Virus record (IMG/VR): IMGVR_UViG_2630968808_000006
Length of the DNA: 4,298 bases
Strand: one strand, 5' to 3'
Source: a virus
Lineage: Duplodnaviria; Heunggongvirae; Uroviricota; Caudoviricetes
Shown: positions 1 through 4,298 of the stretch, piece by piece
Numbering within the stretch: position 1 is the stretch's first letter
Layout of the letters: each line of letters starts with the position of its first letter
The notes under the pieces: model-generated
What the model was told of the DNA's origin: nothing
What the model saw: the letters and a program-made list of their open reading frames with translations, nothing else
Databases searched by the model: none
Translations under genes and position numbers: made by a program

Positions 1-615
1 GTGAGCGAAATTAATTACCAGGCACTGCGTGAAAAGGCAGAAAAAGCAACGAGTGGTGTGTGGTCGCTCGAATATGGAGATGGCCGATTTGATGGTGATG
101 ATGCACTAATTCATCGCGAGGCTGCTGGATATATTCCCATTTGCAGAATTGAAGGAGCGCATCCTGAAAGCGGTTTCGATGAAGATTTCCAAATAGAACA
201 GCAGGCCAATGCTGAATTCATCGCCGCAGCCAATCCGGCTACCGTGCTGGCACTACTGGATGAACGGGAAAGAAACCAGCAATACATCAAACGCCGCGAC
301 CAGGAGAACGAGGATATTGCGCTAACGGTAGGGAAGCTGCGTGTTGAGCTGGAAGCAGCAGAGAACAACCTTATTGATAGTGAATGCCATGTTGCTGAAC
401 TGGAAGAAGCGCTACGCGATAAGCAGGCGTTACTTGAAGCCTCAGAAAAGCGCATAGCAGAACTGGAAGCGCGGGAAATACTGCTCCCGGAACGTAGCAG
501 CATGCTTCATCGAACAGATTTTCACGAGGATTATCAAACGGTAATGGCATACAAAGTTTCTGAAGTCATCGCTGCAATCCGCGCCGCAGGCATTCGCATC
601 AAAGAAGGTGAGTAA
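1..615 (+). CDS. ea22: Ea22-like early-left accessory protein (204 aa) with a central coiled-coil
   Basis: ORF opens with GTG at window position 1 and translates MSEINYQALRE...; central block LLDERERNQQYIKRRDQENEDIALTVGKLRVELE and C-terminal AGIRIK.GE match what I recall of lambda Ea22; heptad-like E/A/L-rich centre; sits upstream of xis/int as in lambdoid phages. Start coincides with the window edge, so the true N-terminus could lie upstream. Confidence 0.8.
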   Translation: MSEINYQALREKAEKATSGVWSLEYGDGRFDGDDALIHREAAGYIPICRIEGAHPESGFDEDFQIEQQANAEFIAAANPATVLALLDERERNQQYIKRRDQENEDIALTVGKLRVELEAAENNLIDSECHVAELEEALRDKQALLEASEKRIAELEAREILLPERSSMLHRTDFHEDYQTVMAYKVSEVIAAIRAAGIRIKEGE

Positions 616-791
616 TGCGTGTGGCATGTATCGGCTTGTTACCGTACCCGACTCGTTTTTGGGCTTCTGCGCTAATTGCAAAGCCACATATCCTGATGGC
701 TGACAACATCATCCCGGCACCAAAGCGCCGCCGTACCGGTATTGCAGCGGCACGACGTGCAGCAAAGAAACGCAGGAGAGCAAAACGATGA
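615..791 (+). CDS. small hypothetical protein (58 aa) with a strongly basic Arg/Lys C-terminal tail
   Basis: Not in the supplied ORF track (below its length cutoff); read by hand: ATG at 615 overlaps the ea22 stop (TAATG) and its TGA stop at 789-791 overlaps the next ATG (ATGA). Translation MRVACIGLLPYPTRFWASALIAKPHILMADNIIPAPKRRRTGIAAARRAAKKRRRAKR. GGTGA Shine-Dalgarno-like motif a few nt upstream. Support is overlap geometry only. Confidence 0.4.
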   Translation: MRVACIGLLPYPTRFWASALIAKPHILMADNIIPAPKRRRTGIAAARRAAKKRRRAKR

Positions 792-979
792 AAAACCGTA
801 AAGCAAAGATGCTTATTTCCCGTATATACAGCCGTTGCTATCCCAGCCAGTGGTTGAGAGTTAGCAATCGCCGTATGGTGTTGTACTTATATTCTGGAAT
901 TGCCAGAGAGGGAATCAAAGATAAGCCCAGCGCAGCGCAAAACCGCTGGAAAAACCACTTGCGCACTAAAGGAGAGTAA
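788..979 (+). CDS. hypothetical basic protein (63 aa)
   Basis: ATG at 788 preceded by AGGAGAG (771-780) with about 9 nt spacing; start overlaps the upstream stop (ATGA); its TAA stop (977-979) is 1 nt from the next start. No recognisable domain. Confidence 0.4.
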   Translation: MKNRKAKMLISRIYSRCYPSQWLRVSNRRMVLYLYSGIAREGIKDKPSAAQNRWKNHLRTKGE

Positions 980-980
980 T

Positions 981-1199
981 GTGCCAACATTATTCAGAAA
1001 AGAATATCCGCGAAGAAGTCGAATAACAGAACTCCTGTTTCTCATTCTGTTTATCGTGTTGATGATACCGATATCCCCGCTAATTTTTGTCTGGGCAATC
1101 GGGAAAATAATTGAGCCAGTTATTGAATTGTATAACGACGTGGTATGGGCGTCGTTCAACACTCTGCACAATAAAATTAATCCATATAAGGAAAACTGA
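981..1199 (+). CDS. small single-pass membrane protein (72 aa from the GTG start)
   Basis: GTG at 981 lies 6 nt after GGAG (971-974), in frame with track ORF 900..1199, whose 5' part overlaps the previous ORF in another frame. Product begins (M)PTLFRKEYPRRSR, followed by one hydrophobic stretch LLFLILFIVLMIPISPLIFVWAIG and a ~30-aa polar tail. By hand count about 38% GC versus about 50% in ea22, with rare codons ATA, AGA and CGA. Confidence 0.5.
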   Translation: MPTLFRKEYPRRSRITELLFLILFIVLMIPISPLIFVWAIGKIIEPVIELYNDVVWASFNTLHNKINPYKEN

Positions 1200-1200
1200 A

Positions 1201-1623
1201 ATGACCACCATTACCAGAGAAAGCGCGGAGATTAAATCATTCATCACTGGCTTCCTGAGCGACCCGGCGCACGATAACCAATCATCAAACAGTCTGTTTG
1301 CTGATGTGTTTCGTATCGCGCTGGCCTCGCTGGAAGCAGAACCAGTTGCATGGACTGATGACGAGGAACTGCGAGATGTTGAGCAAATTGGTTTAGGTTA
1401 TTTATTACCTTGTCCTCCAGATAAATACGCAGACCCGCGTCGTGTAATTCCGCTGTATCGTGTGCCGCCAGCTCCCATAGTGCAGGCACAGGGAATTGAG
1501 ATCGCAATAAACGAACTGGTGTCTCTGTCCCCACAGCTGGATAAACGAGCGGTGGAAACTCTTTCTATGGCTGTGGCACATCTACGTAAACTGGTTAAGA
1601 AGCAGTTGCAGGTTAAGGAATGA
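1201..1623 (+). CDS. hypothetical protein (140 aa); N-terminal domain paralogous to that of the next ORF
   Basis: ATG at 1201 preceded by AAGGAA (1188-1193) with 7 nt spacing and placed 1 nt after the upstream stop; the track's longer form from 1111 would overlap the previous gene and lacks an RBS. Shares RIALASLEAEPVA and VIP(L/V)Y..AP motifs with ORF 1627..2475. Confidence 0.65.
   Translation: MTTITRESAEIKSFITGFLSDPAHDNQSSNSLFADVFRIALASLEAEPVAWTDDEELRDVEQIGLGYLLPCPPDKYADPRRVIPLYRVPPAPIVQAQGIEIAINELVSLSPQLDKRAVETLSMAVAHLRKLVKKQLQVKE
1312..1353 (+). repeat. copy 1 of a 42-nt in-frame direct repeat encoding RIALASLEAEPVAW
   Basis: CGTATCGCGCTGGCCTCGCTGGAAGCAGAACCAGTTGCATGG; about 33/42 nt identical to 1717..1758, with most differences at codon third positions. 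Confidence 0.7.
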
Positions 1624-1626
1624 CAC

Positions 1627-2475
1627 ATGAACGCTATCACCAAAGAACGTATTGAATTGTTCATTAAAAATCCGCTTGATAACGGGCTTACCCGTGGCGA
1701 ACAAATGGAACTGGCACGAATTGCACTGGCATCACTGGAAGCAGAGCCAGTTGCTTATATTTTCAAACATCCGGCCGGAAAATTATTCTGGGCTTTGACG
1801 GATGAAAGCAATAAAGATCAATCGGACGTTATTCCTGTTTATGCTGCCGCGCCTGCGTCGGTTGTGCCGGATAATGCATCAGAGCCTCTTGCTTATGCTT
1901 ACAAAGAGCTTACGCCTGAGATTATGCGCAACCATTTAGCTGTATTCGAGCGATATGGAATAGCACCAAACGATAGCTCTACCACAATTCAGGCACTGCG
2001 AATCGCGCTGGATGGCATAGAGCGGAGCGACGCCATGCTTCATGGTGCCGAAACTGTAAGCCAAACTTACAAGTTGCCAGTTAATACACCTTGCCAAGAT
2101 GCGCCAGCCCATATCTGGCTGCAAACGGCTGGAGTATGGCCAGAAGATGGCGAGTTAAGCGAATTAACGTGGTGCAGCCACAATCAGCACCATGATGACA
2201 CGCTATATGTTCGAGCTGACCTTGTGAATGGCAACTCTCCGGTAACTACGGATGGTTGGATAAGCTGTAGTGAGAGAATGCCTGAAAAGAACCAGAACGT
2301 GCTTATTTCGGTGAATTTCGATAGTGATCTGGTTGAGCCGCTAATATGCTCCGCACGCTATACCGGAAGTACATTCCGGCGTGGAGGTGTAACGGTTATG
2401 CCAGGTAATGGTATTGAGCAAGCAACTCACTGGATGCCGCTACCGGAACCGCCGCAGGAGGTAAACCGTGGCTAA
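1627..2475 (+). CDS. prophage protein (282 aa) with a DUF551-like C-terminal domain (Eaa-type)
   Basis: ATG at 1627 preceded by AAGGAA (1615-1620). C-terminus DGWISCSERMPEKNQNVLISV...ATHWMPLPEPP resembles the W...P...THWMPLPEPP signature I associate with DUF551 enterobacterial prophage proteins (recalled, not searched). N-terminal domain is paralogous to ORF 1201..1623. Confidence 0.75.
   Translation: MNAITKERIELFIKNPLDNGLTRGEQMELARIALASLEAEPVAYIFKHPAGKLFWALTDESNKDQSDVIPVYAAAPASVVPDNASEPLAYAYKELTPEIMRNHLAVFERYGIAPNDSSTTIQALRIALDGIERSDAMLHGAETVSQTYKLPVNTPCQDAPAHIWLQTAGVWPEDGELSELTWCSHNQHHDDTLYVRADLVNGNSPVTTDGWISCSERMPEKNQNVLISVNFDSDLVEPLICSARYTGSTFRRGGVTVMPGNGIEQATHWMPLPEPPQEVNRG
1717..1758 (+). 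repeat. copy 2 of the 42-nt in-frame direct repeat encoding RIALASLEAEPVAY
   Basis: CGAATTGCACTGGCATCACTGGAAGCAGAGCCAGTTGCTTAT, 405 nt downstream of copy 1; a partial third copy CGAATCGCGCTGG at 1999-2011 encodes RIALDGIE within the same gene. Confidence 0.7.
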
Positions 2476-2752
2476 CCTGCAACTTGCTGTCAAAGGTGAA
2501 TACTTCGATGCCATGATTCGCGGGGAGAAAACGGAAGAGTATCGCCTGTGTAATGACTACTGGAAAAAGCGCCTCGTTAACCGTAAGTATGACCGCCTGA
2601 TTATCACAAAGGGATATCCGAAGCGCGACGATTCCAGCCGTAGAATTGATGTTCCGTATGACGGATATGAAATCAAGACAATCACACATCCGCACTTCGG
2701 CGATAAACCGGTAAAGGTGTTCGCGATAAAGGTGAATATCAGCAATGAATAA
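2468..2752 (+). CDS. 94-aa ASCH/PUA-like (DUF3850-like) small protein in the slot lambda uses for ea8.5
   Basis: GTG at 2468 preceded by AGGAGG (2456-2461) with 6 nt spacing; overlaps the upstream stop by 8 nt (GTGGCTAA). N-terminus LQLAVKGEYFDAMIRGEKTEEYR fits the ASCH-type pattern (L.L....YF.A...G.KT.E.R). Only one Cys, so probably not the zinc-binding lambda Ea8.5 fold. Confidence 0.65.
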   Translation: MANLQLAVKGEYFDAMIRGEKTEEYRLCNDYWKKRLVNRKYDRLIITKGYPKRDDSSRRIDVPYDGYEIKTITHPHFGDKPVKVFAIKVNISNE

Positions 2753-2785
2753 CAATCCTCGCACTCGCGGGGATTTCTTTTATCT

Positions 2786-2812
2786 GAACTCGCTACGGCG
2801 GGTTTTGTTTTA
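2786..2812 (+). terminator. weak hairpin plus U-rich tract after the 94-aa ORF (possible attenuator)
   Basis: CTCGC (2789-2793), loop TACG, GCGGG (2798-2802) with one G-U pair, followed by TTTTGTTTTAT. Short stem, interrupted T-run. Confidence 0.2.
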
Positions 2813-2824
2813 TGGAGATGATAA

Positions 2825-2992
2825 ATGCACTTCCGAGTCACAGGTGAATGGAATGGAGAGCCATTCAACAGAGTTATCGAAGCAGAGGACATCAACGACT
2901 GCTATAACCACTGGATGATATGGGCGCAGATAGCGCATGCAGACGTAACCAATATTCGAATTGAAGAACTGAAAGAACACCAAGCCGCCTGA
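2825..2992 (+). CDS. 55-aa hypothetical protein, positional equivalent of the small ORF between ea8.5 and xis in lambda
   Basis: Not in the ORF track (below its length cutoff); read by hand: ATG at 2825 is 7 nt after GGAG (2814-2817); translation MHFRVTGEWNGEPFNRVIEAEDINDCYNHWMIWAQIAHADVTNIRIEELKEHQAA; TGA stop (2990-2992) lies in the loop of the terminator hairpin. Distance to xis and int matches my recollection of the lambda map. Confidence 0.55.
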   Translation: MHFRVTGEWNGEPFNRVIEAEDINDCYNHWMIWAQIAHADVTNIRIEELKEHQAA

Positions 2993-3004
2993 TGGCGGTT
3001 TTTT
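2982..3004 (+). terminator. Rho-independent terminator (GC stem, UGAU loop, T6 tail)
   Basis: GCCGCC (2984-2989), loop TGAT (2990-2993), GGCGG (2994-2998) giving 5 G-C pairs plus flanking G-U and A-U pairs, followed by six T (2999-3004). On the minus strand the stem is followed by non-T sequence, so it is + strand specific. Confidence 0.6.
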
Positions 3005-3005
3005 C

Positions 3006-3045
3006 TTGCGTGTAATTGCGGAGACTTTGCGATGTACTTAACACT
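3006..3045 (+). promoter_or_regulatory. cII-activated pI-type promoter: TTGC-N6-TTGC box flanking the -35, with the -10 and start point inside the first codons of xis
   Basis: TTGC (3006-3009), GTGTAA, TTGC (3016-3019) is the tetranucleotide direct repeat recognised by lambda CII at pRE, pI and paQ; it lies about 13-26 nt upstream of the xis ATG (3032), matching the lambda pI arrangement. The -10 hexamer is not unambiguous (candidates TGTACT or TACTTA around 3033-3040). Confidence 0.6.
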
Positions 3046-3250
3046 TCAGGAGTGGAACGCACGCCAGCGGCGCCCAAGAAGCCTTGAAACAGTTCGTCGA
3101 TGGGTACGCGAGTGCAGGATATTCCCTCCTCCGGTTAAGGATGGAAGAGAGTATCTGTTCCACGAATCAGCGGTAAAGGTTGACTTAAATCGACCAGTAA
3201 CAGGTAGCCTTTTGAAGAGGATCAGAAATGGGAAGAAGGCGAAGTCATGA
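3032..3250 (+). CDS. xis: excisionase Xis (72 aa), lambda type
   Basis: ATG at 3032 is 8 nt after GGAG (3020-3023); product MYLTLQEWNARQRRPRSLETVRRWVRECRIFPPPVKDGREYLFHESAVKVDLNRPVTGSLLKRIRNGKKAKS matches lambda Xis as I recall it; overlaps int by 23 nt as in lambda. Confidence 0.95.
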   Translation: MYLTLQEWNARQRRPRSLETVRRWVRECRIFPPPVKDGREYLFHESAVKVDLNRPVTGSLLKRIRNGKKAKS

Positions 3251-4298
3251 GCGCCGGGATTTACCCCCTAACCTTTATATAAGAAACAATGGATATTACT
3301 GCTACAGGGACCCAAGGACGGGTAAAGAGTTTGGATTAGGCCGAGACAGGCGAATCGCAATCACTGAAGCTATACAGGCCAACATTGAGTTATTTTCAGG
3401 ACACAAACACAAGCCTCTGACAGCGAGAATCAACAGTGATAATTCTGTTACGTTACATTCATGGCTTGATCGCTACGAAAAAATCCTCGCCAGCAGAGGA
3501 ATCAAGCAGAAGACACTCATAAATTACATGAGCAAAATTAAAGCAATAAGGAGGGGTCTGCCTGATGCTCCACTTGAAGACATCACCACAAAAGAAATTG
3601 CGGCAATGCTCAATGGATACATAGACGAGGGCAAGGCGGCGTCAGCCAAGTTAATCAGATCAACACTGAGCGATGCATTCCGAGAGGCAATAGCTGAAGG
3701 CCATATAACAACAAACCCGGTCGCTGCCACTCGCGCAGCAAAATCAGAGGTAAGGAGATCAAGACTTACGGCTGACGAATACCTGAAAATTTATCAAGCA
3801 GCAGAATCATCACCATGTTGGCTTAGACTTGCAATGGAACTGGCTGTTGTTACCGGGCAGCGAGTTGGTGATTTATGCGAAATGAAGTGGTCTGATATCA
3901 TAGATGGCTATCTTTATGTCGAGCAAAGCAAAACCGGCGTAAAAATTGCCATCCCAACAACATTGCATGTTGATGCTCTTGGGATATCAATGAAGGAAAC
4001 ACTTGATAAATGCAAAGAGATTCTTGGCGGAGAAACCATAATTGCATCTACTCGTCGTGAACCGCTTTCATCCGGCACAGTATCAAGGTATTTTATGCGC
4101 GCACGAAAAGCATCAGGTCTTTCCTTCGAAGGGGATCCGCCTACCTTTCACGAGTTGCGCAGTTTGTCTGCAAGACTCTATGAGAAGCAGATAAGCGATA
4201 AGTTTGCTCAACATCTTCTCGGGCATAAGTCGGACACCATGGCATCACAGTATCGTGATGACAGAGGCAGGGAGTGGGACAAAATTGAAATCAAATAA
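3228..4298 (+). CDS. int: tyrosine site-specific integrase Int (356 aa), lambda type
   Basis: N-terminal arm-binding region MGRRRSHERRDLPPNLYIRNNGYYCYRDPRTGKEFGLG; catalytic residues at lambda Int positions: R in VTGQRVGDL (R212), H308-x-x-R311 in TFHELRSL, H333 and Y342 in LLGHKSDTMASQY (positions counted from the translation). GAGG RBS 7 nt upstream. Complete ORF ending TAA at 4296-4298. Confidence 0.97.
   Translation: MGRRRSHERRDLPPNLYIRNNGYYCYRDPRTGKEFGLGRDRRIAITEAIQANIELFSGHKHKPLTARINSDNSVTLHSWLDRYEKILASRGIKQKTLINYMSKIKAIRRGLPDAPLEDITTKEIAAMLNGYIDEGKAASAKLIRSTLSDAFREAIAEGHITTNPVAATRAAKSEVRRSRLTADEYLKIYQAAESSPCWLRLAMELAVVTGQRVGDLCEMKWSDIIDGYLYVEQSKTGVKIAIPTTLHVDALGISMKETLDKCKEILGGETIIASTRREPLSSGTVSRYFMRARKASGLSFEGDPPTFHELRSLSARLYEKQISDKFAQHLLGHKSDTMASQYRDDRGREWDKIEIK

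Follow-up and report, generated by a model that had tools for sequence, protein, structure and literature searches.

The window analysed here (a whole stretch of 4,298 nucleotides of Caudoviricetes DNA) carries, between an ea22-like gene and the xis and int genes, a block of independently shuffled accessory genes and not a conserved multi-gene system. This block is the documented variable segment that lies downstream of ea22 in the exo-xis (early-left, pL) region of lambdoid phages. Positions 613-2748 are probably best viewed as the variable, non-essential tail of this region, i.e. the distal part of the pL operon, in which separately acquired accessory genes have been joined at gene boundaries by recombination instead of co-evolving as a system. 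The features of the window are the following.

1..615, plus strand: ea22-like gene (PF13935 Ead_Ea22, 121.6 bits), encoding an acidic protein of 204 aa
615..791, plus strand: orf58, ultra-basic 58-aa microprotein (phrog_13831)
788..979, plus strand: orf63, basic 63-aa protein
981..1199, plus strand: orf72, DUF4014 small membrane protein (PF13198, phrog_1832)
1201..1623, plus strand: orf140, N-terminal module paralogous to the start of orf282, then a rarer C-terminal part
1627..2475, plus strand: orf282, modular DUF551 protein (PF04448)
2468..2752, plus strand: orf94, ASCH-like (phrog_625)
2749..4298, plus strand: lambda-identical right flank, with terminator-like hairpins, orf55, xis and int
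2825-2992, plus strand: orf55
3032-3250, plus strand: xis (Pfam Exc)
3228-4298, plus strand: int (Pfam Phage_integrase, Arm-DNA-bind_1)
2754-2775, 2786-2805 and 2982-3001: terminator-like hairpins

A sequence-only reading of this DNA had described orf58 to orf282 as five tightly packed ORFs of the same strand, and all the junctions that it gave are confirmed. The ea22-like gene and orf58 meet in TAATG and orf58 and orf63 in ATGA, whereas gaps of 1, 1 and 3 nt separate orf63 from orf72 (whose start is the GTG at 981, not 980), orf72 from orf140 and orf140 from orf282; orf94, starting with the GTG at 2468, overlaps orf282 by 8 nt. No sigma-70-like promoter was found inside the block. The only terminator-like site of the plus strand within it is a weak 5-bp stem (1734-1751), and an Rfam scan of the window with E values up to 1 returned no RNA family. 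The GC content of the individual genes ranges from 0.38 to 0.54. As for the proposed translational coupling, the overlaps permit it, but it has to be inferred and every gene start of the block is preceded, about 8-17 nt upstream, by a Shine-Dalgarno-like motif. By analogy with lambda, transcription of the genes would take place soon after infection or induction, within the long N-antiterminated pL transcript that runs toward xis and int. Translation would start at a separate ribosome-binding site for each gene, with perhaps some additional coupling through the overlapping stops and starts.

The source contigs carry, on one strand, cI, N, RecT, ..., ea22, the block, xis, int and ybhC. Prophages integrated at the lambda attachment site fill the ea22-to-xis slot with quite different gene sets, which bears out the earlier placement of the block in an accessory-gene hotspot of the early-left operon. 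Other cargo of this slot includes a dATP/dGTP pyrophosphohydrolase with DUF4752, HNH with eaa, or ea8.5 in lambda. The location between ea22 and xis/int, the strand, the varied content, the conserved flanks and the joints at gene boundaries are all those of the lambdoid exo-xis variable region. The right boundary of the block had been put at 2475; alignment to lambda moves it to 2748. Homology to lambda is lost after 612 and restored from 2749 on. The 2.14 kb in between (613-2748) comprise six genes, one of them orf94, in place of the 485 bp with ea8.5 that lambda has there. On the left, the conserved exo-xis block ends with the ea22-like gene, which anchors the variable segment on its upstream side; this gene aligns to lambda ea22 only at 1-49, 244-360 and 585-612. 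On the right, the flank is 98.1% identical to lambda over 1550 bp. The sixth gene, orf94, matches phrog_625 (E 7e-51) and has close homologues that PGAP names 'ASCH domain-containing protein', while its own match to ASCH (PF04266) covers only the first 24 model positions and, with 14.6 bits, lies below the cut-off of 21.2.

The five genes do not travel together, and the idea that they form one cassette encoding an undescribed system is not borne out. Among about 218 IMG/VR locus records whose flanks are adequate, not one has the full set; these loci are the best 80 per seed, partly redundant and in some cases cut by contig ends, and the well-flanked records seeded on the five genes number 61, 21, 52, 55 and 38, some of them from the same contigs. 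No stretch covering at least 80% of the block is present in 50,697 phage records or in 5426 complete E. coli genomes; some part of it is matched in 2496 of the latter. The exact five-gene arrangement was found only on about 20 E. coli draft-genome contigs that carry the identical orf282 protein. Among the loci, presence and absence of the genes follow many patterns and adjacency is mostly below 15% (5/61 for orf63-orf72, 6/52 for orf72-orf140 and 0-1 for orf140-orf282). Prevalence is just as uneven: at a coverage of at least 80%, the 5426 complete E. coli genomes include 281 with orf58 and orf63, 826 with orf72, 4 with orf140 and 1 with orf282. The end-points of blastn matches over 372 loci cluster around 580-610, 780-800 and 980, which are gene junctions. 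The DUF4014-orf140 pair is also found in a replication/nin-type region, and in a prophage of ST131 type a homologue of orf282 (95.8% identical) directly follows ea22.

At the level of families, the order ea22, orf58, orf63, DUF4014, DUF551 protein and ASCH-like protein recurs loosely in Stx phages of the 933W type and in P1-like phage-plasmids, and some degree of selection may act on it. This recurrence, the tight or overlapping junctions devoid of any internal promoter-like site and the placement of the block in an accessory-gene hotspot would all be expected if the five genes formed a single, translationally coupled system that functions only as a whole, in defence, anti-defence or host take-over. 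Such a system is nevertheless very improbable given the lack of a single well-flanked locus record with all five genes, the more than 100-fold differences in prevalence and the occurrence of each gene with other neighbours, even in another operon. Furthermore, the segment swapped relative to lambda comprises six genes and not five, PADLOC-DB yielded no family for the eight proteins searched with E values up to 0.1, and close packing is the rule across the whole operon, xis and int themselves overlapping by 23 nt.

All five ORFs are real genes: they are intact in many relatives, tolerate in-frame indels and show dN/dS values of 0.2-0.55 in the called frame (orf58 0.40, orf63 0.55, orf72 0.20 and orf140 0.30; the value for orf94 is 0.16). 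Ratios are distinctly higher in the remaining frames (about 0.45 to 2.4), except in the antisense frame that shares wobble positions. The sequence-only reading had made the status of orf58 and orf63 depend on their conservation as intact ORFs across relatives, and both are so conserved. An intact orf58 of 51-60 aa, with indels that keep the frame and with either ATG or GTG as start, is present in 162 loci representing 54 sequence variants. That orf58, orf63 or both might be chance ORFs within a conserved non-coding spacer, or a recombination linker, separating ea22 from the next real gene could be argued from their very small size, from the frequency with which annotators skip them (the 933W record; PGAP in L001), from the homology end-points that coincide with their borders and from the ratio of the orf58 antisense frame sharing wobble positions, which is similar to that of the called frame (0.43 vs 0.40). 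This antisense frame is, however, closed by stops beyond 712, and the orf58 frame survives indels of -7, -2, -1 and +2 codons as well as ATG/GTG changes among the 54 variants. At the ends of orf63, synonymous divergence reaches 0.22-0.32 whereas non-synonymous divergence is only 0.04-0.08. Both ORFs also have good Shine-Dalgarno motifs and match PHROG families end to end, which leaves the chance-ORF explanation the least probable of all those considered here.

The two microproteins are as basic as had been claimed. The orf58 product has a net charge of +15 and a pI of 12.0 (16 K+R in 58 aa); its N-terminal half is hydrophobic and its C-terminal tail (PAPKRRRTGIAAARRAAKKRRRAKR) is rich in arginine and alanine. 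This product matches phrog_13831 with an E value of 5.8e-40. The orf63 product has a net charge of +13 and a pI of 11.1, and conserved ends (MKNRKAK... and ...SAAQNRWKNHLRTKGE) enclose a variable centre. Both families are confined to enterobacterial phages and phage-plasmids. A profile search with the orf63 family against 1.84 billion representatives retrieved only 45 small proteins; its few long matches are frameshift fusions or repeats, in which no informative Pfam domain was found. Three other interpretations were rejected: a toxin-antitoxin pair (both proteins are strongly basic, with no acidic partner between them), a lipoprotein signal in orf58 (the Cys at position 5 is too near the N-terminus) and an internal start at Met28 of orf58 (a variant with a 7-codon deletion and divergent variants devoid of Met28 keep the full frame).

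Within the block, ea22-orf58-orf63 is the sole recurrent trio: in well-flanked loci seeded on orf58, orf63 is present in 47/47 and ea22 in 40/47. This trio, at least, could be a functional unit. Peptides with an arginine-rich motif, of which lambda N is the type, bind their cognate RNA hairpin through a short arginine-rich helix. By composition, the tail of orf58 resembles such RNA-binding peptides, a likeness that we take as a lead only. For orf58 and orf63, which travel with ea22, the probable ligand is a nucleic acid or an acidic partner. A rather unlikely reading goes further: either ea22, orf58 and orf63 would constitute a three-part module in which the microproteins regulate the lysis-lysogeny decision early, in a way not yet described, together with the acidic Ea22 or by acting on RNA/DNA, or a single gene (DUF4014 or the DUF551 protein) would encode a new stand-alone exclusion or counter-defence factor.

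The five products belong to families that are catalogued but uncharacterised (DUF4014, DUF551, PHROGs). The orf72 protein matches DUF4014 (PF13198) over model positions 2-72 of 72 with 90.7 bits (cut-off 23.2) and phrog_1832 with an E value of 9.3e-45. After a basic N-terminus come a hydrophobic segment (about 27 residues) and a C-terminal part (about 30 residues). Its Kyte-Doolittle maximum, averaged over 19 residues, is 2.96 at residue 19, and this strong segment together with the DUF4014 match agrees with its earlier description as a membrane protein; it is predicted to be inserted in the inner membrane. No paper was found on DUF4014, nor on the PHROG wording 'released from the phage upon host infection'.

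The orf282 protein carries, as had been suggested, a DUF551 domain (PF04448, 78.7 bits for a cut-off of 22, residues 210-277, full model 1-68), preceded by a variable middle and by an N-terminal module shared with orf140. The two proteins are 32% identical over about 100 aa (E 2e-7), and a 38-nt repeat (1312-1349 in orf140, 1717-1754 in orf282) is 84% identical. In relatives (P0318-P0320), DUF551 replaces the C-terminal part of orf140, and in another locus (L377) orf140 lies in a different operon, adjoining replication genes and hokD. The two proteins are partial paralogues and would join a common N-terminal module to exchangeable C-terminal domains with a binding role, which in orf282 is DUF551. 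Neither protein is matched by PF13935, the model for the Ead_Ea22 N-terminal part and coiled coil, and both share with Ea22-containing proteins only the composite profile phrog_60. The more than 8000 relatives of orf282 are all named only 'DUF551 domain-containing protein'. An AlphaFold2 model of orf282 built from a 66-sequence alignment has a mean pLDDT of 47, only the beta-rich DUF551 part (five strands) being confident (pLDDT about 70-84). Its comparison to the PDB by Foldseek gave no match with E <0.1; the top matches, chymotrypsin-fold proteases, had a probability <0.3 and were treated as noise. Structure modelling as a whole gave no useful clue. PDB sequence searches with orf282, orf140 and orf63 gave nothing below an E value of about 0.1, and an NCBIfam scan of all block proteins gave no match. 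Thus, HMM, PDB-sequence and fold searches support the earlier statement that no product has an assignable function. The DUF551 literature gives no biochemical function for this domain and, to our knowledge, no biochemical activity is known for it in any protein.

One or more of these genes might encode stand-alone factors of counter-defence or superinfection exclusion, with early expression from pL, as for the anti-RecBCD and Ral-type genes nearby, and with a turnover that would reflect an arms race; orf72 would for example be an exclusion factor and DUF551 proteins would inhibit host immunity. Their early operon, their high turnover, the many alternative alleles found in one slot, the variable centre of orf63 and the presence of a 'phage anti-RecBCD protein' upstream in relatives are consistent with such roles. 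A dATP/dGTP pyrophosphohydrolase, described as an inhibitor of host restriction enzymes, likewise contains DUF551 (PMC10834534), and in one locus (L375) the slot is taken by a pyrophosphohydrolase gene. Conversely, the libraries searched revealed no homology to characterised anti-defence proteins, and there is no sign of diversifying selection, since dN/dS stays below 1 throughout, even in the centre of orf63 (0.56). Moreover, the characterised genes of the region act on the lysis-lysogeny decision rather than on defence (PMC8614690). Counter-defence thus appears doubtful, while being a more serious candidate than the other alternatives.

Separate non-essential early genes, co-transcribed from pL, acting on host or phage regulation and ordinary for the region, are the most likely content of the block. 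As a best guess, each product would act alone or within small sub-modules, as do the characterised neighbours Ea22, Ea8.5 and Orf60a/61/63, and, by binding macromolecules of the host or the phage, would adjust either host physiology or the choice between lysis and lysogeny. The block itself provides neither a new kind of system nor a sharp testable mechanism. Its main value is to give a further example of mosaicism at gene boundaries and to point to two small basic proteins that annotators often miss. Its families are very common, including in Shiga-toxin phages such as 933W and in P1-like phage-plasmids. The exo-xis region influences prophage induction and hence toxin release; a function for any of the block genes would therefore be useful.

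Compared to lambda, the slot, strand and operon are the same, the 3' end of ea22 is shared on the left and identity is 98% from 2749 through orf55, xis and int, but ea8.5 is absent and six unrelated genes stand in its place. The lambda exo-xis genes are non-essential and early, and their role is largely unknown (PMC8614690). The Stx phage 933W (L0064-L0068) and the equivalent region of phage 24B display the same family order after ea22, with 933W homologues of orf58 (81%), orf63 (62%), DUF4014 (L0067, 92%) and orf94 (L0064, 91%). The 'EaA-like' DUF551 protein of 933W (L0065) is 60% identical to orf282 over the C-terminal half but has another N-terminal part. Phage 933W also differs by an additional small ORF after its orf63 homologue, by a different gene (L0066) at the place of orf140 and by its xis and int.

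The DUF551 domain of orf282 is common to EaA-like proteins of P22, to the Ea22 variant V2 of Stx phages and to YfdS of E. coli CPS-53, but orf282 lacks the Ead/Ea22 N-terminal coiled-coil signature. In prophage proteins, this domain has been described as portable and C-terminal (PMC10834534, PMC4776307); it is found in Ea22 variant V2, in YfdS and in a pyrophosphohydrolase fusion (PMC10834534). [quoted passage not shown] The 'ea' genes of P22-type phages likewise form a long run of small early-left genes from the recombination genes to xis/int, mostly without known function (PMC8022706). In the P22-like phage vB_EcoP-720R6, the part comprising Ea22, DUF551, orf94, orf55, xis and int is common at 97% whereas orf58, orf63, orf72 and orf140 are missing; the gene sets vary from one phage to the next.

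An identical orf282 protein occurs on about 20 E. coli draft-genome contigs, whose gene order is O, cII and cro (on the opposite strand), followed by cI, N, RecT, DUF2737, ea22, the block (the five genes at 615–2475), xis, int and ybhC of the host. The source element is a lambdoid prophage integrated at lambda's attachment site, with the block in the distal part of its early-left operon. The genes of the window are as follows.

Genes of the window
1–615, + strand, ea22-like gene (Pfam Ead_Ea22)
615–791, + strand, orf58 (phrog_13831)
788–979, + strand, orf63 (phrog_1380)
981–1199, + strand, orf72, GTG start (Pfam DUF4014, phrog_1832)
1201–1623, + strand, orf140 (phrog_660 and phrog_60)
1627–2475, + strand, orf282 (Pfam DUF551, residues 210–277)
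2468–2752, + strand, orf94, GTG start (ASCH-like, phrog_625)
2825–2992, + strand, orf55
3032–3250, + strand, xis
3228–4298, + strand, int

The region 2749–4298 (orf55, xis and int) aligns with lambda at 98% identity, and on the left side only short stretches of ea22 align, the last one being 585–612. Since lambda homology ends at 612 and resumes at 2749, the differing segment is 613–2748; it contains six genes over 2.14 kb, against 485 bp carrying ea8.5 in lambda. The right-hand boundary at 2475 proposed by the sequence-only reading must be moved, as it leaves off orf94 and lambda homology is back only at 2749. This sixth gene (2468–2752) is part of the segment that takes the place of lambda ea8.5; it scores under the threshold for Pfam ASCH, yet PGAP calls its homologues ASCH. 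The ea22-like gene (1–615) is itself mosaic: only 1–49, 244–360 and 585–612 align to lambda ea22, in line with published work describing a common N-terminus and coiled coil combined with C-terminal domains that can be exchanged.

The junctions are those read from the sequence alone (TAATG, ATGA, 1-, 1- and 3-nt gaps and a final 8-nt overlap); the gap preceding orf72 is indeed 1 nt, but the gene starts at 981 and not at 980. As each gene of the window set has its own Shine-Dalgarno-like motif ahead of the start codon, the overlaps allow the translational coupling that had been proposed but do not make expression dependent on it. A consensus scan found no sigma-70-like promoter in the block, no sign of an own promoter was seen for these early-left genes, and the sole + strand terminator-like site within the block is a weak 5-bp stem (1734–1751). 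Clearer + strand hairpins lie downstream (2754–2775, 2786–2805 and 2982–3001). These three terminator-like hairpins (2754–2805, 2982–3001) flank orf55 and lie within the region of 98% identity to lambda; against shuffled controls, the 291-nt stretch shows somewhat better folding (z = -1.97).

The sequence-only reading had made the reality of orf58 and orf63 depend on their conservation as intact ORFs, and such conservation was found. Among the loci fetched, 162 have an intact orf58 frame of 51–60 codons, in 54 different sequences; every indel is in frame and the start is ATG or GTG. The pooled Nei-Gojobori dN/dS of relatives versus the window sequence is 0.40 for orf58, 0.55 for orf63, 0.20 for orf72, 0.30 for orf140, 0.16 for orf94 and 0.24 for orf55. 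Alternative frames give clearly higher values (about 0.45 to 2.4). The exception is the antisense frame with shared wobble positions; in the case of orf58 it is closed by stops past 712. Along orf63, dN/dS is 0.10 at one end, 0.56 in the centre and 0.31 at the other end; synonymous divergence is 0.22–0.46 across the whole length, indicating that conservation acts at the protein level, and the central value looks, from these sequence comparisons, more like relaxed constraint than positive selection. Taken together, the small ORFs are real genes. In the alignment of the orf63 family (A2, window 788–979), the ends MKNRKAK and SAAQNRWKNH are nearly invariant and the centre falls to about 50% identity. 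Many gene callers lengthen orf63 to 82–90 aa at the expense of orf58.

At least 80% of the window, or of 560–2520, was found in one place in none of 50,697 phage records and none of 5426 complete E. coli genomes. Among IMG/VR loci (up to 80 best for each of five seed proteins, all genes placed by tblastn), the five genes never occur together in the 61, 21, 52, 55 and 38 well-flanked records, some of which come from the same contigs. In these records orf58 is often directly followed by orf63, as it is in the window (29/55); the corresponding counts are 5/61 for orf63-orf72, 6/52 for orf72-orf140, 0–1 for orf140-orf282 and 4/38 for orf282-orf94, with many different presence/absence patterns. Prevalence in complete E. 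coli genomes (at least 80% coverage) is also uneven: 281 for orf58 plus orf63, 826 for orf72, 4 for orf140 and 1 for orf282. In another prophage (NZ_CP200002.1, locus L377, 2281–3052), an orf140 of 100% identity is found in a replication/nin-type region, preceded by DUF4014 and followed by a DUF551 gene fragment, with DUF4752-family genes on one side and hokD on the other, so this DUF4014-orf140 sub-module is not tied to the early-left operon; a 95.8%-identical orf282 directly follows ea22 in yet another prophage. Furthermore, blastn end-points pile up at gene junctions and per-gene GC content ranges from 0.38 to 0.54. The block is not one cassette: its genes assort independently and have been joined by recombination at their boundaries. 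Only the ea22-orf58-orf63 trio is robustly linked (orf63 in 47/47 well-flanked orf58 loci, ea22 in 40/47). The five-gene "undescribed system" is thus not borne out, given the lack of any record with all five, the uneven prevalence and the other neighbours and operon, and we regard a single five-gene system as very improbable. The proposal of a hotspot for accessory genes is supported, as this is a known variable slot with lambda flanks kept around different content.

All five proteins belong to catalogued families without known function (phrog_13831, phrog_1380, DUF4014/phrog_1832, phrog_660 plus phrog_60, and DUF551); family searches matched only uncharacterised families, in agreement with the earlier failure to assign functions, and NCBIfam, PADLOC and PDB sequence searches gave no matches. 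The orf58 and orf63 products are ultra-basic (net +15 and +13); orf63 belongs to a tiny enterobacterial family, with 86 clusters at 90% identity and, in a set of 1.84 billion proteins, 45 representatives, and the orf63 model (pLDDT 72, alpha-beta3-alpha) found no structural neighbour in PDB. The orf72 product has a basic N-terminus, then a single long hydrophobic segment. The orf140 and orf282 products are paralogous across their first ~100 residues (32% identity, E 2e-7), and a 38-nt direct repeat (1312–1349 / 1717–1754) encodes RIALASLEAEPVA, common to both. This motif and EP(V/L)AY, both encoded by short direct repeats, are shared by the two proteins and repeated inside orf282, which also contains the repeat 1742–1767 / 1880–1905. 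Extra motif copies may be present in longer relatives of about 420 aa, and the short repeats may be recombination points for domain shuffling. Relatives of the orf140 N-terminus carry DUF551 in place of its C-terminal part, which makes these modular proteins whose C-terminal domains can be exchanged. In the AlphaFold2 model of orf282, only the DUF551 domain, a small five-stranded unit, is predicted with confidence.

The following picture is, in our opinion, probable. The independently assorting accessory genes would be read early from pL under N antitermination, and each product would bind macromolecules of the host or the phage, either alone or in a sub-module (ea22-orf58-orf63 and DUF4014-orf140 are examples). 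For the basic microproteins the targets would be nucleic acid or acidic partners, the site of action of orf72 would be the membrane, and the DUF551 and orf140 proteins would serve as adaptors; any single biochemical role is much less sure than the overall picture. That at least one gene is a stand-alone counter-defence or exclusion factor is a live but rather unlikely alternative. Overall, this is an ordinary block for a lambdoid prophage, and the trio is a modest residual lead.

A looser family order (ea22, orf58, orf63, DUF4014, DUF551 protein, ASCH-like) recurs in the Stx phage 933W (L0064–L0068) and in P1-like phage-plasmids; this is the usual lambdoid pattern, in which order is kept with exchangeable alleles. 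The orf58 and orf63 homologues lack annotation in the 933W GenBank record (locus L002, 2536–2873), and PGAP also skips the orf58 homologue of comparison locus L001 (3555–3728). One P1-like phage-plasmid (NZ_JBWKMP010000003.1, 4056–5980) carries orf58, an orf63-like gene, DUF4014 and DUF551; such phage-plasmids are about 92 kb long and have these modules close to hot, humD and phd/doc. The stretch 615–979 matches complete E. coli genomes at 773 places, and 324 of these are on plasmids. [quoted passage not shown] DUF551 has been described as a portable domain that occurs in Ea22 variant V2, in a pyrophosphohydrolase fusion and in the YfdS protein of prophage CPS-53 (PMC10834534); yfdS deletion was reported to cause H2O2 sensitivity, and suppression of replication over-initiation requires yfdQR together with either yfdS or yfdT (PMC4776307). 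With its families catalogued and its variable region documented, the block brings known but uncharacterised modules together in a new combination, within a variable slot that is itself known.

Follow-up and report, generated by a model that had tools for sequence, protein, structure and literature searches.

Introduction

Does the short open reading frame (ORF) that bridges the ea22-like gene and the next small gene of a lambdoid prophage encode a protein on which selection acts, and what might a protein of 58 residues with such a basic C-terminus do? The stretch of DNA analysed here, the window (4298 bases), is the early-left end, from exo-xis to int, of a lambdoid prophage, oriented in the direction of pL transcription, with densely packed genes in which stops and starts mostly overlap or abut (Table 1). 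The exo-xis region affects the lysis-lysogeny decision and hence the release of Shiga toxin in Stx phages. We compared the ORF with its relatives at the levels of codons, protein sequence, predicted structure and gene neighbourhood. Our data suggest that selection in this small protein acts on its C-terminal tail, for which we propose a tentative role in binding nucleic acids.

Results

The 58-aa ORF and its junctions

The ORF is present as a sequence-only reading of the window had described it, starting with an ATG at 615-617, remaining open for 58 codons and ending with a TGA at 789-791. Its translation is MRVACIGLLPYPTRFWASALIAKPHILMADNIIPAPKRRRTGIAAARRAAKKRRRAKR, a protein with a net charge of +14.6 and a pI of 12. 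The stop codon TAA of ea22 (613-615) shares one base with the ATG of the ORF, resulting in a TAATG overlap (613-617), and the stop codon of the ORF shares bases with the ATG (788-790) of the following 63-aa ORF within an ATGA overlap (788-791). Overlaps on both sides had been regarded as unlikely by chance; both junctions are indeed present and conserved, but overlaps of four bases are routine in phage operons. The chance of a 58-codon open frame at the base composition of the window is P about 0.04; the open frame alone is weak evidence for a gene, and the comparison with relatives carries the argument. The 63-aa ORF downstream had been called strongly basic as well, which is borne out by its pI of 11.05 and net charge of +12.6.

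A Shine-Dalgarno-like site lies at 604-611, upstream of the TAATG junction, most relatives showing AAAGGAGGTGAGTAATG or AAAGGAGGTGA at this place, and such an element precedes the ORF start in every genomic context seen, those with different upstream genes included. It is held by the last codons of ea22, encoding K-E-G-E followed by TAA. As a side observation, a ribosome-binding site within the end of ea22 would account in a simple way for the '+GE' motif at the C-terminus of Ea22 proteins, previously unexplained. Where the stop codon of ea22 is TAG, the overlapping start turns into GTG (TAGTG), stop and start both surviving. At the other end, the Shine-Dalgarno sequence AGGAG of the downstream gene lies within the ORF itself. 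The codons containing it, CGC AGG AGA, show no variation at the DNA level among relatives, and the AGGAG stretch is retained both in alleles from which the ORF is deleted and in distant relatives with another downstream gene. Neither promoter-like nor + strand terminator-like sites were found within positions 1-1400 of the window, and expression of the ORF is therefore expected from a polycistronic early transcript.

Table 1. Features of the window around and downstream of the 58-aa ORF
Feature	Position	Strand	Basis or remark
ea22-like gene (204 aa)	1..615	+	Pfam Ead_Ea22 E 4.6e-35, ORF list
Shine-Dalgarno-like GAAGGTGA of the 58-aa ORF	604..611	+	Read from sequence
TAATG stop/start overlap, ea22/58-aa ORF	613..617	+	Sequence; TAATG or TAGTG in 84 loci
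58-aa ORF including stop codon	615..791	+	Member of PHROG 13831; equivalent of PhiV10p49 and WP_001261532.1
Codons 1-36, variable, moderately hydrophobic, proline-containing N-terminal part	615..722	+	pN/pS 0.64, hydropathy, AF2
Codons 37-58, Arg/Lys-rich tail KRRRTGIAAARRAAKKRRRAKR, predicted alpha-helix	723..788	+	pN/pS, family motif, AF2
AGGAG Shine-Dalgarno of the downstream gene	774..778	+	Inside codons 53-55 (CGC AGG AGA), read Arg-Arg
Basic 63-aa ORF (MKNRKAK...)	788..979	+	PHROG 1380; start overlaps the 58-aa ORF by ATGA
DUF4014 gene	981-1199		
140-aa ORF	1201-1623		
DUF551 protein gene	1627-2475		
ASCH-like ORF	2468-2752		
55-aa ORF	2825-2992		
xis	3032-3250		
int	3228-4298		

The ORF belongs to an already catalogued family

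Judged from sequence comparison, the 58-aa ORF is a real gene but an already known one, publicly listed as 'hypothetical protein'. The description of the ORF as unlisted thus applies to the ORF track which accompanied the window but not to public resources, as it is annotated in phiV10, in RefSeq entries of E. coli and in PHROGs. The match to the profile of PHROG 13831 is full-length (E 5.8e-40; residues 1-58 on profile positions 1-58 of 58). The counterpart in phage phiV10 is PhiV10p49 (YP_512304.1), a gene of 177 bases located after an Ead/Ea22-like gene and overlapping both neighbours, the counterpart in RefSeq E. coli is WP_001261532.1 and the UniProt entry is A0A1U9XFV6, all of them carrying the name 'hypothetical protein'. 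These entries belong to the same family as the window ORF, share its position after ea22 and its overlaps of four bases and differ from it in only a few residues; no function is assigned in any of them. The exact protein of the window is found in NCBI, again as 'hypothetical protein', within a 90%-identity cluster of 290 members, one of which occurs on at least 1000 contigs. Annotation is patchy: PGAP lists none for several copies, including that of the O104:H4 outbreak strain (2011C-3493, RefSeq), and in the original record of the Stx phage 933W the frame is present, left unannotated.

Searches of Pfam (E up to 0.1), NCBIfam and PADLOC (both E up to 1) gave no family match for the protein, and among PDB sequences no relative was found, the best match being a membrane-spanning light-harvesting alpha subunit at E 0.28. 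A literature search found no paper mentioning the gene, and published work on the exo-xis region, which covers Ea22, Orf60a, Orf61, Orf63, Orf73 and Ea8.5, leaves it out. The new points of this work are the restriction of selection to the tail, the wider family sharing this tail, and several side observations.

Selection follows the reading frame and is concentrated in the tail

The codon alignment comprises 37 distinct intact DNA versions of the ORF. Within codons 37-48, encoding K-R-R-(H)-T-G-I-A-A-A-R-R, the numbers of variable sites at the first, second and third codon positions are 2, 2 and 11 of 12, respectively (P = 2.3e-5), the synonymous variation of the tail including CGN/AGA changes of arginine codons. 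Pooled over eight sequences spanning divergent groups, pN/pS amounts to 0.027 (~0.03) for codons 37-48 and 0.09 for codons 37-58 at a pS of about 0.5, i.e. synonymous sites in the tail are near saturation while amino-acid change is almost nil. The N-terminal 35 or 36 codons are weakly constrained, with a pN/pS of 0.64 and 28, 23 and 32 variable sites at the first, second and third codon positions, respectively. Intact copies differ in length only by multiples of three bases, e.g. by a deletion of seven codons in 933W and other Stx phages. Variation in the third position hence follows the frame 615-791, as a coding ORF at this place would predict.

A first count of the frame in relatives, giving 84/84 intact loci, was discarded as biased since these loci had been picked by patterns of the tail peptide. 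It was replaced by a frame-blind sample of 102 usable sites, for which the first 19 bases of the downstream gene served as the sole anchor. Here, 51 sites carry intact polybasic ORFs ending in ATGA and two carry intact 57-aa versions with the TGA directly before the ATG, so that 53/53 copies present are intact and abut the downstream start; no frameshifted copy occurs among the 102 sites. Second copies within a tandem pair of the MKNRKAK gene account for 24 sites, clean deletions of the ORF fusing the end of ea22 to ...ACGCAGGAGAGCAAAACGATG for about 9, and the remainder have unrelated upstream genes. Outside this sample, two prophage backgrounds share an allele with a one-base deletion (P0070), which is found on about 95 contigs, and the tail is disrupted in about 19 of 93 protein clusters, most of them singletons. 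The expectation that relatives keep the intact frame and both junctions is thus confirmed for most syntenic relatives but not for a minority with frameshifted or cleanly deleted alleles. The existence of clean deletions and of a circulating frameshift allele shows the gene to be dispensable.

These results bear on the possibility that the ORF has no function, being either open by chance or a degenerating leftover that owes its conservation only to its place in a recombination linker between the modules of mosaic phages. Relatives hardly differ in DNA over the last 30 or so nucleotides of the ORF and about 20 at the beginning of the next, a pattern resembling a module boundary. In addition, frameshifted and deleted alleles circulate, and PGAP leaves the ORF unannotated in some genomes. 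This explanation is nevertheless strongly disfavoured and very improbable, as homogenisation of DNA can produce neither 11/12 variable third positions next to 2/12 first and 2/12 second positions nor the synonymous CGN/AGA changes, and as the tail is kept with other codons and other neighbours in Klebsiella, Enterobacter and Citrobacter, and the start codon and Shine-Dalgarno-like site in every context. The divergent homologues were found by protein similarity, a search which favours conserved tails; this bias cannot alone yield saturated synonymous change without replacements, and the frame-blind sample agrees. The codon evidence and the frame-blind sample both argue for a genuine coding ORF rather than a chance frame. 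From these patterns, the 58-aa ORF is a real gene on which purifying selection acts, and it can be dispensed with, as is usual for accessory genes of prophages.

A variable leader and a conserved basic tail predicted to be helical

The tail as read from the window is PKRRRTGIAAARRAAKKRRRAKR. The count of 13 Lys/Arg among the last 22 residues given by the sequence-only reading is correct; the string quoted along with it has 23 residues instead of 22. AlphaFold2 (AF2) models the protein as non-globular with a mean pLDDT of 66, the sole confident element being a helix of residues 40-57 (pLDDT about 80), while the N-terminal part reaches a pLDDT of 56-64. A model of a Klebsiella-type relative is non-globular as well, both models having pLDDT values of 66-67 and pTM values of 0.28-0.29. 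In a helical wheel, the predicted tail helix displays an Ala/Ile face and an entirely basic opposite face, with the Thr of the tail located at the helix start.

The family motif TGIAAARRAAKKRRR, i.e. the consensus of 130 cluster representatives, corresponds to residues 41-55 of the window protein. The consensus of the tail among these representatives reads T-G-I-A-A-A-R-R-A-A-K-K-R-R-R-[ATS]-[KR]-[R...], and the pattern of the wider family, T-G-[IV]-A-A-A-[RK]-R-[AE]-A-K-[KR]-R-R-R, is present in the window protein. Whether Lys or Arg is used is position-specific across the 130 representatives, and the Ala positions left free by the search pattern are conserved in 112-130 of 130. The N-terminal part of the window protein consists of MR, VACIGLLPYP and then TRFW; its best 19-residue Kyte-Doolittle window is 1.24, interrupted by Pro and Arg, and its main fixed points are the conserved Trp16 and Pro34. 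For comparison, a Sec signal peptide has a basic n-region and an uninterrupted h-region of about 10-15 residues, and in a single-pass membrane anchor the hydrophobic stretch extends over about 19. The codon pattern and the predicted structure together indicate that the conserved module of the protein is the C-terminal basic helix, with selection acting on its amino-acid sequence.

The final part of the tail has to be read with care, as codons 53-55 carry the ribosome-binding site of the next gene, which leaves their basic residues no freedom to vary. The last seven or so tail codons (K-R-R-R-A-K-R) are nearly invariant at the DNA level, so that the basic residues following codon 55 are possibly constrained at this level as well. 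An RNA element at the conserved junction is ruled out by a z-score of 0.38 and by the absence of covarying pairs (0/18).

An ORF overlapping both neighbours in nearly all contexts and placing the downstream AGGAG inside the invariant codons 53-55, in a layout reminiscent of the monitoring leaders SecM, MifM and VemP, could act mainly in cis, either by translational coupling to the downstream start or by a nascent polybasic peptide modulating termination and re-initiation, leaving no role for the free peptide. We consider this improbable. The strongest constraint on the protein, in codons 37-48, lies 40-70 nt upstream of the next start and outside the initiation region, and the downstream gene occurs without the ORF at about a quarter of first-copy sites with its Shine-Dalgarno sequence still in place, showing that coupling is not required. 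Furthermore, there is no RNA structure hiding this sequence, and a ribosome pausing at the end of the ORF would block the next start instead of freeing it. Members of the family also have different genes downstream, and the peptide lacks any known arrest motif.

The tail is shared by a wider family in different gene neighbourhoods

Of 5426 complete E. coli genomes, 475 (about 9%) contain DNA of the ORF, at 543 places in all, of which 216 are on plasmids of P1-like size. The contexts in Escherichia and Salmonella comprise lambdoid exo-xis regions after ea22, nin regions without ea22 (L085-L087), Mu-like early regions near gemA/mor (L084, L091), phiV10 and P1-like phage-plasmids; in phages of these genera the MKNRKAK ORF always follows directly. 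In prophage L018, the two-gene module of the 58-aa ORF and the MKNRKAK ORF is present twice. We rejected an obligate two-gene pair of the toxin/antitoxin kind, since the MKNRKAK gene often occurs without the ORF and the wider family is paired with other genes. Phage lambda lacks the 58-aa ORF: its ea22 ends with AAAGGAGAGTGA, the DNA beyond being unrelated, and orf73 stands immediately behind the conserved leader sequence.

A first search gave 93 protein clusters and a profile search 258; the latter, run exhaustively, revealed more distant relatives in prophages of Klebsiella, Enterobacter and Citrobacter, the E. coli and Klebsiella groups aligning in hhalign with a probability of 98.9%. These relatives have the same tail encoded by different codons and placed between different neighbours, their ORF overlapping a TraR/DksA-family gene homologous to lambda Orf73, an HNH_3 gene or another gene. 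Upstream neighbours of the tail-bearing ORF vary likewise (ea22, Mu-like early genes or none). The N-terminus of the distant relatives resembles a signal peptide, MKRTSIALAVMAGTLASVKSW..., with a 12-residue hydropathy of about 2.0 and an AF2 helix of residues 3-16; in the Klebsiella type it consists of MKR and a 13-residue h-region. A Trp after the hydrophobic stretch is found throughout the family. A scan for the tail-peptide pattern in one genome per species gave 235 pattern matches, none of which was confirmed as a relative. The ORF behaves as a portable mini-gene, having its own ribosome-binding site at its 5' end and supplying that of the next gene at its 3' end.

Discussion

We propose a model according to which the 58-aa ORF encodes an early protein acting in trans, with an arginine-rich helix that binds a conserved polyanion, most likely nucleic acid, either RNA or DNA. 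We assign this model a probability of roughly one third; the helix is a predicted one, and we infer the binding, its target and its effect on phage or host. The small gene would be translated from the early (pL, exo-xis) polycistronic transcript, using a Shine-Dalgarno site of its own. Residues 1 to about 36, fast-evolving, hydrophobic and signal-like, probably provide localisation or partner specificity, and the last 20 or so, forming an almost invariant amphipathic Arg-rich helix (T-G-I-A-A-A-R-R-A-A-K-K-R-R-R-A-K-R), would be the working part, docking in trans on a polyanionic target in the manner of arginine-rich-motif (ARM) peptides. The sequence-only reading had already suggested a tail binding nucleic acids or membrane surfaces; composition and predicted helix agree with this suggestion, while binding itself is deduced from these two.

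The occurrence of the same tail with different upstream and downstream genes argues for a trans-acting module rather than a spacer. The position-specific use of Lys and Arg, the conserved Ala residues, the Thr at the helix start and the two-faced helical wheel argue for specific recognition rather than generic charge, and an Ala/Ile face opposite a basic face fits tight docking on a macromolecule better than insertion into lipids. Since the final seven or so codons are fixed in their DNA and coincide in part with the next ribosome-binding site, the basic residues they encode do not count as independent evidence. The likeness to ARM peptides is one of composition and predicted helix and not of homology to characterised proteins, and the hydrophobic, signal-like N-terminus of the distant relatives speaks for the membrane or envelope no less than for nucleic acids.

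A membrane-associated or exported small peptide is accordingly a possible alternative, nearly as likely as nucleic-acid binding and not exclusive with it. Its N-terminal part would insert into or be targeted to the inner membrane, with the basic helix lying on acidic phospholipids of the cytoplasmic face, or the whole would be an exported cationic peptide; processes modulated in this way could include cell division, transport, superinfection exclusion or membrane integrity. The classic n-region and h-region of the distant relatives and the family-wide Trp suggest such a location, as does the N-terminal part evolving fast yet staying hydrophobic in the way of signal or anchor sequences. The single weak PDB match is to a membrane-spanning protein, and the neighbourhood includes host-takeover peptides such as Kil. 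However, in the subgroup of the window the hydropathy of the best 19-residue stretch reaches only 1.24 and the segment contains Pro-Tyr-Pro and Arg, some variants start without a basic n-region (MQVAF...), the non-basic face of the tail is made of Ala, which is poor for lipid insertion, and position-specific Lys/Arg would be unexpected under plain electrostatic binding to lipids.

A rather doubtful further reading regards the helix as a portable effector module with interchangeable hydrophobic leaders, placed before various early genes and directed to one conserved host target. With its own Shine-Dalgarno site at one end and that of the next gene at the other, such a module could be set before e.g. 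the MKNRKAK ORF, Orf73/TraR or HNH genes, and the peptide might tether RNA or DNA to the membrane or block a component of the ribosome, RNA polymerase or the nucleoid. If true, this would make it a previously unrecognised, widespread family of host-takeover or anti-defence peptides, found in about 9% of the complete genomes of E. coli.

The presence of the ORF in 933W and in the O104:H4 outbreak strain has a practical side. Removing 'ea22' or the entire region from Stx phages may also disturb the translationally coupled small gene and its basic neighbour, and the phenotypes could be confounded. Selection restricted to the tail marks a short peptide amenable to synthesis and direct testing. Apart from these points, the protein is one more conserved small phage protein without assigned function.

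Comparison with known systems

ARM peptides, among them those of the lambdoid N proteins (lambda, P22, phi21), HK022 Nun and viral Rev and Tat, bind RNA by a short Arg-rich helix. The 58-aa protein is similar in its Arg-rich tail, predicted to form a short alpha-helix with interspersed Ala and conserved positions, and it resembles N and Nun in its setting within a lambdoid early-left operon. There is, however, no sequence homology to these peptides, the motif being N-terminal in N and C-terminal in the 58-aa protein. N, with about 100 aa, has regions binding NusA and RNA polymerase, for which the 58-aa protein is too short, its remainder being a hydrophobic segment. No boxB-like target was identified, and an Rfam search of the window up to E 1 gave no RNA families. 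The protein is not to be filed as a member of the N family.

The coat proteins of filamentous phages (pVIII of fd/M13, Pf3 coat) and protein J of phiX174 are very small proteins combining a hydrophobic segment with a basic one contacting DNA, a two-part architecture like that of the 58-aa protein. They differ in being virion proteins of late or structural modules, whereas in tailed temperate phages the 58-aa gene is surrounded by early accessory genes, and these coat and J proteins show no sequence similarity to its product. SecM, MifM and VemP resemble the 58-aa protein in their signal- or anchor-like N-terminal segment, in a C-terminal peptide conserved over about 20 residues and in having a gene immediately downstream. 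In these leaders the downstream Shine-Dalgarno sequence resides in a stem-loop opened by the stalled ribosome, whereas the 58-aa ORF holds the next one inside its own frame, with a variable downstream gene, no conserved RNA structure and no known arrest motif.

The characterised proteins of the lambda exo-xis region include Orf60a, Orf63, Orf61, Orf73/TraR, Ea22 and Ea8.5, and the small accessory proteins of this region influence the lysis-lysogeny decision (PMC8614690, PMC7093339, PMC9239242). None of the six shows sequence similarity to the 58-aa protein, and its 63-aa neighbour belongs to PHROG 1380 and is not lambda Orf63 (DUF1382). What they have in common with the 58-aa ORF is the genomic region and the presumed early timing, and its distant relatives directly precede homologues of Orf73.

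Ends of the ea22-like gene and loss of the 58-aa ORF

All Ea22 proteins are reported to carry a C-terminal basic residue followed by Gly-Glu ('+GE'), a feature of unknown significance (PMC7093339). In the window, the '+GE' codons of the ea22-like gene (AAA GAA GGT GAG TAA TG, 601-617) constitute both the Shine-Dalgarno (SD) sequence and the overlapping start of the polybasic 58-aa ORF, and most relatives show AAA GGA GGT GAG TAATG at this junction. Lys-Gly-Glu also terminates the following 63-aa ORF, the MKNRKAK ORF (AAA GGA GAG TAA, 968-981), just ahead of the DUF4014 gene, which starts with GTG. The '+GE' motif looks like an in-frame footprint of the ribosome-binding site of the following gene. 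Phage lambda ea22 retains AAAGGAGAGTGA despite no ORF being present after ea22.

Clean deletion alleles, in which the 58-aa ORF is wholly gone, were found in the related loci L100, L104, L110, L120, L123, L134, L145, L171 and L175, some 200 nt 5' of where the MKNRKAK ORF starts. Here the last bases of the ea22-like gene (...ATCAAAGGAG) run straight into ACGCAGGAGAGCAAAACGATG, resulting in an ea22 frame lengthened to ...KGDAGEQNDEKP* with the SD of the downstream gene being retained. Two further prophages, L096 and L097, share an identical one-base deletion allele of the 58-aa ORF at 3001-3186 (CCCGGCACC to CCCGCACC), and their neighbouring genes differ, including different integrases and recombination modules. 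Because the same allele is present in two prophages with different neighbours, spread by recombination is suggested rather than two separate origins.

Duplicated and apparently shuffled modules

The related prophage L018 carries the two-gene module of 58-aa polybasic ORF and MKNRKAK ORF twice, with ~1.1 kb between the copies, the second being preceded by another upstream gene likewise ending ...KGDE. The MKNRKAK ORF (PHROG 1380) itself, at 788-979 in the window, is present as two overlapping tandem paralogues in many relatives; these have MKNRKAK at the N-terminus and SAAQNR[WR]K... at the C-terminus in common, with unrelated middles, and in the RefSeq entry of strain SCU-104 the first copy is without annotation. 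The MKNRKAK ORF is distinct from lambda orf63 (DUF1382).

A similar N-terminal segment (M..IT.E......FI.......N........A.IALASLEAEPVA) is shared by the 140-aa ORF (1201-1623) and the longer 282-aa ORF (1627-2475), which has DUF551 as C-terminal domain, and a 120-aa ORF in L018 begins with the same segment. This looks like a further module that is shuffled, one in which the N-terminus is conserved and the C-terminal domains vary.

Features in the window and in related loci
Feature	Locus	Position	Strand
Three terminator-like hairpins with U-runs	window	2754-2805 and 2982-3001	+
Two-gene module copies	L018	3001-3350 and 4105-4466	
Tandem MKNRKAK paralogues	L002	4289-4471 and 4468-4659	
Tandem MKNRKAK region	L001	1674-2044	

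Hairpins, leader and comparison with lambda

The three plus-strand hairpins flank a 55-aa ORF (2825-2992) just upstream of xis; counting both strands, 2700-3300 holds five terminator-like sites versus 0.5 expected from shuffles. The hairpins around this ORF may belong to the early-left operon as terminators that are read through (N-antiterminated).

Prophages of Klebsiella, Enterobacter and Citrobacter have a terminator-like hairpin with a U-run 5' of the polybasic ORF (L219-L222, about 3906-4000), and the same stretch contains a conserved leader, ttcaccttcaaccg.attaaccgacagttc.gggag, preceding the ORF. In lambda (L098), a 31-aa ORF is located on the minus strand at 2915-3016, just upstream of orf73. 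Judged by eye from the peptide, its product looks like a translation of the leader seen in the Klebsiella, Enterobacter and Citrobacter prophages, so that the polybasic small ORF would appear as an insertion between the leader and orf73.

Follow-up and report, generated by a model that had tools for sequence, protein, structure and literature searches.

The leftward early region of a lambdoid prophage contains a short open reading frame (ORF) at positions 981–1199, on the plus strand of the stretch of viral DNA analysed here (4,298 nucleotides; hereafter, the window). Two questions are raised by this locus: whether such a short, AT-rich ORF is a genuine gene, and what its product, a predicted membrane protein of only 72 residues, would do for the phage.

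The ORF starts with GTG and ends with TGA, and the coordinates, strand and 72-aa product proposed in an initial annotation of the same DNA were confirmed. The product belongs to the named family DUF4014, a membership that the initial annotation had overlooked. It matches the Pfam profile (PF13198) with residues 2–72 on profile positions 2–72 of 72 (90.7 bits, E 7.9e-26, gathering threshold 23.2 bits) and PHROG 1832 with residues 1–72 on 1–72 of 72 (151.7 bits, E 9.3e-45); the best match in NCBIfam is insignificant (E 0.087, 13 bits against a cut-off of 181). The family signature is complete, comprising 72 codons, the YPRxSR motif, a central P-[I/V]-S-P and a C-terminal LHNK[I/L]NPY[K/R]E. NCBI lists an identical protein from 21 contigs under the name 'DUF4014 family protein [Escherichia coli]'. 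Identity of the window protein is 92% to L0067 of phage 933W (AAD25412) and H0077 of VT2-Sakai, which have the same 72-aa length and occupy the same ea22-to-xis-int region of a lambdoid prophage. It falls to 51% for epsilon15 gp46, epsilon34 gp27, g341c gp23 and ES18 gp39, and to about 49% for HK225 gp56; the homology to epsilon15 gp46 and g341c gp23 covers 72 of 72 residues (tblastn E 7e-11 to 8e-12), and the YPRxSR motif, the P-I-S-P kink and the C-terminal motif are shared with both. Judged by these similarities, the gene is the one already catalogued as 933W L0067 and epsilon15 gp46, an ordinary hypothetical gene that is annotated in the 933W genome (GenBank AF125520).

The family is narrow and locally abundant. 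A profile search of 1.84 billion representative proteins yielded 23 clusters at 50% identity, several of which are fragments or fusions. Its named members are from Escherichia, Shigella and Salmonella, apart from one phage record each from Hafnia and Actinobacillus. The scan of species-representative genomes, for which narrow search patterns were used, gave three loci, one of them on a probably contaminating contig of 427 nt labelled 'Xanthomonas pisi'. Homologous DNA is present in 1024 of 5426 complete E. coli genomes, with 1735 copies in total and at most six per genome; among the matches listed, all are annotated as 'DUF4014 family protein'. Frameshifted and truncated copies also occur in databases.

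The coding status of the ORF was assessed by comparison of eight phage and prophage copies, from the window, 933W, phage Bas106, an E. coli chromosome, epsilon15, g341c, ES18 and HK225. The frame is intact and exactly 72 codons long in all eight, which answers the check for frame disruption in relatives suggested in the initial annotation. The start position is likewise identical in 8/8, with GTG in four copies and ATG in the other four, and Shine-Dalgarno sequences of the AAGGAG or GGGGG type precede the starts. A further, nearly identical copy in a Rac-like prophage (locus L016) has ATG at the position of the window's GTG. The dN/dS ratio among the eight copies is 0.12–0.36; between the 933W-type and epsilon15-type groups pS reaches 0.71–0.78, so that synonymous sites are at or near saturation, with pN about 0.30. 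Codons 2–16 are under purifying selection (pN/pS 0.21 within groups), and the GTG start is supported for this reason. The same result conflicts with a 54-aa version from an internal start that is annotated in some records. A TTG-started version of 99 aa (900–1199) was also rejected; it overlaps the upstream gene, and homology to other copies begins only at position 968. An antisense ORF of 94 aa (887–1171) is interrupted by two or three stops in the epsilon15-type copies. The ORF is short, AT-rich and starts with GTG, as a chance ORF or a functionless remnant might, but the fixed length, the purifying selection, the conserved start and Shine-Dalgarno sequence and the 1735 annotated copies in complete E. 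coli genomes leave this reading with next to no probability, and the selection and start-conservation evidence already refutes it. It is virtually certain that 981–1199 is a genuine conserved gene for a DUF4014 membrane protein.

All genes in the window are on the plus strand, and most overlap or are separated by 0–3 bases. An ea22-like gene (1–615; Pfam Ead_Ea22, 4.6e-35) is followed by two small ORFs (615–791 and 788–979), the DUF4014 gene, orf140 (1201–1623), a gene for a DUF551 protein (1627–2475), an ASCH-like ORF (2468–2752), orf55 (2825–2992), the excisionase gene xis (3032–3250) and the gene for a lambda-type integrase, int (3228–4298). The ea22-like gene is therefore not the immediate neighbour assumed in the initial annotation, since the two small ORFs intervene. 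Terminator-like hairpins are found in the two larger intergenic gaps, of 72 and 39 bases. An exact look-up of the 72-aa protein identified the window as positions 9021–13318 of a lambdoid prophage locus (L013), whose leftward early operon contains N, RecT, DUF2737, ea22, DUF4014, xis and int and adjoins ybhC; the prophage is integrated at the lambda attachment site, beside ybhC. A second copy of the identical protein is encoded in a nin (rightward early) region.

The DUF4014 gene belongs to this N-dependent, antiterminated leftward operon. It lies one nucleotide from each neighbour, and a consensus scan found no promoter nearby, though a weak promoter could escape such a scan; the sole promoter-like site in the whole window is at 4258–4285, against 6.9 expected by chance. 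Having no promoter of its own and being placed one base from each neighbour, the gene is probably expressed early after infection or induction through antitermination, and not in the repressed lysogen. The arrangement of a lysogenic-conversion gene (moron), with its own promoter and terminator, is not seen for this gene. In the other contexts compared the gene is also found in early operons, although the operon varies: it occupies the distal pL region in 933W, g341c and ES18, as in the window, and the rightward operon in HK225 and in the prophage loci L007 and L016. In epsilon15 it is downstream of the replication genes, near the genome end, and it is also carried by the P1-like plasmid prophage D6.

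The locus between the recombination genes and xis is often termed the exo-xis or ea region. Studies of phage Phi24B reported higher degP and htpX with the wild-type phage than with a mutant from which the exo-xis region is missing. We do not treat these data as a DUF4014 phenotype, because no DUF4014-like gene is annotated in the exo-xis region of Phi24B. An exo-xis modelling review does not cover the DUF4014 gene.

The initial annotation had suggested a separate acquisition of the gene because of its low GC content and atypical codon usage. The low GC is real: 38.4% in 981–1199, compared with 49.1% in the ea22-like gene and 47.2% in the whole window, and only 0.8% of all 219-nt segments are as low, which makes the gene the part of the window with the lowest GC. 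The codon usage is ordinary. The GC content at third codon positions is 0.44, compared with 0.41–0.55 in the neighbouring genes, and the dip is confined to codon positions 1 and 2 (0.41 and 0.30). The rare codons are four ATA, two AGA, two CGA and one CTA; these nine compare with 6.5 ± 2.1 expected when the protein is re-coded with the neighbours' codon usage, and the rare-codon fraction of 12.3% is similar to those of int (12.6%), xis (13.7%) and the upstream orf63 (12.5%). The same re-coding gives 39.7 ± 2.1% GC, against 38.0% observed for codons 2–72 (z = -0.8). The low GC is explained by a protein rich in I, L, F, K, N and Y, and an origin in foreign DNA, as far as it was argued from composition, was rejected.

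The suggestion of separate acquisition itself is nevertheless right, on other evidence, because a segment of 236 bp containing the gene (968–1203) is 98.3% identical over 236 nt to positions 9988–10223 of L016, in the nin region of the Rac-like prophage, whereas there is no homology to that locus on either side. The segment thus behaves as a gene-sized mosaic cassette that moves between unrelated contexts; it runs from the ribosome-binding site through the coding sequence of DUF4014 to the start codon of the gene behind it. The same limits are seen in comparison with 933W (968–1203, 93.6%) and nearly the same with L007 (962–1203, 88.9%), and the homology to L016, L007 and 933W stops in every case at 1203. 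The left junction (968–983), AAAGGAGAGTAATGTG, contains the Shine-Dalgarno sequence AAGGAG and the start codon, and is repeated before neighbouring small genes; the right junction (1197–1203) is TGAAATG, which includes the stop codon, one base and the start of orf140. Copies of the 933W type have 1 nt between this stop and the next start, and those of the epsilon15 type have 3 nt.

The left junction recurs where gene content changes. The window gene directly follows an orf63-like gene, whereas 933W has a different downstream gene and an extra gene for a 69-aa Cys-rich protein inserted between its orf63-like gene and L0067. In 933W, AAAGGAGAGTGAT followed by ATG or GTG precedes both the Cys-rich gene and L0067, and the two BLAST segments that align the window with 933W overlap at exactly 968–983. 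In the prophage L003 homology to the window stops at 983 and a different gene follows; both this prophage and phage phiV10 have the 69-aa Cys-rich gene in place of DUF4014. The repeated sequence AAAGGAGAGTGAT is a plausible exchange site.

The close coupling to the next gene raises the possibility that the protein is a membrane partner or anchor of the translationally coupled downstream product, which begins with a module of the form MTTITKE...ALASLEAEPVA and is often fused to DUF551. A gene with this module follows DUF4014 in seven of eight loci; in six of these it begins 1–4 nt past the stop, and in L007 an inserted HNH gene precedes it. The next gene in epsilon15 and g341c has the same N-terminal module as that in the window, and phage D6 has an in-frame fusion of the two ORFs, with a product of 152 aa. 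The order ead/ea22, DUF4014, DUF551 is found in both epsilon15 and the window, although the ead-like gene is directly upstream of gp46 in epsilon15 and ea22 is two small ORFs upstream in the window; ES18 also has an ead-like gene upstream. Against such a partnership, the next gene in 933W is a different one (L0066), an HNH gene separates the two in both L016 and L007, and the conserved N-terminal module may be a mere recombination joint. Because the cassette ends at the next start codon, DUF4014 and the downstream gene are not inherited as a unit, and we regard a role as partner of this product as unlikely.

The protein itself can be divided into four parts. The N-terminal segment (codons 1–16, 981–1028) is basic, with RKEYPRRSR at residues 6–14 and five K/R and one D/E among the first 15 residues, and its motif F/L-R-K-x-Y-P-R-x-S-R is conserved in 87 full-length members. 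It is followed by a predicted transmembrane segment (codons 17–41, 1029–1103) with a 25-residue hydrophobic stretch; the best 19-residue Kyte-Doolittle window (residues 19–37) scores 2.96. The basic N-terminus and single hydrophobic helix of the initial annotation are in agreement with these results. Alignments of 26 and 87 sequences show a conserved central P-[I/V]-S-P, then W38 and G41, with P30, I31 and W38 nearly invariant. Codons 42–58 (1104–1154), KIIEPVIELYNDVVWAS, are predicted to form an amphipathic helix adjacent to the membrane, with a hydrophobic moment of 0.41–0.50 at 100 degrees (0.50 for residues 40–57); E45, Y51 and D53 are invariant in the 26-sequence alignment. The last part (codons 59–72, 1155–1196) carries the motif F-N-x-L-H-N-K-[I/L]-N-P-Y-[K/R]-E, in which F59, L62, H63, N64, K65, N67, P68 and K70 are invariant in the same alignment. 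Epsilon15 gp46, ES18 gp39 and P0126, the most divergent member, all retain the motif, and HK225 gp56 has M in place of L62. This tail is the most constrained part of the protein, having the lowest pN/pS within groups (0.14).

A short polar tail, as described in the initial annotation, gives an incomplete picture of the region behind the hydrophobic segment: the region is 31 residues long, predicted to be helical to residue 66 and amphipathic near the membrane. An AlphaFold2 model built on the 26-sequence alignment (mean pLDDT 80, and 92–95 in the hydrophobic segment) consists of a helix at 14–28, a break at 29–31 and a second helix at 32–66. Neither Foldseek against the PDB nor a profile search of PDB sequences gave a match, as expected of a single helix. 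Five K/R residues on the N side of the hydrophobic segment, compared with one K on the C side, predict an N-in, C-out orientation by the positive-inside rule, so that the conserved tail would be periplasmic. The prolines in the middle of the helix would also allow a re-entrant hairpin with both the N and C ends in the cytoplasm. Features of a lipoprotein or a cleaved signal peptide were not found; the protein lacks cysteine and has no signal-peptidase site that is conserved, as homologues have A, I, V, G, F or other residues at position 39 (A in VWA|IG), while the N-terminal region is conserved.

Small membrane proteins of prophage early regions often suggest toxins or division inhibitors, and the initial annotation had proposed a division inhibitor, an exclusion or abortive-infection factor, or a toxin. 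The sequence searches lend no support to these suggestions, since the Pfam scan returned DUF4014 only and the PADLOC and Rfam scans were empty. A membrane-damaging or growth-arresting effector, similar to Kil or DicB, to a holin or to another toxin, would fit a small hydrophobic protein from a prophage early region, and the frameshifted or truncated copies would fit costly expression, although they fit decaying prophages equally well. Lambda Kil, Rac KilR and Qin DicB are likewise small prophage early-region products, unrelated in sequence to DUF4014 as judged by Pfam. Their targets are the cytoplasmic FtsZ or MinC, and none of the three is known to span the membrane. The Pfam scan (E ≤ 0.1) found no Kil, KilR, DicB, Hok or holin domain, Rfam (E ≤ 1) found no antisense or antitoxin RNA in the window, and the antisense ORF is broken in the epsilon15-type copies. 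Retention of an intact gene in about a fifth of E. coli genomes also speaks against a damaging product, and the strong conservation of a polar C-terminal motif points to a specific partner and not to general membrane damage. An effector of this type is accordingly quite improbable.

The small size, the predicted single pass through the inner membrane, the exchangeable accessory cassette in temperate phages and the high prevalence with up to six copies per E. coli genome are also consistent with an early blocker of superinfection, which would prevent incoming phages from injecting their DNA or would block receptor function. HK97 gp15 and T4 Imm are small membrane proteins that offer a likeness for this role. 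The PADLOC defence and exclusion models gave no family at E ≤ 0.1 for the 72-aa protein, Pfam gave DUF4014 alone, the gene lacks its own promoter, which expression in the lysogen would require, and there is no experimental hint of exclusion; we consider such a function improbable.

Two functional labels are attached to the family. Full-text literature searches, whose coverage does not include the 2007 epsilon15 genome paper, yielded no experiment on any DUF4014 member. The label 'released from the phage upon host infection' is used in the description of PHROG 1832 and in the RefSeq entries for 933W, epsilon15, ES18, HK225 and g341c, and would make the protein a virion component; no source for the label was found. 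The depositors' own GenBank records give 'hypothetical protein', 'gp39, function unknown' or 'acetyltransferase inhibitor', and in podoviruses and siphoviruses, as well as in a P1-like plasmid prophage, the gene is located in an early operon at a distance from the structural genes. A virion protein is therefore highly improbable.

The other label, 'O-polysaccharide acetyltransferase inhibitor', appears on epsilon15 gp46 in an earlier RefSeq version and on g341c gene 23, which was deposited as 'similar to NP_848254.1 acetyltransferase inhibitor protein epsilon15p46'. An acetyltransferase-inhibitor label is also found on the HK225 protein (JQ086371), on those of phages P6 and MG40 and on two E. 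coli proteins. In the current GenBank record of epsilon15, gp46 is a 'hypothetical protein' and only gp28 is credited with the transacetylase function, so the label for gp46 may have been withdrawn. Epsilon15 gp28, the 'transacetylase repressor', and gp22, the 'alpha-polymerase inhibitor', are small and hydrophobic like DUF4014 (60 and 66 aa, respectively), and both are proposed to switch off a host O-antigen enzyme in serotype conversion. In contrast to the single segment of DUF4014, gp22 has two transmembrane domains according to its record, and both genes belong to a conversion module near the tailspike and integrase genes, not to an early operon. Neither protein has significant homology to DUF4014; the N-terminus of gp28 weakly resembles that of DUF4014 (PRKS..E.LF.I), but the hhalign score (E 5e-4, probability 30%) is not significant. 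Phage phiV10, of the same genus as epsilon15 and with many epsilon15-like genes, O-acetylates the O antigen through Oac and has no homologues of gp46, gp28 and gp22, which is a single case in a highly mosaic region. The resemblance of gp28 and the gene content of phiV10 are both weakly in line with the inhibitor label.

Taking these lines together with the anatomy of the protein, we propose the following mechanism. The 72-residue protein would be made early after infection or induction and insert into the inner membrane, with the basic N-terminus and its YPRxSR motif in the cytoplasm, a membrane helix kinked at P-I-S-P, an amphipathic helix and, facing the periplasm in the predicted orientation, the near-invariant LHNK[I/L]NPY[K/R]E tail. 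It would then bind a host envelope protein and block it, one molecule per target. Short conserved motifs on both sides of the membrane are the reason for proposing a binder or blocker, and we give an even chance to the protein being a binder or inhibitor of some host envelope protein; an enzyme of 72 residues is unlikely.

The target would be a membrane-bound sugar O-acyltransferase, with the result that surface glycan made after infection would lack the acyl group. Such an enzyme is proposed because inhibition of an acetyltransferase is the only function that has ever been attached to the family. Acyltransferase-3 enzymes would be candidate targets, for instance the O-antigen acetylases or, in E. 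coli, enzymes that transfer acyl groups to enterobacterial common antigen or to periplasmic glucans; the LHNK[I/L]NPY[K/R]E tail would form the inhibitory contact. We put the probability of the mechanism as a whole, an early inner-membrane inhibitor of a membrane sugar O-acyltransferase, at roughly 0.3. An O-acetyltransferase as the specific target is possible but rather doubtful.

Several observations speak against acetylation as the process affected. DUF4014 is abundant in hosts that have no evident O-antigen acetylase target, such as those of the Shiga-toxin phages of E. coli O157:H7; to our knowledge, no native O-acetylation of the O157:H7 O antigen has been described. Phage HK225 was grown on E. 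coli K-12, a strain without O antigen. DUF4014 genes are located in early lytic operons, and not beside lysogenic-conversion genes as are epsilon15 gp21, gp22 and gp28. The hosts differ as well: epsilon15 and g341c infect Salmonella of group E1, whose O antigen is O-acetylated, whereas the host of the window prophage is E. coli, with no evident target.

A precedent for stand-alone phage proteins of this size is provided by Gnarl1–3 (PMC12373910), accessory proteins of 40–90 aa that alter the O antigen and are thought to act on host glycan enzymes. Gnarl1 and Gnarl3 come from lytic phages and Gnarl2 is Mu E6; Gnarl3 binds the cytoplasmic GalU (PMC12373910). They resemble the proposed DUF4014 function in being small, stand-alone phage proteins with no enzymatic role. 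DUF4014 is not itself one of the three, as their origins are different and the DUF4014 motifs are absent from the supplementary files of that study (PMC12373910). More broadly, DUF4014 proteins might be stand-alone inhibitors of membrane sugar O-acyltransferases, produced early in lytic growth by a range of unrelated temperate phages, including Shiga-toxin phages, which would remodel the surface with no phage enzyme; we regard this generalization as quite doubtful.

The cassette of 236 bp with its repeated ribosome-binding-site junction is a neat example of the swapping of single genes between phage early regions. Selection has preserved the gene that it carries in early operons of phages of the lambdoid, P22-like, epsilon15-like and P1-like kinds, where it is intact, among them the Shiga-toxin phages of O157:H7. 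If the acetyltransferase-inhibitor label is true, the family would represent a widespread remodelling of surface glycans by a tiny inhibitor, a theme lately revived by the Gnarl proteins. What DUF4014 does in temperate phages, those with Shiga-toxin genes included, is a reasonable question for experiment, and it is the main interest of the gene.

Two ORFs upstream of the DUF4014 gene lies a 58-aa ORF (window 615-791, plus strand) assigned to PHROG 13831 (E 5.8e-40), whose C-terminus (PKRRRTGIAAARRAAKKRRRAKR) is extremely basic. This ORF overlaps the ea22 stop codon at its start (TAATG) and the start of the following ORF at its stop codon (ATGA). At the start of DUF4014 itself, an ATG at window 979-981 lies 2 nt 5' of the GTG (TAATGTG) but is out of frame and would encode a peptide of just 15 aa. 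Frameshifted DUF4014 copies called from this out-of-frame ATG account for some database entries (e.g. P0114 and P0128, beginning MCLHYSEKN...).

The DUF4014 slot can also hold a gene for a 69-aa Cys-rich protein (MAIAASYTMHLYCDC...), located either beside DUF4014 or in its place. This gene was found in phage 933W (L001 2559-2774, the L0068 region), in the compared locus L003 (2421-2630) and in phage phiV10 (p52); directly upstream it carries the AAAGGAGAGTGAT junction that also precedes DUF4014. The start of the annotated 933W L0068 (95 aa, GTG start) has probably been placed too far upstream.

Downstream of DUF4014, the genes at window 1201-1623 and 1627-2475 are tandem relatives; both begin with an M-T/N-x-I-T-K/R-E ... 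ALASLEAEPVA module. The same module starts the gene following DUF4014 in epsilon15, g341c, ES18, HK225 and Bas106, and in the compared locus L007 the module-bearing gene comes after an inserted HNH gene. The C-terminal parts attached to the module vary, DUF551 often being among them. The P1-like phage D6 has lost the DUF4014 stop codon, and in-frame continuation into the next ORF yields a 152-aa fusion (orf103, L012 2501-2956).

Two terminator-like hairpins with T-runs (window 2754-2775 and 2786-2805, plus strand) are located in the region between the ASCH-like ORF, orf55 and xis. A third terminator-like hairpin on the same strand (2982-3001) reads AAGCCGCC TGAT GGCGGTTT and is followed by TTTTCTT. 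It is contained in a segment (2941-3007) that is 100% identical to 933W, while the flanks diverge, and may represent a conserved site of termination or processing 5' of xis. The genes xis and int share 23 nt (window 3228-3250). The last base of the window is the end of int and the next gene in the source contig is ybhC, which places the prophage at the classical lambda attachment site.

PHROG 1832 and RefSeq records NC_000924, NC_004775, NC_006949, NC_019717 and NC_013059 name the DUF4014 product 'released from the phage upon host infection'; the depositors' GenBank records for this gene lack that name. Its use for this early-operon membrane protein seems to be a mis-annotation that has been propagated. 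Contamination most likely explains an E. coli-type DUF4014 fragment (88% identical as protein, ~92% as DNA) in a 427-nt contig of a Xanthomonas pisi draft assembly (NZ_JPLE01000252.1).

Several unrelated contexts have a free-standing HNH endonuclease gene directly beside DUF4014: on the upstream side in HK225 (L011 2118-2495), and on the downstream side in L007 (4221-4586) and in a Rac-like prophage (L016 10221-10586). Gene 24 of g341c, also upstream of DUF4014, is annotated as HNH in the RefSeq copy but as a DNA repair ATPase in the GenBank record. The spread of the DUF4014 cassette might be aided by homing-type endonucleases.

Follow-up and report, generated by a model that had tools for sequence, protein, structure and literature searches.

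The window, that is, the whole stretch of 4,298 nucleotides analyzed here, occurs, letter for letter, in three NCBI E. coli assemblies, and every sizeable open reading frame in it lies on the plus strand (Table 1). Its source is a prophage at the lambda attB site, adjoined by a pectinesterase gene that we take to be ybhC, and the window corresponds to the distal end of the lambdoid pL early-left operon. The gene order on the source contigs runs from a cI-like repressor through N, RecT, Gp157, DUF2737, Ead/Ea22, orf140, orf282, orf94, and orf55 to xis and int, and a similar order is found in locus L001. The gene of interest, orf282, is thus located between the recombination genes and xis/int, which is the position of the EaA-type genes and agrees with an earlier note, made from the letters alone, which had placed the DUF551 signature in early-region proteins of enterobacterial prophages. 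The single sigma-70-like site of the window (4258-4285) lies inside the integrase gene, so that orf282 should be transcribed from pL.

Several other elements of the window deserve mention. At 2982-3001, upstream of xis, the stop codon of orf55 lies within a strong intrinsic-terminator-like hairpin (AAGCCGCC-TGAT-GGCGGTTT, with a T-run behind it), so that N antitermination would be required for pL to express xis and int. Weaker hairpins occur at 2754-2775 and 2786-2805. Among the small ORFs that overlap in a chain, orf58 (615-791) ends in a tail very rich in Arg and Lys (KRRRTGIAAARRAAKKRRRAKR) and is followed by orf63 (788-979). On the source contigs, a 72-aa product is called at 981-1199; it matches DUF4014 and holds a hydrophobic, membrane-like stretch (LLFLILFIVLMIPISPLIFVWAIG). 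Within the Ead/Ea22 gene, a segment of ~115 nt (244-360) is 94-97% identical in many otherwise different loci (L005, L020, L026, L061, L079), and has the look of one more conserved joint, lying in the stretch that separates the N-terminal part from the coiled coil.

DUF551 is among the commonest unexplained domains of enterobacterial prophages. The exo-xis region that harbors it has an influence on both lysogeny and induction of Shiga-toxin phages, and neighboring exo-xis genes have been found to affect these processes (PMC3824215, PMC7093339).

Table 1. Features of the window, with positions counted from its first nucleotide.
Feature	Position	Strand	Details
Ead/Ea22 protein	1-615	+	PF13935, 121.6 bits
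Three small overlapping ORFs	615-1199	+	
orf140	1201-1623	+	Upstream paralogue; N-domain in common with orf282, without DUF551
orf282	1627-2475	+	282 aa; mosaic Eaa-type early protein
N-terminal folded domain of orf282	1627-1842	+	aa 1-72; predicted two helices and three strands, pLDDT 72-89
Island I1 (ELARIALASLEAEPV)	1708-1752	+	Recurrent recombination joint in the N-domain; at least 80% identity in about 33 of 79 loci
Helical middle segment	1906-2043	+	aa 94-139; predicted helices 97-110 and 117-138, moderate confidence (pLDDT 59-78)
Island I2 (SDAMLHGAETVSQTYKLPVN)	2027-2085	+	Joint in about 29 of 79 loci, where the helical segment borders on the low-confidence region
Low-confidence region, probable tether of the DUF551 head	2044-2247	+	aa 140-207; pLDDT about 30
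5' joint I3 (NGNSPVTTDGWISCSERMPEK)	2229-2287	+	59 nt; linker and DUF551 N-edge; 78 of 79 loci
Pfam DUF551 domain	2254-2457	+	aa 210-277; predicted five-strand SH3/Tudor-like beta-barrel
Exchangeable DUF551 core, window type	2288-2419	+	...VLISVNFDS...GSTFRRG...
3' joint I4 (QATHWMPLPEPPQEVN)	2420-2465	+	46 nt; encodes the last strand and the Pro-rich tail, holds the ribosome-binding site for the next gene; 68 of 79 loci
Shine-Dalgarno AGGAGG (2456-2461) and GTG start of orf94 (2468-2470)	2456-2470	+	
orf94	2468-2752	+	Putatively translationally coupled downstream gene; ASCH-like, phrog_625
orf55	2825-2992	+	
Excisionase	3032-3250	+	PF07825
Lambda-type integrase	3228-4298	+	

The DUF551 domain and the rest of orf282

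A true DUF551 domain (PF04448) makes up the last ~70 residues of orf282. In the Pfam scan the match reaches 78.7 bits (E 6.1e-22), the gathering threshold being 22 bits, and the whole model is aligned, with profile positions 1-68 of 68 placed on residues 210-277. The 81-aa module alone scores 82.3 bits. The earlier note, which had recognized DUF551 in the last ~80 residues, was therefore right. The stretch 2230-2475 that it had delimited extends beyond the Pfam domain by a 24-nt linker (GNSPVTTD) on one side and by the tail and stop codon on the other. The ending ATHWMPLPEPP that it had given is not that of the protein, whose true end (...PLPEPPQEVNRG*) lies six residues further. The DUF551 annotation is correct, routine, and already public, since NCBI lists the same protein, identical at 100%, as 'DUF551 domain-containing protein [Escherichia coli]' (P0259), and orf282 is encoded on 20 public contigs. 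Its relatives in phage and E. coli records are annotated as 'EaA protein' or 'DUF551 domain-containing protein', in line with the earlier note, which had placed this domain in Eaa-type early-region proteins, and the family is indeed described as functionally uncharacterized (PMC10834534, PMC4776307).

The Pfam score can be divided between the edges of the module and its core. Control proteins that keep only the edges score 48 bits when the core is shuffled and 42 bits when it is replaced by Gly-Ser, so the edges supply about half of the Pfam signal. With the real core in place the score rises by about 34-40 bits, which identifies the whole module as a true family member. For eight other core types, the real modules reach 61-81 bits, with their cores adding 13-39 bits over the edge-only controls, and this gain indicates divergent DUF551 cores and not foreign inserts. 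The artificial edge-only proteins reach about twice the 22-bit threshold, a warning to annotators that Pfam can call DUF551 on two edges, or on the remnants of recombination joints, alone.

An exhaustive search with the module collected 1416 cluster representatives at E values up to 1e-3. Among the best 150 of these 1416, the domain ends no more than 10 aa from the C-terminus in 143, as it does in orf282, which has 5 residues beyond the Pfam match; ahead of the domain, the 150 carry a median of 138 aa. Pfam partners proved few: Ead_Ea22 occurs in 13 of the 136 representatives scanned; lambda P, a dATP/dGTP pyrophosphohydrolase, and an E1-E2 ATPase fragment occur once each; and about 120 have no Pfam partner. 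Stand-alone DUF551 proteins of 62-75 aa also exist. Many prophages carry tandem DUF551 genes, in which a YfdS-like 120-aa gene is directly followed by a 206-aa gene, as at about 3255-3617 and 3617-4237 in L033, L037, L040, L045, and other viral loci, and several matches appear in RefSeq under the name 'DUF551 domain-containing protein (x2)'.

An AlphaFold2 model of the module, built on an alignment of 42 diverse modules, is confidently all-beta (mean pLDDT 88.6, pTM 0.75), with strands at residues 11-12, 23-29, 38-44, 49-51, 54-58, and 64-70. The module begins with ten linker-like residues (GNSPVTTDG), whose mean pLDDT is 59. The model covers the window-type core, and for the other cores the same fold is suggested by the Pfam score increments. 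Structure prediction and a Foldseek search, proposed in the earlier note as a check, gave a predicted all-beta barrel, with no confident match to a different characterized family in the PDB: no PDB structure matched the module model better than E 1.3, and the matches were weak and generic. Against BFVD, Foldseek returned exclusively other DUF551 proteins, from phages of Klebsiella, Pseudomonas, Delftia, Synechococcus, Cellulophaga, and others. A PDB sequence search with orf282 and the 42-sequence profile found no relative, a match to CD48 (E 0.18) being dismissed as chance, and a search of NCBIfam matched no model. As modeled, the DUF551 fold appears to be a generic small SH3/Tudor-like barrel without a solved or characterized relative, and a likeness of this predicted kind does not establish homology.

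The conserved positions of the module (two Trp, several Pro, a Ser, a Thr, a His, and a Leu) lie at both edges, which correspond to the first and last strands of the model. W211, P219, W269, and P273 are invariant across the 42 diverse modules, while S215, T267, H268, L272, and P276 are conserved in at least 90% of them. Both edge motifs are present in orf282: W-[IV]-x3-[ED]-x-[ML]-P at the N-edge, and T-H-W-M-P-L-P-x-[PA]-P at the C-edge. Window-type sequences give a dN/dS of about 0.23 (63 codons, 15 distinct sequences), and the module of this type is under purifying selection.

Two functional alternatives can be weighed against these data. DUF551 might be a nucleic-acid-binding barrel of the KOW, Sm, or cold-shock kind or like some Tudor-like domains, which would anchor the N-terminal partner on RNA or DNA such as early transcripts or replication intermediates. 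This seems unlikely, because the modules are mostly acidic (31 of 44 below pI 6, with a median of 5.24 and a value of 5.09 for the window module), the conserved Trp, Pro, His, Thr, and Ser residues include no basic patch, and the fold matches are all weak. The conservation of Ser 215 and His 268 above 90% in the enterobacterial set could instead be taken as the mark of a small enzyme, for instance a hydrolase using both residues. However, a barrel of 68 aa that lacks both a conserved acidic partner and a pocket motif makes an implausible catalyst, neither residue is invariant (the His is changed to Gly or Tyr in some members, and the Ser is also replaced in some), and no enzyme fold stands out among the weak, generic structure matches, so that an enzymatic role is highly improbable. 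A protein-binding role is favored over both because of the prevailing acidity and the lack of a catalytic-looking conserved set.

The rest of orf282 is of a different nature. Its N-terminal 209 aa belong to no Pfam family, and Ead_Ea22 (PF13935) gave no match in the protein at E values up to 1. The first ~100 aa are homologous to the adjacent orf140 (32% identity, E 2e-7), both sharing the PHROG families 660, 3323, and 5117, so the 'duplicated N-domain' of the earlier reading holds in the sense of a neighboring paralogue. A repeat within orf282 itself was considered and discarded, the best 20-aa self-match being weak (EPVAY/EPLAY, BLOSUM score 26). Residues 38-141 are covered by phrog_6847. 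By tblastn, orf282 is 55-60% identical, over 43-51% of its length, to the 'EaA protein' of phages 1720a-02, Min27, PA18, and HUN/2013, with the similarity confined to the C-terminal half. Residues 38-67 (EAEPVAYIFKHPAGKLFWALTDESNKDQSD) are 87-90% identical to translated sequence of Escherichia phages W22, muut, PD06, and EC_OE_11, of ~146-149 kb, which indicates that mosaic fragments circulate beyond lambdoid prophages.

In the full-length model (mean pLDDT 68), the N-domain and a helical segment are followed by a low-confidence stretch and the confident barrel, a predicted picture of a head on a tether. Residues 140-207 are probably a flexible tether, where the pLDDT of ~30 was obtained with a shallow alignment and may reflect true disorder or missing information alike.

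Joints, cores, and the downstream gene

Enterobacterial DUF551 modules have near-identical edges (GNSPVTPDGWISCSERMPE ... THWMPLPEPPQEVNRG) around a central stretch of ~45 residues that comes in many unrelated-looking types. In about 65 of the 80 viral loci compared, the core is only 7-18% identical to that of the window at the amino acid level, with a third-position identity of 14-35%, as expected by chance. In the same ~65 loci, the 60 nt encoding residues 201-220 are 75-93% identical, with third positions at 70-95%, and the 3' edge is 65-93% identical. The 5' joint is thus conserved at the DNA level including third codon positions, and the conservation of synonymous sites at the edges points to shared DNA ancestry and not to protein constraint alone.

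Mapping of the HSPs with at least 80% identity onto the window, in 79 loci, resolves this conservation into four islands (Table 1), and the segments between them are common to just 2-15 loci, those that flank the two upstream islands to 2-12. HSP ends cluster at 1748-1754 in island I1, HSPs start at 2027 or 2047 and end at 2076 or 2085 in island I2, and ends pile up at 2229-2232, 2282-2308, 2420-2429, and 2462-2465 around the two joints of the module. The existence of the two upstream islands besides both joints implies that orf282 is built from at least four exchangeable segments. The viral loci were picked by a peptide pattern inside the 3' joint, and the count of loci for I4 is therefore inflated; by megablast, this joint was found at 575 places.

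Since the viral loci are biased by their selection, occurrences were also counted in 5426 complete E. coli genomes. A sensitive blastn search found the 59-nt 5' joint at 6187 places in 2617 of these genomes, with up to 10 per genome, and the 132-nt window-type core is present at 1329 places in 892 genomes. The upstream segment 2086-2228 was found at 223 places in 211 genomes by megablast, a stricter search. Megablast with the 59-nt joint itself gave 49 genomes, its 28-nt word being unfair to short, ~90%-identical matches, and the sensitive search was used instead.

The combinations of segments can be read directly from individual loci. L079, L061, and L041 carry the upstream segment and 5' joint of the window (93-96% identity) with other cores, and L002-L015 carry its core without its upstream segment. 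At least 15 different C-terminal heads stand behind the same joint in 120 proteins that match the N-terminal 209 aa of orf282 at 78-100% identity, and, conversely, the head type of the window is found behind many unrelated N-terminal parts. As far as sequence comparison reaches, these data demonstrate that the ~45-aa core is exchanged as a cassette by recombination at the 59- and 46-nt joints, and that N-terminal parts and DUF551 cores reassort independently. The suggestion that fusion to the N-domain could help to define a partner for the module has consequently failed: the pairing is combinatorial, and neither the N-terminal part nor the head reveals a specific partner of the other.

Some of the heads found after the same N-terminal part and the GNSPVTPDG(W) joint are not DUF551 at all (P0269, P0273, P0344, P0358, P0286, P0341). 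One type looks helical (...VMVPKELTPEMMRAVQIRSELGGYATSNLSGAYNMF...) and another contains ...VQFSVSLPAAFGGDKYFIDGVFQPLRYERDCE..., neither having a Pfam family.

The 3' joint has a second use. The gene ends in CAG GAG GTA AAC CGT GGC TAA, where the codons CAG GAG GTA (Q-E-V) of the protein tail contain the Shine-Dalgarno motif AGGAGG. Six nucleotides after this motif, the GTG start of orf94 opens an 8-nt overlap that includes the stop codon of orf282 (TAA, 2473-2475), an arrangement suggestive of translational coupling. A Shine-Dalgarno-like motif in the last 25 nt of the DUF551 gene, together with a start codon overlapping or abutting its stop, is found in 72 of 81 loci, and the genes that follow differ widely among them. 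As for orf94 itself, its Pfam match to ASCH is weak (E 0.057, 24 aa aligned) and its match to phrog_625 strong, and homologues are named 'ASCH domain-containing protein' in RefSeq. In other prophages, a gene of 86-95 aa is inserted between the DUF551 gene and the counterpart of orf94.

These findings bear on a further alternative, in which the module has no target-specific role: its edges would be DNA recombination linkers and a coupling site, and its cores tolerated filler in a dispensable gene. The conservation of the edges at synonymous sites, their ability to pass the Pfam threshold alone, the ribosome-binding site and start codon that the 3' edge provides for diverse downstream genes, and the occurrence of the same GNSPVTPDGW joint before non-DUF551 modules would all be expected on this account. 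It is nevertheless rather improbable, given that the module is under purifying selection, folds confidently in the model, and exists as a stand-alone protein. In addition, the edge motifs extend, at the protein level only, to phages of Pseudomonas, Delftia, Synechococcus, and Cellulophaga, where DNA homology with coliphages is not expected.

Proposed function and related systems

The literature on DUF551 is scarce. A full-text search yielded 12 papers that name the domain, none of them, mostly judged by titles and abstracts, a functional study. The paper on the Ea22 structure describes it as an uncharacterized, portable domain that is present in Ea22 variant V2, YfdS, and other fusions (PMC10834534). 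The paper modeling the exo-xis region does not treat DUF551, and a Gifsy-1 paper mentions an eaa homologue in passing. In K-12, either yfdQRS or yfdQRT in multicopy inhibited replication initiation, and YfdR alone bound DnaA, with YfdS failing to do so in pull-downs (PMC4776307). These are the only genetic data on a DUF551 protein, and they are indirect, YfdS being a marginal DUF551 member (22.2 bits). The idea that YfdT, with which it is genetically interchangeable, could be a hidden DUF551 protein was rejected (hhalign probability 0.1%).

The preferred reading, to which we assign a probability of roughly one half, is that DUF551 is an autonomously folding, tethered barrel and an exchangeable cassette, which serves as the protein-binding head of a mosaic, non-essential early protein. 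According to this proposal, the barrel would act as the binding head, the invariant edges (W-x7-P and T-H-W-M-P-L-P-x-P-P) would putatively clasp it shut, and the variable core would form the surface that sets target specificity. The orf282 protein would then target a protein of the host or the phage soon after infection or induction, and might, by analogy, resemble its exo-xis neighbors, which tune the lysis-lysogeny decision. The compact barrel, the purifying selection, and the fixed joints make experiments easier to design, be it with the module alone, with swapped cores, or in the search for partners of each core type.

A more tentative idea is that DUF551 heads could be the phage counterpart of polymorphic recognition modules, where a constant barrel frame, clasped by Trp and Pro residues, is kept and the core is swapped as a cassette by Red/RecT-type recombination at two in-frame joints of ~50 nt. 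If so, early proteins could quickly be retargeted to different proteins of the host or of rival phages, for instance defense or takeover targets, and selection would act on the joints in two ways, through the structure of the protein and through their use in recombination.

Diversity of this kind could also have arisen from a phage-phage arms race instead of host takeover, with DUF551 proteins acting as prophage-encoded factors of defense or superinfection exclusion that use their variable heads to sense invading phages. Prophage accessory regions often carry defense genes, and both the extreme diversity of heads on a constant scaffold and the presence of up to 10 joint copies per genome resemble polymorphic recognition systems. 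Such a role is nonetheless quite doubtful. A PADLOC search with orf282, orf140, orf94, orf55, and Ea22 gave no match at E values up to 0.1, and orf282 is located far inside the pL operon, away from any promoter-like site, and should therefore be silent in a repressed lysogen. The family is also found in phages named as lytic in papers and in BFVD entries listing DUF551.

Among known systems, the closest is the family itself. The members of PF04448/IPR007539, including P22-type EaA and YfdS, share with orf282 the edge motifs, the C-terminal position, and the prophage early-region setting, and nothing categorical separates orf282 from them, even though the core of YfdS differs from its own. With the small beta-barrels of the Tudor, PWWP, Agenet, and SH3-like types, any likeness would lie in the predicted barrel, and the structure matches are weak. 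Lambda Ea22 and its Stx-phage variants combine, like orf282, a constant N-terminal part with a swappable, mostly acidic C-terminal domain in the same region (PMC10834534, PMC7093339). However, the Ead_Ea22 domain is found not in orf282 but in the separate gene at 1-615, and the solved C-terminal domain of lambda Ea22 is an alpha/beta dimer and not a DUF551 barrel (PMC10834534). A pro-lysogenic role has been demonstrated for Ea22 only, and not for orf282.

The joints, in turn, recall the linker sequences of lambdoid phages, in that stretches of 45-60 nt with high identity flank non-homologous segments and mark recurrent breakpoints. The modular evolution theory of Botstein holds that lambdoid phages have conserved linker sequences at module boundaries, and such boundary sequences were reportedly noted in comparisons of HK97, HK022, and HK620. 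A cassette within a domain, exchanged at joints of dual use, is thus only a mildly unexpected result that fits the long-known mosaicism of these phages. Unlike the lambdoid linkers, though, the DUF551 joints are found not between genes but inside a protein domain, as its first and last structural elements, and the 3' joint appears to double as a translational-coupling site.

Follow-up and report, generated by a model that had tools for sequence, protein, structure and literature searches.

A predicted minimal ASCH-fold protein at the ea8.5 position of the exo-xis operon in a lambda-like prophage

Comparison with characterised ASCH proteins is central to interpreting the small phage gene described here, a 94-aa open reading frame that we call ORF94. 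A 2026 preprint reported in-vitro removal of N4-acetylcytidine (ac4C) from E. coli tRNA for 19 of 19 ASCH proteins tested, a set that included no phage protein and nothing so small from the ORF94 subfamily (bioRxiv 10.64898/2026.02.27.708502). In the Glu-type (GKER) subgroup, the Lys and Glu of the characteristic octapeptide are essential in TthASCH (PDB 2DP9), human EOLA1 and the TRIP4 ASCH domain, and TthASCH uses Y14, K23, E26 and R28 (bioRxiv 10.64898/2026.02.27.708502). ORF94 resembles this subgroup in carrying GxKxxExR with Glu and, nine positions N-terminal to the Lys, an aromatic residue, so spaced that Y12/K21/E24/R26 matches Y14/K23/E26/R28 of TthASCH. Unlike the subgroup, it is only 94 aa long, replaces the helical inserts of larger ASCH proteins with a 9-residue loop (THPHFGDKP), falls below the threshold of Pfam PF04266, is phage-borne, and has invariant residues of its own (W32, R35, GYP 49-51, D55, H74 and F77). 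E. coli YqfB (PDB 9KYF, 9KYH), which is annotated as N(4)-acetylcytidine amidohydrolase, is chromosomal and combines Thr24 (GKTR) with Glu74 from a helical insert, whereas ORF94 has no such insert. Zymomonas mobilis ZmASCH (PDB 5GUQ), a single-stranded-RNA ribonuclease, has about 145 aa with extra elements. Also among the closest proteins is Enterococcus faecalis NP_814290.1 (PDB 3IUW, ~80 aa, deposited as "activating signal cointegrator"), which shares 15-20% identity with ORF94 and which we take to be a DUF3850-type minimal ASCH protein.

The second point of comparison is positional. The sequence-only reading had placed ORF94 where lambda has ea8.5 and had described Ea8.5 as homeodomain/zinc-finger-like; this description was accurate, since lambda Ea8.5 matches PDB 2M7A/2M7B in a search of PDB sequences and its fold has been described as a hybrid homeodomain/zinc-finger (PMC8614690). 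We analysed a window of 4,298 nt, the whole stretch of DNA available to us, in which every sizeable ORF supported by database matches is on the + strand. Followed in transcriptional order, the window represents the distal part of a lambdoid prophage's leftward early (pL, "exo-xis") operon. Its features, with families assigned by Pfam and PHROG profile searches, are as follows.

1-615, + strand: Ead/Ea22-like gene (Pfam E=5e-35)
615-791, + strand: orf58, a small ORF
788-979, + strand: orf63, a small ORF
981-1199, + strand: DUF4014 gene (Pfam)
1201-1623, + strand: orf140, an ORF
1627-2475, + strand: orf282, with a C-terminal DUF551 domain (E=6e-22), upstream of ORF94 and translationally coupled to it
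2456-2461, + strand: Shine-Dalgarno sequence AGGAGG, six bases before the ORF94 GTG
2468-2475, + strand: 8-nt overlap of the orf282 end and the ORF94 start, GTGGCTAA
2468-2752, + strand: ORF94, a 94-aa protein with a phrog_625 match and a predicted structure of minimal ASCH fold
2522-2545, + strand: codons 19-26 of ORF94, octapeptide GEKTEEYR (ASCH GxKxxExR)
2754-2775 and 2786-2805, + strand: two tandem hairpins, each followed by a U-run (folding, z = -4.3)
2825-2992, + strand: 55-aa ORF, orf55, 96% identical to lambda lambdap35
3032-3250, + strand: xis (Pfam Exc, E=4e-41)
3228-4298, + strand: int, a lambda-type integrase
615-2748, + strand: non-lambda cassette of six ORFs (orf58, orf63, DUF4014, orf140, orf282, ORF94), in place of lambda 29846-29361
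2749-4298, + strand: lambda-type DNA with orf55, xis and int, 98% identical to lambda 29361-27812

In a blastn comparison, the only similarity to lambda outside the orf55-xis-int segment consisted of short patches within ea22. The break in homology falls at the ORF94 stop codon (base 2749), and lambda ea8.5 occupies 29374-29655; because lambda homology starts at that stop codon, ORF94 sits exactly in the place of ea8.5. The order downstream agrees, as lambda orf55 (lambdap35) lies between ea8.5 and xis and the 55-aa ORF of the window is placed likewise, so that orf55 and then xis follow in both. ORF94 and ea8.5 are thus alike in directly preceding orf55-xis-int in the pL operon and in length (94 vs 93 aa), and unlike in fold and sequence: a predicted beta-barrel with one Cys stands against a homeodomain/zinc-finger (2M7A), and BLASTP of ORF94 against Ea8.5 gave no alignment at E<=100. 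ORF94 is not a relative of Ea8.5. A search of PDB sequences with ORF94 did not match 2M7A or 2M7B, and its composition (one Cys, two His) provides no set of zinc ligands, as had been supposed from the single Cys; C28 also lies outside the conserved columns of the ORF94 family.

A gene replacement had been proposed at this slot. The slot does hold non-lambda DNA, but the unit exchanged is larger than one gene: since homology begins inside the ORF94 stop codon, it is a 2.1-kb non-lambda cassette (~615-2748, six ORFs) that replaces the ea8.5 segment, standing for ~0.49 kb of lambda. Directly 3' of the ORF94 stop and inside the lambda-derived sequence, the tandem hairpins at 2754-2805 are terminator-like by predicted folding. 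Coordinates of lambda tL3, sought as a possible match to these hairpins, were not found in the literature, and an Rfam scan gave no match.

ORF94 is a real gene under purifying selection, with a median dN/dS of 0.13 over 1803 ortholog pairs. The list of open reading frames gives it as 2468..2752 (+), 94 aa, with a GTG start, and the start lies inside the 3' end of orf282, whose TAA stop, ending at 2475, spans ORF94 codons 2-3. The protein matches phrog_625, a phage family of unknown function, over its full length (E=7e-51, residues 1-93 vs profile 1-93 of 98), and 814 clusters at 50% identity match it at E<=1e-3. We compared 80 IMG/VR loci with a 91-100% identical product, which collapse to 67 distinct contexts: at the start position, 39 of these have GTG and 28 have ATG, and L4 and L6 are conserved across the family. 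In most contexts the upstream ORF (>=60 codons) terminates within ORF94, by 8 nt in 46 of the 67 and by 1 nt in 11, while in 8 it stops 4 nt short. Several distinct upstream sequences precede the gene, with GGAGG in every common variant. Because the 8-nt overlap and GGAGG recur with differing upstream sequences, RTGGCTAAC (RTG-GCT-AAC, in which TAA ends the upstream frame) is a conserved module boundary and is not unique to this window; the earlier suggestion that the overlap couples ORF94 translationally to its cassette is borne out by the same recurrence. Gene order and lambda homology suggest that ORF94 closes a mosaic accessory cassette within a lambda-like prophage's leftward early (exo-xis / ea) operon, is probably made through translational coupling to the DUF551 gene, and is followed by the terminator-like hairpins.

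The ASCH assignment is harder to reach from sequence. Pfam ASCH (PF04266) matched ORF94 with E=0.057 over residues 6-29 only, and its 14.6 bits did not reach the gathering score of 21.2; DUF3850 (PF12961) gave no match at E<=1, so that the Pfam search proposed as a check on the ASCH/DUF3850 idea produced nothing above threshold. Among 50 diverse relatives, ASCH was found at E<=0.01 in 4 and DUF3850 in 2, and one stray match aside, the weak Pfam matches of relatives are to these two families only; one 200-aa relative matches DUF3850 at E=0.007, below the cut-off. No match was returned by an NCBIfam scan of ORF94. PDB sequences searched with ORF94 and a 50-sequence family profile yielded no ASCH chain and chance matches only (a designed knot protein, a xylosidase and ribosomal protein L15). 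Aligned by hhalign with a shallow YqfB profile (120 matches listed, all 83-99% identical), the ORF94 family gave a probability of 0.8% over 15 columns, placing ORF94 12-26 on YqfB 12-26. The ORF94 subfamily therefore lies outside the reach of the Pfam ASCH and DUF3850 models. The sequence-only reading had said that a lack of ASCH similarity in profile searches would count against it, and the sequence-level searches came close to that outcome.

Structure prediction gave a different picture. The AlphaFold2 model of ORF94 (pLDDT 88.4, pTM 0.76, 101-sequence alignment) has the order b1-a1-b2-a2-b3-b4-b5-b6, and the top 15 Foldseek matches in the PDB are all deposited or published as ASCH-type, with YTH domains next; the best E-value is 1.4e-2. 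In a second structure comparison ASCH entries again came first, followed later by PH1033 (5.5), PF0470 (5.3), the YTH domain of YTHDC2 (5.3) and the VcaM4I EVE-HNH enzyme (5.2), then by two further ASCH entries and ZmASCH. Structural neighbours in BFVD outside the ORF94 family are viral proteins named ASCH or DUF3850. The octapeptide G19-E-K21-T-E-E24-Y-R26 is located at the a1/b2 junction of the model, and across 222 relatives it is nearly fixed: G19 in 95%, K21 in 222/222 (100%), E24 in 221/222 (99.5%) and R26 in 218/222 (98%). Other near-invariant positions in the same relatives are aromatic 12 (99%), W32 (99.5%), Y50 (98.6%), H74 (94%) and F/W77 (100%). Of the original ASCH/PUA-like proposal, then, the predicted fold, the Foldseek matches and GxKxxExR speak in favour, while the Pfam score and the hhalign probability do not. 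We consider it very probable that ORF94 has the ASCH fold, and, on the strength of the model, its family is a divergent, minimal ASCH-fold family missed by current Pfam models. The ASCH label for ORF94 thus rests on fold and an eight-residue motif, with no sequence model at threshold.

The gene is widespread. It is present in 1537 of 5426 complete E. coli genomes (28%), with up to 5 copies each, whereas lambda ea8.5 is found in 246 of the 5426 (4.5%), in all cases at >=99% identity. In close relatives, a DUF551 gene lies directly upstream with the 8-nt overlap or is one small gene away, and in many loci orf55 follows at +357 downstream, then differing xis/int types. An identical ORF94 copy is carried by a different prophage beside sbcB in E. 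coli C4. An obligate partnership with DUF551 was rejected, given that the RTGGCTAAC junction joins ORF94 to differing upstream sequences, that a small ORF intervenes in many loci and that distant relatives are found without DUF551. When ORFs within 4 kb were clustered at 78 GTDB loci (other Proteobacteria, 49-87% identity), an integrase was the one neighbour to recur: in 26 of the 78 it lies on the ORF94 strand, ~1-1.4 kb downstream; YqaJ occurred in 4, and no fixed partner gene of the family was found in the 78. The one example checked, a Polaromonas prophage, has the same ORF94-integrase layout. Members of the family are carried by temperate phages and also by a jumbo Erwinia phage and by virulent Jerseyvirus phages, in which the gene opens a small-gene block.

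Our best overall explanation, held with moderate confidence and rated only slightly better than even, is that ORF94 would be an ASCH-type, nucleotide- or RNA-directed amidohydrolase serving as an optional phage accessory. Within the PUA-like beta-barrel superfamily it would belong to the ASCH branch, as a minimal protein made up of this domain alone. The protein probably binds nucleic acid or nucleotide, and it may do so by accepting a nucleotide or a flipped-out RNA base, with tRNA as the most plausible target. We infer a single pocket formed by the b1-a1-b2 octapeptide (G19-x-K21-x-x-E24-x-R26) together with aromatic residue 12, to which W32, R35, G49-Y50-P51, D55, H74 and F77 may add; eight nearly invariant polar or aromatic residues within 94 aa would argue for such a defined pocket over generic binding. 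K21 and E24 could then be the catalytic pair hydrolysing an exocyclic N-acyl group, in the manner of the N4-acetylcytidine amidohydrolase/deacetylase enzymes. We suggest activity of this type because the Lys-Glu pair that is essential in characterised ASCH enzymes is retained, but a catalytic amidohydrolase of the ac4C type is a tentative proposal that we judge doubtful on balance. The role would be an optional accessory function exerted on host or phage nucleic-acid modification, and because virulent phages carry the family too, it would not be tied to lysogeny.

Several observations weigh against the amidohydrolase reading. The family does not have the helical insert that bears YqfB Glu74 and has invariant residues of its own, so its substrate may differ from ac4C; no conserved partner gene at the 78 loci points to a pathway; and no sequence-profile method gave a significant result for membership among the ASCH enzymes. 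To our knowledge, ac4C in E. coli is confined to one tRNA, and we know of no benefit that a phage would gain from its removal.

The alternative that survives best, though we regard it as somewhat unlikely, is that ORF94 is a non-catalytic reader or binder of RNA or of a modified base and serves, as other exo-xis proteins do, as a small regulatory protein in translation, in RNA processing or in the choice between lysis and lysogeny. RNA binding is the classical prediction for ASCH and PUA domains, and the YTH and EVE neighbours from the structure comparison are readers (PMC7641849). ORF94 is basic (pI 9.35; family median 9.4), and the Cys-rich, zinc-ribbon-like C-terminal tails of several relatives suggest extra binding surfaces. 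Exo-xis genes are described as affecting lysogenisation and induction in two reports (PMC3824215, PMC7093339), yet the presence of the family in strictly virulent phages makes a lysogeny-specific role unlikely. The near-absolute conservation of Lys21 and Glu24, both of which are essential in the tested ASCH enzymes, also goes beyond what a generic binder would need.

Rather improbable, in our estimation, is a role in DNA modification or anti-restriction, in which the barrel would recognise a (possibly modified) DNA base and ORF94 would aid a phage DNA-modifying enzyme or block host restriction. ASCH-like barrels that act on DNA bases have been reported or predicted (PMC7641849), another case being the model of the BapA 5hmC glycosylase. 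In the Acidovorax phages Alfacinha1 and Alfacinha3 the ORF94 domain is fused to a PAPS-reductase (PP-loop) domain and adjoins a cytosine methyltransferase, but these two phages are nearly identical, the sister phage Acica is without the fusion, and no other was found among 50,697 phage records; a functional link to PAPS reductase, its fusion limited to these two phages, is therefore a weak lead. At 5 of the 78 genomic loci a C5-methyltransferase gene is encoded within 4 kb, a rare linkage in a survey where no partner was ever conserved, and a BFVD structural neighbour is named "Restriction alleviation protein", though this is an unverified automatic label. PADLOC was negative as well, with no family at E<=0.01 for ORF94 or the neighbours tested, although its library consists of defence rather than anti-defence models. 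Finally, that ORF94 is an unrelated small beta-barrel whose ASCH resemblance is due to convergence or chance would fit the sub-threshold result of every sequence-profile test and a top Foldseek E-value of a mere 1.4e-2, but is very improbable given that ASCH entries rank first in two independent structure comparison methods, that the eight-residue signature is invariant and occupies the equivalent point of the fold (following helix 1 and entering strand 2), and that the relatives' weak Pfam matches point almost wholly to ASCH and DUF3850.

Returning to the amidohydrolase reading, a further extension is that proteins of the ORF94 type would be phage erasers of an RNA or DNA base modification, used early in infection to reprogramme decoding or to evade a host response that depends on modification. 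An example target might be N4-acetylcytidine at the wobble base of the host elongator tRNA-Met, or another N-acyl mark. The basis of this idea is the invariant Lys-Glu pair, the in-vitro deacetylation of tRNA by all ASCH proteins tested and the location of the gene in early operons, and its scope would extend to many temperate and virulent proteobacterial phages; we consider it quite unlikely as it stands.

As an annotation, the ASCH call is not new. RefSeq WP_038977008.1, identical to ORF94, is named "ASCH domain-containing protein", as are near-identical proteins, and phiV10 gp54 bears the same name; an ASCH protein is also discussed in a Jerseyvirus genome paper (PMC11803447). Because RefSeq and phage genome papers already label the protein in this way, the call adds nothing to public annotation, and ORF94 is an ordinary, already annotated accessory gene. 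Its frequency, 28% vs 4.5% of complete E. coli genomes, shows instead that the slot filled by ea8.5 in textbook lambda is very commonly occupied by the ORF94 gene, and hence that in the exo-xis region it is lambda which is atypical. The ac4C amidohydrolase activity of ASCH proteins offers a cheap and direct test for this abundant phage protein, which, if the proposal is true, would be the first phage-encoded RNA-modification eraser of the ac4C type.

Among the relatives of ORF94, the 94-aa minimal ASCH-fold protein in the ea8.5 slot, gp49 of Acidovorax phage Alfacinha3 (locus L002, 5001-6380) joins an ORF94-like domain (residues 1-92) to a PAPS-reductase/PP-loop domain (residues 99-365, E=7e-27), and a cytosine methyltransferase is encoded two genes upstream. 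This fusion was found only in Alfacinha1 and Alfacinha3, and the sister phage Acica carries the PAPS-reductase part alone, without the ORF94-like domain. Family members P0130, P0172, P0177, P0188 and P0249, which belong to different lineages, bear Cys-rich C-terminal extensions (CxxC...CxxC) that look like zinc ribbons. The 168-aa protein A0A8S5UN54, a structural neighbour of ORF94 in the viral structure collection BFVD, bears the label "Restriction alleviation protein".

The two genes upstream of ORF94, orf140 (1201-1623, + strand) and orf282 (1627-2475, + strand), have an N-terminal module in common (32% identity over 114 aa, E=2e-7), within which RIALASLEAEPVA is identical in both, and each of them matches phrog_660 and phrog_60. 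This suggests either that part of a gene was duplicated in tandem or that modules were shuffled. A 72-aa DUF4014 protein (981-1199, + strand) matches phrog_1832 (E=9e-45); the PHROG annotation of this family, "released from the phage upon host infection", is odd for an early-left accessory gene.

On both strands of the window (1-4298), sites resembling sigma-70 promoters were depleted (1 vs 6.9 +/- 2.6 in shuffles), which is consistent with a long operon whose promoter lies far off, and terminator-like sites were enriched (10 vs 4.5 +/- 2.2 in shuffles). Hairpins just after ORF94 and at the end of orf55, the 55-aa ORF between ORF94 and xis, are as follows:

2754-2775 and 2786-2805, + strand: a tandem pair of GC-rich hairpins, with a U-run after each (RNA fold)
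2982-3001, + strand: terminator-like hairpin, GCCGCC..GGCGG followed by a T-run (window sequence)

The tandem pair (-26.4 kcal/mol, z = -4.3 by RNA folding) begins two bases after the ORF94 stop in the window sequence and lies within lambda-derived DNA, corresponding to approximately lambda 29356-29305 in the ea8.5/orf55 interval; it may correspond to one of the leftward terminators known in lambda, possibly tL3. The hairpin at 2982-3001 overlaps the orf55 stop, with xis just beyond.

Copies of ORF94 with 90-92% identity are present without any annotated feature in the RefSeq record of HK022 (NC_002166.1, 22711-22992), and likewise in many records of Stx-converting phages (LC744181, LC616xxx). 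In phage HK106 (NC_019768.1), the region between ea22 and xis, which matches the window, holds an annotated queuine tRNA-ribosyltransferase gene together with a DUF4752 gene, the former being further nucleic-acid-modification cargo of this slot. Among 5426 complete E. coli genomes, ORF94 occurs in 1537 (80-100% identity) and lambda ea8.5 in only 246, all copies being at least 99% identical; relative to ORF94, ea8.5 appears to be of recent origin and narrow distribution.

Follow-up and report, generated by a model that had tools for sequence, protein, structure and literature searches.

A probable mosaic junction at the left edge of a conserved 71-nt stop-to-Shine-Dalgarno spacer upstream of orf55, xis and int in a lambdoid prophage

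The idea of boundary (linker) sequences, that is short conserved non-coding elements lying between non-homologous modules of lambdoid and P22-like phages and carrying breakpoints at their edges, is said to stem from the modular theory of Susskind and Botstein and from the genome papers on HK620 and Sf6. [quoted passage not shown] Upstream of orf55, lambda carries two hairpins predicted as terminators by ARNold under the names t3_lambda and t4_lambda (Bloch et al., 2014, PMC4195576, Table 4), and the hairpin between orf55 and xis (2975-3012 in the coordinates used below) is listed as t5_lambda (PMC4195576). For phage 434, the int-xis record M60848 annotates the homologue of the first of these hairpins as terminator t-L4 and the one separating orf55/ORF114 from xis as t'-I; OL657226, a complete 434 record, carries the t'I terminator, citing PMID:6305007, along with pI and a CII site that correspond to positions 3006-3037 here. 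In the GenBank and RefSeq records of lambda we found no terminator feature at the site upstream of orf55. A literature search on t-L4 returned nothing relevant, a search on tL3/tL2 returned a vector paper using tL3 alone, and no experimental report of termination at these hairpins was found. To our knowledge, none of the predicted terminators t-L4, t3 and t4 has been assayed.

Here we analysed a stretch of 4,298 nt, referred to as the window, in which all the real genes lie on the + strand, corresponding to the leftward pL direction of lambda. The window shares with lambda (NC_001416, 27812-29361) the order spacer, orf55, t'I, pI with its cII site, xis and int, at 98.1% identity and without gaps. 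It differs in what precedes the spacer: in lambda this is ea8.5 followed by 12 nt, whereas in the window it is an ASCH-like gene that ends on the TAA of the spacer and is preceded by five more non-lambda ORFs. The features are as follows.

1..615, + strand: Ea22-like gene, 204 aa (Pfam Ead_Ea22, E = 4.6e-35); left limit of the lambda-divergent block
615..2748, + strand: non-lambda accessory block of six ORFs (ORF list and Pfam; without blastn match to lambda)
615-791, + strand: small ORF (ORF list)
788-979, + strand: small ORF (ORF list)
981-1199, + strand: DUF4014 gene (Pfam)
1201-1623, + strand: 140-aa ORF (ORF list)
1627-2475, + strand: DUF551 protein gene (Pfam)
2468-2752, + strand: ASCH-like gene, 94 aa, last gene of the non-lambda segment (RefSeq naming of homologues)
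2748..2749: breakpoint against lambda, at lambda 29362/29361 (ungapped alignment, blastn HSP and 50-nt bins)
2749..2819, + strand: conserved intergenic spacer, 71 nt, consisting of ATAAC (with the stop), hairpin 1, T tract, hairpin 2, T tract and GGAG
2753-2824: gap of 72 nt between the end of the ASCH-like ORF (2752) and the start of orf55 (2825)
2754..2785, + strand: hairpin 1 (stem-loop 2754-2775) and its T tail (terminator scan, fold, t-L4 of M60848, ARNold t3_lambda)
2786..2815, + strand: hairpin 2 (stem-loop 2786-2805) and its T tail (terminator scan, fold, ARNold t4_lambda)
2816..2819, + strand: GGAG Shine-Dalgarno, unchanged throughout the spacer alignment
2825..2992, + strand: orf55, 55 aa, homologue of lambda lambdap35 (53/55 aa as in lambda; lambda annotation)
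2982..3007, + strand: terminator hairpin between orf55 and xis, t'I of 434 and lambda (scan, t'-I in M60848, OL657226)
3006..3037, + strand: pI promoter region with the cII-binding TTGC-N6-TTGC at 3006-3019 (same as lambda; position carried over from OL657226)
3032..3250, + strand: xis, 72 aa (Pfam Exc, E = 3.9e-41)
3228..4298, + strand: int, 356 aa, lambda-type tyrosine integrase (Pfam Phage_integrase and Arm-DNA-bind_1)

The right-hand part has the organization of a lambda-type int-xis module, with xis and int overlapping, a cII-dependent pI lying over the xis start and an arm-binding integrase. The complete window of 4298 nt is matched at 100% by contigs of three NCBI assemblies, GCA_012072925.1, GCA_053804575.1 and GCA_000809145.1. 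In the prophage of these assemblies, genes for N, RecT, Gp157 and DUF2737 are found upstream of the window. Past int, their contigs continue with a pectinesterase-family gene and then an aconitase-family gene, which we take to be ybhC and ybhJ, respectively. The position of ybhC directly downstream of int places the prophage at the att-lambda site, and the exact match to three assemblies adjoining ybhC establishes that the window is genuine DNA.

An earlier note on this DNA had proposed a mosaic junction in the gap upstream of orf55, between a lambda-like segment starting at about 2825 and an upstream segment with other gene content. When the window was compared by blastn with the 27500-32500 stretch of lambda NC_001416, positions 2749-4298 matched lambda 29361-27812 at 98.07% (30 mismatches in 1550 nt, no gaps), and no similarity to this stretch was found across the 615-2748 block. 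In the base-by-base ungapped alignment lambda identity starts at ATAACAATCC (2749). Plotted in 50-nt bins in lambda register, it was 0.20-0.26 over 2449-2748 and 0.94-1.00 over 2749-3048, the change occurring between bin 2699-2748 (0.24) and bin 2749-2798 (0.98). The junction was thus confirmed as a step, and both uniform identity and uniform divergence across the window are excluded by it; its place, however, is the left edge of the gap, 2748/2749, and neither the inside of the gap nor about 2825. The 72-nt gap lies wholly on the lambda-like side and is not neutral ground between the two segments. The description of the right-hand segment also held in order, size and sequence, with Orf55, Xis and Int sharing 53/55, 71/72 and 352/356 amino acids with lambda (2, 1 and 4 differences), and the spacer itself (2749-2819) differs from lambda by a single mismatch at 2777, in the tail of hairpin 1.

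The breakpoint abuts the stop codon of the ASCH-like gene (2750-2752), and in lambda the corresponding point lies 12 nt past the ea8.5 stop; its left neighbour is the end of the ASCH-like gene in the window, and the end of ea8.5 with these 12 nt in lambda. No shoulder of diverged homology to lambda was seen left of 2749 in the alignment or in the bins, so that the joint could be purely illegitimate in origin. The 615-2748 block occupies the place of the lambda ea22-ea8.5 spacer and ea8.5, which means that everything from the ea22 stop codon to the spacer has been swapped relative to lambda. Given the abrupt change in identity, its location at a gene boundary and the recurrence of both flanks with other partners (see below), we conclude, with a probability of about 0.8, that the leftward early operon of this lambdoid prophage at att-lambda has a genuine mosaic (module) junction at 2748/2749. 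That the window might instead be a diverged relative of lambda with uneven substitution rates and no discrete junction has a negligible probability: we found no support for it, identity rises from 24% to 98% within one 50-nt bin, and the upstream genes belong to families other than that of lambda ea8.5.

The gene content upstream had been described as different from lambda, which is correct as far as the absence of ea8.5 and the presence of six other ORFs are concerned, but a homologue of Ea22 is shared at 1-615. The Ea22-like gene is the sole similarity to lambda in the window besides 2749-4298. Its product is 41% identical to lambda Ea22 (BLASTP), and at the nucleotide level the resemblance is concentrated in patches, at 244-360 (94.9%), 1-49 (83.7%) and 585-612 (89.7%), with a 22-nt patch at the 3' ends being common to this gene and lambda ea22. 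The Ea22-like gene is accordingly internally mosaic relative to lambda ea22.

The gene that closes the non-lambda segment is called ASCH-like here on the basis of its RefSeq homologues, about 95% identical, which are named 'ASCH domain-containing protein', since in Pfam its match to ASCH falls below threshold (14.6 bits, cutoff 21.2; E = 0.057). A search of NCBIfam with the six upstream proteins gave no matches.

The gap between this gene and orf55 is, as the earlier note had stated, the only sizeable one upstream of orf55; at 72 nt it is the largest intergenic space on the coding strand, followed by the 39 nt between orf55 and xis. The note had also mentioned a weak hairpin in it. The structure is there, but as two tandem hairpins, for which 'weak' is an understatement. 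The consensus terminator scan of the + strand identified a 9-bp hairpin at 2754-2775 with the tail TCTTTTAT and an 8-bp hairpin at 2786-2805 with the tail TGTTTTAT. Folded alone, hairpin 1 reached -13.1 kcal/mol (z = -5.0) and hairpin 2 reached -11.0 kcal/mol (z = -3.4), each beating 200/200 shuffles. The layout of an intrinsic terminator, an intergenic GC-rich stem-loop followed by a T tract on the transcribed strand, is therefore found twice, and the scan of the opposite strand gave no terminator-like match for either hairpin. Apart from base 2777, the two hairpins are those of lambda t3_lambda and t4_lambda, and hairpin 1 is homologous to t-L4 of 434, so that the gap can be described as a pair of previously predicted intrinsic terminators. 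The elements GGGATTTCTTTTAT and GGGTTTTGTTTTAT lie 30 nt apart, and the two hairpin units look like the product of a diverged tandem duplication. A 57-aa ORF running across the gap (2745-2918) was dismissed: it overlaps orf55 out of frame, and conservation tracks the hairpins and not its reading frame.

Hairpin 1 occurs in 32 sequence variants, all with a hairpin before the T tract, and the variation falls mostly in the loop or changes a G.U pair to A-U; in hairpin 2, a G-to-A variant present in Sf6 and g341c likewise turns a G.U pair into A-U. No double compensatory substitutions were found among the spacer variants, the sequences being too alike to inform covariation. In L022, L006 and g341c an unrelated GC-rich hairpin stands in place of hairpin 1, joined within the T tract, and the g341c record annotates this replacement as a Rho-independent terminator. 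Such a replacement fits a generic terminator function for hairpin 1.

Alternatively, the primary role of the hairpins might lie in RNA processing or stability (for example as an RNase III site or a barrier to 3'-exonucleases) or in protein binding. A processing or barrier role is conceivable, as an N-antiterminated operon reads through intrinsic terminators, and the tandem layout and the extreme conservation of hairpin 2, loop included, exceed the needs of a generic terminator. Nevertheless, we judge it improbable: both units have the canonical GC stem and T tract on the transcribed strand with no opposite-strand match, hairpin 1 can be swapped for unrelated GC hairpins that keep the same T tract, and a permissive Rfam search gave no match in the window at E <= 1, which leaves the hairpins outside any curated RNA family.

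Terminator-like structures behind a block of non-essential accessory genes would also be expected if the upstream block were a 'moron', with its own promoter and with the gap as its terminator. We hold this to be extremely unlikely, because the scan identified no sigma-70-like promoter in 1-2824 on the + strand, the gap included (one site in the whole window, at 4258, against 6.9 expected), the six ORFs follow each other closely in the orientation of the pL operon, and lambda, which lacks the block, has the same terminators.

Read as predicted terminators, the hairpins probably end transcripts that have escaped N antitermination, which would leave N-modified transcription from pL and cII-dependent transcription from pI as the only routes to xis and int. 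This proposed insulation of xis-int draws on established lambda biology and on the annotations of OL657226.

The spacer was then considered across phages. The 86 nt from 2745 to 2830 were found in 319 phage records, with an identity in the spacer above 93% and mostly of 95-99%. Carriers include lambda, 434, HK and mEp phages, Stx1 and Stx2 phages, Shigella Sf6 and ES18, as well as the P22-like Salmonella phages ST104, ST160, BTP1, Emek and g341c. The taxonomic range is taken from this phage collection; a range based on a scan of genome contigs was rejected, as hits in unrelated taxa were mostly contamination with lambda DNA.

In order to locate breakpoints, 119 IMG/VR contigs were retrieved by an exact 32-mer of hairpin 2, the window was aligned to them and the ends of the alignments containing the spacer were recorded. 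All these contigs were selected on hairpin 2 and many are near-duplicates, so the raw counts that follow overstate the number of independent events. The left end fell at 2746-2750 in 56 of 119 contigs, at the start of the ASCH-like gene (2424-2469) in 25, at 2728 in 21, at 2699 in 8 and at 2770-2771 in 5. The right end fell at 2817-2827 in 38 of 119, at 3004-3017 in 34 and at 4292-4298, the end of int, in 33. The view that the gap is a typical place for lambdoid exchange is thus borne out by two clusters, at 2746-2750 and 2817-2827, one on either side of the hairpins, and the region of the orf55-xis terminator hairpin (2982-3007) is a second cluster of mosaic breakpoints.

Clustering of the 250-nt flanks of 121 loci gave 23 left clusters, corresponding to about 12 distinct kinds, and 8 right clusters, which occur in many combinations. 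To the left of the spacer we found ASCH, ea8.5, an ea8.5-like gene, DUF551 genes and several unrelated genes; to the right, orf55, a gene of 114 aa resembling ORF114/HK022p30, one of 101 aa, an Xis-like gene of 83 aa and further ones of 57 and 199 aa. The TAA at 2750-2752, which falls within the shared spacer, ends ASCH, DUF551 genes and an unrelated gene of 284 aa, and in 7 of the 8 right-flank classes a start codon, that of orf55 in the window, lies 5-9 nt past GGAG. At least six unrelated left flanks are joined within 2748-2750. The 71-nt spacer (2749-2819) is a conserved cassette formed by a shared stop, two terminator-like hairpins, T tracts and the ribosome-binding site of the next gene. 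It resembles the boundary sequences of lambdoid and P22-like phages in being short, non-coding and conserved among phages whose flanking genes are non-homologous. No record labelling this spacer a boundary sequence was found, and the boundary sequence bsq2 annotated in Sf6 (AF547987) sits at the pI region and not on the spacer.

Individual phages illustrate how the joints differ. Lambda has orf55 without ASCH. The 434 type differs from the window by a variant stem, CCTCG...CGAGG, and by two opposite-strand membrane-protein genes on the left, and keeps about 21 nt of the 3' end of ASCH. In phage 21 and ev017 the match to ASCH ends at window 2758, and the hairpins and orf55 are absent after it. 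Elsewhere, deletions of the whole ASCH gene are flanked by TGAATA repeats (2497-2502 and 2746-2751) and leave an 11-codon mini-ORF, and an unrelated gene is joined at about 2699, stopping on a TAA (2702-2704) in the ASCH remnant that was kept. The junction of the window itself, ASCH-spacer-orf55 over the complete 2468-2992, is shared by vB_EcoP-720R6, phiv205-1 and E. coli prophages; the latter depart from the window further upstream or downstream, and strain PM4-5, for instance, has an ORF114-like gene and torI after orf55 in place of the lambda xis-int.

How such joints arise is a matter on which more than one explanation can be put forward. According to the view associated with Hendrix and Juhala, the joint would result from random illegitimate recombination followed by selection for intact genes, and the spacer would be no recombination substrate, being kept for its function as terminator and ribosome-binding site and moving along with the gene downstream. 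The abruptness of the lambda identity step, without flanking diverged homology, agrees with this, and so do the TGAATA microhomology deletions and the joints inside ASCH at 2699 and 2728. However, the spacer has 8 kinds of right-hand neighbour and does not merely travel with orf55, the same left and right classes recur in many combinations, the joining of at least six unrelated flanks within 2748-2750 is tighter than a gene-integrity filter readily gives, and homology-driven lambdoid mosaics have been shown experimentally (PMC3945230). We therefore regard a purely random illegitimate origin as possible but doubtful.

We favour a two-step scheme for the module junction. Any new joint is likely to have formed a single time, by illegitimate or microhomology recombination near the stop codon, a proposal prompted by the TGAATA-bounded ASCH deletions, the 21-nt remnant of the 434 type and the joint at about 2699. 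The resulting cassettes would then have been shuffled among phages by homologous or homeologous recombination of the Red or RecT type, with homology provided by the spacer on one side and by conserved patches such as the 3' end of ea22 on the other. The distribution of the C/A variant at 2777, seen with more than one left-flank class, weakly suggests crossover at the spacer. A homology of 71 nt is short for efficient recombination.

The tightness of the left joint deserves a comment. That six or more unrelated upstream genes are joined within 2748-2750 (ATAAC) is what raises the idea that the 71-nt cassette is a dedicated exchange linker for the accessory region of lambdoid and P22-like phages, beyond a passively conserved terminator, an idea that we consider highly improbable. 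If it were true, the linker would resemble a homology-based analogue of the integron attC site for the 'ea' genes. Behind the joints at 2748-2750 there could be a specific mechanism of joining, or strong selection for the shared stop, rather than chance; our best guess for their coincidence is selection for the shared stop together with an intact hairpin.

Of 5,426 complete E. coli genomes, 500 carry the complete ASCH-spacer-orf55 arrangement (2468-2992), as do 14 phage records, with identities of 93-99%; some part of 2468-2992 was present in 3,244 E. coli genomes. No complete genome or phage record spans at least 80% of the window, because the window holds many further junctions, 2748/2749 being one of them. 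In a histogram of all alignment ends, hot spots appeared at 240-250, 350-370, 1620, 1700-1750, 2220-2290, 2420-2470, 2690-2750, 2810-2830 and 3000-3020, and these correspond to gene boundaries and to conserved intragenic motifs.

Taken as a whole, the junction is a textbook lambdoid module boundary in a region known to be mosaic, and it is a confirmed rather than a novel one; the accepted picture of lambdoid mosaicism is unchanged. A lambdoid module boundary could be located from sequence alone, and its exact breakpoint is now set at 2748/2749. The only mildly new angle is how sharply bounded and how widely reused the 71-nt stop-to-Shine-Dalgarno spacer is: in lambda-like, Stx-converting and P22-like phages alike, these 71 nt join many genes that can replace one another. 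Prophage annotation can use the spacer as a good landmark for the ends of cassettes, and it is also of use for engineering exchanges in the region. The locus shows by example how phages remake the non-essential accessory region between exo and xis around a small conserved terminator/ribosome-binding-site spacer.

The Ea22-like gene at 1-615 is itself mosaic when compared with lambda ea22: a core from 244 to 360 is 95% identical and has unrelated sequence on either side, identity at the N-terminus is 84%, and at the 3′ end a 22-nt patch is the only common stretch. Further along, the adjacent 140-aa ORF (1201-1623) and DUF551 protein ORF (1627-2475) have an N-terminal region in common (32% identity), within which the motif RIALASLEAEPVA is identical in both. 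In alignments to other phages, breakpoints were concentrated at this motif, at 1700-1750, and a second time where the DUF551 domain begins, at 2220-2290. Both are mosaic junctions that lie inside genes and coincide with conserved motifs.

To the right of the conserved spacer that separates the ASCH-like ORF (2468-2752) from orf55, the genes that come after orf55 in E. coli PM4-5 (L003, 4357-5220) are an ORF114-like one and torI (KplE1/HK620-type excisionase), whereas lambda carries xis-int there. This makes the right-hand side of orf55, at 3004-3017 in the t'I/pI region, a further point of exchange. A consensus scan of both strands of the window (1-4298) returned a single sigma-70-like promoter match, against 6.9 ± 2.6 expected from shuffles, and did not pick up the activator-dependent pI (3006-3037).

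Within the spacer, unrelated GC-rich hairpins were observed in place of hairpin 1 in three loci:

around 700-800, minus strand, replaced hairpin 1 in L022
10365-10465, replaced hairpin 1 in L006
671-694, replaced hairpin 1 in L126 (g341c)

The replacement hairpins join inside the common T tract, at about 2770/2771 of the window, and all three loci retain hairpin 2 and the Shine-Dalgarno sequence.

When the hairpin 2 sequence was scanned against species-representative genomes, matches appeared in assemblies from taxa that are unrelated, among them Shewanella, Pseudomonas, Oceanobacillus, Kitasatospora and Bradyrhizobium:

L135, L141 and L146, lambda-sized contigs of 48.4-48.5 kb
L136-L154, further matches in assemblies of unrelated taxa

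Since these contigs are of low coverage and are either lambda-sized or short fragments, the matches almost certainly stem from contamination with lambda DNA. In L145 (Ancylomarina), lambda reads were mis-assembled into a chimera that carries the spacer in duplicate.

The whole ASCH gene is absent from several viral contigs (L013, L089, L073, L099, L112, L119). The missing 249 nt are in frame and bounded by two TGAATA repeats (2497-2502 and 2746-2751), and what is left is a mini-ORF of 11 codons (VANLQLAVKGE*) joined to the stop codon of the spacer; this looks like a microhomology-mediated deletion.

Elsewhere, bits of the ASCH 3′ end (window 2699-2748) survive upstream of the spacer beside unrelated genes (L002/L156, which are phage 434, L009 and L055). 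About 21 nt, starting at 2728, are retained in 434-type phages, and about 50 nt, starting at 2699, in clusters 4 and 12, where the new upstream gene stops within the remnant at an out-of-frame TAA (2702-2704). The persistence of these remnants beside unrelated genes suggests that ASCH adjoining the spacer is an old arrangement, which has been overwritten repeatedly.

Follow-up and report, generated by a model that had tools for sequence, protein, structure and literature searches.

A probable orthologue of the lambda/434 t'I terminator adjoins the CII box of the pI promoter in a lambdoid xis-int segment

Results

Positions 2982-3004 of the window (the whole stretch of Caudoviricetes DNA analysed, 4,298 nt from IMG/VR record IMGVR_UViG_2630968808_000006) most probably represent the orthologue of the lambda/434 t'I element, an intrinsic (Rho-independent) terminator standing before the CII-activated promoter pI, with the two elements being independent neighbours at a mosaic boundary. 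Judging from sequence and comparison, we give this reading a probability of roughly 0.88. The anatomy and orientation of the site, its identity to lambda, its prior annotation and the conservation of its structure were all read directly from the sequences and records and are described below.

Gene content of the window

All window genes lie on the + strand and comprise an Ead/Ea22-like gene, several small ORFs, a gene for a DUF551 protein, a 94-aa ORF, ORF55, xis and int (Pfam; Table 1). ORF55 gave no Pfam family match, and int overlaps xis by 23 nt. The window Xis was 100% identical to the Xis of HK022, 434 and HK97 and 98.6% identical to that of lambda. Over ~550 nt (window 2749-3300 against lambda 28810-29361) the sequence was ~97% identical to lambda and to many other lambdoid phages, with lambda and HK022 among the close relatives of the segment. 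Because of its gene order, strand and lambda identity, the segment is read as the far end of an early operon of the leftward pL type, which here runs rightward. In the collection, no phage covered 80% or more of the window, which is therefore considered a mosaic. Of 5426 complete E. coli genomes, 1804 had a match covering at least 80% of the 131-nt stretch at 2940-3070. Neither a nut site nor an N gene was found within the 4.3-kb window, and cII too lies outside it.

Only ~180 nt upstream of t'I, the tL4 site gave the best fold score in the window (2745-2815; -24.4 kcal/mol, z = -5.4, equalled by 0 of 200 shuffles). This site is annotated as 'tL4 terminator' in HK022 (X51962.1) and as 't-L4' in 434 (M60848.1), and it is kept in lambda, 434 and HK022.

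Table 1. Features of the ORF55-xis-int segment, with positions in the window.
Feature	Position	Strand	Description and basis
tL4	2754-2805	+	Two tandem terminator-like hairpins (2754-2775, 2786-2805) with T-rich tails, between the 94-aa ORF and ORF55
ORF55	2825-2992	+	55 aa; ORF list; 'ORF55' in M60848.1, hypothetical protein in lambda NC_001416
t'I, predicted intrinsic terminator	2982-3004	+	Stem 2982-2989 / 2994-3001, loop TGAT 2990-2993, T-run 2999-3004; sequence, fold, scan, lambda identity, 434 annotation
CII recognition repeat TTGC-GTGTAA-TTGC	3006-3019	+	Flanks the pI -35 region; sole match in the window; same as the lambda box
xis	3032-3250	+	Excisionase, 72 aa; Pfam Exc, E = 3.9e-41
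Predicted pI -10 hexamer TGTACT	3033-3038	+	Overlaps xis codons 1-3; aligned with lambda pRE (box, 13 nt, AAGTAT)
Predicted pI start T3045	3045	+	13 nt inside xis; equals lambda 29065; box-to-start distance 39 nt, as in pRE
int	3228-4298	+	Lambda-type tyrosine integrase, 356 aa; Pfam Phage_integrase and lambda integrase arm-DNA-binding domain; megablast to lambda int

Anatomy and folding of the t'I hairpin

Direct reading of the sequence placed the 5' arm of the hairpin, AAGCCGCC, at 2982-2989 and the 3' arm, GGCGGTTT, at 2994-3001. The resulting stem of 8 bp (five G-C, one G-U and two A-U pairs) with its 4-nt loop has the stem and loop expected of an intrinsic terminator. The run of six Ts at 2999-3004, which is followed by C3005 and then TTGC, sits on the transcribed strand, that of all window genes, and would supply the U-tract. 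The RNA of 2975-3010 was predicted to fold into this very hairpin (-13.0 kcal/mol, z = -2.9; equalled by 3 of 200 shuffles), compared to a poorer fold of -10.4 kcal/mol (z = -1.7) and a weak T-tail on the reverse strand of the region. The stem and U-tract are typical for an intrinsic terminator and not exceptional, with moderate stability. ORF55 runs into the structure, its end codons Gln-Ala-Ala-stop forming the 5' arm and loop.

A pattern scan flagged 2982-3004 as a terminator-like site on the + strand. The window held 10 such sites compared to 4.5 +/- 2.2 expected, an approximately twofold enrichment over shuffles, so that a single scan match is weak evidence. As a positive control, the same scan of lambda 27000-46000 reported the t'I site (29128-29109) together with sites that match the positions of toop, tR2, tL3 and timm. 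An Rfam search of 2600-3300 returned sub-threshold chance matches only, none of them covering the t'I hairpin. The preliminary description, made from the bare sequence, had placed a T6-tailed + strand hairpin ending at 3004, with the ORF55 stop in its loop and the first TTGC of the CII box at 3006, and had proposed RNA folding of 2975-3010 as a check; sequence reading and folding agreed base for base with the claimed hairpin, TGA 2990-2992 lies within the loop, C3005 is the single base between T-run and box, and every coordinate given there was correct.

The CII box and the predicted pI promoter

The two halves of the CII box (TTGC 3006-3009 and TTGC 3016-3019) enclose GTGTAA, and the box is identical to that of lambda pI, which begins at 29104 on the complement. 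A search of both strands for TTGC-N6-TTGC found one match in the window; the motif alone is not rare, since 0.43 matches were expected by chance and at least one occurred in 69 of 200 shuffles. The remainder of the promoter was placed by alignment with lambda pRE, with which it shares a 13-nt spacer after the second TTGC, the -10 hexamer and a start ~7 nt further on, a likeness of geometry and not of activity. The 39-nt box-to-start distance was taken from a pRE start that we assume to lie at 38343. Because the predicted start lies 13 nt inside xis (ATG 3032), a transcript from pI could not encode Xis. A start near 3045 within xis, giving Int without Xis, had been proposed earlier; it fits the pRE-aligned geometry, and the homologous site is annotated as a CII-controlled pI.

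A weak inverted repeat (ATTGCGGA / TTTGCGAT) was also seen at 3015-3033, covering the second TTGC, the xis Shine-Dalgarno sequence GGAG and the start codon of xis. This repeat could pair the xis ribosome-binding site in read-through transcripts. Bases of the same repeat are labelled 'pseudo-CII sites' in OL657226.1.

Prior annotation of the site

Two terminators are annotated on this strand in the 434 int-xis record M60848.1, 't-L4' upstream of ORF55 and 't'-I' ending 25 nt before the xis ATG. The complete 434 genome (OL657226.1, 2022) has a terminator with the note 'PMID:6305007' adjoining a 'pI promoter; CII-controlled', and also marks a 'CII binding site' and a 'minus_35_signal pI' beside the terminator. 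No terminator or pI feature is given at the t'I site in the lambda record J02459.1. In the copy of J02459.1 at hand, many CDS product names are shifted or duplicated, several exo-xis ORFs being named 'xis (excision;72)' and O and P 'cII'.

The annotated 434 t'-I and the window hairpin occupy orthologous positions, 48 nt and 50 nt upstream of the xis ATG, respectively. In the tabulation of loci, window and lambda were identical in the 45 nt that precede the CII box and in 34 nt counted from its first base, the lone G-to-A difference (3041) falling shortly after them. In lambda the stem lies at 29128-29109, the T-run extends to 29106 and the box begins at 29104. The terminator reference cited in the 2022 record of 434 is presumably an article by Benedik, Mascarenhas and Campbell. 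This article, from 1983, is said to have appeared in Virology 126:658 and by its title reportedly concerns the integrase promoter and the T'I terminator in lambda and 434. On the basis of the GenBank feature tables and this title, t'I beside pI is an already described element, and its reading from the window is correct and not new.

Three hairpin classes at one junction

Loci were collected with the CII box alone or the box plus the xis start as anchor, such that the upstream sequence was not presupposed. Among 164 genuine xis-upstream loci, three different hairpins preceded the CII box. Class A (AAGCCGCC-TGAT-GGCGGTTT) was found in lambda and in this window, and hundreds of lambdoid phages and prophages retain the site. 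Class B (GCCGCA-TCAA-TGCGGC) was found in 434 and HK022, and class C (AACCAGC-CTTGC-GCTGGTT) in Salmonella phage 29485 and its relatives, whose Xis is 80% identical. In all three classes a run of four to seven T comes after the hairpin, and a single C (rarely A) separates it from TTGC.

Stem pairs were changed on both sides, with C-G replaced by A-T at the loop-closing pair, C-G by G-C and G-C by A-T in class C, and C-G by T-A in a single class-B variant (L110); one stem pair runs G-T, G-C, A-T across the classes. In total, four stem positions had changed on both sides over classes A, B and C and L110, the pattern of compensatory change, as counted on a hand-made structural alignment (MAFFT set class C one column out of register). 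The sole variant that breaks a pair, G2984T (3 loci), weakens the outer stem. The retention of structure while the sequence changes supports the hairpin as a real terminator.

Species-representative genomes, scanned with the box and the xis start as anchor, gave 21 matches (loci L127-L147) and no further diversity; the matches lie for the most part in non-enteric assemblies and look like lambda control-DNA contamination. These assemblies include Shewanella, Pseudomonas, Bradyrhizobium, Kitasatospora, Oceanobacillus and Enterococcus, and most of the contigs are of low coverage and either short or ~48.4-48.5 kb in length.

Distant Xis homologues, at 42-43% identity, came with different surroundings. 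In Flyfo siphovirus Tbat2_3 (585-665 of its locus, L125; Xis 43% identical), two hairpin-plus-T-run elements lie just upstream of xis and are followed by overlapping TTGC repeats with N4 and N6 spacing, the nearest N6 pair lying ~9 nt further on. Any start there would fall upstream of xis, and the logic of Int without Xis is therefore inapplicable. A Providencia phage with such a homologue had no intergenic space upstream of xis. Because these distant modules differ, the arrangement appears confined to the enterobacterial lambda-type module.

ORF114 and the hairpin-box junction

Phages 434 and HK022 retain the ORF55 hairpin, but ORF114, an ORF of 114 codons, comes next, and it is the class-B hairpin beyond it that adjoins pI. 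Lambda and the window have no ORF114, and there pI adjoins the ORF55 hairpin directly. The ends of the ORF114 insertion or deletion fall in the T-run/TTG after each hairpin (434 locus, L002, 537-1000, and HK022 locus, L001, against window 3001-3008). The ORF114 leader, TTG-GAGAC-N5-ATG, resembles the xis leader, GGAGAC-N6-ATG, suggesting that presence or absence of ORF114 arose by insertion or deletion at short homologies.

The overlap of stop codon and hairpin followed the arrangement of the genes. The hairpin adjoining pI lies 59 nt after the ORF114 stop in 434 and HK022, and ~60 nt after the upstream stop in Salmonella phage 29485. From this comparison, a stop codon in the loop appears to be a peculiarity of the lambda-type arrangement and not a conserved feature.

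Two other CII boxes of lambda, at 38382 and 44186, were not preceded by a hairpin or a T-run at the equivalent position. We take these boxes to be those of pRE and paQ, and since both do without either element, a hairpin or T-run is not required for activation by CII.

Discussion

In lambda, joint production of Xis and Int requires antiterminated pL transcripts, and CII-activated pI yields Int alone; polymerase modified by N overrides the terminators of the pL operon. By analogy, an unmodified polymerase arriving from the exo-xis region of the present phage would release its transcript at ~3003-3007 and would not enter xis-int. A polymerase modified by the antitermination system of the phage (N/nut in lambda) would read through and allow both Xis and Int to be made for excision. 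CII would bind 3006-3019 around the -35 region and recruit polymerase to TGTACT (3033-3038), and transcription from pI, starting at about T3045 inside xis, would give Int only. The N-dependent read-through in this scheme is borrowed from lambda, as the antitermination system lies outside the window, and HK022 antiterminates with put RNA and not with N. For this phage we infer termination in vivo, read-through upon antitermination, CII dependence and the start point from this correspondence.

The likely role of t'I, together with tL4, would be to keep non-antiterminated transcription out of xis-int. Such transcription might stem from leaky pL transcripts or from promoters in the exo-xis stretch. 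If it were not stopped ahead of pI, it would enter xis-int and might cause the prophage to be excised at the wrong time. As part of the control of lambda integration the site is textbook knowledge, and its confirmation here adds no new biology, but a previously described regulatory element proved recoverable from raw sequence. The finding of three different hairpins at one junction in different lambdoid lineages is a small addition.

The junction itself invites the question of whether terminator and promoter work together. Coupling of t'I and pI, under which the one-base spacing would be selected and the T-tract DNA (-47 to -42 from the start) would serve pI, is in our view unlikely. The T-tract might act as an UP-like contact for the alpha subunit of RNA polymerase or as a bend aiding CII, or termination right at the box might shield it from occlusion by unmodified elongating polymerase. 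Three unrelated hairpins do meet the box at one T-run-C/A-TTGC junction whose spacing is invariant over ~150 loci, and the T-run is located where a proximal UP subsite is generally expected; the pRE and paQ boxes, however, have neither hairpin nor T-run at the equivalent position, and an UP-element role of the T-run was set aside as having no comparative support. The constancy of the junction follows equally from shared descent and from recombination at the T-run/TTG microhomology, which together are sufficient to explain the constant one-base spacing, and 434 and HK022 carry both hairpins around ORF114. We also find it very hard to credit that the inverted repeat arose by chance, or is a mere scar of recombination at a module boundary, and does not terminate transcription. 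With terminator-like sites in twofold excess over expectation a single match can still be chance, and the ORF114 insertion or deletion at exactly this place makes the site a mosaic junction. Against this stand the compensatory changes, the three independent hairpins that each have a T-run on the transcribed strand, the poorer fold and weaker T-tail of the reverse strand, and the annotation of the site as a terminator with a literature reference. t'I and pI are best read as independent adjacent elements at a mosaic module boundary and not as one coupled device. The 'decision point' of the preliminary description was an overstatement, as it is CII that makes the decision and pI that carries it out, and an action of terminator and promoter on each other would be conjecture.

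The position of the ORF55 stop raises a further reading, in which t'I would be a translation-sensitive attenuator: a ribosome finishing ORF55 would cover the 5' arm and block termination, so that only untranslated or uncoupled transcripts would stop before xis. The TGA in the loop and the last three ORF55 codons in the 5' arm fit this idea, as does the same overlap of stop and hairpin in lambda. However, the overlap does not accompany the function throughout, being absent from the 434/HK022 and Salmonella 29485 types, and terminators that overlap stop codons are common and usually incidental. A ribosome terminating at the ORF55 stop could interfere with hairpin formation and reduce termination on translated transcripts, but this is unlikely to be a selected property, and we regard the attenuator as quite improbable.

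Comparison with known systems

The arrangement resembles the terminators of moron-type cassettes in lambdoid phages, in that each small ORF (ORF55, and ORF114 in 434 and HK022) has a hairpin and T-run of its own after it, and two such hairpins border the ORF114 insertion or deletion. No dedicated ORF55 promoter was identified in the window, and the resemblance is therefore an analogy only.

Compared to lambda pI, the window has the same TTGCGTGTAATTGC box, the same spacer, the same -10 hexamer TGTACT and a start within xis. The difference is a single synonymous substitution, G to A at 3041, which turns TTGACA into TTAACA and falls between the -10 hexamer and the start. The A variant at 3041 is common to HK022 and ~10 of ~120 tabulated viral loci. 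TTGACA, present in lambda xis at this position, is a perfect -35 consensus, and the window has TTAACA.

The window element shares with the t'I of lambda and 434 its location immediately ahead of xis and the CII box of pI, its strand and its hairpin-plus-T-run design. It equals the lambda hairpin base for base, with no difference of substance, whereas in 434 and HK022 the hairpin adjoining pI is of another sequence (GCCGCATCAATGCGGC) and is separated from the ORF55 hairpin by ORF114. With the lambda pL-operon terminators tL1, tL2, tL3 and tL4 it has in common the anatomy of an intrinsic terminator and the leftward strand, and differs from them in being the last terminator before xis-int and in that it alone touches a CII-dependent promoter.
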